Assembly (NCBI GenBank): GCA_013203115.1
Contig: JABMQW010000139.1
Coordinates: forward strand, 33,703-97,702
Origin: Fidelibacterota bacterium
GTDB lineage: Bacteria > Fidelibacterota > Marinisomatia > Marinisomatales > TCS56
Length of the DNA stretch: 64,000 nucleotides
Direction of reading: 5' to 3'
This document shows, one piece after another, positions 1-64,000 of this stretch. A program made the translations under genes and the position numbers. The notes under the pieces are model-generated. The model made no database searches. It saw only the letters and a list, made by a program, of their open reading frames with translations, and was not told the origin of the DNA. How positions within the stretch are numbered: position 1 is the stretch's first letter; the number at the start of each line of letters is the position of its first letter.

Positions 1-341
1 GATTCGATTCCTCCGATTCCGGATCCGATTATTACACCAATGCGATTCAGATTGATTGAATCGACCAACAGACCGGCATCAATAATTGCTTCTTCTACAG
101 CGACCAGGGCATAGATTGTGAAACGGTCGAGCTTACGCGATTCCTTTCTTTCGAAGAAATCATCCAGTTGAAATCCGGTTACTTCACCGGCAATTTTTAC
201 CGAGTAATCGGATGTATCAAAATGGGTAATTTTAGCGATGCCGCTTTTACCGGTTCGCAGTGCTTCCCAGTATTGCGGCACCGTGTTACCGTTCGGGGCC
301 AGAACCCCCATTCCGGTAACAACAACTCGCCGTTTAGGCAC
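1..341 (-). CDS. fabF: beta-ketoacyl-ACP synthase II, N-terminal part (3' end cut by window edge)
   Basis: Hand translation of the minus strand gives VPKRRVVVTGMGVLAPNGNTVPQYWEALRTGKSGIAKITHFD...GSGIGGIE, a typical KAS II N-terminus. It has a GTG start 8 nt after the acpP stop and sits in the fab operon context. Confidence 0.85.
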   Translation of the reverse strand, partial: MPKRRVVVTGMGVLAPNGNTVPQYWEALRTGKSGIAKITHFDTSDYSVKIAGEVTGFQLDDFFERKESRKLDRFTIYALVAVEEAIIDAGLLVDSINLNRIGVIIGSGIGGIE

Positions 342-348
342 GATTTAG

Positions 349-579
349 CTAAATTTTACTTTCGATAAAATCGATGGCAGCGCCAACAGTAGTAATATTT
401 TCGGCATCCTCGTCAGGAATTTCAATTCCGAATTCTTCTTCCAATTGCATAATCAATTCTACCGTATCCAGTGAATCGGCGCCCAAATCATCAACAAAAT
501 GCGCTTCACGAGTAATTTTTTCTTCTTCTATGCCCAGTTTATCAATGATTACTTCTTTAACCTTTGCAAAGGTATCCAT
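349..579 (-). CDS. acpP: acyl carrier protein
   Basis: 76 aa with the [13 protein letters not shown] phosphopantetheine-attachment motif, between fabG and fabF. Confidence 0.97.
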
Positions 580-594
580 TCTATTCTCCTTGTG

Positions 595-1341
595 TTAAGA
601 CATTGTCAGGCCACCATCGACAGCATAAGTTTGTCCGGTAATATAGCCGGCGGCATCGGATGCCAGAAACTGTACCATAGTAGCGATATCATTAGTGTTT
701 CCAATTTTTCCCAGAGGTATTTGCTTGATTAACTCAGTTTTAACCTCGGCTTTTAAACCGGCAGTCATATCGGTGTCGATATATCCCGGTGCTATACAAT
801 TTACGGTTATCCCTCGTGAGGCCAGTTCTCTGGCGGTTGCTTTGGTAAGTCCGATCAATCCCGCCTTGGATGCGGAATAATTTGCTTGTCCGGCATTTCC
901 GGTGAGACCAACCACTGAAGAAATATTGATTATCCGCCCGCGGCGCTGTTTCAGCATTGGACGCGAAACAGCTTTAATCGTATTGAAAGCGCCCTTAAGA
1001 TTTGTATTTAGCACTGTATCCCAATCAGACTCGGACATGCGCATTAATAGGGTATCGCGGGTTACGCCAGCATTATTTACTAGAATATCGATTTGACCAA
1101 ATTCCTTTACGATGTTTTGAACCAGAACAGCAACACTTTCCGATTCGACAATATTGCAGGCTGCCGCACTGGCATTTAGTCCCTGGTCTTTCAACGCGTT
1201 GGCGACAGATTGAACTGCCTCTAAATTGCGACTGACACACACAACATGGGTACCAGCCTGGGCCAATGTTTCGGCAATGCCGCGCCCGATTCCCCGGGAT
1301 GCGCCAGTAATTAAAGCTATTTTATTGTCTAATTCAAACAT
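595..1341 (-). CDS. fabG: 3-oxoacyl-ACP reductase (SDR)
   Basis: 248 aa with TGASRGIG Rossmann motif and the NNAG and YSASK catalytic motifs. fab operon position. Confidence 0.95.
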   Translation of the reverse strand: MFELDNKIALITGASRGIGRGIAETLAQAGTHVVCVSRNLEAVQSVANALKDQGLNASAAACNIVESESVAVLVQNIVKEFGQIDILVNNAGVTRDTLLMRMSESDWDTVLNTNLKGAFNTIKAVSRPMLKQRRGRIINISSVVGLTGNAGQANYSASKAGLIGLTKATARELASRGITVNCIAPGYIDTDMTAGLKAEVKTELIKQIPLGKIGNTNDIATMVQFLASDAAGYITGQTYAVDGGLTMS

Positions 1342-2263
1342 TGTTGAAATGACTGATATCGGTCAACGATTCCACTCCATAGACTAATAATTTACGATTA
1401 ATTCGACGTAATAAACCTTGTAAAACTCGCCCGGGCCCCACCTCAATAAATCTAGTAATACCGGTACCGGACATATTGGTAATTGAAAGATGCCAGCGGA
1501 CAGGGTTTTCTAATTGATCGATCAAGGTTTCGCGGATCGCATCAGCGGTTGTTACCGGCTCGGTAGTAACATTAGTATAAACAGGGATTGTTAGATCGTT
1601 GATTGATGTATCCTGTAATTTTTTCATTAATTTTTCACGGGCCGGGGCCATTAACGGGGAGTGAAAAGCACCGCTGACTTTTAATTCCACTACTTTTCGG
1701 GCACTGGCTTCCTGGGCTAAATCCATAGCCTTATGCACTCCGCTGATCGATCCTGAAATTACTATTTGTCTGGGTGCATTATAATTTGCTGCAACAACAG
1801 TCCCGGAAGCTGACGCTTGCTCACAAACATTTTCGACGGTTGCATCATCAAGTCCGATAATTGCGGCCATGGTACCTGTTTGAATCTCGCCTGCTTCCTG
1901 CATGCTTTCAGCCCGGATTTTTACCAGGTCCAAACCTGCGCCAAAATCGAACGCGCCAGCAATTGTCAGCGCGGAATATTCACCCAGGCTATGGCCGGCA
2001 GCAGCGATTGGGATAACTCCGGATTCGATCAATAATTGCCCTAGAATAACACTTACTATATAAATGGCTGGTTGAGTGTAGCGGGTCTGTTTGAGCATAT
2101 TTTCCGGCCCGTTGAATGTAATGTCTTTGATATCCAGACCCATGATATCGTTCGCGAGATCGAAACATTGTTTTCCAATTTTGGTTTTAGTATATAATTC
2201 CAGTCCCATACCAACTTGCTGGGAGGCTTGGCCGGGGAAAATAAAAGCCGTGTTCATCATCAT
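1334..2263 (-). CDS. fabD: malonyl CoA-ACP transacylase
   Basis: 309 aa with FPGQASQ and the GHSLGEYSAL active-site serine motif. Overlaps the fabG start by 8 nt. Confidence 0.95.
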   Translation of the reverse strand: MMMNTAFIFPGQASQQVGMGLELYTKTKIGKQCFDLANDIMGLDIKDITFNGPENMLKQTRYTQPAIYIVSVILGQLLIESGVIPIAAAGHSLGEYSALTIAGAFDFGAGLDLVKIRAESMQEAGEIQTGTMAAIIGLDDATVENVCEQASASGTVVAANYNAPRQIVISGSISGVHKAMDLAQEASARKVVELKVSGAFHSPLMAPAREKLMKKLQDTSINDLTIPVYTNVTTEPVTTADAIRETLIDQLENPVRWHLSITNMSGTGITRFIEVGPGRVLQGLLRRINRKLLVYGVESLTDISHFNNV

Positions 2264-2264
2264 C

Positions 2265-3242
2265 TTACCAGCGGATTAACATACTGCCCCAGGAATAACC
2301 AGCCCCAAAAGCAGCCAATAATAACAGGTCGCCACTTCGCAATTTACCTTTTTCCACGGATTCATCGATTCCAATCGGAATGGTACCTGCCGTGGTGTTA
2401 CCATATTTACCAATATTGATAACGACTTGGTCTTCATGAAATCCACAGCGCTTGCTGGTAATATCAATGATGCGCTTATTTGCTTGATGCGGAATAAACA
2501 GTGTGACGTCCGACCCGTTAAAATTGTTGCGTTCCAGGATCTCCAGACTAACGTCCGCCATCCCTTTGGCGGCAACTTTAAAAACAGCTTTACCATCCTG
2601 CTGAACATAATGCTCTTTATTAGCCACTGTTTCCGCTGATGCAGGTTTCAAACTGCCACCGGCCGGCATAAATAAATATTTACTACCAGAACCATCCAGA
2701 TGCAACTTGGCATCGATTATGCCTGATTGATTCAGACTGGGTTCCAGCAGAACTGCGCCGGCACCATCACCGAACAATACACAGGTATTGCGGTCCTCAA
2801 AATTCAGGATTGAACTCATGGTGTCAGCGCCAATAACCACGACTTTTGAATATTTACCAGACTCAACAAGTTTAGCCCCGGTTTCTAAAGCAAATAAAAA
2901 ACCAGTACAGGCACCGGATAAATCAAAACCCCAGGCATTTTTAGCTCCCAGATTATTTTGGATCAAAGCAGCGGTAGAGGGAAATAACAAATCAGGTGTG
3001 ATGGTAGCCACGATAATTACATCAATTTCTTCAGGGCTGTATCCGGAACGCTCCAGTAATTGTTGTGTCACCCGTGTGCCCATATCTGCCGTTGCCTGCC
3101 CTGGAACCACAAAACGTCGTTCGGATATACCGGTCCGGGTTCTGATCCACTCGTCATTTGTATCAACTAATTTTTCCATATCCGCATTAGTAAATATCCG
3201 CTCTGGTAAATAGCGTGCTGTGGCTGTGATTGCTGATTTCAA
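2265..3242 (-). CDS. fabH: beta-ketoacyl-ACP synthase III
   Basis: 325 aa with the ACTGF active-site Cys region, HQAN and GNTTAG motifs. Confidence 0.95.
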   Translation of the reverse strand: MKSAITATARYLPERIFTNADMEKLVDTNDEWIRTRTGISERRFVVPGQATADMGTRVTQQLLERSGYSPEEIDVIIVATITPDLLFPSTAALIQNNLGAKNAWGFDLSGACTGFLFALETGAKLVESGKYSKVVVIGADTMSSILNFEDRNTCVLFGDGAGAVLLEPSLNQSGIIDAKLHLDGSGSKYLFMPAGGSLKPASAETVANKEHYVQQDGKAVFKVAAKGMADVSLEILERNNFNGSDVTLFIPHQANKRIIDITSKRCGFHEDQVVINIGKYGNTTAGTIPIGIDESVEKGKLRSGDLLLLAAFGAGYSWGSMLIRW

Positions 3243-3244
3243 AG

Positions 3245-4243
3245 CTATACTCCCAAATGTTCTGCTAAACTGACCTTAGTATCGTCAATAAGATTTTTTT
3301 CAACACATGATATGGCAACCATAATAGAATTTTTAATTGCTTTTTCACTGGAACTACCATGGCAAATAATACTTAATCCATTTACACCCAGTAAAGGAGT
3401 TCCACCATATTCCTCGTAATCAAAATGTTTCTTGATTGAAGAAAAAACCGGTTTCAATAGTAAGGCGCCTAATAAGTAACGTTTCCGATTGCCAATCCGA
3501 TTTTTGATTTCATCAGAAAAAGTTTTAAGCCATCCTTCAGCAAATTTTAATATTGTATTGCCCACGAATCCGTCACAAACCAATACCCGTGCTTCGCAAT
3601 CTAACAGATGCCGTCCTTCCACATTACCGACAAAATTATCCAGCTCCTGGTCAAGCAAGGCATATGTTTTCTGGTAAAGATCGCTGCCTTTATTGGATTC
3701 GGTACCAATATTTATCAATCCAATTGGTGGATTTTTAATTTTTTCAACGTGGGTAAGATAATGAGAAGCCATAATGGCGAATTGTAACATGTGAAATGGT
3801 TTAACGTCCGGGTTTGCTCCGACATCACAAATTATTTTACCACCGGTTAAGGTGGGAATATAAGCACCCAGAGCTGGTCGTTTAACACCAGGTATGCGTC
3901 CAAAGGACAATAATGAAGTGGACATGACAGCACCCGTGTTCCCAGCGCTGATAAAAGCATCAGCCTTGTTGTCTTTAACCAGCTTAATGCCTTGAACAAT
4001 CGATGAATCCGGCTTGGCCTTGATAACCCTTGAGGCCGATTCGTGCATGTTGACTATTTGGGTAGCGGGGTGAATACTGATTCGCGAACTTTCCTGACCA
4101 TTAAGTTCCGCTTCAATTGCTTCCGGCTGCCCAACCAGAATAAATTTTATATCATCGGTAGTTTCTGCCAGAACCCACAGGACTCCCCTTACAACTGCCC
4201 GAGGGGCTAAATCTCCCCCCATGGCATCTAAAGCTAATTTCAT
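3245..4243 (-). CDS. plsX: phosphate acyltransferase PlsX
   Basis: 332 aa with MGGD near the N-terminus. Conserved rpmF-plsX-fabH order. Confidence 0.93.
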   Translation of the reverse strand: MKLALDAMGGDLAPRAVVRGVLWVLAETTDDIKFILVGQPEAIEAELNGQESSRISIHPATQIVNMHESASRVIKAKPDSSIVQGIKLVKDNKADAFISAGNTGAVMSTSLLSFGRIPGVKRPALGAYIPTLTGGKIICDVGANPDVKPFHMLQFAIMASHYLTHVEKIKNPPIGLINIGTESNKGSDLYQKTYALLDQELDNFVGNVEGRHLLDCEARVLVCDGFVGNTILKFAEGWLKTFSDEIKNRIGNRKRYLLGALLLKPVFSSIKKHFDYEEYGGTPLLGVNGLSIICHGSSSEKAIKNSIMVAISCVEKNLIDDTKVSLAEHLGV

Positions 4244-4257
4244 TTAAACTTGATAAA

Positions 4258-4437
4258 TCATTCCGTCGTAGATATTACCGGCCGCCCACGATAATAACCA
4301 CAGTTGGGGCAAGCACGGTGCGGCATTTTTGTTTGATTGCATTGTGGGCATTCCATTACGGATACGCTGGCTGCTTTATAATGTGTGCGCCGTTTACGTC
4401 CCCGCGCTTTTGATATTCTAGTTTTTGGTAGTGCCAT
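4258..4437 (-). CDS. rpmF: 50S ribosomal protein L32
   Basis: Not in the ORF track because it is under 60 aa. Hand translation gives MALPKTRISKARGRKRRTHYKAASVSVMECPQCNQTKMPHRACPNCGYYRGRPVISTTE (59 aa), with a CxxC...CxxC zinc ribbon, between yceD and plsX. Confidence 0.9.
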   Translation of the reverse strand: MALPKTRISKARGRKRRTHYKAASVSVMECPQCNQTKMPHRACPNCGYYRGRPVISTTE

Positions 4438-4464
4438 GGTTACTCCTAATCCTTTGCATCGAAT

Positions 4465-4962
4465 TTATTCTACTAATTTTTTCAAGTCGTTCCATTGACC
4501 TTCGTCGCGTGGAACAGAGCAGGAACAGGTCTGCTGATTTAAATTCTGTCCGCAGACCGGGCAAATTCCTTTACAATCCTTCCGGCATAAGGTTTTAATC
4601 GGTTCATCGAGATAAATCAAGTCGTGAACGATTGTTGATATGTCAACCCAATCCTGACTATCGGGGAACCAAAGAAAATCCTCATTGACTTCCGAAATAA
4701 GATCTTGATTGGATGTTAACCAGAATAAAATCGGCAGCTCGTGTTCTTGCGGAAAATTGGTTAAACAACGATCACAAATCTCAATCGTACTCCAGATCAG
4801 TTTTCCGGTTATTTTGTATCCATCAAAAGCAGTTACCGCTGTCAACATACATCGGACAATTGGCTCCGCAAATTGGATAATGTCAGTTTTTAGTTCGTTG
4901 ACTGGTATCTCAAATAGCTTGTCGCTAAATCCAGCGATTAGATCGGAACGAAAAAGCTTCAT
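4465..4962 (-). CDS. DUF177 / YceD-family protein (23S rRNA accumulation protein-like)
   Basis: 165 aa with a C-terminal Cys cluster (CKGICPVCGQNLN..CSC). Canonical position upstream of rpmF. Confidence 0.8.
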   Translation of the reverse strand: MKLFRSDLIAGFSDKLFEIPVNELKTDIIQFAEPIVRCMLTAVTAFDGYKITGKLIWSTIEICDRCLTNFPQEHELPILFWLTSNQDLISEVNEDFLWFPDSQDWVDISTIVHDLIYLDEPIKTLCRKDCKGICPVCGQNLNQQTCSCSVPRDEGQWNDLKKLVE

Positions 4963-5007
4963 TTTAAACCAGCAAAAGTAATCTTAGAAGTTCTTTCAAA
5001 CAAGATT

Positions 5008-5037
5008 AAAAAGTGCCTGTATTTTCAGGCACTTTTT
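5008..5037 (-). terminator. rho-independent terminator (bidirectional hairpin)
   Basis: AAAAAGTGCCTG-TATTTT-CAGGCACTTTTT is a perfect 12-nt arm hairpin flanked by A/T runs, about 30 nt downstream of the 5069..6253 gene. Confidence 0.7.
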
Positions 5038-5068
5038 AATCATTGAACAGCTTAAGTTTTTATTTTGA

Positions 5069-6253
5069 TCAGGTTTTATCCTGATCTTTGTCATCAGTCT
5101 CAGTGGATTTCTCTATTGCCGATTCATCCACCGTTTCACTTACTTCTTCCTGTTCCTCTTCTTCTTCAGCTTCCAACTCTTCCTCATCTTTGCGTTCTAG
5201 TAAATTATCATCATCGGATTTCTTTTTAAATATGATAAACATTAGAGTTTCTCCGACTGAAAGGATGGAAAGGCCATATGCGATTACTGATGCAAATAGG
5301 ATGAAAAGGAAAATAGCTACGATAATACCGGCGGCAGAATGTGTGAATGGCATATCAGCGCCCGGAACCGGAAACAGGCTGCACAAACTGGAGCATGAAG
5401 AACTGCAGAATGAGGGAAAGACAATTTCACTGGCATAACCGACAATATTGGATAACTTGGATCCCATACCCAAAATCCATTCGGATCCAAATATAAGGTT
5501 GACCAACTTATAACCACCGTACCAGAATATGCCGAATAGATAGACTGCCAGGTAGACCAGCGGCAAAAGAATTAGGTGGTAAAGAACAATCCGCCAAGGC
5601 TGGGACCAGGTAATGGAATAACTTTGAAATACAGCACCCATTGTGTCTTCCTCGTAGGCACTTACAATTGCGGGTGTATAAACAAAAGAGGTGATCAATA
5701 CAACGGCGGTATAAACCGTGAAAACTGAACCAAAAAAGTAGAACAGGTAGGGCAGGGCAAACAGAAATTCTCCCACCCAGGGTATCTTCCCAACCAGACC
5801 GAAGATAGCCGCCATAATCAGGAAAAATATAATGATTATTGCAACACTCAACGAAGTGAAAATGACCGGATGCCAGTGATTTTTAACGTATTTCCAAGCA
5901 TCTCCAGAGGAATAAAATTCATCACCCTTCAGTTGTTTGTAAGTTACCCGCGCAACGGCGGTACAAGCTAAATTAATCGTAAAGAACCAGGCGATGATAC
6001 CAATCCAGTAGATTAACTGGGCGTACCAGGGACCGCAACCGGCGGCGTAGAGACAGGGATATAATCCGAATTCCTTCCAGGCCGAAGCAAAGGATATTCC
6101 AGTTAAACCTAATGCAACGTGGGTAAGCAACCAATAGGCAATCCAGCCACTGATCAGCCCGAATAGAAAGATGAATATTTTCTTTCCACTCAAAGCAAGT
6201 CGTGGAGCCCTGAAAATATCGCGAACGTCAAAGTACAAATTCATCGGACCCAT
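5069..6253 (-). CDS. multi-pass integral membrane protein with acidic C-terminal tail, unknown function
   Basis: 394 aa with many hydrophobic segments. The C-terminal roughly 60 aa are strongly acidic (EEELEAEEEEEQEEV...DDKDQDK). I recognise no catalytic motif. Confidence 0.6.
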   Translation of the reverse strand: MGPMNLYFDVRDIFRAPRLALSGKKIFIFLFGLISGWIAYWLLTHVALGLTGISFASAWKEFGLYPCLYAAGCGPWYAQLIYWIGIIAWFFTINLACTAVARVTYKQLKGDEFYSSGDAWKYVKNHWHPVIFTSLSVAIIIIFFLIMAAIFGLVGKIPWVGEFLFALPYLFYFFGSVFTVYTAVVLITSFVYTPAIVSAYEEDTMGAVFQSYSITWSQPWRIVLYHLILLPLVYLAVYLFGIFWYGGYKLVNLIFGSEWILGMGSKLSNIVGYASEIVFPSFCSSSCSSLCSLFPVPGADMPFTHSAAGIIVAIFLFILFASVIAYGLSILSVGETLMFIIFKKKSDDDNLLERKDEEELEAEEEEEQEEVSETVDESAIEKSTETDDKDQDKT

Positions 6254-6265
6254 AATGTTCTCCTT

Positions 6266-7066
6266 TTAATTTTCTAATCTTATATGGTCAACCCAAGTGT
6301 CACCTTTGGTCATCGACCTAATATTGGCAGCTACTGTCACTGCAACAGAATAACTTTCAAAACTGCCTACGCGTACCCGATACCAAATTTCGTCGGTTTC
6401 TTTGAAATAGGCTTTTTGAATATAGGAGTCAAACCCTGCTTCTAATAAACTTTCGGCTGATTTTTGTGCATCTTTGAAAGTTCGTTTAGCACTGGTTTGA
6501 ATCGTATATCGATTGGGATCCTTCGGAATTGTTGCGCCGGGGACTGGCTTGGCAGGTTTCCGTGAGGCAATATAGGTTTGTCGAATCGGTTTAGCTACTG
6601 AAGCAATTAGTTGTTCCTCATAACTAGGAACAGGTTCCGGTTCGAAATAGGTTTTGTCATCAAAAAATTGTGCTTCAGGAACTGTATCCGTGATATCTTC
6701 TTCAGCAAAATCTTCTTCGTCGTCACTGATATCATCGGATTCAATAATCTCGAAGGGAAAGTTTTGAGATGAAACTTCATCACCAAACTCGTCTGACACT
6801 ATTACGGCAAATTCATAAGTTCCGGGATAGTCGGGAATGAAAGAGATTGTCTGGTTATCTTCGGACAATTCCAGATCATCGGCGGTTAATGCGCTGGCAT
6901 CCGGTTGTTGGATTATCGACCAGGTATAGTCAAATATTCCTTCTTCACCAGGTGGCTCAGCGCGTGCCGATTGATATTCACCCACTATTCCTTCATTAAT
7001 ATCCTCTCCGCAACCAGCCAGCAATAAAATGCTGACTATAATTATGATGAAACGTGATATGTTCAT
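6266..7066 (-). CDS. SPOR-domain lipoprotein
   Basis: Signal peptide with lipobox LLAGC. It has an acidic linker and a C-terminal YTIQTSA...YRVRVGSF pattern typical of SPOR peptidoglycan-binding repeats. Confidence 0.65.
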   Translation of the reverse strand: MNISRFIIIIVSILLLAGCGEDINEGIVGEYQSARAEPPGEEGIFDYTWSIIQQPDASALTADDLELSEDNQTISFIPDYPGTYEFAVIVSDEFGDEVSSQNFPFEIIESDDISDDEEDFAEEDITDTVPEAQFFDDKTYFEPEPVPSYEEQLIASVAKPIRQTYIASRKPAKPVPGATIPKDPNRYTIQTSAKRTFKDAQKSAESLLEAGFDSYIQKAYFKETDEIWYRVRVGSFESYSVAVTVAANIRSMTKGDTWVDHIRLEN

Positions 7067-7098
7067 AACCCTCGCTTGTGGTTAGGAAAAAAGGTCTC

Positions 7099-7521
7099 TT
7101 ATACGGTGTGAATTTGACTGGGTATGAAGAAAAATGCAATTTCTTTTTCAGCATTTTTATCAGAATCTGAGCCGTGAACGGCATTATTCTGGATACTTTC
7201 GGCAAAATCCCTACGAATTGTACCTTTCGCAGCTTCCGCCGGATTAGTTGCACCAATGATTTTACGGAAGTTTTCAACTGCATTTTCATGTTCGATAACA
7301 AATGGCAGGCATGGTCCGGAAGTCATAAAATTAATCAGATCATTAAAAAACGGACGTTCCTTATGCACGGCGTAAAACTGTTTGGCTTGTTCGCGACTCA
7401 AGTGTTCTAACCGGGCGGCAACGATTTTAAATCCGCTGTTTAAGAGGCGATCGATAATTTTTCCGGTATAATTTTTACTGATTGCATCCGGTTTTATAAT
7501 TCCTAAAGTGTAGTTACCCAC
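7099..7521 (-). CDS. ndk: nucleoside diphosphate kinase
   Basis: 140 aa with IKPDA and the NAVHGSDS active-site His motif. Confidence 0.96.
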
Positions 7522-7642
7522 AAAATTCTCCTGTTTAGATTATGATGTTAATGCTAACCGATATTGTTAACTGCAGTGTTTGTAAAAAACGCAAATAAAT
7601 TGATTTTTTCCAGCAAGGTGAAAATGACCTGTAATCCAATTT

Positions 7643-8515
7643 CTATTTTAGAGCCTCATACATGGTGGAGCCAATTTCAGCCGGACTTTTCACTACCGTG
7701 ATATCAGCCTTTTTAAGGGCTTTCATTTTATCCTCAGCAGTTCCTTTTCCTCCGGCAATAATGGCACCAGCGTGACCCATTCTACGACCGGATGGAGCTG
7801 TTTGTCCGGCTATAAATGCGACAATTGGTTTGCTGAAATCATTATCCACAGTCCATTGAGCCGCTTCTTCCTCGGCAGTGCCACCAATTTCACCAATCAG
7901 AACAACTCCTTCAGTGGCATAATCATCTTTGAATAATGACAGCATATCGATAAATGTAGTTCCGATAATCGGATCACCGCCGAGACCGATCGATGTGGAT
8001 TGTCCCAGTCCTAATTTACCCAATTGGTGAACAGCCTCGTAGGTCAGAGTACCGGAACGTGATATCACGCCAATTGATCCCGGTGTATGAATGAAACCGG
8101 GCATGATACCAACTTTGGCCTGGCCCGGTGATATCACTCCCGGACAATTGGGTCCCACCAACCTGATAGACTTATCAGCCAGAAATTTATGTACCTGAAT
8201 CATATCACTGGTTGGTATACCTTCGGTAATACAGACAATTAATTCAATACCGGCCGCGGCTGCTTCCATTATCGCTTCAGCGGCAAAAGCGGGTGGTACA
8301 AAAATTACCGATGTATTGGCGGCAGTAGCTACTCGGGCTTCATCTACCGTGTTGAATACAGGCACTTCGAGCGGTTTTTGACCGCCTTTTCCCGGGGTTA
8401 CTCCGCCAACTAAATTGGTACCGTAATCCTGCATCTGCTGTCCATGAAATGAACCTTCTTGGCCGGTAATACCCTGGATGATCAAGCGGGTGTTTTTATT
8501 AACAAGAACACTCAT
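7643..8515 (-). CDS. sucD: succinate--CoA ligase subunit alpha
   Basis: 290 aa with the [14 protein letters not shown] and MGHAGAI (phosphohistidine) motifs. Confidence 0.97.
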
Positions 8516-9684
8516 TTTACACCTCCCCCGGCTGCCGATACGGCCTTTACAGCCCCATCCTGCAGACTGGTGGCTACATTAAATTCCAATGGGGATCGTT
8601 TCAGTAATTTGACTGCTTCGACGGCGTTAGTACCCTCGAGCCGTATAATTACCGGTACTTTAATGTCGATTTCACTCAGGGCTGTAATGATTCCTTCAGC
8701 AACCCGATCACAACGAACAATGCCCCCAAAAATATTAACCAATACCGATTTAACATTCGGGTCGGATAGGATTAACCGAAAGCCATTAGCCACAGTTTTG
8801 GCATTAGCAACGCCACCAACATCCAGAAAATTAGCCGGTTCACCGCCATTCAATTTAATGATATCCATTGTGGCCATTGCAAGACCCGCCCCATTGACCA
8901 TACAGCCCACGTTGCCGTCCAGTTTGATATAATTAAGACTGAATTTATTTGCTTCTGCTTCAGTGGGATCTTCCTCACTGATATCGCGTAATTCCTCGAT
9001 TTCAGGGTGTCGAAAAAGTCCGTTATCATCGAAATTTATTTTCGCATCCAAGGCAATTATGAGATCACCTTTGGTCACGACCAAAGGGTTGATTTCGATC
9101 AGTGAACAATCTTTGGCTGTAAATACTTTCCACAAGGCCATGAATATTTGCGTGGCCGTTTTAACCTGTGCTCCCTGGAGTCCTAGTGCATAGGCCAGTT
9201 TCCGAGCCTGGTAGGGGCGTAATCCGAGTCCCGGATTGATCCATTCCTTAATTATTTTATCCGGAGTTTCCCGGGCGATTTTTTCTATCTCGACACCGCC
9301 TTCGGTAGAAACCATGAATACATATTCACCGGCTGCCCGATCCAGAACGATACCAGCGTATAATTCACGGGCAATTTCAACTCCGGCCTCGATCAATAAC
9401 CGCTCTACCTGCTTACCTTCAGAACCAGTTTGATGGGTAACTAATTGCATTCCGAGCATGTTGCGGGCTGTATTGCGAACTTCGACTTCATTTTTAACTA
9501 GCTTTATACCACCGCCTTTCCCACGTCCGCCGGCCTGAATCTGTGCTTTTACAACAGCCAGATTGCCGGGCAGCCGGCGATAGGCATCCACCGCTTTGTC
9601 AATACTGAAAGCCGGATATCCTTCCGGGACTGCTACGCCGAATTGACGGAATATTTCTTTACCCTGATATTCGTGAATTTTCAA
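8512..9684 (-). CDS. sucC: succinate--CoA ligase (ADP-forming) subunit beta
   Basis: 390 aa starting [12 protein letters not shown], with an ATP-grasp fold. ATGA overlap with sucD. Confidence 0.97.
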
Positions 9685-9782
9685 AATTCCTCTCCTGCGC
9701 TTATTCGAAAGATTTGAATGATTTCAATTGACATTAACGATTCTGATGGAGTGTAAATGACCCGGCATTATCATTTGTGATA

Positions 9783-17824: not shown

Positions 17825-20800
17825 ATGAACAGAAACAAATTTAGCTTTCTTTTAATACTAGTCCTGCCGATGCTCCTGATCGGTCAACAATGGACTATCC
17901 TAACAACTTACACTATACCCGGTAAGGCTTCAGGGTTGGCTTATGACGGAACCTACTTATACAGCGGGATCTACGGCAGCAATGGAGATGAAGTACATCG
18001 CATCAATCCAACCGATGGGACCTATTCACTGCAGTTTGCCGACACAAATTTGGCTGACACCTACGGGATGACCTTCAACGGCAGCAGCTTGTGGATCACC
18101 GACCACCGCACTGGAACATACGAACCGGCAATTGCCTATGAATACAGCATTACGGGAGATTCATTATCTCAGTTCGACCTGCCCGATCACTACATGTCCG
18201 GAATTACTTATGATGACGGCGATTTCTGGGTAGCGACCTACTACCCGGACCCAGGCACGATTTACAAACTTAACGCGACTGGCAGTGTCCTCTCCTCTTT
18301 CACGGCTCCGGCCAATCAACCCTGGGATTTGTGCCTGGAAAATGGCGACCTGTGGGTAGCTGATTATTATGAAAACACATTGTTTGAAGTTGATACCTCA
18401 TCTGGAGCGATTATTGAGAGTCACCTGGCTGAAAACATCAAACCGGCGGGAATTGTTTACGACGGTCAATACCTCTGGTACGTGGATGGTCCCCTCTCCT
18501 CCCCCAGTACGCTTTACAAAGTGGACCTGGGCGGGGCCGGTACGCCGGCGATCGAACTAAGTTTCGATCAATATGATTTCGGAAATGTCAACCTGAGTAG
18601 TTACGGCAGCGTAAACCTGGTAATCACCAATGCTGGGACCGGCGATTTGACGATCAGCGGATTCAATTTCAGCAGCAATCGTTTTTCATCAACTTTTGCG
18701 GTGCCCCAGACGATCACCGCTTCCGGTTCCGTCAATGCTTCCCTCCTGTTTATACCCATCGTTACCGGTCCAACTTACGGAACGCTGACAATCGACTGTA
18801 ACGATCCCATCGATCCTCAGGTCCAGGTTGAACTAACCGGCTATGGTCTGACGCCGGTCAGAGATATTAAAGCGGAATATACCCTGATGGATTTCTACAA
18901 TATCCGCATCGGCGCCCATACTGCCCGCAAGATTCTAATCAGCAACCAGGGCGCTACCAACCTGACGATCAGCGACGTCAATTTTGATAACACCGTTTTT
19001 TATGTCGATCCGGGGCATACTTTCCCGGTTAACCTAACCACCCGGGACACTATGAGTCTGCGCTACTGGTTCTCACCGCCCACCACTGGTCAGTATCTCG
19101 GTGCAATGACAATCGTTTCCGATGATCCGGATGAACCCAACCTGGAGGTTACCGTGGCCGGGACCGGAATCCAGAGCGACCCGGCGATTGGGACTGAATT
19201 ATGGCATCTCACCAGTAATCTCGATTACGAAAAAATTATTGCCTGCCGGAATTTCGTCGATATTACCGGCGATGGTATCCGGGAACTGCTGGTGGCCGAT
19301 AATGAATACCAGGTTCATTGTGTCAATGGTAACAGTTCCGGCAAGGCCGATATAATCTGGACTTTCAGCAGCCAGCTCGGGACCTATTGGACCGGATCGA
19401 TCTATCAGGAACCGGGGCTGAAGGTGACTGGTGATCTCAACGGCGATGGCATAGCCGATGTCGTGGTTGGAACGGCCTGGGGCAGCCGGTCGATTTTCAC
19501 CTTAGATGGCGGCGATGGCAGTATCATCTGGTATTTCGATTCCCATACTATTGGTGGCGGGGGCTGGGTCTATGAAGTCGATGGGAAATATGACTTTAAC
19601 TCCGATGGCATCCCTGACATCCTGGCCTGTGCCGGGGATGACAGTTATGGAACGGGTCCCAAGCGAGTCTGGCTGTTTGACGGAAGCAATGGCAACCTGA
19701 TCTGGCAGCATTTATTCGGTGTGGCCGTTGCTTCGGTGATCAGCATCCAGGATGCCACCGGAGATGGGATTCCGGAGGTTGTCTGCGGTGAATCGGTCAA
19801 TTCCGGTTCCGCTTACGTATATTTATTGAACGGAGCCAATGGCAATACGCTCTACTCCTGGAATTCAGGTTCATCGGCTGTGATGGCCCTGACGACTATC
19901 GCCGACGGCAATAATGATGGACTGGAAGATTTCTGCTACGGCGATTTCCAAGGTGATTTTGTGGCTCACTCAACAAACAATACTGTATTGTGGACGGTCT
20001 CCCTGGGCTCAGGATTAATAACTTACCTCGATAAACTGACCACCAGCAACGGGGAATATATTCTACCGGCGATCCTGGGTAATTACACCTTTCCCGTCAT
20101 CGATACTGATGATGGTTCATTCCTGTGGTCTATTTCACCCGGCGGCTATACCCTTGATTCTGCCCCGATTGCCGATATCGATGCTGATGGAATTAATGAT
20201 GTCCTGATCGGAACTTATGATGGCTCCGGCGGTGCTCATAAAATTCTGGTTGCCTCCGGTAGCGATGGCCAACTGGTCTACGACCATACGCCCGGCAGCC
20301 CGGTCGAACAGGTGATCGCCATCGATGACTTAGATGGGAACGGCAGTTCCGAGATCGTCTATGGCTTACGCAATGGTAATCTGTACTGTATCTCCGGTGG
20401 TACCGAGGGCAGCCAGACCAACAATCCGCCCCTGATCACGGCAATTGCCCATGATCCGGCCGTTCCCTCCTCGGATGACGCTGTCCTGGTTTCGGCAACG
20501 ATCACTGACGATATCAGTATTATTTCCACCATCTGCTACTGGGGAAATGACAGCATTTATTTTCCCAACGCGATTACTATGGTCCCTGCCGGTGGTCTAA
20601 ATCGTTTCAGTACAGCAACACCGATCCCACCGGAATCTGCTGGTTTTTCGATTTATTATTTTATCGAAGCTCAGGACCTGACCGATACAACCACTTCCTC
20701 GGTTTTTGGTTATACGGTCTTCGATCCACCTAATTTGTTCATCAATGAGATCATGTACAATTCACCGGAAGTTGCCGATAATGAATGGATTGAGTTATAC

Positions 20801-21505
20801 AATGGTGAATCCGTGGCCTTGGATCTGGCAGGCTATTTTCTGAAGACTGGTAGCTCGGGAGCCAATATGGTTATCCTTCCCCAGGGAGCAAGTATCGCAT
20901 CGGGAGACTATTTCACGATTGCCCTGACAATAGGGACACCACCGCTCTCCTTTACACCGGATTACGATGGCAGTGGTTTAATCAGCCTGAATGATAATGG
21001 TGATCTGATCAGCCTCTACCATCCCGATGGTCCGTTGGTCAACAACCTGGTATTCGATGATGCCAGTCCCTGGCCGCCGGAACCGGATGGAACCGGTCCA
21101 TCGCTGGAATTAATCTCGCTTACATTGGATAATTCCATACCAGTTAGTTGGCAGGCCAGTTGGATCGCCGGCGGTACACCCGGCGTGATGAACAGTGATT
21201 CAACCATGGTTGGCACCAGTCCTGACAACCACCAATTACCCCGGGAGTTTACGCTCTATCAGAATTATCCCAATCCCTTTAACCCACGCTCAACCATTCC
21301 CTTTGCCCTACCGGTTGCCGATCGGGTCAATCTATCCGTTTTCGACCTTACCGGGCAGCGGGTTGCGGTACTGATTGATGGTTATCTAAAGGCAGGCTAT
21401 TACACACAAACTTTCCGGGCGGATGGTCTGGCCAGTGGAATTTATTTATACCGCCTGAAGACTAGTCGGTTTGTTTCGACCAAAAAATTGATAATCGTAA
21501 AATAG
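17825..21505 (+). CDS. secreted multidomain T9SS cargo protein (beta-propellers, FG-GAP/integrin-like repeats, lamin-tail domain, Por C-terminal sorting domain)
   Basis: - 1226 aa with a signal peptide.
- N-terminal repeated YDG..LW/FW blades.
- Two Ig-like modules with F.FG.V...S....L.ITN.G...L.IS signatures.
- Seven D-x-N/D-G-D-G-x-x-D/E FG-GAP-like calcium motifs.
- LFINEIMYNSP..DNEWIELYN, which is lamin-tail-like.
- C-terminal LYQNYPNPFNP...GIYLYRL...KKLIIVK, typical of a T9SS sorting domain. Confidence 0.8.
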   Translation: MNRNKFSFLLILVLPMLLIGQQWTILTTYTIPGKASGLAYDGTYLYSGIYGSNGDEVHRINPTDGTYSLQFADTNLADTYGMTFNGSSLWITDHRTGTYEPAIAYEYSITGDSLSQFDLPDHYMSGITYDDGDFWVATYYPDPGTIYKLNATGSVLSSFTAPANQPWDLCLENGDLWVADYYENTLFEVDTSSGAIIESHLAENIKPAGIVYDGQYLWYVDGPLSSPSTLYKVDLGGAGTPAIELSFDQYDFGNVNLSSYGSVNLVITNAGTGDLTISGFNFSSNRFSSTFAVPQTITASGSVNASLLFIPIVTGPTYGTLTIDCNDPIDPQVQVELTGYGLTPVRDIKAEYTLMDFYNIRIGAHTARKILISNQGATNLTISDVNFDNTVFYVDPGHTFPVNLTTRDTMSLRYWFSPPTTGQYLGAMTIVSDDPDEPNLEVTVAGTGIQSDPAIGTELWHLTSNLDYEKIIACRNFVDITGDGIRELLVADNEYQVHCVNGNSSGKADIIWTFSSQLGTYWTGSIYQEPGLKVTGDLNGDGIADVVVGTAWGSRSIFTLDGGDGSIIWYFDSHTIGGGGWVYEVDGKYDFNSDGIPDILACAGDDSYGTGPKRVWLFDGSNGNLIWQHLFGVAVASVISIQDATGDGIPEVVCGESVNSGSAYVYLLNGANGNTLYSWNSGSSAVMALTTIADGNNDGLEDFCYGDFQGDFVAHSTNNTVLWTVSLGSGLITYLDKLTTSNGEYILPAILGNYTFPVIDTDDGSFLWSISPGGYTLDSAPIADIDADGINDVLIGTYDGSGGAHKILVASGSDGQLVYDHTPGSPVEQVIAIDDLDGNGSSEIVYGLRNGNLYCISGGTEGSQTNNPPLITAIAHDPAVPSSDDAVLVSATITDDISIISTICYWGNDSIYFPNAITMVPAGGLNRFSTATPIPPESAGFSIYYFIEAQDLTDTTTSSVFGYTVFDPPNLFINEIMYNSPEVADNEWIELYNGESVALDLAGYFLKTGSSGANMVILPQGASIASGDYFTIALTIGTPPLSFTPDYDGSGLISLNDNGDLISLYHPDGPLVNNLVFDDASPWPPEPDGTGPSLELISLTLDNSIPVSWQASWIAGGTPGVMNSDSTMVGTSPDNHQLPREFTLYQNYPNPFNPRSTIPFALPVADRVNLSVFDLTGQRVAVLIDGYLKAGYYTQTFRADGLASGIYLYRLKTSRFVSTKKLIIVK

Positions 21506-22040
21506 TATCGAGCAAACCGTCAGAAATAAATGGTATTAAACCCCAGGGCAAGCCCTGATGCCTCCTCCGACCTGTCCGCCGAAGCTCGAAGAGCGTAGGC
21601 GGGAAGCAGCGGGGATTGGCTATTTCTGACCTTGATGGGACTGAATATTCATGGAGAGTTCATGGCACTACGGCTGACTATTCAATTACACTACCTGAAT
21701 TACCGCAAACATTCCTTGATAAATATCCTGGAATAAATCGAGATGATTTTACTCTCCTGGGGATCAGTATATATGTCCAAGATGAGTTTGAGTCGCAGGA
21801 TGAAGTCATTGAGTAGACCTTCGAAGCAGGCAAATATTTTTACAATTTATAAAGTGAACAACTTCACTACTTCAAAGGGAACCCCGATCTGTAAAATATC
21901 TCGTTACCACAACAGAGTATCGTCCCTTACTCCTGAACTCTGATGATTGTCATTCAATGTTGGATAAAAAGAACTTACAGTGCACAATTGAAGAACTTAT
22001 AGAAAGGTTCGCAAGAAGGATTGTGCAGAATAAGTGCGGT

Positions 22041-22102
22041 ATAACATAATAAGAGTTAGCAACTGACGGAGCGTCAGCTTGCCTGCCTGGCGGCGGACAG
22101 GC
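22041..22102 (+). repeat. 62-nt structured direct repeat, copy 2
   Basis: ATAACATAATAAGAGTTAGCAACTGACGGAGCGTCAGCTTGCCTGCCTGGCGGCGGACAGGC. Most substitutions relative to copy 1 fall in hairpin loops or adjacent unpaired positions and the stems are retained. It overlaps the stop of a 30-aa ORF. Confidence 0.85.
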
Positions 22103-22319
22103 AACTCAGGGTCATGCTGAGCAAAAGTGAGTATTCTATTTGGAGTTTATATGGAGTCCCAGGGGTGAACCCGTAGTTCCATTATCCGCCCGTCTTTGCC
22201 ATCGGCTTCAATGCGGTTATATACCAGAGTTTCCTATTCTCCACACTCTGAGCAACTATGAGGCACGCGGGGTGACATCACGACGTAGCACAGATTAATG
22301 TGGACCCCAAAAACCCCTA

Positions 22320-22727
22320 TTAGCAAATGGAGTGAATATTCGAATTTTTAATCAGGCTAAGCTGTCTGATCATATCTATTTTAGTTATCGGTTTTTGCAA
22401 AATAGCATCAACTTCCAAATGTTGAATATTTTCCTTATGAATATTATTCGATGTGATAATGACAATCGGATTTGAGAAACCGCGTTTCCGTAATTCTCTG
22501 ACAGCATCAATACCATTTCTAACGGGCATATTAATATCCATAAAGATCAGTTCCGGCTGATGAACTTCGCATTGCTCAATGGCATTTTGCCCTTCGCTGG
22601 CTGATAGAATAGTGCCAGCATACTCCCGTTTCAGGAAGTATTGATAAAGCTTGTTGACTGAATTATCATCCTCGACAATCATTATTGATCGATTGTCATT
22701 ATTGTTTATATTGTAGTTAGGTTCCAT
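22320..22727 (-). CDS. stand-alone CheY-like response regulator receiver
   Basis: 135 aa with the IMIVEDD acidic pocket, phospho-acceptor Asp in LIFMDINMP, a conserved T/S (IVIITS) and K (LQKP). There is no output domain. Its start overlaps the stop of the upstream TPR gene (TAATG). Confidence 0.85.
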   Translation of the reverse strand: MEPNYNINNNDNRSIMIVEDDNSVNKLYQYFLKREYAGTILSASEGQNAIEQCEVHQPELIFMDINMPVRNGIDAVRELRKRGFSNPIVIITSNNIHKENIQHLEVDAILQKPITKIDMIRQLSLIKNSNIHSIC

Positions 22728-24220
22728 TAAGCTTTACTTTTGGTCTTAAGTAGCACTTGCTGATAAGATATCTTCAGACTATCTGCGATACTTTTTTTAT
22801 TATGCTGATGATGTTTCAAAAGGAAAGTGAATAAATCGGTCTCAAATTTCTGATTAGCTCCCCGCCAATCCATGTCAGCGATACTATCGAGATAGCGTAA
22901 GAAATAGGGATTATTTTCGATAAGATCGGGAATACCTGGTCCGCGTTGCAGACCCAGCTTTTTCTGATGCAGGAAGTACGTTCGCGGTTCAATCCCAAGG
23001 TGTTGACACAATTCCGGAGCAGCCTTGGTCCGGTTTAAATGCAACTGGAGCAGATTAGTATGGAAAATCCTGCGGATATCGTTCATCGATTTATTCATCG
23101 TGAAATTGAATATTTCAGCGTTGACATCGATATTTGGCAATGATTTGTTCCGGTTCAGAAATTCGATATAGGTATACAATAGTTTCTTCCGAAAACCCAG
23201 GATACGCAGTTCCAGGTTGATTTCATACTGCAAGTCATGGTAGCCGGTGCTGAAGTATTTATCCGCCAGATCCAATTCACCCACCTTATCGTGACAAATA
23301 CCCAATTTATAATAATCTTCAAACGCCATATCCCGCATCTCGTAACGCGTCGTCAGATGTAGGGACTGGGAATGGTAATTGATCGCTTCAGCAAAGCGGT
23401 CCTGGTCAAATTCAAGACAACCCAGGTTCTGTAAGACCAGACTGCGCTGATATGGAGGAGGATCGAATCCCAGTATTCCCAAATAAATTTGTTCGGCCCG
23501 GTTGAATTCTTTTTCAAGATAATACAGCCAGCCCCGATCATTTAACAATTCATATTTAAAAATAACCATCTTATGCTCGTCAGCCAGAGCGAGGGCTTCA
23601 TCATAGATTTGAATCGCTTTATTATATTCACCCAGCACAACGTATGTATTGGCAATGTGCCTTAAAATTCGGGCTGCTCTGACATGGTTCTTGACAGAGT
23701 AAAAATAGTCCAACGATCTTTTCAGGATCCGAATCGATTTACGACTATTGGAAAATTTATAACACAGTCCCAATTGTGTATTCAAGCGCCAGATCAAGGC
23801 TTCATTCTGGGAATATTTCAGGGCTTCCTGGAGAATGGTGATCGCCTCATTGCGATAGCCCAGCTTTCGTAAAAGGCTGGATAATTCGGAATACACGACT
23901 GCCAGACCCTCCTCATTAGTCACCAGATCGATCGACTTATGGAATGCTGCAAAGGCGCTGATATAATTACCGACAAAGGTATGAATGCCCCCCAAGCCGG
24001 CAAATACGACCCCTTTGATAGTGGGATCGGCAACCTGCTCGAGGGCATTCAAGCGGTCTAAAGCCAATTCAGTCGAAATTACATTCAGATCATAGATGTC
24101 CGTTATAATGGCTGAGAAATGATTGATTAACTCTTTATTCTGGATCAGTTTTGCAGTGGAAATATCCTTATTCGGAAACGGGATAAGAGTTTTAACATCA
24201 ACAGATACAGTTTTAATCAT
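22727..24220 (-). CDS. TPR-repeat regulator with C-terminal Fis-type helix-turn-helix segments
   Basis: About 497 aa from the ATG at 24220, which has a GGGGGA Shine-Dalgarno 4 nt upstream. The central part is a long run of 34-aa TPR-like repeats. The C-terminal NRTKAAPELCQHLGIEPRTYFLHQKKLGL resembles an NtrC/Fis HTH_8, and a second weaker HTH lies at the extreme C-terminus. Confidence 0.7.
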   Translation of the reverse strand: MIKTVSVDVKTLIPFPNKDISTAKLIQNKELINHFSAIITDIYDLNVISTELALDRLNALEQVADPTIKGVVFAGLGGIHTFVGNYISAFAAFHKSIDLVTNEEGLAVVYSELSSLLRKLGYRNEAITILQEALKYSQNEALIWRLNTQLGLCYKFSNSRKSIRILKRSLDYFYSVKNHVRAARILRHIANTYVVLGEYNKAIQIYDEALALADEHKMVIFKYELLNDRGWLYYLEKEFNRAEQIYLGILGFDPPPYQRSLVLQNLGCLEFDQDRFAEAINYHSQSLHLTTRYEMRDMAFEDYYKLGICHDKVGELDLADKYFSTGYHDLQYEINLELRILGFRKKLLYTYIEFLNRNKSLPNIDVNAEIFNFTMNKSMNDIRRIFHTNLLQLHLNRTKAAPELCQHLGIEPRTYFLHQKKLGLQRGPGIPDLIENNPYFLRYLDSIADMDWRGANQKFETDLFTFLLKHHQHNKKSIADSLKISYQQVLLKTKSKA

Positions 24221-24371
24221 TTTCCCCCTGTCCTGAATCAACTGTGTAAACTACCTCGTTCATTGTGTCATAATAACCACCGTCTTTTACAACTTCATCC
24301 TTGGCAGTACCAGTGTAGACAGTCGTCATTAATGCGATTAAAATCATGAATAATATTTGTTTTAGTGACAT
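24213..24371 (-). CDS. small secreted peptide precursor (52 aa), unannotated
   Basis: Hand translation gives MSLKQILFMILIALMTTVYTGTAKDEVVKDGGYYDTMNEVVYTVDSGQGEND. AAGGAG lies 6 nt upstream of the ATG. The N-terminus is a hydrophobic signal-like segment and the C-terminal half is acidic. The stop overlaps the ATG of the TPR regulator (AATGATTAA). Confidence 0.55.
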   Translation of the reverse strand: MSLKQILFMILIALMTTVYTGTAKDEVVKDGGYYDTMNEVVYTVDSGQGEND

Positions 24372-24558
24372 GTTTTACTCCTTTTGTAGTTTTGTTTTCA
24401 TCATATTGTACTGAAATATTTTGTATATATCAAGTAATATTTTATATATTCCAGCAGTCCCGTAACCATTGCGCGGATTGAATTGGGTACGCCACTTACC
24501 CAAACTACTTCAACAGGAGTCATCCAGTAGATTGAAAATCGATAATAATACTAATCAA

Positions 24559-26127
24559 ATGTGGCAATTATCACAGGACTCAGCAATAACTGTTTTAGAC
24601 GGACAGGCGCCGGATGTTACCAGCATTCTCATCGTAGAAGATGACGATGCCATCGCCAAACAACTACAGTATTTGTTAAACAAATTTGAGTATTCTGTCC
24701 AGGATGTACTGAAAAGTGGCGAAGAGTTAATTGAAAAATTGAACTATTTGGAGCCTGATGTTTTAATAATGGATATTGGACTCAGCGGCGAATTGGATGG
24801 GATCAGTACCGTTGAAAAACTGCATAAACAGTACAAACTTCCAATCATCTATTTATCAGCAAAAACCGACCGCAAGACTCTGAGGAGGGCGCTATGCACT
24901 GATCCCTTTGGCTATCTGACTAAACCGGTCAATCCAATCGAATTACGCTTCACAATTGAGCTGGCAATATATAAGCATCGTACAGAGCAAAAATTACAGA
25001 CTCAAAGAGAATGGTTAAAGACCGCATTGACAAGTATTGGAGATGGTGTAATCAGCACTGACAATACCGGGGTAGTGACTTTTATTAATCCCAATGCTGA
25101 AATTGGTTTGCAGATAAAAAGTGAAGCAATCCTTAACAGGGAATTCAATTCAATCCTAAACTTGGTAGATGATGATAATAATGCTCCAGTTGATCCGGTT
25201 AAACAGGCAATCCGGCAAGATTGTTCAATTCAGTTCAATAACCATATCCTGCAGAACAAAGCCACTGGACATAGTTTACCCGTCGATTGCACAGTAGCTC
25301 CCCTTTTTAATTCTAAAAAACAAATATCAGGCAGCATAATCATATTCCGTGATGTCTCGCAGCGAATTAAAGATTACCAGGAAAAAAGTCAGATAGAAGC
25401 ACAGTTGCGACATGCTCAGAAAATGGAGGCGATTGGCCAATTAACCAGCGGCATTGCTCATGAATTCAACAACATCATAACCGGCATTTCCAGTTACACT
25501 GAATTAGCCCAAGCTGAACTCCCGCCAGAAGACCCTATACAAAGATATCACTGTACTATTTTAAAAAAACTGGATCAAGCTATGTTATTGACCCGCAAAT
25601 TGCTGACTTTCAGTCGTAATGAAGATCTTCATTTTCAAACAACAGATCTAAATAACATTATTGATAATCACCTTCAATTTTTACAGCAAACAATAAGGGA
25701 TGGGGTAACAATTAAAGCTGACTTAGATTCCAACATTGGTCTGGTTAATGCTGATGTAAATGCCCTGGAACAGATTATCACCAACCTTTGCCTCAATGCC
25801 CGGGATGCGATTGAGGATTATGGTACAATTGAATTGCAAACAGAGCAGTATGAAATAACTGCAAACCCCCAGCATTATTCAGTCAATATAAGTCCCGGTT
25901 CCTATGTAAAACTGACAGTAAAAGACAACGGTGCCGGAATGGATGAGGAAACCAGACAAAAAATATTTGAACCGTTCTTTACAACAAAAGAGGCTACCAA
26001 CGGTTCCGGTCTCGGTCTGTCAATCGTTTATGGACTAATTGAGCAACATCATGGTTGGATCAATTGCATAAGCTATCCTCAGATTGGAACAGTATTCGAG
26101 TTATATTTTCCTGCTACACAACCGTAA
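24559..26127 (+). CDS. hybrid sensor histidine kinase (N-terminal receiver, PAS, HisKA, HATPase_c)
   Basis: - Receiver: [16 protein letters not shown].
- PAS-like: [20 protein letters not shown].
- H-box: [12 protein letters not shown].
- N and G boxes: [22 protein letters not shown].
- I prefer the ATG at 24559 to the track's TTG at 24469. Confidence 0.85.
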
Positions 26128-26158
26128 TCTATAATAATCACTATCATATAAAATACGA

Positions 26159-26184
26159 GGGCTGCCTGTTTAGACAGCCCTTTT
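26159..26184 (+). terminator. rho-independent terminator between convergent kinase and MFS genes
   Basis: GGGCTG-CCTGTTTAGA-CAGCCC followed by TTTTATT. Confidence 0.65.
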
Positions 26185-26211
26185 ATTAAAGTTGATATTG
26201 ATTTTAAGTCC

Positions 26212-27465
26212 TCAAACTCGCTTTGGCGCTTTCACCAAAGAAATTATTATTGCTGCAAATAGACATAATATGCCACAAATAGTGAACGCTAATGGGAAAT
26301 TCCCCAGATCACCAAGTTTACCGCCTAAAATCGGACCAAAGATGCCGCCGATTCCATACGCCAGAAATACCCAGCCATAATTCTGACCAACATATTTAGT
26401 ACCGAATGTATCGGCAGTCATCGTGGGGAAAAGAGCAAAGTTACCCCCAAAATTAAAACCGATTAAAGTAGCACCCAGGTATAATAATGCCGGAATCCCT
26501 GCCATCCACTGGAAGAGAATTACAATAATTCCTTGAGTAGCCATCATAATAATTATAGATCGTTTGCGACCCAATTTGTCGCTGATGGCGCCCCAGGCAA
26601 TTCGCCCTATTCCATTGGCCAGAGAGAAAAAGACCGCCATGGCCGTACCGGCAATTGCACTGGCATTTGCCACAGCAGCAGCCGTAAGAGCTTGCATGGG
26701 AAAGAGTTTCATTAAGCCGATGCTCATCAGACCAGCACTGGCGCCAAATGCGAATGTCAGCAGAATCATATAGAATTGGGGTGTTTTAAGCATTTCACCA
26801 CTGCTGAAATCCACCGATCCGATCAGGCGGGCCGCACCCGGCTGTTGCTCGGGAGGTGTCCAGCCTTCCGGTTTCCAGCCCTCCGGCGGAAATACCATCC
26901 AGATACCACCGATCACTACTGAAAGCAGAAATACGACACCATAGATTGAAAAAGTGGTGCTGATACCCAGATCGGTAATAAGATTTCCCCAGGTACCGGC
27001 CAGCTTGACCCACAGCATTGCACCGAATCCGAATCCGGCCACTGCTAATCCGGTGATCAATCCTTTTTTATCCGGAAACCAGCGCATCCCAACCGCGATT
27101 GGGACCACATAGGCCAGCCCGATACCCGATCCACCGATCACACCGATAAAAATTAAAATCGCCCAGAAATTGGTGCCACCGAATAATCCCGCCAGTAAAT
27201 ATCCGGCACCGAGGACAATTCCACCGGCCATAGCCAGATTACGAGGTCCGATCTTGGGCATTAAACGGCCTGCAATTACCATGACAATAGCAAAAAATGC
27301 TAACCCGGCTGAAAAAACAACCTGGGTTTGAGCGGCTGACCAACCAGCTTGTTTTAATTGCGGTGTAAAGACCGACCAGGCATAGATGGCACCCAGACAA
27401 AGCTGAATCAAAATCGCCCCAATAACAACGAACCAGCGATTCATCACCTTAGTATTCGAATTCAT
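26212..27465 (-). CDS. MFS transporter, oxalate/formate antiporter (OFA)-like
   Basis: 417 aa with about 12 predicted TM segments. N-terminal NRWFVVIGAILIQLCLGAIYAWSVF is characteristic of the OFA family. Confidence 0.75.
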   Translation of the reverse strand: MNSNTKVMNRWFVVIGAILIQLCLGAIYAWSVFTPQLKQAGWSAAQTQVVFSAGLAFFAIVMVIAGRLMPKIGPRNLAMAGGIVLGAGYLLAGLFGGTNFWAILIFIGVIGGSGIGLAYVVPIAVGMRWFPDKKGLITGLAVAGFGFGAMLWVKLAGTWGNLITDLGISTTFSIYGVVFLLSVVIGGIWMVFPPEGWKPEGWTPPEQQPGAARLIGSVDFSSGEMLKTPQFYMILLTFAFGASAGLMSIGLMKLFPMQALTAAAVANASAIAGTAMAVFFSLANGIGRIAWGAISDKLGRKRSIIIMMATQGIIVILFQWMAGIPALLYLGATLIGFNFGGNFALFPTMTADTFGTKYVGQNYGWVFLAYGIGGIFGPILGGKLGDLGNFPLAFTICGILCLFAAIIISLVKAPKRV

Positions 27466-27835
27466 TATTTCCCCTTCTTCATTTAACTGATTTATTTTGA
27501 TAACTGTAGCTATGAAACACTAATATAATGTTTATAGTAATTTCCATATTCCGGTTACCATTACCAAAAGTATTGAATGGAAACCAAATTTCTGTCTGGA
27601 ATTTATCTTGGTTTATTAATATCTAACCTGAATAATTCATCAGCAAAACCTACCAGAGTACAAGTCCCCGAATAAGCCAAGCTAAAAATATGCTGCTAAA
27701 TTATTCACCAAAGATCATTAATAGTGTGACTAATAATGGTAAAATTGATTTCATACTCAGACAATACGGAATATTTTTTAAATCCTATTTGCTCATAAAC
27801 GGATATTATTAAGGCACCAATGCAAAATAATCGAT

Positions 27836-28624
27836 TTATTCAATAGAGAAATAAATCCACTCCGATTCACCGCTTGCTTCATCTATCGTTGTATTATTGT
27901 CGACCTCACTGATGGCTTTCACTTTCCAACGATAGATACCCGGGGGCAACGTTTGATACAGACCATTACAAATTAACAGATTTGAAGGTCCACTTTGTTC
28001 ACTGGGAAAATAATTAAAAGGAATTGGTATTGTATTCTCATGGCCGTACCAGCTATTAGTAAATCGACAGATCCATACTGTTTGATTCAAATTAATGTTG
28101 TCAACTCTAAGTACATATTCAGTTGAGTATTCATATCCACTTGCTCGATCCATCCATTCAAAGGTGAAATTTTGCCCAACACTGATATCGATTGGTGCAA
28201 TACACTGGGGTGCCTGCAACAAACGATAGGTCATAGTATCTGATGGGAGGCTGTGGTTACCGGCATGATCCCGAGCACGGATGAAATAAAAATAGTCCAC
28301 ATAGGTTCGCAGACTATCGTCATAATATATTGTATCGGCTCCCAGGGTGTGAAAAAGATCTATTGTAGCTATATGATTGAATTTATTGGTAATTACGGTA
28401 TCCGCCCGGTAAATGGCATAACCCGCCAGATCTTCTTCCTGATTTGGATGCCACATCAGTACGATTTGATCTTCACTGGTATTATCAGCATCGATTCCCT
28501 GTTCTACCCAGGCCTCCGGAAGTGATTTTTCCACTATTTCTGGTGGTGCCGGCGGGTCCGGATCTTCCACAACCTTCGGACAAGCCCAAAAAAAGAACCC
28601 TACTAAAATAATCCCCATTTTCAA
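27836..28624 (-). CDS. probable lipoprotein with fibronectin-III-like domains
   Basis: 262 aa with signal peptide ..FFFWAC and a proline-rich linker. W.PN.E.DLAGY.IYR is an Fn3-like signature. Confidence 0.5.
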   Translation of the reverse strand: MKMGIILVGFFFWACPKVVEDPDPPAPPEIVEKSLPEAWVEQGIDADNTSEDQIVLMWHPNQEEDLAGYAIYRADTVITNKFNHIATIDLFHTLGADTIYYDDSLRTYVDYFYFIRARDHAGNHSLPSDTMTYRLLQAPQCIAPIDISVGQNFTFEWMDRASGYEYSTEYVLRVDNINLNQTVWICRFTNSWYGHENTIPIPFNYFPSEQSGPSNLLICNGLYQTLPPGIYRWKVKAISEVDNNTTIDEASGESEWIYFSIE

Positions 28625-28674
28625 AATCTACCGGATCATAGTATATCTATCTTAATCATTTATTCTTAAATCTA

Positions 28675-29668
28675 TTACAATGTGATGCTTCCACCAATCC
28701 GGTGAGCATTCCCGAGGTCATGCGCGGTAAAACTGTAATCAATACTAACCGGTCTTGTTCCAAATGGAAGCATTAATCCCAATCCCCCCTGCATAGCCCC
28801 AAGATTAGTTCCAAAACGCACGGCTACCAGGTTTTTTAAAATGCATTCCATACCGAAATCAAATTCGGATTCAGTCGACTTTTTCTGCGTTAGAAAAATA
28901 ATATCCACCGGAATTACTTGAAACGAATGACGATATCCAACTCCGGATATTACAGCCGGATGGATTTTATCATATTTTCCGCTGTTCCAATAAATTAAAG
29001 TCCCGGCGACATCGGAAACTGATAGTCCCAGGGTTAATTCGCCGATCCAGTCATAGCCTGTGGCATCGGCTAAATTAAAGCTCAGCATTGTACCAAGATC
29101 AACACCTATGCCATTTCCAACCAGATTGTATAATTCCTTGTGTAATAATTTGATATTCAAACCGATAGGAATTTGAACATCAAATGGTGTTATTTGCCAA
29201 CCAAGATCAATGGTTGTTGATAAATTGCGGGTAAGTGTAAGAAATACCCCGGTTTCCCGATCTTTAAATATTGAAAAACCACGTGCCACAAGGGTCCTGA
29301 TCGAATCACGCCGGGTCTCCAAATCCAGGATACTCCGCAGATCCGGTCGCTCAGGAATATTATCAACCGATAAATTCACTAGATTGATTCCCACTTGCCA
29401 GATTTGACGCCAAGGATGATTAGTACTAATAGCGATATAATCTGCCAAACCAAACTGGTTGATATACATAGCTGATAAATTAGTACCATTGACAAATCCA
29501 TTGGCGGCAGGATTAATGAGAAAACCACCAATTATTACTGGTTAAAGCACAGACCGCCTGTCCAACACCAATTGAGCGCGGATAAGCACCAATCCTGAGG
29601 AAAGCATCCGTGTATTGTTGGCCTGTCAGAATAGTGGAAACGATTAAGGCTGGCAGGAGATATTTCAT
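28675..29668 (-). pseudogene. outer-membrane beta-barrel protein, PorV/PorQ-like, interrupted by a frameshift near 29513-29535
   Basis: The N-terminal 51 aa (MKYLLPALIVSTILTGQQYTDAFLRIGAYPRSIGVGQAVCALTSNNWWFSH*) carry the signal peptide and an FLRIG..RS.G.G motif. The rest (..GGFLINPAANGF..., track ORF 28675..29469) continues in the +1 frame. Alternating beta-strand pattern throughout. Confidence 0.45.
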
Positions 29669-29705
29669 TATATCTGTTCTTCCGCCCAAGCGGCTTTGCC
29701 AAATT

Positions 29706-30491
29706 CTAATCGCTTGAAGAAAGAAAGAGTTTCTGATTCAGATTACGTCTTAGCTCCATCTCATCCATATCAACTTTGATGAAGCGACCATTGTCGGCCA
29801 TTGAAACACGCTGTTTTTCTTCTGATACAACAACAACGATAGCATCGGTTTCTTCCGATATTCCCAAAGCCGCACGATGGCGTGTTCCCATTTCGGGGTC
29901 GACCATTGAGCTTTCGGTCAAAGGCAATATACAACCAGCAGCATCAAGAATGTCGTTCTGTATAATAACCGCACCGTCGTGCAATGGCGAAGTCGGGTTA
30001 AAAATAGATAATAATAATGGGGTGCTAACTTCAGCTTTTATACTAGTCCCTGTTTCTTTATAACTCCGCAGACCGGTTTCCCGTTGAACAATGATCAGAG
30101 CGCCCCATTTCCGCTGTTTCAGCTCATTTGTAACTTCGGCAATTGACTGAATCGTTCTTGAAGTCCCCATTCTAAAAATGGACCTGATGAACCTAGTTTG
30201 ACCGATATAAATTAATAATCGGCGTAATTCGGGCTGGAATAAAATAACGAAAGCAACTACCCATACGGTCTGAAACTGGTTAACTAGCCAGGAAGTACCA
30301 CTTAGCCCAAACGCATTGAATAAAAATGATAAAAACATGATTATCATCAGCCCCACTAGCATCTGACCGGCCCGGGTGTCTCGGAAATAGACGTAAATTT
30401 TATAAAATATCCAAGTTGCGAAAATAATGTCAATGATATCGATTATCGATATGTTCAGGAAGCCGATTTGAATGATCAGTATTGGCGTCAT
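29706..30491 (-). CDS. cdaA: diadenylate cyclase (c-di-AMP synthase), membrane-anchored CdaA type
   Basis: 261 aa with three N-terminal TM helices and a DAC domain carrying the DGAVII and GTRHRAALG motifs. Confidence 0.9.
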   Translation of the reverse strand: MTPILIIQIGFLNISIIDIIDIIFATWIFYKIYVYFRDTRAGQMLVGLMIIMFLSFLFNAFGLSGTSWLVNQFQTVWVVAFVILFQPELRRLLIYIGQTRFIRSIFRMGTSRTIQSIAEVTNELKQRKWGALIIVQRETGLRSYKETGTSIKAEVSTPLLLSIFNPTSPLHDGAVIIQNDILDAAGCILPLTESSMVDPEMGTRHRAALGISEETDAIVVVVSEEKQRVSMADNGRFIKVDMDEMELRRNLNQKLFLSSSD

Positions 30492-31333
30492 GCCTGCGGG
30501 ATTCCCCGTATTCGATCGGTTATTGTTATTACCCGTTTCATTTCCAAAACATCATGTATTCGCAATATTCGCGCACCATTCAGGATACCAGCAGTAACAG
30601 CCGCCGCGGTTCCTTCACCCCTTTCATCAGGAGGCAGGTTGAGAGTTAAGCCAATGAAAGATTTACGTGACGGACCTATCAATACTGGGTTTCCTAAATC
30701 AACAATTTGTCTCAATTTACGTATTATTTCAAAATTATCCTCAAGCCGTTTACCAAATCCAATTCCCGGGTCGAGTATTATCTGGTTTCTATTCAGGCCT
30801 GCTCTATGAGCAAAATCAAGCCGTTCCCTAAAATAGGCTGTCAACTCACCCATAAGATCATCATAATGAGGATTAAACTGCATCTGACGGGGAGTTCCCT
30901 TAATATGCATTAGTATTGCCAAGGTTCCTGTATCGCGAACTACATTCACCATATCCGGATCAAAATTGAAACCGCTAATATCATTAATGATATCGGCGCC
31001 ATTGGCAATTGCTTCCCTAGCCAAGCCGGATTTGTAAGTATCCACCGAAATACAGGTGGATGATTTTTCACGTAACTTTCTGATTACCGGAATTACACGC
31101 TGCAATTCTTCTTTCAAAGTAATCGGTTTCGATCCTGGTCGGGTTGATTCACCACCAACATCAATTATATCAGCTCCCTGGGAGATCATTTCCAAGCTGT
31201 AATCTACAGCTTTGTCCACAGCAAGGTATTTTCCTCCATCACTGAATGAATCAGGCGTTACATTTAAAATACCCATAAGCAGGGATGGTGCTTCCGAATC
31301 CCGGAAGACGTTTTTAAATTGATCAATATTCAC
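30488..31333 (-). CDS. folP: dihydropteroate synthase
   Basis: 281 aa with the GILNVTPDSFSDGG and DVGGESTRPG motifs. 4-nt overlap with cdaA. Confidence 0.93.
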   Translation of the reverse strand: MNIDQFKNVFRDSEAPSLLMGILNVTPDSFSDGGKYLAVDKAVDYSLEMISQGADIIDVGGESTRPGSKPITLKEELQRVIPVIRKLREKSSTCISVDTYKSGLAREAIANGADIINDISGFNFDPDMVNVVRDTGTLAILMHIKGTPRQMQFNPHYDDLMGELTAYFRERLDFAHRAGLNRNQIILDPGIGFGKRLEDNFEIIRKLRQIVDLGNPVLIGPSRKSFIGLTLNLPPDERGEGTAAAVTAGILNGARILRIHDVLEMKRVITITDRIRGIPQA

Positions 31334-31352
31334 AGTGATTCAATCTAATGGA

Positions 31353-33440
31353 TTATGTGGCAGTTTTAGCTTTTATAGTGGGTTCGGGTTTGTCTGTTTT
31401 TCGTTGTTTAGGTGTCCGTCGACGAGGCCGGCGCTTTGATCCGAGAGAACGTTGAATTTTTTTTCCATCCAGAATTTTCCGAATATCCTCGGCATCTATT
31501 GTTTCGTATTTCAGAAGAACTTCAGCCATAGTTTTCAGTAATTCAAAATTATCAGAAAGTAATTTTTGGGCTTGTTTCTGGGCCTTGCGCACAAATCGTA
31601 CCGTTTCTTCATCAATCATTCTGGCAGTTGCTTCGCTGTAATCCCGGTGTCGTTGTATCTCTCGCCCCAGAAATATTTCTTCATTTTGTTTACCAAAGGT
31701 CATTGGTCCCAAGCGATCACTCATGCCCCATTCGCAAACCATCTTTCTGGCAATATCGGTGGCTTGCTCAATATCGTTTCCGGCACCGGTGGATAATTCA
31801 TTGAAAACCAACTCTTCTGCGGCTCTTCCGCCCATTAAAATTGCCAGCCGGGTTTCAATATAGGTTCTGGAATAACCATGTTTTTCATCAATCGGCAATT
31901 GCGTGGTTACACCCAGAGCTAGACCACGCGGGATTATCGAAACCTTATGGATCGGATCAGCCCCCGGTATCAAAGAAGCCACCAGTGCATGACCGGCTTC
32001 GTGATGAGCTGTCAAACGTTTTTCCTCGTCGGATAATATCATACTTCGACGCTGAATGCCCATCATTACTTTATCTTTAGCCTCTTCGAAATCGACCATG
32101 TCCACAGCATTCTTACGTTTACGTGCCGCCAATAAAGCAGCCTCGTTAACTAAATTCGCCAGATCGGCGCCAACCAGACCGGGGGTCCCTTTGGCTAATG
32201 TTTTTAAATTGACACGGGATTTATTAATTATAATATTTTTAGTATGTACCTTTAAAATCCCCAAACGACCCTGTACATCTGGTACATCGACAATAATCTG
32301 GCGATCAAATCGCCCCGGACGTAGCAAAGCCCGATCCAGTACATCCGGACGATTGGTTGCAGCCAGGATAATCACCTGTTGATTAACCTCAAAACCATCC
32401 ATTTCCACTAATAATTGATTCAGGGTCTGTTCGCGTTCATCATGTCCACCGCCCAGACCAGCGCCACGCTGGCGCCCCACAGCATCCAATTCATCTATAA
32501 ATACAATACAGGGGGCACTTTTTTTACCTTGTTCAAATAAATCACGGACACGAGACGCCCCAACGCCGACAAACATCTCCACAAAGTCAGCACCGCTTAG
32601 ACTGAAGAAAGCCACCCCTGCTTCCCCGGCTACCGCTCGTGCCAGGAGTGTTTTACCGGTTCCCGTGGGTCCAATCAGTAAGGCACCTTTGGGAATTTTA
32701 GCACCCAATCTTTCATAACGTTTTGGCCGTTTCAGGAAATCAACGATTTCTTTTAATTCGTCTTTTGCTTCCACGCAACCGGCTACATCGGCAAAAGTAA
32801 CTTTAGGCATATCAGAAGTCCAAACCCGAGCCCGGCTTTTACCAAAATTAAATATACCACGCATTCCACCACCGCCACCCTGCATCCGGCGCATAATAAA
32901 CAGCCACACACCGATCAGGAAAAACCAGGGCAGAAAATTCAATAGATAACCCGACCAGTCGATTGTTTTTTCCTTAAAGCTATAGCGCAGATTATACTCG
33001 TCCCAATCTTCCAGAACTTCCCGATCAATGAAGGGTAACTTGACATATACATTATTTACATCATTTAATACGCCAAACTCTTTTACAATCGTCTGGGGCA
33101 TCATTAATGTTCCATGAAGAATATCATCAATAATAACTGCTTCTTTGAATATCCCCTGAGTCAGAAAATCACGGTATTGAAAGTATTGAATTTCTATTTC
33201 TTTGCCATTCTGGTTGGTGAATAATCCGGACAAAATGATTGCAGTCATCAATATCACTACCCAAATCAGTGACGTTTTTCCGGCTCGTTTCCATTGAAAA
33301 GCATTTCCCGGTGATTTTTTATTACCTTTGGTGTTGCCGGCATTGGATTTACGGACCGGTCGTTTGCTTTTCCGCATCTCCGGTGGGATTGGTTTTGGTA
33401 CTTTTCTTCTCCTTCTGCGCGGAGTTTTATTCTCTTCCAT
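31353..33440 (-). CDS. ftsH: ATP-dependent zinc metalloprotease FtsH
   Basis: 695 aa with Walker A GPTGTGKT, the SRH region and the HEAGH zinc site. The N- and C-terminal extensions are basic. Confidence 0.97.
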
Positions 33441-33443
33441 GGA

Positions 33444-33980
33444 TTAATCCATTCCTTTTACCCGGTATATTGCCGGTAAATGTCGTAATTTTTGATTATA
33501 ATCGAGTCCGTAACCCACCACAAAATCCGGTGGTATTTCAAAGCCCACATACTCAATCGGAAATTCGAGCCGGGCTACTGCCGGTTTCATCAACAAAGTG
33601 ACAATCGTCACCGATTTTGGGGACGCTCCTTTGAGCCGATCTCTTAAAAATTTAATTGTCAATCCGGAATCGATAATGTCCTCAACAATGACTACGTGGC
33701 GGCCGGTAATATCGGCTGAAATATCTTTCAGCAATTTAACCGTTCCGGTCGATGTTTGTCCGTCATAACTCGCTAATTTAATAAAATCCATTTCACAATC
33801 AATGCTCATGGCACGCATCAGGTCAGACAGGAAAATGAAACTGCCATTCAGGATTCCAATCAGAATCGGGACTTCTTCTTTAAAACGATTCGAGATATCA
33901 TCAGCTAGTGCCTGTACACGCTGTTCGATCTGCTCCGTTGAAATAATCATTTCCAGATCATAATCGGTTTTTATCATCAT
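33444..33980 (-). CDS. hpt: hypoxanthine phosphoribosyltransferase
   Basis: 178 aa with the VVIVEDIIDSGLT PRPP-binding motif. tilS-hpt-ftsH synteny. Confidence 0.93.
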   Translation of the reverse strand: MMIKTDYDLEMIISTEQIEQRVQALADDISNRFKEEVPILIGILNGSFIFLSDLMRAMSIDCEMDFIKLASYDGQTSTGTVKLLKDISADITGRHVVIVEDIIDSGLTIKFLRDRLKGASPKSVTIVTLLMKPAVARLEFPIEYVGFEIPPDFVVGYGLDYNQKLRHLPAIYRVKGMD

Positions 33981-35371
33981 TTACCAACTTTAAGTTCAAT
34001 TGAAAGTTCCACAATTGACTGCGTGTGCGGAGTAATCCTGACCAAATTGCTGATTCTACGGCCGCATACCCAGATAATTTCTTCATCAGCCACCAATACC
34101 AGCTGACGCCTTTTCTGGAAGCGATCAACCTGCTCATCAATTAAAAAATCGCTGATTTTTTTTCTACCTTGCATTCCGAGTGGTTGAAAACGATCACCGG
34201 GCTGCCAGGTTCTAATAATCAGGCTTTTACCCTGCAAAAAGCCTTCATCAATATACTCTACCCAAGGTGTACTGGTAAATTGTTTAACTTCCTTCACTGA
34301 TCGCCATTTAAGGAGAAAATAACCGCAGGTTGTCTTCGAATTCCGCACTACAGGTTGGCAATACTGCTTAGATTCACTATCCTGTGATAACAGCCAGTTT
34401 CCGCGATCACTGAGCAGTATCCAACCACCGGGCAATTCGTGAAATCGTCCCGTTGATGGACTAACTATAAAATTATGGAGTGAATTCCAGTGATGGCGTC
34501 GCCAGGGCTGGTCATTTCCGCCGATTAATTTCCGGATCATTGCCAGTTTTAACAACCGCGGTAATTCTGATAAATATTTTCCATCTAACCGGAAAGAATT
34601 ACTAGTAACGTTTTGAACAACATCATGATGAATCCGGTCTAAAATAAATTTTAGCGCATTATCATAATCGGTAGCCCGCTCACACAAAAACTGAATTGCT
34701 TCTAATAAATTCGGGTTGTCTTTCTGCCAGCGCTTAACAATAATATGCCTGATGTAATTTCGTGGAATATTGATATCCGCGTTAGAGCTATCCTCAATCC
34801 ATTTGAAACCTTTATCATTATTATACTTTTCCAAGGCACTCTGCTCGAAGGACAACAATGGTCGGATGATATTTCCGCGCTGTTCGCGAATACCTTGCAA
34901 GCCTTCAATTCCACTTCCCTCACCCACATGCATTAATACAGTTTCGGTCTGGTCATTTAAATGATGAGCCGTCGCGATGAAATCATATTTTTCAATTTTA
35001 CACAGCTCCTGTAATACCCGGTATCGTTCTTCACGGGCCCAGGCTTCCGTACTCATAGCCGGTGATTTCTCGGCCGGGTCAAGCGCTAACTCCCAGTATG
35101 TAAGATGTAATTTCCGACATAATTCTCTCACAAAATCAGCTTCAACATCTGATTCCGGACGCAATTGATGATTCACATGAGCAATACCGATCCGTAAATC
35201 CTGTTCCTGTGAAAGCCGCTGAAAAAGGTGGAGCATGGAAATCGAATCCGAACCACCAGATACTGCCAGCAAAACGCTGGATTTGTGAAACGAATCCCAT
35301 TTTACCGTAATATTTTGGCAAAACTGCTGATACAAACTATTACTGTAAGAATTATTGGGTTTGGCAGACAT
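33977..35371 (-). CDS. tilS: tRNA(Ile)-lysidine synthase
   Basis: 464 aa with the PP-loop AVSGGSDS. ATGA overlap with hpt. Confidence 0.9.
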   Translation of the reverse strand: MSAKPNNSYSNSLYQQFCQNITVKWDSFHKSSVLLAVSGGSDSISMLHLFQRLSQEQDLRIGIAHVNHQLRPESDVEADFVRELCRKLHLTYWELALDPAEKSPAMSTEAWAREERYRVLQELCKIEKYDFIATAHHLNDQTETVLMHVGEGSGIEGLQGIREQRGNIIRPLLSFEQSALEKYNNDKGFKWIEDSSNADINIPRNYIRHIIVKRWQKDNPNLLEAIQFLCERATDYDNALKFILDRIHHDVVQNVTSNSFRLDGKYLSELPRLLKLAMIRKLIGGNDQPWRRHHWNSLHNFIVSPSTGRFHELPGGWILLSDRGNWLLSQDSESKQYCQPVVRNSKTTCGYFLLKWRSVKEVKQFTSTPWVEYIDEGFLQGKSLIIRTWQPGDRFQPLGMQGRKKISDFLIDEQVDRFQKRRQLVLVADEEIIWVCGRRISNLVRITPHTQSIVELSIELKVGK

Positions 35372-35432
35372 GGTTAATACATATCAGACTATTGCAAAAT
35401 TTCCGACCAGGTGAACCATAATGAAATTGCGG

Positions 35433-36098
35433 CTACATTGATAACGAATCAGTACTGGCAATACGGTGCTGCAGTGGTCTGATAAATGGATTACCCGACA
35501 ACTCCAGTTCCCGGTTTGTGTCCGGACCATGGCCGCAATGAATATAATCTTCAGCATTCAAATGCTGAAACAGATGCACTAAAGATGTCTCTAATTCAGA
35601 CCAATTCCCCCCAGGAAGATCAGTTCGACCGATGGACCCACGAAACAATGTGTCACCAGTAAAAACATGATCGTCAATTCTCAGACAGACACCGCCCGGT
35701 GTATGGCCAGGAGTCGCAATGCAGGTTATATGGAATGGTCCAATCTCCAGTGGTTGGTCTATTTCCAGCCAGGCATCCACTACTGGTGCTTTCCGTGGTA
35801 GCAATCCGAACATCTGATAAGAGGACTCTGCTGAATCCAGAACCGGTTTTTCATTACGGTGGAGATAAAACGGAATTCCAAAGTGGTCTTTAAGTTCTGC
35901 CACCGCGCCGATATGATCCAGATGGGCATGGGTATTGATAATTGCCAGCGGAGTTATTTGCAATTGTTCGACTGTTTCAGTTAAACGCTGGGCCTCATCA
36001 CCGGGATCTATAAATAGCGCGTATTTGGAATTCATTTCTTCAATTAGAAAAGTATTTTCTTGAAAAGGACCCGTAACAAAATTATGGACTTTGATAAT
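35433..36098 (-). CDS. MBL-fold hydrolase (glyoxalase II-like), probable non-AUG start
   Basis: Contains the HAHLDH metal motif. The conserved N-terminal strand IKVHNFVTGPFQENTFLIEE lies upstream of the only ATG (36035). The only in-frame start candidates after the upstream stop are ATA/ATT/ATC at 36101-36093, overlapping the preceding gene's TAA. Confidence 0.6.
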   Translation of the reverse strand: MIKVHNFVTGPFQENTFLIEEMNSKYALFIDPGDEAQRLTETVEQLQITPLAIINTHAHLDHIGAVAELKDHFGIPFYLHRNEKPVLDSAESSYQMFGLLPRKAPVVDAWLEIDQPLEIGPFHITCIATPGHTPGGVCLRIDDHVFTGDTLFRGSIGRTDLPGGNWSELETSLVHLFQHLNAEDYIHCGHGPDTNRELELSGNPFIRPLQHRIASTDSLSM

Positions 36099-37171
36099 TA
36101 TATTTCCTTGAAAAAGAGGTCAGACAGACACTGAATTTTATCTTCATAGGAGTGTGGAAACATTAACCATTCGGTCGCCGAGATACTGCTTAAAAGCGAA
36201 TTTCCATCTTGGGGTGTGAAACAAAATCCACAGATCTCATGATCATTACGTACATTCAAAGTTTGTACTACAATGACGGTCTGATTTAAAATACGACCAT
36301 AATGTCCCTGGTCACGTCCGAAGGAAAACACTGTACTGGTCATGTCCTTGGTTGTCAGGGCAACCAACGGGTTTGCCCATAAACGGTCTTTAACATCATT
36401 TAAGGTAGTTGGTTCTTTTACTTTAAGATCGAACCATAATACATGCATGTACTGGCTGTTGACTTTCATCGCTGAAGAAAAAAGATCAAGGTCCATGTTC
36501 AGAGTTCGGAAAAGAGCCGCCGCATCCTTAGCATGGTGTGAACCATATATTTCGGAACTATGACGACCGACCTGAGGAGCAGGTATGTAGCTACCTATCT
36601 GGCTGAGATCATTGGCACGGCGTATACACACAAAACGGGCATCAATAAGATTATCCGGATCAACGTTGTCATATAGAGCTAAGGTCCGCGTTATACAAGC
36701 CAGATTGTGAGTATTGCAGGAAACGATTTGGATAAAATTATCTTCACCCGATACCAAAGCTTTATCATTGACGCCCCGAGCGTATTTTTTTCCAAATCCA
36801 TCTTCGCTACCTTGTGCCAGGAAACCTTTTACTGTGTCTTTATATTTTTGGTAGTATTCTTCTTTATGGTAGTTACCAATTCCTTTTGGTGTACAATCAA
36901 TTATTACCGATGCGCGTTTGATCGATTCTTCTGTCTCAAGTTCCGGGTCCATTCCAAATTTTCGGAATTCGTGGTAGCGCTTTTCATCGACCGATAACCG
37001 GGCTCCTCGATGGAGTAAACCATGTATCTTGGGGCGATCACTTTTTAGGGGAGTATTCTTATGAAAAGTTACTTCATCAATCCCCAATTGAGTGCGATAA
37101 TCACAGAGTAATCCAATCAGGGGTTCCCCGATTGTACCGGTTCCAACGACATGTACAATTTTACGCGGCAT
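36098..37171 (-). CDS. class II (archaeal-type) glyceraldehyde-3-phosphate dehydrogenase-like NAD(P) dehydrogenase
   Basis: 357 aa with Rossmann motif VGTGTIGE, catalytic VSCNTHNL (compare archaeal SCNTT) and a downstream SHHAKD (compare SHHGPD). Assigned from motif memory, not by search. Confidence 0.55.
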   Translation of the reverse strand: MPRKIVHVVGTGTIGEPLIGLLCDYRTQLGIDEVTFHKNTPLKSDRPKIHGLLHRGARLSVDEKRYHEFRKFGMDPELETEESIKRASVIIDCTPKGIGNYHKEEYYQKYKDTVKGFLAQGSEDGFGKKYARGVNDKALVSGEDNFIQIVSCNTHNLACITRTLALYDNVDPDNLIDARFVCIRRANDLSQIGSYIPAPQVGRHSSEIYGSHHAKDAAALFRTLNMDLDLFSSAMKVNSQYMHVLWFDLKVKEPTTLNDVKDRLWANPLVALTTKDMTSTVFSFGRDQGHYGRILNQTVIVVQTLNVRNDHEICGFCFTPQDGNSLLSSISATEWLMFPHSYEDKIQCLSDLFFKEI

Positions 37172-37175
37172 AATA

Positions 37176-37310
37176 TTAACTCCCTGTTTTACTCTTATTT
37201 GGTCGAATTAATCGCTTTCCTTTGATAAACATCATCGAGAACCAGCCAATCAATGCAATCAGCACAATTAAATAAGTGAAAATAAAATGATTGAAAAAAT
37301 TGTATTCCAT
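37176..37310 (-). CDS. ccmD: CcmD-like small heme-exporter membrane protein (44 aa), unannotated
   Basis: Hand translation gives MEYNFFNHFIFTYLIVLIALIGWFSMMFIKGKRLIRPNKSKTGS. It has a single TM helix plus a basic tail and lies immediately downstream of ccmC. Confidence 0.55.
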   Translation of the reverse strand: MEYNFFNHFIFTYLIVLIALIGWFSMMFIKGKRLIRPNKSKTGS

Positions 37311-37317
37311 AGCGGAC

Positions 37318-37980
37318 CTATTGATTTTTAACCTTCAAACTCAGGATGCCTGTTCTTATCCACAACATTAAAAAATACAGCATCGTAAACGTGAATAATG
37401 AAAAGAAAAACGTCGTCATTATTCCGGTTGGCTGAAGAGCCATTTCCACCTGTGGATGCGATTGTACTTCAGGAGACCAAAAGCGCACTGAAATAAAGAT
37501 AATCGGTACATCAATAAAAGCGATAATTCCCAGAATGGCGGCATAGCGGGCAACTCTCTCCGGAGCGCCACCAAATTCTCGGAGCATGAAATAACCGCTG
37601 TAGATCAGGAATAAAACAAAGGTTGTCGTCAGGCGCGGCTCCCAAGTCCAGGCTTTTCCCCAAATCGCGCTGGCCCAGATTGGCCCGGTAATCAGAACTA
37701 ATACGGTGAAAAACGTACCTAATTCCGCCGCAGCCAATCCCAGACGATCATATTTGTAATTCTTGGTTTTAAGAAACATTATTCCTGCGATCAACACAAT
37801 AAAAAATGATAGAAACGCGACCCAGGCACAGGGAACATGGTAATAAAAAATCTTTTGCGCCCATTGCTGAATCGGAACCAGCGGACTATTAAATAAAATA
37901 TTTACCAGATTAATTATCATTAACAGGATCATTATGATAATTCCGGTTCGCAGTCGGTTATTGAATCGAGTCACAAACAT
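37318..37980 (-). CDS. ccmC: heme exporter protein CcmC
   Basis: 220 aa with six TM segments and the Trp-rich motif WGKAWTWEPRL. Confidence 0.88.
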   Translation of the reverse strand: MFVTRFNNRLRTGIIIMILLMIINLVNILFNSPLVPIQQWAQKIFYYHVPCAWVAFLSFFIVLIAGIMFLKTKNYKYDRLGLAAAELGTFFTVLVLITGPIWASAIWGKAWTWEPRLTTTFVLFLIYSGYFMLREFGGAPERVARYAAILGIIAFIDVPIIFISVRFWSPEVQSHPQVEMALQPTGIMTTFFFSLFTFTMLYFLMLWIRTGILSLKVKNQ

Positions 37981-38651
37981 TATTCTTCTGTAATATGTTC
38001 AAAAAATAGATATCCGGCCAAACCGAAAACCAGAGCAAATGTAATCATTAAGTTTAGCCACAATTGCCAGCTCGCCAATGGTTTGCCGTCAAACACTGCA
38101 GTAGTCGCTTGGACGGTGGCAATAATCTGTGGTGAAACCAGAGGGAACAACAGAATTGGCAGTAATACTTCGCTCATTTTTGCCCGCATTGCTAAACCTG
38201 AAACTAAACTGCCAATGGCCATAATACCAATATTTCCAAGTAAAATTATTACGATCAAAATTACCCATTGTTCAGGAATTCCGACCTGAAGAAATAATAG
38301 AAATGGCAGGGTTATCAGTATCTCTGCCACCGTCAAGAAAAGGACGCCGCTAACCCACTTAGCGAGAAAAATTAAACCACGTTCCACCGGCGCGGAAATA
38401 ATCATACTGAAAGTGTCAAATTCTTTCTCGTGACTAAACATGCGATGTAGGCCCAATACCGCAATGAATAATACCATTATCCAATACAATCCGGGAGCAA
38501 AACGACGGAATAAATCCGGTGATATATTGATTGAAAAAGAAAATATCATGATCACTGCTAAACCAAATGTGAGCATCGAGGCGCTAACTTCCCGGGAGCG
38601 AAATTCAACCAGCAGATCTTTTTTTAACAGCCGTAAAAACATATCAGCCAA
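37980..38651 (-). CDS. ccmB: heme exporter permease CcmB
   Basis: 223 aa polytopic membrane protein between ccmA and ccmC, with overlapping start and stop codons. Confidence 0.8.
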   Translation of the reverse strand: MADMFLRLLKKDLLVEFRSREVSASMLTFGLAVIMIFSFSINISPDLFRRFAPGLYWIMVLFIAVLGLHRMFSHEKEFDTFSMIISAPVERGLIFLAKWVSGVLFLTVAEILITLPFLLFLQVGIPEQWVILIVIILLGNIGIMAIGSLVSGLAMRAKMSEVLLPILLFPLVSPQIIATVQATTAVFDGKPLASWQLWLNLMITFALVFGLAGYLFFEHITEE

Positions 38652-39354
38652 TTAATTTGCGGAATTGGTTCTCCGCGTCAGTAAAATCGTTATCACTGGG
38701 AGAGAAATCATATTGTACAATACCTGATTCAAGGATAACTAGGCGGGTACAAAAGTTCCAACTCCACTCAAAATCATGCGTCACCAACATAACAGTTCGA
38801 CCAGCTTGTTTCCAATCCGCTAAAATCATTTCGGTAAATTTTCTACCTTGTGCATCCAATCCGGTAAACGGCTCATCAAACAATAAGAGTTTCCAGTCAA
38901 CCAGAATGGCCAAGGCCAGCTTTAAACGCTGCAACATGCCCTGTGAGTAAATTTTAATCGGATCGTTGACCTGATCAGTCAATCCAACTCTATTCAGGGC
39001 AGACTTAACCTCGGATTGTGAAACTGGTGAAGTATAGATGGCAGAAATGAGCTGCAAATTTTCCACCGCAGACAGTGGCGGATACATGCCTGGAGCGTGC
39101 CCAAGGTATAAGATACCTTTACGGTTTGAATCAGGTCCCTTCAGAATCGATCTTCCTTGAAAAGTAATTTCGCCGTTTACGGGGGAAGAAATTCGTGCTA
39201 AAACCCGGAAAAGAGTCGATTTTCCTACGCCATTTCTCCCCATGACGGCTACAATTTCTCCGCCAGCTATCTGCAGATTAAAATCTTTTAAGATCGGCCG
39301 GTGATAAAAAGATTTATCTAGATCGGTAACTGATAACAATTCTGATGCAATCAA
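38644..39354 (-). CDS. ccmA: heme exporter ATP-binding protein CcmA
   Basis: 236 aa ABC ATPase with Walker A GRNGVGKST, signature YSQGMLQR and Walker B LLLFDEP. Confidence 0.85.
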   Translation of the reverse strand: MIASELLSVTDLDKSFYHRPILKDFNLQIAGGEIVAVMGRNGVGKSTLFRVLARISSPVNGEITFQGRSILKGPDSNRKGILYLGHAPGMYPPLSAVENLQLISAIYTSPVSQSEVKSALNRVGLTDQVNDPIKIYSQGMLQRLKLALAILVDWKLLLFDEPFTGLDAQGRKFTEMILADWKQAGRTVMLVTHDFEWSWNFCTRLVILESGIVQYDFSPSDNDFTDAENQFRKLIG

Positions 39355-39360
39355 GGATGT

Positions 39361-39639
39361 TTAGCGCTTTACTTTCATAATGTTTATTCTACCAATTACT
39401 TGAGAAGCTTCCAATTTTAAGCGTTGGCGGGCAGATTGGTAATCTTCTTCAGAAAGCAGACTCAGATCACGTTCCATTTCAACTTGTTTTATCTGGTGAT
39501 AAAGGGATAGTTTTTCCGATTCCAACGCAGCTAATTCAGCCTTAGTCTTACTGGTGTCGAGCACAGCCGGTTGAAATAATGGTTGCGCCACAAATATCAC
39601 ACTACTGATAAATATCAGAAAAATGAGTAGTAATTCCAT
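39361..39639 (-). CDS. membrane-anchored coiled-coil protein inside the ccm operon, unknown function
   Basis: 92 aa with one N-terminal TM helix followed by heptad-like charged sequence. It has no CXXC or LRCxxC motif, so it is not a canonical CcmG or CcmH. Confidence 0.5.
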   Translation of the reverse strand: MELLLIFLIFISSVIFVAQPLFQPAVLDTSKTKAELAALESEKLSLYHQIKQVEMERDLSLLSEEDYQSARQRLKLEASQVIGRINIMKVKR

Positions 39640-41616
39640 TTATTTTTTCCTCCTATTGGGCCAAAGGGCAATCAGTGTGCCGAGGACAAAAATATAACTG
39701 CCAATCCATACCCAACTAACCAAGGGATTGATCATTATTTTAAATGACGCTGACTTAGTTTTAGTGTCATATCCGGAAAATACAGAATATATATCCTGCT
39801 TAAGGGTTGTATGGATATCTAATTCACTATGCGGTTGGTGTTTTCGCTGGTCGGGATTACGATGGAAATAAATCCGTTTTTCAGGAAAAAGATGGGTCAC
39901 AGGTCCTACGCCAAGTTTCACTACTTTAAGATGAGCGATCCAGGCAAAATGATTAGGACGCTCTTCTGTTTCGATTTCCTGCAATTCAAATTCATATCCG
40001 GATAGATGAAATTTATCGCCCGTTCGAATAGCGGTTTCAATTTCCCGGTTAAACGCTTTTCCGGTAAATCCTACAAACATTAGGACAATCCCAAAATGGA
40101 CGATATAGCCCCCATAACGATGTCGGTTTTTCCGGAGCATTTGCCAGAACGCCAATACGACCGATTCATTAAAGCGACGGTGCCTAGCAGCAATGCCTCG
40201 AGCAAATTCAAGAACAATTGTTGTCGTCACAAAGACTGCCAAAACAAATGAAATCATGACATAGCCCTGTAAGCCCCGGAGAATGAACACTCCCAGCGCT
40301 ACCAGACTGACCAACACCGGTAAAGAAAATTGTTTTATTAACACCTGTTTAGATGTACGCCGCCAAGCTAATACCGGACCAATACCGGTCAAAAAGAGTA
40401 ATGACAATCCAATGGGAATATTAACCTGGTTGAAGAAAGGTGCTCCAACGGTTATTTTTGTTCCCCGAACTGCTTCGGTCAATACCGGGAACATGGTTCC
40501 CCAGAATACCGCAAAACACATAACAATGAATATAACGTTATTGAAAAGAAAACCACTCTCACGTGATACAAACGATTCGATACGGTTTTTGGTACGTAAC
40601 ATTGGTAATCGTTTATACAATAATAGGAATGAGCCTGCTAAAATCAAAAATACAAACCCCAGGAATAATGGACCTAAAGATGAAGCCGTAAAGGAATGTA
40701 CCGAAGACATGATTCCACTACGAGTCAGGAAAGTACCAAAAATGCTGAGTGTAAAAGTAATAATGATCAAAATCATATTCCAGACCCGTAACATATCCCG
40801 TTTTTCCTGGATTATGATCGAATGAATAAAGGCCGTAGCGGTCAACCAAGGCATCAATGAAGCATTTTCCACCGGATCCCAAGCCCAGTAACCACCCCAA
40901 CCCAGTTCCTGATAAGCCCACCAGGCTCCCAGCAATATCCCAATTCCCAACGCTAACCAGGTAAATAAAGTCCAGCGCCGAATCAGTTTGATCCAGGTAG
41001 CGGACGTATCACCGGTTATCAAGGCGGCCATTGCGAATGTGAAGGGAATCGCAAACCCTACATAGCCGAGATATAGAGTTGGTGGATGAATTGCCATGGT
41101 AACATTCTGTAATAATGGATTCAATCCATTTCCGTCTGATATTATTATACCCGCTTCCACGGGAGAAAAGGGATTCGTTATAAAGTTGGTCATATATAGG
41201 AAAAAAAATTGAATCGCCATTAAAATCATGATTACCCAGGGCATCATCACCTTATTAACAGTACGATTTTGATAAATCACAATCAAGATGTAACCCGCTA
41301 CAATAAAAACCCAGAAGAGTAATGAACCCGCCTGCCCTGCCCATAAAGCAGAAATTTTATATAACAATGGTGTCGCTATACTGGTATAGTGAGCTACATA
41401 CTCCAAATTAAAATTACTTTGAATTAATTCACGTAGAAGAACTAGCGTTGACAGGATCACAAGACCGGCGGCAATAACGGCAGATCGTCGCCCGCTCACA
41501 TATAATCTTGTATCTCCTGATCGTAAAAATTGGGCGATTAAAATAATAGAGAGAACCGTAAATCCCAGAGCAAGGCTCTGGGAAACCGTGCCAAGCGTAG
41601 CCATGGAATGGATCAT
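39640..41616 (-). CDS. ccmF: cytochrome c heme lyase subunit CcmF
   Basis: 658 aa polytopic protein with the WWD motif GWGGYWAWDPVEN and conserved His residues. Confidence 0.92.
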   Translation of the reverse strand: MIHSMATLGTVSQSLALGFTVLSIILIAQFLRSGDTRLYVSGRRSAVIAAGLVILSTLVLLRELIQSNFNLEYVAHYTSIATPLLYKISALWAGQAGSLLFWVFIVAGYILIVIYQNRTVNKVMMPWVIMILMAIQFFFLYMTNFITNPFSPVEAGIIISDGNGLNPLLQNVTMAIHPPTLYLGYVGFAIPFTFAMAALITGDTSATWIKLIRRWTLFTWLALGIGILLGAWWAYQELGWGGYWAWDPVENASLMPWLTATAFIHSIIIQEKRDMLRVWNMILIIITFTLSIFGTFLTRSGIMSSVHSFTASSLGPLFLGFVFLILAGSFLLLYKRLPMLRTKNRIESFVSRESGFLFNNVIFIVMCFAVFWGTMFPVLTEAVRGTKITVGAPFFNQVNIPIGLSLLFLTGIGPVLAWRRTSKQVLIKQFSLPVLVSLVALGVFILRGLQGYVMISFVLAVFVTTTIVLEFARGIAARHRRFNESVVLAFWQMLRKNRHRYGGYIVHFGIVLMFVGFTGKAFNREIETAIRTGDKFHLSGYEFELQEIETEERPNHFAWIAHLKVVKLGVGPVTHLFPEKRIYFHRNPDQRKHQPHSELDIHTTLKQDIYSVFSGYDTKTKSASFKIMINPLVSWVWIGSYIFVLGTLIALWPNRRKK

Positions 41617-42032
41617 ATTTCGTCTAAATTATAGGAATTCTTATCGCGCAAATCACCTTCGTAGCGCGAGGCACATTTAGTCATCAAATTATCAGCATAA
41701 AACTCATTGTTACGGTATTCACCTTCGACAATGACTTCACAGTAATCTGCAAACAAATCCGGTCGTGTTTTATAATAATGCACTTTTATAATAGATTCAC
41801 CCTGTTTAAGAATAAATTCCACCTTCAATAAATCATCCTCAGCAATTTGGATTGACCCAGCTTGGACATTACCCCCAAGCCTGAATCTATCCTGATCATA
41901 TTCACCAGTGACTAATTCCTCAATCGAAAGAAAAGGCACCTCCTTACCCTGAGTCCCGCTTATTATCCATATAAAAAACAGGGTCACAACAACAACAACC
42001 GTTATGGTAATCTTAGAGCGATTATTCATCAT
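41613..42032 (-). CDS. ccmE: heme chaperone CcmE, CXXXY variant
   Basis: 139 aa with an N-terminal TM anchor and an OB-fold region (RLGGNVQAGS). The heme-binding position reads TKCASRY where canonical CcmE has HxxxY. Confidence 0.85.
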   Translation of the reverse strand: MMNNRSKITITVVVVVTLFFIWIISGTQGKEVPFLSIEELVTGEYDQDRFRLGGNVQAGSIQIAEDDLLKVEFILKQGESIIKVHYYKTRPDLFADYCEVIVEGEYRNNEFYADNLMTKCASRYEGDLRDKNSYNLDEI

Positions 42033-42040
42033 TCATCCTA

Positions 42041-43699
42041 TTAAAACACGGTTGTTTCCTGCCATTCACCAAACACATCTTTCATGGCAGCAACTATTTC
42101 CCCCAGTGTTGCATATGCTTTGGCTGCTTCAATTATGGCAGGTATCAAATTATCCTCGCTGGCACAGGCTGCTTGTACAGCCGCTAAAGTTGAGTTTACA
42201 TAACTTTCATCACGACGGGCTTTCAAATTCGCAATTGCCTTGTATTGCACTTCCTCTGATTCTTTGCCAATCTCGAGTAATGAAATTTCAATTTGTTCAT
42301 TTTCTTTGATAAACTCATTAACTCCAACCACTATCCGGCGTTTACTGTCAATCTTACGCTGATATTCAGAAGCGGCATGAGCAATTTCACGTTGGAAATA
42401 GCCGGCCTCAATTGCCGGAATGACACCGCCCAATTGTTCGATTTCAGTAAAATAGCGTTCAGCCTCGGCTTCCATTTTATCGGTTAATTGTTCCACATAC
42501 CATGAACCACCCAAAGGATCAGCTACATTCGCGACACCGGTTTCAAACGCTATCAATTGTTGGGTTCGTAAAGCAATTTCAGCGGCTTTGGCGGTTGGAA
42601 GCGCCAGTGTTTCGTCCATTGAATTCGTATGCAGTGATTGAGTTCCACCCAAAACAGCAGCTAAGGCCTGAAATCCGGTGCGGGCGATATTTATCTCTGG
42701 TTGTTGCGCAGTCAACGAACAGCCGGCAGTCTGGGTATGAAAACGCAGTTTCCATGAACGCGGATCCCTGGCACCGTATTTCTCTTTCATGTGCCTGGCC
42801 CAGATCCGGCGGGCGGCGCGGTATTTGGCAATTTCTTCAAAGAAATCCAGATGAGAATTAAAAAAGAAGGATAACCGGGGAGCGAAGTCATCCACATTCA
42901 GCCCTGCTTTTTGGGCATAGTCCACATATGTAAAACCATCCACCAGTGTAAATGCCAGCTCCTGAACGGCGGTCGAACCGGCTTCGCGAATATGGTAGCC
43001 ACTGATAGATATGGTATTAAATTGTGGTAATCGAGTGGTGCAGAAAGCAATCATATCGGTAATGATGCGCATGGATGGTTCTGGTGGAAATATCCACTCT
43101 TTCTGAGCAATAAATTCTTTTAATATATCATTCTGCAGGGTACCACGCAGTCGTTCAGGGGAAACACCCTGAAGTTCCGCTACGGCAATATAGAAAGCCA
43201 GCAGGATTACCGCCGGACCATTGATAGTCTGTGATACCGATATCTGCCCCAGATCGATCTGATCGAACAGGATTTCCATATCGGCAAGCGAGGCGACACT
43301 TACGCCGCATTTACCAACTTCACCAAGTGCGAAGGGGTGGCCCGGATCATAACCCATAAGGGTAGGCATATCATAGGCCACCGATAAACCGGTCTGACCC
43401 TGCTCCAGTAGAAAGCGAAAACGCCGGTTGGTCTCCCGGGGTGTGGCAAACCCGGAAAATTGACGCATAGTCCACAATCGGCCACGATACATATTCGGAT
43501 GTACCCCACGTGTATAGGGATATTGACCCGGAAAGCCAAGTTGATCAAGATATTCCTGGGGTGCTTTATCAGACAGATAGAGCAAATCTACGGGTTGACC
43601 GCTCACCGTATCAAAATTGTAATCCCTGGAGGGTGCGCTGTTTACCTCACTTTTCCATTGCTCATAAGCTTTGTTAAAAACCTGGTTCTTCTTACTCAC
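42041..43699 (-). CDS. methylmalonyl-CoA / acyl-CoA mutase, large catalytic (TIM-barrel) subunit without B12-binding domain
   Basis: 552 aa with the YPYTRG, RQFSGF and TQTAG.SLTAQQP motifs of the mutase substrate-binding domain. There is no C-terminal DxHxxG cobalamin domain. Confidence 0.88.
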
Positions 43700-43747
43700 G
43701 GCTGTTACTCATTATTTCATTCAATAAAAATTGTTTCATTGTATCTT

Positions 43748-43764
43748 AAAAATCCCGGGATTTT
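43748..43764 (-). terminator. palindromic terminator downstream of dxs
   Basis: The AAAAATCCCGGGATTTT palindrome has A/T runs on both sides. Confidence 0.5.
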
Positions 43765-43889
43765 ACACACAGCAGCGCCAGCTTTAAAAGTATAGCATAA
43801 ATGGCCCTTGTAAACCTGAATTGTAGTAACCCGGAATTCATATATAACCTACTCACTAACAATGGATTCATATAACAGTGTTGGCATAC

Positions 43890-45779
43890 TTAAAATAGCG
43901 ATTGAATCGATTTTTCAAGTCCATTTGAATCCATTTTAAGTAGTTTCAGCAATTCCCGACGGGTACCGTGAGTTACAAATTCATCGGGAAATCCCACCGG
44001 TAGCAATTGACCTTTATAGCCGTGATTGTTTAACCAATTTAGCGCACCTTCCCCGAACCCTCCGGTTAAGGCACCTTCTTCGAGTGTTACAATTTTAGTG
44101 AATCGTTTTATTATGTTATTCAAATATTTATTATCGAAAGGCTTCACAAATCGGCAGTTGACAACCTCACAGGAAATGCCTTTTTGGGCTAGCTTTTCAG
44201 CCACCTCAAGGGCCGTATAAACCAAAGGACCAACTGCTAAAATAGCAATGTCGCTTCCTGGCCGTTCAACCGCCCAGCTACCTATGGGTAATAACTCCAC
44301 CTGTCCGGCCCGAGTAAATTCCACCGCACTTGCTTTGGGATACCTGATGGTAAATGGCCCTTCGTTGTAATTAAGTGCCGTATAAAGTAAATGGCGCAAT
44401 TCATTCCCATTCTTGGGCGCAGCCACGATCATTTTAGGTATCATGCGCAAGTACACCAAATCAAAACTTCCATGATGAGTAGGACCGTCTTCCCGCGCCA
44501 GGCCGGCCCGGTCCAAACAGAAAATAACCGGCAAGCGCTGAATGGCAATATCATGGATAATATGATCGTAAGCACGTTGTAAAAAAGTGGAATACACTGC
44601 CACTATAGGACGAATATTTTCCGTAGCGAGGCCACCGGCAAAAGTCACTGCATGTCCTTCGGCGATGCCCACATCAAAGTAACGGGTCGGAAATTCTTGA
44701 GCATAGGGTGCCAGGCCGGTACCTTCCCGCATCGCAGCAGTGATGCAAACCGTATCCTGACGATTGCGAGCGATCTCGCAGGCCAGCTCGCCAAATGCAT
44801 CCTGAAATGATGGTACCAAAGACTGGGGCTCAGGTTCTTGGGCAGAATTATGATTGCCGGAAATTCCATGATATTTTACAGGGTCCGTTTCCGCTACTCC
44901 CAATCCTTTACCTTTTTTTGTATTAATATGTAACAATACCGGTGTCTTAATGTCTTTAATATTCTGTAATGTTGTCACCAATTCATCGAGATCATTCCCA
45001 TCAATGGGACCGAAATAGCGAAAGCCCAGTTCATCAAACAGGATACCTGGCACCAGCAAATTTTTAAGACTCTCTTCAATTTTTTTCAAGCCCATCCGTA
45101 TCGCATATTTTCCAATCGGAAGCGTACTTGTCCAATTCCACACTTCGTCACGTATTCGGTTGTACAATGGATTGGTTTGAATACGATTCAGATAGGTACG
45201 CATAGCCCCTACATTGGGACTTATGGACATCTTGTTATCATTTAAAATAACAATTATTTGTTTCCGTAAAGATCCGGCATTATTGATCCCTTCAAATGCC
45301 AGACCGCCAGTCATTGCACCATCTCCAATCACTGCCACAACGCGAAAATCAGTATTATTTTGATCCCGACCAGCAGCTATCCCCAGTGCAGCAGATATGG
45401 AAGTTGAGGCATGACCGGCACCAAATGAATCATATTCGCTTTCCGAACGTTTCAGAAATCCACTTAGTCCTTGATATTGCCTGATTGTGTGAAATTTATC
45501 CCGGCGTCCGGTTAAAATCTTATGGGCATAAGCCTGATGTCCTACATCCCAAACAATTTTATCTATTGGCATATCGTATACATAATGCAAGGCTACTGTT
45601 AATTCAATTACACCTAAAGTAGGCGCTAAATGTCCTCCGGTTTCATTTACAATTGAAATTATATAATCCCGCAGTTCCTGGCACAGTAACTTCAAATCAG
45701 TCAAGGATAACGGTTTAAGATCGGCCGGACTATGAATGCGCGATAATATTTTATAATCCATATTAGTTTCAGATATCAT
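43890..45779 (-). CDS. dxs: 1-deoxy-D-xylulose-5-phosphate synthase
   Basis: 629 aa with the GHASTSISAALG and GDGAMTGG thiamine-diphosphate motifs. Confidence 0.96.
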   Translation of the reverse strand: MISETNMDYKILSRIHSPADLKPLSLTDLKLLCQELRDYIISIVNETGGHLAPTLGVIELTVALHYVYDMPIDKIVWDVGHQAYAHKILTGRRDKFHTIRQYQGLSGFLKRSESEYDSFGAGHASTSISAALGIAAGRDQNNTDFRVVAVIGDGAMTGGLAFEGINNAGSLRKQIIVILNDNKMSISPNVGAMRTYLNRIQTNPLYNRIRDEVWNWTSTLPIGKYAIRMGLKKIEESLKNLLVPGILFDELGFRYFGPIDGNDLDELVTTLQNIKDIKTPVLLHINTKKGKGLGVAETDPVKYHGISGNHNSAQEPEPQSLVPSFQDAFGELACEIARNRQDTVCITAAMREGTGLAPYAQEFPTRYFDVGIAEGHAVTFAGGLATENIRPIVAVYSTFLQRAYDHIIHDIAIQRLPVIFCLDRAGLAREDGPTHHGSFDLVYLRMIPKMIVAAPKNGNELRHLLYTALNYNEGPFTIRYPKASAVEFTRAGQVELLPIGSWAVERPGSDIAILAVGPLVYTALEVAEKLAQKGISCEVVNCRFVKPFDNKYLNNIIKRFTKIVTLEEGALTGGFGEGALNWLNNHGYKGQLLPVGFPDEFVTHGTRRELLKLLKMDSNGLEKSIQSLF

Positions 45780-45784
45780 TCGCT

Positions 45785-46354
45785 TTATCTACTGCAAAAT
45801 GCCATTTGGTGGAATAGAGTTACATCGTCTAATTCAGGATGAAAAGTAAGTCCGATATGACGCCCTTGCCTAACCGCTACCGGTTGGTGGCGGTATTGCG
45901 CAAGAACCTCTACTTCCGGCCCGGTTGCCGTGATCTGAGGTGCCCGGATAAATGTTGCCGGAATTATTTCCTCACGGTTGCCATAATTAACAACCAAATT
46001 ATCAGTAAATGATTCGATTTGCCGCCCGTAAGCATTGCGTTCCACTTGTACATTTAATATACTCAGATTATCAACGCGTTTATCACCCTGTTGATTACCC
46101 ATCATTATCAGGCCAGCACAGGTACCCAGAATGGGGAATTGATCTGCAAACTCCAACAGTGGTTGGCGAATTCCGGTTGCTTTGATCAATTTGGTCATTG
46201 TCGTGGATTCACCACCAGGAATTATCAAACCCTGCACATTGGACAACTGCTGCGGGTAGCGCACAAGCACCGATAGCAGGCCCAGCCGGGATAATACCTT
46301 ACTATGTTTAGCATAATCACCCTGTAAACCAAGCAGGCCAATTTTCACTACCAA
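45785..46354 (-). CDS. pdxT: pyridoxal 5'-phosphate synthase glutaminase subunit
   Basis: 189 aa with the GGESTT and GTCAG (catalytic Cys) and FHPE motifs. Overlaps pdxS. Confidence 0.93.
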
Positions 46355-47229
46355 CCACGCTCCTGCATTCGTTGTTCAGCAGGAATTTCCGCAATATCCA
46401 GTCCTTTCATAGCGCTTTTCAAGCCGGTGGAAACATCCGCTAATTTCTTTGGATCATCATAATAGGATACTGCCTCAACGATAGCTCTGGCACGGTGGGC
46501 AGGGTCTTCACTCATGAATATTCCGGAACCCACAAATACTGTTTCGGCTCCCAGTTGCATCATCAACGAAGCATCGGCGGGAGTAGCTATTCCACCAGCC
46601 GCAAAATTGGGTACTGGCATTTTGCCGGTACTCGCCACCTGTTGAACCAGGTCAAATGGCGCTCCCAGTACTTTGGCTTGAGCCATTAATTCTTCAGTGC
46701 CCATTGTGGTAAGTTCTTTCATCTCGCTTTGCACCCGCCGCATATGACGAACGGCTTCAACAATATTACCACTACCCGCTTCACCTTTGGTGCGAATCAG
46801 GGCAGCTCCTTCTCCGATTCGACGCAAGGCTTCTCCCAGATCGCGACAACCACAAACAAAAGGTACTTTAAAATCATATTTCCAGATGTGATTGGCCTCA
46901 TCAGCCGGTGTTAATACTTCACTTTCATCAATAAAATCAACTTCCAGCGCTTCCAGTATCTGCGCCTCGGCGAAATGACCGATCCGACACTTAGCCATCA
47001 CCGGAATGGAAACTTTATCCTGAATTCCCTTTATCATTTCAGGATCGCTCATTCGGGCGATACCACCATCTTTTCTGATTTCAGCCGGAATCCGCTCTAA
47101 TGCCATCACGGCAACGGCACCGGCATCTTCAGCAATCCTGGCCTGTTCCACAGTGGTCACATCCATGATTACACCACCTTTGAGCATTTCGGCCAGACCT
47201 ACTTTTACTTTAAATGATCCTTTATCCAT
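46348..47229 (-). CDS. pdxS: pyridoxal 5'-phosphate synthase lyase subunit
   Basis: Starts [24 protein letters not shown], with the conserved DESE and GEAGTGN-like motifs. I chose the ATG at 47229, just after the ispH stop, over the track's 47268. Confidence 0.95.
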
Positions 47230-48085
47230 AACTAACATCCTGATTCTGCTGTTTAGCAATTTTTTCAATCACATGGGTAACTGCTTTAATTACCGTATCC
47301 GGCGTGGACGCCCCGGCGGAGATACCCACTGTTTTGATATTGACAAACCATTTGGGGTCCAAATCTTCGGCTGCCGTCACTTGATATGAACGGTCATTTC
47401 GACTCCTGGCTAATTGGGTCAACCGTTTGGAATTGGCGCTTGTAAAACTGCCAATAATAATTACCATATCACAACTGTCGGCCAATTCCACGATCTGCTC
47501 CTGATTGCGTTTGGTGGGAAAACAGATCGTATTGATAAAACGCAAATCATGAACCTTGGTCATTAATACATTGATGATCGCCTGCACATTTTCAATCGAC
47601 TGGGTGGATTGGCTGACCACTCCGGCCCGTTTGATCTTGCTTAACAAATTTGCTTCATCGGGAGTAGCAATGACCGTAGCCTCTTTTACCTGGCTGGCAA
47701 TACCAACTACTTCATCGTGCCCATGATCGCCAATAATAATAATTTTATAGCCCTTATCCTGCAAATTGCTTACTTCATGGTGAATATCGCGTACCAATGG
47801 GCAGGTGGCATCCACAATATTAATTCCCGTAGCACGTGCATCTTCCCATATTGATTTGGTCGTTCCGTGCGCACGGAAAAGCACCGGCTTTCCCTCCGGA
47901 ACAGCAGTTAGTTCATTCACAATGCGGGCACCGACTTCAGCCAGATCATCAACAACCTTTTCATTATGTACAATGTGACCAAGCATATATACTTCGCCGT
48001 GTTCACGGGCTGTTTTGTAAGCAATATCGACTGCATTACGCACACCAAAACAATAGCCGGCATCTCTCGCAATTGTTATTTTCAT
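47222..48085 (-). CDS. ispH: 4-hydroxy-3-methylbut-2-enyl diphosphate reductase
   Basis: 287 aa with three conserved Cys (GYCFGV, ATCPLV, TICFPT) and the HNE motif. Confidence 0.94.
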
Positions 48086-49107
48086 GCGTCCTGCGGATTA
48101 TTCTGGGATTGCAAAGAATTAATTGTAGCCTGTAATACTTTATGCGCTACCGAATCCAGGTTACCATCGATAACCGCGCCGGCGGCAAAGGGATGTCCTC
48201 CACCGCCCATTTCTTGAGCAACAGTTTGAATATTGTATTTTCCTTTGGATCTGAAGTTGATTCGGCAGGTATTGGCGCCGTTCTGATACAACATCACAGC
48301 TACCTCAACACCACGAATCGTACGTATATAATCGGTAAAGCCATCCACGTCGGAGTTTTCCGCTGCGCATTGAATCATCATATTCTGATCAATTTTAAAC
48401 CATGCCAGTTCACCGTTAAAATCAAACTGCACGGTATTTAGTATTAATCCTAACAGTTTAATACGGGGAATGGAATTTGATTCATAGATATTTTGGTAAA
48501 TTTTATGAGGTTTTATACCCACTCGGATGCATTCGATTGCCACTTCATGGCAGCGTTCAGTAGTGTTACTGTAGCGGAAAGAACCGGTATCGTTAATAAT
48601 AGCCGTGTATAGACCCTCCGCAATTGGTAAAGGAAGGCTGTCCGGATAGATGGGTTTAAAAAAGTCATATAGCATTTCACCAGTGGCGGCTGCTTCTAAA
48701 TCAATAAAATTATAATTGAACTGACTATTGTTGGTTTGTACATGATGATCAATGTTTATGGAAGGAATGTTATTGGTTAGAATTTGCTGACCGATATCCC
48801 GTAATCTTCTAAAATCACCAATATCAAACACAAGCACCAAGTCAACAGTTGCCAGCCATTCATCATGGATTTGCGGTTCATAACATTCCACTGATTCGGC
48901 ATAGGATAAAAAGGCATATTCCTTAGGTAATTCAGTGGCGCAAACGATACGAGTATCTAACTTCAGCCCATTTAAATAATGTAGCATCGCGCTGGCACAT
49001 CCAAGCCCGTCGCCATCCGGATTTTCATGGGTAGTTAATAAAATCCGCTTTGCATCGGCTATCAGTTTATGTAGTATTTCCCAATCGATCATCTTCAGCA
49101 TACCCAA
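48082..49107 (-). CDS. DHH/DHHA1 phosphoesterase, NrnA-like (nanoRNase / pAp phosphatase)
   Basis: 341 aa with the motifs HENPDGDG, DHH (IDHHV) and GGGHPFAAG. Confidence 0.82.
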   Translation of the reverse strand: MGMLKMIDWEILHKLIADAKRILLTTHENPDGDGLGCASAMLHYLNGLKLDTRIVCATELPKEYAFLSYAESVECYEPQIHDEWLATVDLVLVFDIGDFRRLRDIGQQILTNNIPSINIDHHVQTNNSQFNYNFIDLEAAATGEMLYDFFKPIYPDSLPLPIAEGLYTAIINDTGSFRYSNTTERCHEVAIECIRVGIKPHKIYQNIYESNSIPRIKLLGLILNTVQFDFNGELAWFKIDQNMMIQCAAENSDVDGFTDYIRTIRGVEVAVMLYQNGANTCRINFRSKGKYNIQTVAQEMGGGGHPFAAGAVIDGNLDSVAHKVLQATINSLQSQNNPQDA

Positions 49108-49197
49108 AAGGTTTAAATATACCTCATCTTAATGTAATTATCACAAATTCTACCGGTTTTTTTTATCATAAGCAAGTAAGATCGGATAACTGTATTT

Positions 49198-49743
49198 TTA
49201 AGCAGGATGTTCCCAAATTGATTCATTATTACCTGCTACCTGGTTAGCATAACGGGCCAATACAAAGAAAAAATCCGATAACCGGTTGATATAAACAATT
49301 AATTGTTGGTCTATTGATTCGGTTCTGAATAATGCTACGAGGTCACATTCCACACGACGGCACACGGCTCGAGTAACATGCAGGCGCGCGGTAAATTCAT
49401 TTCCGCCGGGGAGGATAAATTCTTTCAGTTTGGGAAGAACCGCATTCACTTGCTGTATGCGCTTTTCCAATTTGACAACCCTGTTTCTATCCAACAAATC
49501 CGGGCTTTTATCAGGTAATGATATTTCACCACTGATATTCATCAGATCATTCTGAACTTTCTGTAATTCCGTTTTTATTCCTCTGTCCTCCACCCCAGAA
49601 ATTGTTAGCCCTAATTGGGAATTTAATTCATCCAGACCACCGAGACAGCGAATTCGCAGGTGCTCCTTTCCTACTTTTTGACCGTTTCCCAACCGTGTAT
49701 TTCCCCCATCCCCGGCTTTGGTGGTAACTCGGGTTATGCGCAT
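49198..49743 (-). CDS. ATP:cob(I)alamin adenosyltransferase, PduO type
   Basis: 181 aa with N-terminal TKAGDGGNTRL and a helical-bundle sequence typical of PduO/MMAB. Confidence 0.85.
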   Translation of the reverse strand: MRITRVTTKAGDGGNTRLGNGQKVGKEHLRIRCLGGLDELNSQLGLTISGVEDRGIKTELQKVQNDLMNISGEISLPDKSPDLLDRNRVVKLEKRIQQVNAVLPKLKEFILPGGNEFTARLHVTRAVCRRVECDLVALFRTESIDQQLIVYINRLSDFFFVLARYANQVAGNNESIWEHPA

Positions 49744-51224
49744 CAGAAGTAAATCAGACTGATGATGATGAAAATCGGAATTAAAATCGGTATCGAGTAC
49801 TTTATCATATAGCCAAAGAAACTCGGCATATTGATACCGGCTTCTTCCGAAATTGACTTGACCATGAAATTAGGAGCATTGCCAATATAAGTATTGGCAC
49901 CCATAAATACGGCTCCGGCAGAGATAGCCAACAAAGTCTGCTGTCCGGTAGTCATTAATGATACCGGATCACCCCCGGCAGTATTGAAAAAGACCAGATA
50001 AGTCGGTGCATTATCTAAAAAACTGGATAATACACCGGTAGCCCAGAAATACATATTATTGTCCGGATTGCCCTGACTGTCCGATACCGACTTTATTATC
50101 AGGCTCAGAGCACCATCCATCCCAGCCTTGAGGATTGCTATCGCGGGGATTATAGTCACAAAAATACCAGCGAATAATTTGGCAACCTCCATGATTGGGA
50201 ACCATGAATATTCATTAGCTTTTCGCACATCCATTGATGTTATTTTCCAGCTCGCAACTGTCAGACTCAGTAACAGGACATCGCGAACAAGATTCTGTAA
50301 TTCCACCTCAACATGATAAACATTATAAGATATGCCGGGATGCCAGAAACCACTCAATAAAACTGCGCCGATTACTCCTAACAGTAAAACTAAATTGACT
50401 TTACCTTCCAAACCCAATTTAACTTTATTTATGGAATTGGAAATCTCAGGAGGAATTTGCTCTTGCCAATAGAAATATGAATCAAGTCCAAAAAATATTA
50501 CCAGCAGGATAGCTACTGCCGTCAACATGGGCATTAACATATTGGTAGTAGTCCAGAAAAAATCAATCCCCTTCAGGAATCCTAAAAAAAGTGGTGGATC
50601 ACCCAACGGAGTTAATGAGCCACCGATATTTGCCACCAGGAAAATGAAAAATACAATCACGTGCACATTGTTTTTACGCCATTTATTAGCCCGAATTAAA
50701 GGACGTATCAACAACATGGCAGCACCGGTAGTCCCCATCCAACTCGCTAAGATCGTACCAAGAAGAATAATTCCTGTATTCACAATTGGTGAACCCTGCA
50801 AACTTCCGGTTACTCGAACACCTCCGGAGATAGTAAATAATGCTAATAATAAGATTATAAAAGGTATGTATTCCAGCAACGATACATGTAGTAGCTCATA
50901 GACGGTAACCGATAGCCCTTGAAATTTTATAAATGGAATAATCAGAATAATAGCCCAAAATACGGTCACTTTGCCAAAATGATGATGCCAGAAATGCGGA
51001 GCAACCAGAGGAAATACAGCAATTGACAATAGAATACCAAAAAAGGGTACCGCCCAGATTATTGATAAATGAGCACCATCCACATGCGGTGCCGAATGAT
51101 GCCCGGCAACCACATGAATAATCTCTCCTTCAGGTCCATCCCCAACTGTATCCGCCAAAATAATTCCGGAAGTCAGCAATAAACCAAATAGAACCGATAA
51201 AAAGATCCTGCGGATTAGTTTCAT
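49743..51224 (-). CDS. ion transporter of the ArsB/NhaD (IT superfamily), probable Na+/H+ antiporter
   Basis: 493 aa polytopic protein with a signal-like N-terminus and the GGSLTPLGDPPLFLGF motif I associate with NhaD-like antiporters. Family-level call only. Confidence 0.55.
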   Translation of the reverse strand: MKLIRRIFLSVLFGLLLTSGIILADTVGDGPEGEIIHVVAGHHSAPHVDGAHLSIIWAVPFFGILLSIAVFPLVAPHFWHHHFGKVTVFWAIILIIPFIKFQGLSVTVYELLHVSLLEYIPFIILLLALFTISGGVRVTGSLQGSPIVNTGIILLGTILASWMGTTGAAMLLIRPLIRANKWRKNNVHVIVFFIFLVANIGGSLTPLGDPPLFLGFLKGIDFFWTTTNMLMPMLTAVAILLVIFFGLDSYFYWQEQIPPEISNSINKVKLGLEGKVNLVLLLGVIGAVLLSGFWHPGISYNVYHVEVELQNLVRDVLLLSLTVASWKITSMDVRKANEYSWFPIMEVAKLFAGIFVTIIPAIAILKAGMDGALSLIIKSVSDSQGNPDNNMYFWATGVLSSFLDNAPTYLVFFNTAGGDPVSLMTTGQQTLLAISAGAVFMGANTYIGNAPNFMVKSISEEAGINMPSFFGYMIKYSIPILIPIFIIISLIYF

Positions 51225-51453
51225 TATCTGATTGCCATGAAAAGTTCCATCTATTTATCAACTTAATACAAGCGCTGAAGGTACATAAATAAGGCTGTTT
51301 AATGATAGTCAAATCCTCGGTAAAATCCTCGGTAAAACTATCATGGAAATAGGAAAATTATTTTCCTATTTACTGTATTGTCGGCTAATTGATAAATTAG
51401 TCTTCCGTGAAGATTTATTGGAACCGGATTTAACAAAACACGTAAATTTATTT

Positions 51454-51642
51454 ATGCAGATGCTTATAACGATTGTGATTATGGGATTGGCTATTGCCGG
51501 TCTATCATTGGGTTTATTTTTTAAACGTAAACCAATCTCCAGCCATTGTGGTGGCGGTCAAAGAATAACTGTAAAAGGTGAGCTGCTAACCTGTCCCACT
51601 TGCGACGGTGATGCGGAGAAATGCGAGAATAAATCGAGTTAA
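51454..51642 (+). CDS. nqrM: (Na+)-NQR maturation factor NqrM
   Basis: About 62 aa from the internal ATG, with one TM helix followed by the Cys motif HCGGG...CPTCDG..EKC. Adjacent to apbE and nqr. Confidence 0.7.
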   Translation: MQMLITIVIMGLAIAGLSLGLFFKRKPISSHCGGGQRITVKGELLTCPTCDGDAEKCENKSS

Positions 51643-51764
51643 CCGTTGAGTTCGCAGTGAACTATTTAATATAGATCGTAATTAATAATTTAACGATCAC
51701 TAATCCTGATCGCGCCTGCTGCTTTACCCTTCTGCACCTCGGGGCCAGCGCTCCAGGCTCCATC

Positions 51765-52820
51765 CTACTTTTTCTCCCGTACCTCCATTCCGCTACTTTT
51801 CCGAAGCTCGAATTGATCCTTACCATCCCGCAGAATCAGCAGTGCTTCCACATCCTCCAGCGATTCAATTAATTCTAGTCCCAGGTTGACACCCATTACC
51901 ATCAGGCTGGTTGCCAAGGCATCAGCAGCCATACAGGTTGGCGCTACAACAGTGACGGATGCAACAGCGGTTTCGACCGGATAACCGGTTCGTGGATCAA
52001 CCACATGAGAAAATAATTGACCATCGTACTCAAAATAATTTCGGTAATCTCCCGAGGTCGCCATAGCCCGATCGCTTAAATCGACAATTGCCATTAAGTC
52101 ACGTCCGGGAATGGCATCCAATAGGGGATTATCAATACCAATCTGCCAAGGTAATTTTGACCGATTGCTACCTTTACAATAAACTTCCCCCCCGATCTCA
52201 ACTAAAAAATCCATAAACCCTTCTGCTTGCAGCCAGTTTGATACAACATCGACACCATAGCCCTTGGCAATGGCACTTAGATCTATGGATACCGCTGGAT
52301 CATGTTTAATTAATTGTGACCGGTGAACACTAATTTTCCGATAACCAATTCTCTTAATGGTCGCAGAAATTTCTTCTGGTTCAGGAGGATCAAAACGATC
52401 AATAACGGTTCCGGCTCCGAAGCCCCACAAATCGATTAATGGTCCTACCGTAATATCAAATGCACCAGCAGTTAAATGAGAAACTTCCAGAGCATGTTTA
52501 ACAACCCTGATAAAATTCTGCGAAACCGTAAATGGCTGCTCGGTATTCAACCGGTTGAAAATAGAAATCTCACTGTTGGGATCCCAGTTTGACATCTGGT
52601 GATTTATTTCGCTTAAAAGACTGTCAATTGCGGTCTTGATAACTACCTGATCCGGGGTCAAACCCTTTTCCACGACCAATTTCACCAGATAGGTGGTGCC
52701 CATTGTATGGCCGATTATTACTAATTCGCTCGGTTTCCGGCTGCACCCAGAAAGTATAATCAACAAAATAAGAGAACCCAACAACAGTTGGGCTCTCGGG
52801 AAGATCAATTTAATCAGCAT
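51765..52820 (-). CDS. apbE: FAD:protein FMN transferase (flavin transferase)
   Basis: 351 aa lipoprotein-like protein (LSGC) with MGT, AFD.TV and SGDY motifs of ApbE. Immediately downstream of nqrF. Confidence 0.9.
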   Translation of the reverse strand: MLIKLIFPRAQLLLGSLILLIILSGCSRKPSELVIIGHTMGTTYLVKLVVEKGLTPDQVVIKTAIDSLLSEINHQMSNWDPNSEISIFNRLNTEQPFTVSQNFIRVVKHALEVSHLTAGAFDITVGPLIDLWGFGAGTVIDRFDPPEPEEISATIKRIGYRKISVHRSQLIKHDPAVSIDLSAIAKGYGVDVVSNWLQAEGFMDFLVEIGGEVYCKGSNRSKLPWQIGIDNPLLDAIPGRDLMAIVDLSDRAMATSGDYRNYFEYDGQLFSHVVDPRTGYPVETAVASVTVVAPTCMAADALATSLMVMGVNLGLELIESLEDVEALLILRDGKDQFELRKSSGMEVREKK

Positions 52821-52822
52821 AG

Positions 52823-54043
52823 TTAAAATTCATCATAGGCGATCATATCTTTATCTACGCCCTGATCATACAACATTTTATCCACCGCGCTGATCATCAT
52901 TGGCGGACCACACATATAATATTCAATCTCAGTTGGATCTTCGTGCTTGCTCAGATAATTATCATAGACCACCTGGTGAATAAATCCGGTGGGACCAGTC
53001 CAATTATCCTCCGGTAGTGGTTCCGACAAAGCCACATTATATTTAAAATTGGGGAATTCAGCGGCAATTGCTTTAAAATCCTTATCATAGAACATTTCGC
53101 GTAAAGAGCGAGCGCCGTACCAGAAAGTCACCAGCCGCTTTATTCGCTTGGTATAAAACAGGTCAAATATATGACTGCGCATGGGCGCCATTCCTGCTCC
53201 GCCACCGATGTACATCATTTCCCGATCTGTTTCCCTGGCAAAGAATTCACCATAGGGACCGGATACAAATACTTTATCACCAGGCTCCAGGTTGAAAATG
53301 AAAGATGAAGCGATTCCCGGAGGAACATCGGGCAGGTTAGGCGGTGGTGAAGCAATCCGCACGTTCAACATCACAATATTACCTTCCGCCGGATGGTTTG
53401 CCATGCTGTAAGCTCTAAACAGATCTTCATCATTCTTGGAATGATAACGCCACATATCATATTTATCCCAGTCACCGCGATATTCTTTAGCAATATCAAA
53501 TTCACTATAATCCAGTTCATATTTGGGAATATCGAGCTGAATATATCCACCGGCTTTGAAATCAAGAATTTCTCCCGGAGGCAACTCCAGGACCAGTTCC
53601 TTGATAAATGTCGCGACATTATCGTTAGAGCGGACAATGCATTCCCATTTCTTGATATTGAAAATTTCATCTGGTATCTGAATTTTTAACGGTTGTTTCA
53701 CCTTGAGCTGACAGGCCAGACGGTAATGATCTTTAGCTTCGGCGCGATTGATATGACCCGTTTCCGTAGGTAATAGCTCCCCGCCACCTTCCAGTACCTG
53801 ACATTTACACTGGCCACAGGTACCGCCGCCGCCGCAAGCAGAGGGAATGAATATCTTATGTCCCGCTAAGGCAATCAATAAGGTTGAACCCGGGCGGACT
53901 ATTACACTTTTATCCTTATCATCGTTGATCAGGATTTCGACCTCGCCCTGGGGCAGCAGTTTTTTCTCAGCGAAATTCAACAGAAGAACCAACAGGAGAA
54001 TAACTCCGGTAAATACAATGACGCCTGTTATTGCGGTTATCAT
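52823..54043 (-). CDS. nqrF: Na+-translocating NADH:quinone oxidoreductase subunit F
   Basis: 406 aa with an N-terminal TM helix, 2Fe-2S motif [10 protein letters not shown], and RAYS FAD and NADH-binding motifs. Confidence 0.96.
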
Positions 54044-54052
54044 AATTCGTTC

Positions 54053-54664
54053 CTATAAATCGATGCCTGAAAAGGCCATGAAGGTCATGGACAGCAAGCC
54101 CGTAAGCAACATTGTTATGCCTAGACCGCGTAGAGCCGGGGGTACATTGGAATAGCGCAAGCGATGCCTGATAGCTGCCATGGTAGTGATGGCCAGAAAA
54201 AAGCCGATACCGGAACCAAAACCAAATACTACCGATTCTCCCAGATTATAATTACGCTCAACCAGGAATAATGAACCACCCAGAATGGCACAGTTAACAG
54301 CGATCAACGGCAGAAAAATACCAAGGCTTAGATAGAGCGCCGGTGTGAAGCGATCCATGATCATTTCGACCAACTGGACCAGGGCTGCTATTGTTGCAAT
54401 AAAAATAATGAAATTCAGGTAACTCAAATCCAAATCCGGTAAACCGGCCCAAGCCAAGGCTCCTTCTTTTAACAGATAAGTGTGCAAAAACCAATTAACC
54501 GGAGCGGTAATCGATAAAACGAATACAACCGCAAGACCCAATCCAATCGAAGTTTCGACTTTTTTGGAAATGGCCAAAAATGAACACATTCCAAGGAAAT
54601 AGGCCAATAGAATATTTTCAATGAAAATAGCCTTAACTGCCAGACTTATATAATGCTCCAACAT
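54053..54664 (-). CDS. nqrE: Na+-NQR subunit E
   Basis: 203 aa with six TM segments and the NqrE/RnfA family pattern ([12 protein letters not shown]). Confidence 0.93.
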
Positions 54665-54665
54665 C

Positions 54666-55295
54666 TCAGGCCTCCTCTTCCACTTTGGTTATCAGACGTT
54701 GGACCCATATGATTAGTCCGAGAATAATAAATGCTCCCGGAGACAGTACCATTAATCCGACGTTTTCATAACCGGCGGAATAGAATGATTCCGGAATAAC
54801 TGCAAATCCCAAAATCGACCCGCTACCCAATATCTCACGGAAAAAGGAAACGGCTATCAGGATAATTCCATAGCCCAAAGCATTGCCGACACCATCTAAA
54901 AATGCTTTACCAACCGAATTCTGCATGGCAAATGCTTCAGCCCGGCCGAGAACGATACAATTGGTTATTATCAATCCAACGAAGACCGATAGCTGCTTGC
55001 TCATATCATAGGCATAAGCCTGCAACACCTGGTCGGTCAAGATTACTAGCGAAGCAATGATCGCCAGCATGACGATAATCCGTACCCGACCAGGAATAAA
55101 ATTGCGCAGGAGCGAAATGATCGTATTGGACATTGATAATACAAACACAACCGCCAGTGTCATTACGATAGCCGTGTCCATTTTCACCGTCACGGCCAGA
55201 GCAGAGCAAATACCGAGTACCTGAAAAGCAATCGGATTGTTACTCATCAGAGGATCTTTTAAGACCTGCTGTGATTTTTTACTTAATAATCCCAT
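54666..55295 (-). CDS. nqrD: Na+-NQR subunit D
   Basis: 209 aa with the NqrD/RnfE pattern ([18 protein letters not shown]). Confidence 0.93.
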
Positions 55296-56051
55296 TTAAC
55301 CTTCCTCCGTTTGATGTGCCAGTTTAAAAAACGGCAGGTAGTTTATTAGATCTTGCTCAATGAAAATATTCATTCCCTTTGTCGTCAGCGTGGCTCCGGA
55401 AATTCCATCGACCTGATGATAAGCTTCAGCACTGGATTCATCGACGGTACGCTTAACAATTTGAATACTAACTAACTTATCAGTGGGATCAAATATCTGC
55501 TTGCCAACGAAATTGGAAGTAAACCAGTCCTTTTCAATCTCGCCGCCCAGACCTGGTGTTTCACCATGTTTATAAAAGGTGATACCCATTACCGTTTTGC
55601 AATCCCTCTCCAGGGCCAGATATCCATAAAGAGTGGACCAGAGACCCTTCCCGGAGATCGGAATAGCGTAACCGGCAGTTTGATTATTGATCACTTTTTC
55701 AAAAACCGGGTAAAACCCACTCATAGTCTTAGGATCGATATCTTCCGGTTTCATCTCATCGACCCGGTGGCCGGTTTTATCGATCACATAGCTGCGAATT
55801 TTCTCCGAAAACATTTGCTGATATTCCTCGGCCGTGAGTTTAACATCGGCCTGACCGGAAATATTCAATGCTTGCAGAATATTCTTTTTTATATCCAGTT
55901 CCATGTTCAACTGCTGCCGATCTTTTAACAATGTGGCTGCTGATGACAACATAATTCCAAGGATAATTGTCACCAAAGTGGTGAATCCTAGGGTATAACT
56001 GTTACTACGCATAACGGGCCACCCTCTTCTTAATATTCGCTTGAACGACAA
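55296..56051 (-). CDS. nqrC: Na+-NQR subunit C
   Basis: 251 aa with an N-terminal TM helix and the FMN attachment motif DGISGATLT. Confidence 0.92.
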   Translation of the reverse strand: MSFKRILRRGWPVMRSNSYTLGFTTLVTIILGIMLSSAATLLKDRQQLNMELDIKKNILQALNISGQADVKLTAEEYQQMFSEKIRSYVIDKTGHRVDEMKPEDIDPKTMSGFYPVFEKVINNQTAGYAIPISGKGLWSTLYGYLALERDCKTVMGITFYKHGETPGLGGEIEKDWFTSNFVGKQIFDPTDKLVSIQIVKRTVDESSAEAYHQVDGISGATLTTKGMNIFIEQDLINYLPFFKLAHQTEEG

Positions 56052-57177
56052 AATAATCGATCAGTGGTGCAAAGGCGTTCATTAGTAGAATCGCCAGCAT
56101 CGTTCCTTCCGGATAAGCCGGGTTGATCGATCTAATAACCACGGTCAGTACCCCGATCATGATACCATATATCCAGCGACCCGCATTGGTGTGGGCGGCA
56201 GTGACCGGGTCGGTGGCCATAAAAGTGATTCCGAATAAAAAACCACCCATAACCAGATGATAATGGGGCGGTAAAGATAGCATTGTATTCGAAGATTGCC
56301 CAGCCAGAATATTGGTCAATAAAGCCGTACCAACTAATCCCAATAATCCACCAACTATTACCCGCCAGGAACCAACTTTTGTAAGAATAAGAAATACTGC
56401 TCCAATCAAAATAGCCAGGGCGCTGGTCTCGCTGATTGAGCCGGGAATCAATCCATAGAACATGTTGGACCAAGAATAATCGAATTGTGTAACACCATTT
56501 AAAAGTTCTACAGCGTTTCCATTAGTAACTGCAGCCGGTACGGCTAATGGTGTAGCACCGCTGTAACCATCAGGTCCCAGCGCCCAGACACTGTCCCCCG
56601 ATATTTTACCAGGATAGGCAAAGAACAGAAAGGCGCGGGTCGTAAGGGCCGGATTGAAAATATTCATCCCTGTACCACCAAAGACCAACTTACCAATCAC
56701 CATGCCAAAACTTGTCGCTACAGCGACTTGCCATAGCGGTATGGTTGGCGGCACAATCATCGGGATCAACAAACCGGTTACCAGAAAACCTTCATCCACT
56801 TCATGTTTGCGGACAATAGCAAAAAGAACTTCCCAAACGGCACCGGTAGCATATGAAACGATAATTATCGGAAGCATTACCTTTAACCCGAACCAAAAAT
56901 TAGTTAGCAGGCTGCGCTCAAGACCGAAGGCCAGCGCCTGTTGATAACCAATATTAAATAATCCAAAGAAAAAGGCCGGCAGGAGCGCGAATATAACGAT
57001 TGTCATGATCCGCTTCAGGTCAACGCTATCCCGGATATAGGGTGCCATATCAGTTTCTTTGTCGGTGTTGAACAGCAAAGTATCAAGCATTTCGTAAACC
57101 GGATAAAGGAGCTTTAAACGACCATCTTCCTCGAATGCCGGTTTCATTCTTTCGCTGAATCTTCTTAAGAACTGCAT
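56005..57177 (-). CDS. nqrB: Na+-NQR subunit B
   Basis: 390 aa polytopic protein with the SGATPL flavinylation motif. Confidence 0.93.
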   Translation of the reverse strand: MQFLRRFSERMKPAFEEDGRLKLLYPVYEMLDTLLFNTDKETDMAPYIRDSVDLKRIMTIVIFALLPAFFFGLFNIGYQQALAFGLERSLLTNFWFGLKVMLPIIIVSYATGAVWEVLFAIVRKHEVDEGFLVTGLLIPMIVPPTIPLWQVAVATSFGMVIGKLVFGGTGMNIFNPALTTRAFLFFAYPGKISGDSVWALGPDGYSGATPLAVPAAVTNGNAVELLNGVTQFDYSWSNMFYGLIPGSISETSALAILIGAVFLILTKVGSWRVIVGGLLGLVGTALLTNILAGQSSNTMLSLPPHYHLVMGGFLFGITFMATDPVTAAHTNAGRWIYGIMIGVLTVVIRSINPAYPEGTMLAILLMNAFAPLIDYFVVQANIKKRVARYA

Positions 57178-57179
57178 AA

Positions 57180-58520
57180 TTACATTTCCTTCTCCATAAG
57201 CTCCAATCCCTGTCGAATAACTGAACTCAATTCTATTTTGCTGGGACAGGCAAACGTGGATAATGCAAAATCTTCCGGATCACATTCCAGAATACCGAGT
57301 TTTTCCATTTCTTCAACATCTTGAGCCAAAATGCTGCGGAATAGGGCATTCGGCATAATATCCATCGGAAGTACATCTTCCCAGGCATTGATCGGTACAA
57401 CAGCCCGACATGCTCCATTCAGTTTAGTACTAAAACTAAAATTTCTTTTGCCGGTTTTAAGATAAGCATTAGTAAGCGTGTATACTTTGGCACTATTTCC
57501 AATCTTCGCCCAACCTAAAAAGGGTCGTCGATGATCGATTGATAAAACAGAAATCGTGGAATGATAAAAACCCAAATAATCTTCACCTTCGACAGCACGA
57601 CCTGTGAGAACATCGCCCGAAATAACGCGATTCGCGGTTGTGTTCAAGTTATCCTGCACTAAATCTGATAACGGAGCACCAATTCTGGTTTGTAAAAAGT
57701 TCGGATTCTTTACAGCCGGACCGCCAACGGCGATTAGTACAGTCGGATCGAATTGGCCAGTGTTAAACAAGGAACCAAGAGTCGCCACATGCTGAACATT
57801 AACCGTCCAGATAATATCTCCCGGATTAATCGGATCGATATGATGAATCTGAATACCAATATTCCCGGCGGGATGAGGCCCGGAAATCTTGTGGATGGTA
57901 ATACCATTCAGATTGTTAAATACCACAGCGGAAGAACCAATGGGGACTGTCAGATGAACAGCGCCACCGGATAATTTTGTCAGCACCTGCATACCGCTTC
58001 GAAATTCTCTTTCACGTCCCATCAATGCCATGGTCGGATCAATTGACAGTGGTGCTGTATCGATACCGGAAATAAATATCGCTTTGGGTGTGTCATCAGG
58101 CCTGGCTGTTGTATTAAATGGCCGTTGCCTAATCAAGGGCCAGAGATTAGCTTTAAGAATATACTCAATAATACCTTCGCGATTACTGTTTTCAACCACT
58201 ATAGTATCTAATCTTGCAATAGCTTCATCATCATCTGTGGCAATAACAATCTTCTTGATGATACGTCGCTCGCCATAAATAATTTCTTTTATCGTCCCAC
58301 CGGCCGGTGATGGATAATTAACCTGCGGATTCTTTTTATCAAAAAATAAGGCCGAGCCCAGCTCTACCTTATCACCTGCTTTGACAACCAGTTTCGGTTT
58401 GATTCCCAGGTAGTCAGCTGGTACAATTCCAAATTCCCGGAATTTATCAGCCCTTTCGACAGCCCCGGTCGGAACACCAGAAATCCGGATATTATGACCT
58501 TTTTGTATTTTTATCTTCAT
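57180..58520 (-). CDS. nqrA: Na+-NQR subunit A
   Basis: 446 aa soluble subunit with N-terminal MKIKIQKGHNIRISG. First gene of nqrABCDEF. Confidence 0.93.
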   Translation of the reverse strand: MKIKIQKGHNIRISGVPTGAVERADKFREFGIVPADYLGIKPKLVVKAGDKVELGSALFFDKKNPQVNYPSPAGGTIKEIIYGERRIIKKIVIATDDDEAIARLDTIVVENSNREGIIEYILKANLWPLIRQRPFNTTARPDDTPKAIFISGIDTAPLSIDPTMALMGREREFRSGMQVLTKLSGGAVHLTVPIGSSAVVFNNLNGITIHKISGPHPAGNIGIQIHHIDPINPGDIIWTVNVQHVATLGSLFNTGQFDPTVLIAVGGPAVKNPNFLQTRIGAPLSDLVQDNLNTTANRVISGDVLTGRAVEGEDYLGFYHSTISVLSIDHRRPFLGWAKIGNSAKVYTLTNAYLKTGKRNFSFSTKLNGACRAVVPINAWEDVLPMDIMPNALFRSILAQDVEEMEKLGILECDPEDFALSTFACPSKIELSSVIRQGLELMEKEM

Positions 58521-58649
58521 TAAGCTCTCATGAATGATTATGTAAATATATAGATTTTCAAAGGGTTAAGTTCAGATGCAGAATTATTTATCTTATGGAT
58601 CAATTTTAAAAGTAATTATTTTCTTCATATTATGTTGTTGAGTATATAG

Positions 58650-60137
58650 CTAACGAATAAATATTACCAAAGAGTTGCGCACCCAGTCGGCAACCGGCAC
58701 CCAATAGACACCAAAAATAAACGTTGGAACAGCTAAAATAACAGTGAGTATGGAAATCATCGAAAATTTGATCGTAATTCCTGATTCATTATCATCTTTA
58801 AAAAACATGGCTTTCACTATTTGCATATAATAATATAGGGAAACGACACTGTTAATCACACCAATAATAGCCAGCCAGTAGAAACCAGGTCCGGCTTTGA
58901 TAACAGCAGAAAAAATATAAAATTTCCCGATAAAACCGGCCGTGGGTGGAATACCGGTCAGGGAGAACATGAACAAAGTCATGATTATTGCTAGTAAAGG
59001 AGAACTATGTCCTAAGCCACTAAACGCCTCAAAGGTTTCTTTCCCGGTGTTGTTGCGAACCAGCATAAGAATATAGAATGCTCCCAGATTCATAAACAGA
59101 TACAGAAAAGCATAGATCATTATACCATAAATACCATGCTCGGAAAGTACCGGTAGCCCCATCATCATGTAGCCGGCATGAGCAATACTGGAGTAGGCCA
59201 GCATACGCTTAACACTGGTTTGTCGCAAGGCGATCAGGTTACCCAACGTCATGGTAGCCACCGCCAAAACAGCCATAACCTGAGTCCATGGTATCGCAGA
59301 ACTGAAGATCCATTCAGTTTCGATAAAAGTGCCTGGAGCTCCAAGGCTGGAATTGAAAAAACGAATGATCAGTGCTAAACCGGCCGCTTTGGGTGCCACC
59401 GATAAATAAGCGGTTATGGAGGTTGGCGCCCCTTCATACACATCAGGGGTCCAATAATGGAATGGTACGGCTGAAATTTTATAGCCAAATCCGGTAAATA
59501 TAAAAAGCGTCGCTAGTATCAGAGCCAGGTCTGCGCTGGTATCCAGACCGGCCAGGGCTGCCCGAATATCAAAGATATTGGTTGATCCGGTCAGGCCGAA
59601 TATAATACTTAAGCCAAATAGCATTATTCCGGACGAAAAAGCGCCATAAATCACATATTTTAGAGATGCTTCGCTGGAACGACGATTTCCGCGCAGGTAA
59701 CCGGCCAGCACGAAAGACATTATCGACACAATTTCAATCGCCAGATACACTACAATCAGATCGGTAGCTGATACCATCAGGAACATTCCCAGTACCATAA
59801 TGGTGATCAACACATAGTATTCACCGACTCTTTGATTACCCAACTCCTTTTCGCTGAATGATACAACAATGGTAAAGATTGTCGCCAGTAGAATCAGAAA
59901 TTTAAAATAGGTACTGAACGGATCACTTACCACAGATCCCAGAAACAGGGCTACCGGTACCGACTGCTGATTAATTAGTAAGGTTACAGCAGATAAAATT
60001 ATACCGGCCAAAACCCACAGACCCACCCGGTAGGACCTTTCTTCCTGGTAAAAAAGGTCAACAATTATCGCCAAGAGGATCGTTCCGGTCAGGATCAGTT
60101 CAGGTCCGAAATAATTCAGGCTGAATAGATTGGTCAT
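58650..60137 (-). CDS. nuoN: NADH-quinone oxidoreductase subunit N
   Basis: 495 aa antiporter-like polytopic protein following nuoM. Confidence 0.9.
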   Translation of the reverse strand: MTNLFSLNYFGPELILTGTILLAIIVDLFYQEERSYRVGLWVLAGIILSAVTLLINQQSVPVALFLGSVVSDPFSTYFKFLILLATIFTIVVSFSEKELGNQRVGEYYVLITIMVLGMFLMVSATDLIVVYLAIEIVSIMSFVLAGYLRGNRRSSEASLKYVIYGAFSSGIMLFGLSIIFGLTGSTNIFDIRAALAGLDTSADLALILATLFIFTGFGYKISAVPFHYWTPDVYEGAPTSITAYLSVAPKAAGLALIIRFFNSSLGAPGTFIETEWIFSSAIPWTQVMAVLAVATMTLGNLIALRQTSVKRMLAYSSIAHAGYMMMGLPVLSEHGIYGIMIYAFLYLFMNLGAFYILMLVRNNTGKETFEAFSGLGHSSPLLAIIMTLFMFSLTGIPPTAGFIGKFYIFSAVIKAGPGFYWLAIIGVINSVVSLYYYMQIVKAMFFKDDNESGITIKFSMISILTVILAVPTFIFGVYWVPVADWVRNSLVIFIR

Positions 60138-60179
60138 AATATCAATTCGATCCTGCTTTGATTGGTTTTATTCCTGACA

Positions 60180-61730
60180 CTAGAATAATCCGGTACTACC
60201 ACCAAGGGTGACTACTTGTTCAATTAAAACATTAACCGTTTCCTTAATAACATTAAGAAAAGGTGCCGGATATACTCCAAATAGCAATGTAATTAATGCC
60301 AAGGGAATAACGGTAAATAATTCCCGCCCATTGATTTCAGGAAGATCGCTGTATTTTTTGTTCAATTTTCCAAAAAATATTTTTTGGTAGGCCCTAAGAA
60401 AATAGGTGGCATTCAGTAAAATTCCCAGCATTGACAGAACCACAATCATCCGGAAAACAGAAAATCCGCCAATCAGACACATTGCTTCACTTACGAAACC
60501 CGACATACTCGGTAGTCCGAGTCCCGCAAAAAAAGCTACCATAGTTAATCCGGCATAAATAGGCATTCTAGTGGCCAGACCGCCAAAACCAGCAATGTTT
60601 CGATGATGGGCTCGATCGTAAATCACGCCGACCAAGATAAACAGCATAGCTGAGATGGTGCCATGGTTGAACATCTGAAATACGGCACCGTTCATACCGG
60701 CTTGGGCCGACATCAGATTGTTACCGTTCATTACGCCAGCAGCAACAACGGCCGCCATACCAACTAAGGCAAACCCCAGATGGTTGATACTGGAATAAGC
60801 TACCAGCCGTTTTAAATCTTTCTGGGCCAAGGCACACAAGCCACCCCAGATTATGTTTACCAAACCCAATAAAGCCAAAGCCCCCGCAAACCACCACACT
60901 GCTTCCGGTAACATGGCATAATTAACCCTGAATAAACCGTACAAACCCATCTTCAACAGTATTCCGGCCAGAATAACCGATATTGCCGTAGGTGCTTCCA
61001 CATGCACCAGGGGTAACCAGGTATGGAAAGGAAAAATCGGGACCTTAATCGCAAACCCGATGAATAACAGGATCCAGATCACCTTAATGGCACTCATCCC
61101 CCACCAGACTACACCACTCAGGACAGTTGGAGCAATTTCCGCCAGCTCAACCATATTAAATGTGTATCCGCAATTAAAATACAGAGCCAAAATGGCAATC
61201 AGAATCAGCACCGAGCCAAAAAGCGTGTACAAAAAGAATTTGATTGCTGCATATTCCCGTTTAGGACCACCCCACAATCCGATCAGGAAATACATGGGTA
61301 GCAGCATTACTTCCCAGAAAACATAGAACAGGAAAAAATCCAGGGCAGTAAAAACACCCATCATTCCGGTATCGAGCAGCAGCAACAAGGCAAAATAACC
61401 TTTAACCATTTTATCGGTCTTCCAACTGACAAATACACTAATGAACATTAATAGTGCAGTCAACAAAACCATCGGCATACTGAGCCCATCGATGCCCAGG
61501 AAGTAAAAAATATTAAAGGACGGTATCCACTGAGCATATTCGGTAAACTGAAAACTTCCGGTTGTACGATCAAAGGCAAACCACAGTACGACAGCCAGAA
61601 TTAATTGAATACCAGTGGCAACGGCTGCGGTTATTTTTATCGTATTAGTAAACCGGTTAGGAATCAGCAAGATTGCCATCATACCAAGCACCGGTAACCA
61701 GATCAGCCAACTAAGGATGTGGAAATCCAT
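60180..61730 (-). CDS. nuoM: NADH-quinone oxidoreductase subunit M
   Basis: 516 aa with Mrp-antiporter-like motifs (WLPLVHVEAPT). Confidence 0.92.
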   Translation of the reverse strand: MDFHILSWLIWLPVLGMMAILLIPNRFTNTIKITAAVATGIQLILAVVLWFAFDRTTGSFQFTEYAQWIPSFNIFYFLGIDGLSMPMVLLTALLMFISVFVSWKTDKMVKGYFALLLLLDTGMMGVFTALDFFLFYVFWEVMLLPMYFLIGLWGGPKREYAAIKFFLYTLFGSVLILIAILALYFNCGYTFNMVELAEIAPTVLSGVVWWGMSAIKVIWILLFIGFAIKVPIFPFHTWLPLVHVEAPTAISVILAGILLKMGLYGLFRVNYAMLPEAVWWFAGALALLGLVNIIWGGLCALAQKDLKRLVAYSSINHLGFALVGMAAVVAAGVMNGNNLMSAQAGMNGAVFQMFNHGTISAMLFILVGVIYDRAHHRNIAGFGGLATRMPIYAGLTMVAFFAGLGLPSMSGFVSEAMCLIGGFSVFRMIVVLSMLGILLNATYFLRAYQKIFFGKLNKKYSDLPEINGRELFTVIPLALITLLFGVYPAPFLNVIKETVNVLIEQVVTLGGSTGLF

Positions 61731-61779
61731 TATTGTCCTCTCCTAAAGTTTTCCAAGAAAAATATTAGTATCTTAAGCA

Positions 61780-63825
61780 TTAAATAACCTGCAGTATCAA
61801 GATGATGATTATTCCCAGCAGGGCAAACAGGAGATAATTCTGTAATCTTCCAGTTTGGATTTGCCGCAGAGATTGCCCGGCCCTTTGGAATTGACGGCCA
61901 ATCCCATTAACGATCATTTTATCCAACCCCTCCCAGTCCAACTCACCAGAAACTCTTGCCAACTTATCCGTGACCCGGCCAAATCCATCAATGAAGCGTT
62001 GATCATAAATATCCCAATCAATGTAGCCGACTCTTTCCGTCAGTTTTAATAAGGGTTTGTAAATAAACCGCTCATAGATTTCATCAATATAATATTTATT
62101 GAATGACAAACGATATAAGAAACCGCTGCGCTTTGCCCAGACCTGGGGGGACAGTTTTTTTCGTAGATACATCAGCCAGGAAAACAGAATTCCCAGGCCA
62201 GCCAGTGCTACCGACAAGAGCATAGCCGCCAGGTGATTGTGATGCATACTTACCATTATTTCATGAGCCGTGATTATTTCAAAACCAGTGACTACGGTAT
62301 CACGTGCTACAATCAGATTGGTAAACCACCAGCCGGTATCGAAAAAAGGATTAATCTGCGGGAGTGTATAAAACAGGAATAGCGTCAGCCCACTGAGGAT
62401 AACCATCGGTATTGTCATTTCCCGGGGCGATTCTTTGATCTGCCTATATACTTTCGGAAATTTGGATCCCCTATGAAAGGTCATAAAAATCAAACGCAGC
62501 ATGTAAAAAGGCGTAATCAAGGCTGCGGCAAATCCGAAGAAAGGAATCAGGAGATGCTGGGGACTATGATTGGCGAAAGCGAGCGTTCCGGCTAATATAG
62601 CATCTTTGGACAGAAATCCGGAAAAGAACGGTATACCTGAAATTGCCAGGGTACAGATCACCATCGTCCAGTAAGTGAACGGCATTCTGGTTTTAAAGCC
62701 TCCCATATTGCGCATATCCTGAGGATCTATTGTATGGTCTTTCAACTTATGTAAAGCATGATGCATGGCATGAATCACACTCCCGGCGCCATAAAACAAA
62801 CTGGCTTTAAACATGGCATGGGTCACCAGATGGAAAAAACCAGCCGTGTAGGCACCCGTCCCAATTGCCATAACCATATAACCTAATTGACTCAAGGTGG
62901 AATAGGCCAATACCCGCTTAATGTCATTCTGAGTAATTGCGATGGTAGCGGCAAACAGAGCGGTAAATCCACCAATATAGGCAATTACCGTCAATACATC
63001 AGGGGTTAGGATCGGGAACAAACGCACCAGCATGTATACGCCGGCGGCAACCATGGTGGCGGCATGAATTAGGGCCGAAACCGGTGTGGGACCTTCCATG
63101 GCATCCGGCAACCAGATATGTAGCGGAACTTGAGCGGATTTACCAATGGCACCGCAGAATAGCCCCAACCCCGCCAATGTCAGAAGTGTACCATGAATCG
63201 AACCACTGGCCACACCGGCAAATACATCGGAATAATTAAAGGAGCCGACGGCGGTGAAAAACAACATTATACCAATAAAGAATCCCAGATCTCCAACCCG
63301 ATTGGCCAAGAATGCTTTCTTACCTGCATCAGCAGCCGTATCCTTCTGAAACCAGAAACCAATTAACAGGTATGAACTTAATCCCACCAATTCCCAGAAA
63401 ATATACAGGGAAACCAGATTATTGGCCAGCACGATACCATTCATACTGAAAGTGAATAAACCGAGGTAAGCGAAATAGCGGTGATATAATGGATCTTTGT
63501 CCATGTACTTGATGGAATAGATATGCGACATGGTAGAAATCAGGGCTACAACCACCAGCATCACGACGGTAATATTGTCAATCAGGAAACCCAACTCGAT
63601 TTTGAAGGCACCTAGATTCAGCCAGGTAAAGGCGGCTTCTCTCATAAACTGCGAATCATTCAGCATTAAAATCGATACCAGCATTCCCAGAGCCACCCCT
63701 AAAGTAATCAATACGGCAAAAATCGATACAAAATCACCTTTACGCGGTAAACGCTGACCAAAAAATATCTGGATTACAAACGCCAATAACGGTAAAATCA
63801 GAATTATTAAACTGGCAATGATCAT
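61780..63825 (-). CDS. nuoL: NADH-quinone oxidoreductase subunit L
   Basis: 681 aa with [22 protein letters not shown] and a long C-terminal lateral-helix extension. Confidence 0.94.
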
Positions 63826-64000
63826 TGTTTCAACTGACTCGCTTCATCCACATTGACGGTGTGGAACAGGTTATAAATATTAATTATAATAGCGAGGGCT
63901 ATGGCTGCTTCCGCGGCAGCCATCACAATGACAAACAAGGCAAAAACGTGCCCGGACAAATTCATCCCGCCAAAGCGGGAGAAAGCAATGAAATTCAGAT
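63822..64000 (-). CDS. nuoK: NADH-quinone oxidoreductase subunit K, C-terminal part (5' end outside window)
   Basis: Hand translation gives ..[62 protein letters not shown] overlap with nuoL. Confidence 0.85.

Follow-up and report, generated by a model that had tools for sequence, protein, structure and literature searches.

The RRNPP literature treats the sensing of genetically encoded peptides by cytoplasmic TPR receptors as a trait of the Bacillota, which are Gram-positive, and of their mobile elements (PMC9765709); the large survey made with RRNPP_detector covered Bacillota genomes only (PMC10075063). In RRNPP(A) receptors an N-terminal XRE-type HTH and/or a three-helix bundle precedes the TPR domain (PMC9765709), and RRNPPA propeptides may carry tandem pheromone copies, which are cut by extracellular proteases (PMC11343458, PMC9765709). 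A system with a diderm host is PatS/PatX/HetN-HetR of filamentous cyanobacteria, which uses RG(S/T)GR peptides (PMC7761841, PMC12756182). All cyanobacteria with HetR also have PatX (PMC7761841), and a peptidase has been reported to mature the precursor. Marinimicrobia, a diderm phylum dominant in oxygen-poor and deep ocean water, have a single cultured member (PMC11652737).

The locus described here lies in the window (the whole stretch of 64,000 nucleotides that was analysed, from a Fidelibacterota bacterium) and comprises a minus-strand operon, in which a small gene (sORF), a TPR-HTH regulator and a receiver follow one another, and a divergent kinase gene:

24213..24371, minus strand: sORF, gene for a putative exported pro-peptide of 52 aa (read from the sequence; kept in seven orthologous loci)
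24216..24236, minus strand: C-terminal heptad SGQGEND of the sORF product, the proposed signalling unit (fits the family motif)
24378..24383, minus strand: Shine-Dalgarno site AAGGAG (direct reading; all orthologous loci have an equivalent AGGAG)
24405..24433, minus strand: predicted sigma-70-type promoter of the sORF/TPR-HTH/REC operon, TTGATA-17 nt-TACAAT (consensus scan, 10/12)
22727..24220, minus strand: 497-aa TPR regulator with tandem HTH-like units, the proposed peptide receptor (Pfam, AF2, Foldseek)
23216..24025, minus strand: TPR superhelix, about residues 66-335 (Pfam TPR_12, TPR_2, TPR_1 and TPR_8; AF2)
22958..23086, minus strand: first Fis/NtrC-like HTH unit, about residues 379-421, ...LCQHLGIEPRTYFLHQKKLGL (AF2, Foldseek)
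22742..22867, minus strand: second Fis/NtrC-like HTH unit, about residues 452-493, ...NKKSIADSLKISYQQVLLKT (NCBIfam, hhalign, AF2)
22320..22727, minus strand: stand-alone CheY-like receiver of 135 aa (Pfam Response_reg, E 1.4e-20)
24469..26127, plus strand: divergent cytoplasmic REC-PAS-HisKA-HATPase hybrid kinase (Pfam domains)

Direct reading of the sORF (24371..24213, minus strand) gives the product MSLKQILFMILIALMTTVYTGTAKDEVVKDGGYYDTMNEVVYTVDSGQGEND. The first-pass annotation had proposed this as a short ORF missed earlier, and both the reading and the conservation in orthologues bear this out: the 52-aa ORF is a true gene. It is not unannotated, as had been stated, since GenBank already holds it as NQT97323.1 ('hypothetical protein', Candidatus Marinimicrobia). 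The Shine-Dalgarno site 6 nt from the ATG (24383..24378) and both gene overlaps were found as described: the end of the sORF (stop, 24215..24213) runs over the ATG (24220..24218) of the TPR gene, whose start position is shared by its homologues, and the stop of the TPR gene overlaps the receiver ATG (22727) via TAATG. An ORF of the same length, the identical 8-nt overlap and the Shine-Dalgarno site recur at the seven orthologous loci (L001-L004, L026, L029 and L030), across which the promoter segment is almost invariant; two AAAATATT boxes, 21 bp apart, flank this promoter. The product consists of a signal-like segment (residues 1-22), an acidic, fast-evolving middle and the C-terminal heptad. 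The signal peptide was called by heuristics only, from the presence of K4, from a hydrophobic core of 15 residues that averages 2.27 in hydropathy, and from the small residues around TGTA|K. Neither the window sORF nor its clade contains a Cys, and hence a lipobox of the form [LVI][ASTVI][GAS]-C, and the predicted export signal is of a Cys-less, type-I-like kind. The pN/pS of the signal and middle regions (N-terminal 45 codons) was about 0.3-1.5, and the heptad showed no non-synonymous change among the window, L029 and L030.

Judged by sequence, the sORF represents the minimal form of a previously undescribed, Marinimicrobia-specific family of small exported proteins. A small, putatively exported protein with a heptad tail accompanies the TPR gene in 33 of 62 related loci, all from Marinimicrobia/Fidelibacterota, so that a short exported ORF is conserved beside homologous TPR regulators throughout this subfamily; a lack of such conservation, which the first-pass annotation had named as refuting its proposal, did not emerge. 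The partner overlaps the TPR gene by stop and start in the window, L001-4, L006, L021, L022, L026, L029 and L030, lies 350-390 nt upstream of it in L013 and L019 or 3-4 kb upstream in L008, L009, L016, L018, L023, L045, L056 and L068, and is convergent and downstream in L024, L025, L027, L028 and L046-L050. Linkage and motif thus persist despite rearrangement of the precursor relative to the TPR gene. Most partner-less loci end at the position where the partner would be expected; no heptad partner was found at L005 and L033, which have ample flanks, nor at one distant relative (P0190, L063), which has a receiver. In one MAG, a second precursor gene follows a TonB-dependent receptor. Most precursors are predicted lipoproteins, in which a lipobox (e.g. 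LITAC, LVGC or IMAC, with weak NCBIfam lipoprotein-signal matches) is followed by xDFxNPLSSE. The sequence from the Cys onwards reads C-[ST]-D-F-x-N-P-L-S-S-E or C-[SG]-G-F-N-N-P-I-S-S-E. Positions +2 to +6 hold one acidic residue at most, unlike the Bacteroidota LES, in which K/S/Q precedes 2-4 acidic residues within this stretch downstream of the lipidated Cys (PMC5080379). Precursors occur as short forms without Cys, as repeat forms of 40-110 aa and as forms of 190-240 aa, and only the signal and the tail are common to all; the remainder of the precursor is dispensable or fast-evolving. Profile statistics do not link the short Cys-less forms to the lipoprotein forms (E 0.5-0.8).

The tails follow the motif S-G-x-x-[E/Q]-N-[G/D/E], and none of the 43 distinct heptads deviates at S1 or G2 (consensus S-G-[T/G/Q]-[N/S]-[E/Q]-N-G). 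Each precursor carries 1 to 10 copies in tandem, and in all complete precursors the heptad boundary is the exact C-terminal end. Codon variants between tandem copies were synonymous in 50 cases and non-synonymous in 3 (expected synonymous fraction 0.23, p = 1.6e-28), which shows the peptide sequence itself to be under purifying selection. In the window, the stretch coding for SGQGEND shares nucleotides with both the ATG and the Shine-Dalgarno site of the TPR gene, which in the window clade provides a second possible cause of local conservation. The motif is not an artefact of this overlap, as it is retained at loci where the two genes do not overlap (L011, L013, L019, L024, L025 and L028). Paralogues within one genome can carry unlike heptads, as in the pairs SGGSDRG (L024) and SGHRENG (L025), and SGSNEND (L011) and SGTNENS (L069). 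Heptad identity declines as the receptors diverge (Mantel r 0.38, p 2e-4), a relationship to which shared ancestry alone would give rise likewise.

The regulator has 69 full-length homologues, all in Marinimicrobia/Fidelibacterota, and its AF2 model is all-helical (pLDDT 86.6). TPR repeats were detected by Pfam (TPR_12, E 8e-19), and 15 consecutive helices (H66-335) form a superhelix modelled at pLDDT >90, preceded by 65 N-terminal residues of short, low-confidence helices. The protein is predicted to be cytoplasmic, since no hydrophobic, transmembrane or signal segment was found (maximum 19-aa hydropathy 1.24). Comparison with Rap and NprR structures had been proposed as a check: both are among the best Foldseek matches of the model (E 1.5-4e-4), but they rank below eukaryotic LGN (E 6e-7) and designed TPRs, and the structural matches of the TPR domain are generic, though to superhelices that bind peptides. 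In the C-terminal domain (AF2 pLDDT 90), two units look like Fis/NtrC-type HTHs. For the first, Foldseek aligns 55 columns with the DNA-binding domain of NtrC4 at 2.0 A and 38 columns with that of NtrC1 at 1.2 A, both local fits with E >2; the second is matched at residues 446-489 by the NCBIfam PspF C-terminus (E 0.009) and by residues 56-94 of E. coli Fis (hhalign, E 0.056). Pfam HTH_8 gave no match anywhere in the regulator at E up to 1. Of the Fis-like HTH claimed for the C-terminus, a qualitative resemblance therefore stands, with all scores below threshold. Both units share the helix pattern and sequence register of Fis residues 56-94 and superpose locally on the NtrC1/NtrC4 domains at 1.2-2.0 A, whereas they differ from HTH_8 proteins in falling below any curated threshold, in occurring as two tandem units per chain and in being joined to a TPR domain instead of an AAA+ or receiver module.

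The window system is analogous to RRNPP quorum sensing, as represented by NprR-NprX-Spo0F and Rap-Phr, but lies outside the RRNPP family. As in RRNPP(A) systems, a small exported pro-peptide gene is coupled to the gene of a cytoplasmic TPR receptor (TPR_12, AF2 superhelix, no hydrophobic segment), here by a signal-like sORF overlapping the receptor start; the proposed active unit is at the precursor C-terminus, peptide units can be tandemly duplicated, peptide variants differ by lineage and by paralogue, a single-domain receiver goes with the receptor in the manner of Spo0F with Rap and NprR, and the latter two occur among the structural matches. Thus the RRNPP logic invoked in the first-pass annotation holds for the conserved exported ORF, its selected C-terminal unit, the cytoplasmic TPR protein and the receiver, and fails as to family membership, because the HTH units are C-terminal and Fis-type and the similarity to Rap/NprR is no better than that to LGN. 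The domain order is reversed, with the TPR domain followed by two Fis-type HTH-like units and no XRE-type HTH or three-helix bundle ahead of it; family-level sequence similarity is absent, with no Pfam or NCBIfam match of the regulator to Rap, NprR, PlcR, PrgX, Rgg or AimR. Moreover, the host is an FCB-group diderm and not a member of the Bacillota, most precursors are lipoproteins with the conserved xDFxNPLSSE block, and the peptide is a polar/acidic heptad with invariant SG in up to 10 copies. With PatS/PatX/HetN-HetR the system shares a diderm host, a comparable co-occurrence of peptide and regulator, and a small protein that has a short, conserved sequence motif and acts (in Marinimicrobia, would act) on a cytoplasmic DNA-binding regulator. 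The two are unrelated in sequence: HetR is not a TPR protein, its peptides have a basic motif (RGSGR) instead of SG-x-x-E-N-G, and lipoprotein precursors and tandem arrays are lacking there.

A real gene with export signals, its linkage to the regulator, selection on the heptad, and the TPR fold of a regulator free of membrane segments together point to an exported, processed heptapeptide that would be sensed by the cytoplasmic TPR-HTH receptor, a reading to which we give an even chance. The pro-peptide would be made from its own strong promoter, translationally coupled to regulator and receiver, and exported via the N-terminal signal (of the lipoprotein type in most relatives, Cys-less and type-I-like in the window). 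Extracytoplasmic cleavage would free the C-terminal heptapeptide (SGQGEND in the window; 2-10 tandem copies in relatives). The diderm host speaks against this reading, as the signal has to pass the outer membrane on the way out and again on the way in, and neither the window nor its flanks showed a peptide importer; a heptapeptide would be small enough for outer-membrane pores and could accumulate and then re-enter the cell, where it would bind the concave groove of the TPR domain. Binding may alter DNA binding by the two HTH units and/or interaction with the co-expressed receiver, the latter resembling the action of Rap and NprR on Spo0F, probably with feedback onto the operon's own promoter. 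A possible source of the cleavage is a conserved, predicted exported protein of ~940 aa with an HExxH motif and PD40 and TolB/Tricorn-type propellers, whose gene in many loci separates that of the precursor from that of the receptor. It gave no family or structure match, and it is a candidate protease by its invariant HEFTH...E motif, the sole basis for a catalytic nature. We propose, more tentatively, an independently evolved Marinimicrobia pheromone system in which lipoprotein-tethered precursors, with 1-10 heptapeptides of lineage-specific sequence (SG-x-x-E-N-G) in tandem, are processed by this dedicated HExxH/propeller protease, the peptide is re-imported and a TPR/Fis-HTH receptor talks to the receiver.

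Marinimicrobia/Fidelibacterota are among the most abundant uncultured bacterial groups of the dark ocean. If true, this more tentative pheromone system would be the first case of an RRNPP-like quorum-sensing architecture from a phylum that is diderm and outside the Bacillota, and a conserved precursor/receptor pair would extend RRNPP logic to such a phylum. The system is directly testable, as the predicted ligands are synthesisable, unmodified heptapeptides, the receptor is a soluble protein of 497 aa and the candidate operator is confined to a region of ~60 bp. Heptad 'pherotypes' could act as population markers in metagenomes.

It is highly improbable that the sORF encodes no functional protein and arose as a by-product of sequence constraints, acting on its leader region, on the Shine-Dalgarno site and on the TPR gene start. 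Its last 8 codons do overlap the ribosome-binding site and ATG of that gene, and the high pN/pS of the first 45 codons would suit such an origin, but eight loci, with TPR-gene identities as low as 54%, agree in the length and frame of the ORF, its Shine-Dalgarno site, its promoter and its hydrophobic N-terminus. The heptad also turns up in genes that do not overlap the TPR gene and are transcribed independently, and its tandem copies are under strong purifying selection. We consider it rather unlikely that the small protein has a structural or functional role at the periplasm or surface, for example through extracellular binding by a tethered, acidic tail rich in Ser, Gly and Asn, with the TPR-HTH protein as its local regulator responding to other cues (e.g. 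through the receiver) and the heptad never serving as a TPR ligand. Regulators often adjoin their own targets, and in line with such a role each precursor gene has its own promoter, a variable repeat number is typical of surface proteins, the 190-240 aa long forms appear to hold a folded domain, the window and its flanks revealed no importer, and P0190 has a receiver without a precursor. Against it, precursors can dispense with lipid anchor, NPLSSE block and middle domain, leaving only the signal and one C-terminal heptad as universal, and all precursors terminate exactly at a heptad boundary. The 45-52-aa single-copy forms would yield a mature product of ~25 residues that is hard to see as structural, the stop/start overlap implies that precursor and regulator are co-produced, and the sensor domain of the regulator is modelled as a peptide-binding fold.

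Marinimicrobia are thought to feed largely on proteins and peptides, which would favour a different use of the tethered repeat tail: as a substrate of an exported protease, it could release heptapeptides that report protease activity or the state of peptide uptake, tuning protein and peptide foraging instead of sensing population density. This appears distinctly unlikely to us. The position of the ~940-aa HExxH/PD40/Tricorn-type protein in many clades and the second precursor behind a TonB-dependent receptor would agree with it, but the protease gene is missing from the window and its clade, the catalytic assignment is subject to the limit given above, and it shares the proposed steps of release, import and binding with the heptapeptide-receptor reading.

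The receiver carries, besides the Response_reg match, the pocket residues D20, D21, D64, T92 and K112 of a CheY-like protein (from the translation), and it follows the TPR gene in 14 of 28 genome loci. The hybrid kinase had been described as transcribed divergently from a shared 190-nt region; divergence and domains are as reported, but the kinase could start either at TTG 24469 or at ATG 24559, which gives a shared region of 97-187 nt. Among the related loci, the kinase occurs only in L001, L003, L004 and L026 and is absent from L002 and all more distant loci. The claim that the module is wired to a phosphorelay accordingly holds for the receiver only, given that the kinase is restricted to the closest clade and lost in L002; it is a clade-specific accessory and not part of the core.

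The 52-aa minus-strand ORF (sORF) described in the first-pass annotation, with its AAGGAG site and its stop overlapping the start of a TPR gene, is present in the window, as are the overlap of the TPR-gene stop with the start of a stand-alone receiver gene and the divergent hybrid kinase gene. The features are as follows.

24433..24405, minus strand: promoter-like site TTGATA-17-TACAAT, 5' of the sORF
24383..24378, minus strand: Shine-Dalgarno site AAGGAG, six bases 5' of the sORF ATG
24371..24213, minus strand: sORF, 52 aa, product MSLKQILFMILIALMTTVYTGTAKDEVVKDGGYYDTMNEVVYTVDSGQGEND, read from the sequence
24215..24213, minus strand: sORF stop, in the overlap with the 497-aa gene (ATG at 24220)
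24220, minus strand: ATG of the 497-aa TPR gene, whose stop overlaps the ATG of the 135-aa gene; TPR repeats by Pfam (TPR_12, E 8e-19)
22727, minus strand: ATG of the 135-aa receiver gene, in a TAATG overlap with the 497-aa gene stop; Pfam receiver domain (E 1e-20)
24469..26127, divergent: hybrid kinase, REC-PAS-HisKA-HATPase by Pfam; start uncertain (TTG 24469 or ATG 24559)

The TPR gene start at 24220 is shared by 18 aligned homologues. GenBank already holds the exact 52-aa sequence as a 'hypothetical protein' of Candidatus Marinimicrobia (NQT97323.1), so the sORF, previously taken to be unannotated, is rather uncharacterised. Two AAAATATT boxes, 21 bp apart, flank the promoter in the window's clade (window about 24395-24445).

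Homologue searches with the TPR protein gave 69 full-length sequences of about 500 aa (32-93% identity), and all those with a named source come from Marinimicrobia, Neomarinimicrobiota or Fidelibacterota MAGs. Around these homologues, 62 loci were retrieved (28 genome and 34 metagenome). Of the 28 genome loci, 14 have a receiver gene after the TPR gene; the divergent hybrid kinase is confined to the closest clade (L001, L003, L004 and L026) and is missing from L002. The receiver is therefore core and the kinase is not, so that of the phosphorelay wiring proposed from the window the receiver part holds but the kinase part does not. An exhaustive profile search added approximately 90 full-length relatives with the TPR plus two-HTH layout; at P0190, the sole locus read among them, a receiver adjoins and no precursor lies nearby. 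A third homologue search for distant relatives was overwhelmed by generic TPR proteins. In P0268, a distant regulator relative of 668 aa from the representative library, the whole C-terminal two-HTH module is duplicated as two near-identical '...FSNGKSWNEIRQ...KKFEKDFL...' blocks.

A small exported protein ending in a heptad was found near the TPR gene in 33 of the 62 loci. A 52-54-aa ORF occupies the equivalent position in the seven loci closest to the window (L001-L004, L026, L029 and L030) and shares the Shine-Dalgarno site, the hydrophobic N-terminus and the 8-nt overlap with the TPR start; its tails are SGQGEND, SGYGENG, SGTGEND, SGTNENE and SGNNENG. In more distant loci the exported partner lies elsewhere or takes another form: lipoproteins of 190-240 aa overlap the TPR start (L006, L012, L020-L022), and small lipoproteins are encoded 350-390 nt upstream of the TPR gene (L013, L019), 3-4 kb upstream (L008, L009, L016, L018, L023, L045, L056) or convergently just downstream (L024, L025, L027, L028, L046-L050). 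Most partnerless loci are on short contigs or on contigs that end within or just past the gene separating partner from regulator; L005 and L033 lack a partner despite ample flanks. The proposed pairing of a short exported ORF with the TPR gene was borne out across the subfamily, though the ORF is not always upstream. A conserved ATTGC-N6-GCAAT palindrome, a candidate operator of the precursor gene, is present in the precursor promoter region, some 60-70 nt 5' of the convergent lipoprotein genes (L027, L028, L046-L049). At L005 (4980-6482, plus strand) an 'orphan' TPR-HTH paralogue, with neither precursor nor receiver within 5 kb upstream and 3.8 kb downstream, adjoins genes that resemble those for pseudopilins/type IV pili; its MAG also contains L012, which has a 192-aa precursor form.

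The small lipoproteins have in common a lipobox, the block (S/T)DFxNPLSSE directly after the Cys and a tail in which the heptad stands 1 to 10 times in tandem (3x SGSNEND, 6x SGTSSNG, 7x SGQSENG and 10x SGVSENG, among others). Their profile matched 48 clusters out of 5.8 billion proteins, all 'hypothetical' and all from one phylum (Marinimicrobia), and neither Pfam nor NCBIfam contains a known family for them beyond signal-peptide resemblance. Over 64 proteins, 43 distinct heptads were counted, with S1 and G2 invariant and the consensus S-G-[T/G/Q]-[N/S]-[E/Q]-N-G, and the heptad boundary is the exact C-terminal end in every complete protein. HMM comparison of the short Cys-less forms with the lipoprotein forms reached only E 0.5-0.8, which is no statistical join; their proposed kinship relies on the tail, the export signal, genomic position and intermediate forms, among them L058 with its Cys-less signal, NPLSSD block and repeats. 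The post-Cys block was ruled out as a lipoprotein export signal, having no acidic run, and an N-glycosylation sequon (N-x-S at repeat junctions) was likewise rejected, being missing in single-copy forms and with E at -1, not -2. Three of four look-ups that started from the lipoprotein side fell at contig ends. At L069 (5080-5271, plus strand; 4x SGTNENS) a second precursor of the MAG containing L011 (3x SGSNEND) lies directly 3' of a TonB-dependent receptor with a CarboxypepD_reg domain (2274-4793, plus strand), possibly an outer-membrane peptide importer, and the contig ends right after it. Precursor genes also adjoin a DDE transposase (L066, 5026-6666, minus strand) and diverge from a 1068-aa Ser/Thr kinase with TPR repeats (L067, 1337-4543, minus strand), on contigs that stop short of any visible receptor gene.

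Because the heptad of the window's clade shares nucleotides with the TPR ribosome-binding site and ATG, constraint on the nucleotides might explain why it is conserved there. The motif is, however, retained in non-overlapping genes (L011, L013, L019 and the convergent forms), and tandem copies within one gene differ by 50 synonymous versus 3 amino-acid-changing codon variants (23% synonymous expected, p = 1.6e-28). These two observations speak against a nucleotide effect as the overall cause, the Shine-Dalgarno/start overlap was rejected as the source of the conserved tail, and the same observations contradict the reading of the sORF as a non-coding by-product, which we consider highly improbable. 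Within the window's clade, change is rapid in the signal and middle parts (pN/pS about 0.3-1.5), and the heptad shows zero amino-acid changes among the window, L029 and L030. A co-diversification test gave a Mantel r of 0.38, which is not decisive because shared ancestry yields an equal outcome.

The AF2 model of the 497-aa regulator (64 sequences, pLDDT 86.6) is all-helical, with a TPR superhelix at residues 66-335 followed by eight helices up to residue 493. Foldseek against the PDB retrieved peptide-binding TPR superhelices, with LGN/Pins at the top (E 6e-7) and then, at E 1.5-4e-4, phage phi3T Rap, NprR and Rap; these matches are generic and no proof of kinship to RRNPP. Modelled separately, the C-terminal 138 residues (pLDDT 90) gave only non-significant matches, mostly to Fis, NtrC, NtrX or ZraR DNA-binding domains, which include the best local fits (1.2-2.0 A to NtrC1 and NtrC4). 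The last unit aligned with Fis residues 56-94 by hhalign (E 0.056) and NCBIfam returned the PspF C-terminus (E 0.009), both sub-threshold, and Pfam HTH_8 did not match the regulator. From these fits and profiles, two tandem Fis-type HTH units are likely but not established. No hydrophobic segment was found in the regulator (maximum 19-residue hydropathy 1.24), which is thus cytoplasmic.

Five elements, namely an exported precursor whose C-terminal heptad is the sole universally kept and often multiplied part, a cytoplasmic receptor that combines a peptide-binding fold with a predicted DNA-binding end, the genetic linkage of the two (33/62 loci), paralogous pairs with different heptads within one genome (L024 and L025; L011 and L069) and a stand-alone receiver co-expressed with the regulator, point most readily to a circuit that senses a secreted peptide, a reading that comparative genomics supports and to which we give roughly an even chance. 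The precursor would be exported, and for all later steps we infer that cleavage outside the cytoplasm would free the heptapeptide(s), which would be taken back up and dock in the TPR groove, altering DNA binding and/or the regulator-receiver interaction. In RRNPPA systems, tandem pheromone copies within one propeptide are cut by extracellular proteases (PMC11343458, PMC9765709). That the small protein is a mere regulated target of the neighbouring regulator seems rather unlikely; that the tail is a built-in substrate reporting exported-protease or peptide-uptake activity instead of cell density is more doubtful still, and this reading relies on the same post-export steps as the sensing circuit. 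The adjoining MFS transporter (26212-27465, minus strand) was ruled out as peptide importer, being of the L-lactate/oxalate-formate type (NCBIfam SfMCT, E 3e-110); it is conserved at 86-93% identity between loci with only 54-72% identity in the TPR gene, and stays beside the kinase.

As invoked from the window, the proposed Marinimicrobia system would work like RRNPP, NprR-NprX-Spo0F being nearest. RRNPP receptors are, however, defined by an N-terminal XRE-type HTH or three-helix bundle, whereas here the predicted HTH units are of Fis type and stand at the C-terminus, and Pfam and NCBIfam show no similarity at family level, so that classing the system with RRNPP would be wrong. Cyanobacteria, also diderms, offer another analogue in PatX/PatS-HetR (PMC7761841), whose regulator and motif are unrelated. 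A large published RRNPP survey covered Bacillota genomes only (PMC10075063), and our literature search found no published link between Marinimicrobia and peptide signalling. If it is a peptide-sensing circuit, the system would be a non-homologous diderm counterpart to RRNPP whose multi-copy heptapeptide precursors are tethered as lipoproteins.

Between the heptad-lipoprotein and TPR-HTH genes, many clades encode on the other strand a conserved exported protein of approximately 930-970 aa, for example at these loci.

L008, 1820-4636, minus strand: ~940-aa protein
L009, 671-3592, minus strand: ~940-aa protein
L045, 2038-4824, minus strand: ~940-aa protein
L068, 1681-4473, minus strand: ~940-aa protein

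It also occurs in L014, L016, L018, L023, L034-L037, L039, L040 and L056, and is absent from the 64-kb window. It has an invariant, gluzincin-like HEFTH...E motif, TolB/PD40 and Tricorn_N/Tricorn_2nd propellers, a beta-rich C-terminus whose last residues are aromatic and an N-terminal domain with no relative in Pfam or PDB, and is a candidate precursor-processing protease. Elsewhere in the window, a 1226-aa secreted protein (17825-21505, plus strand) bears a C-terminal sorting domain for type IX secretion, its tail matching T9SS-type C-termini in several loci, and a 264-aa protein (28675-29469, minus strand) weakly matches the PorV/PorQ family (E 7e-4), both consistent with an FCB-type envelope. 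The fatty-acid synthesis cluster at 595-4243 (minus strand), comprising PlsX-like FA_synthesis, FabH (ACP_syn_III), FabD (Acyl_transf_1) and FabG (adh_short), is ordinary housekeeping.
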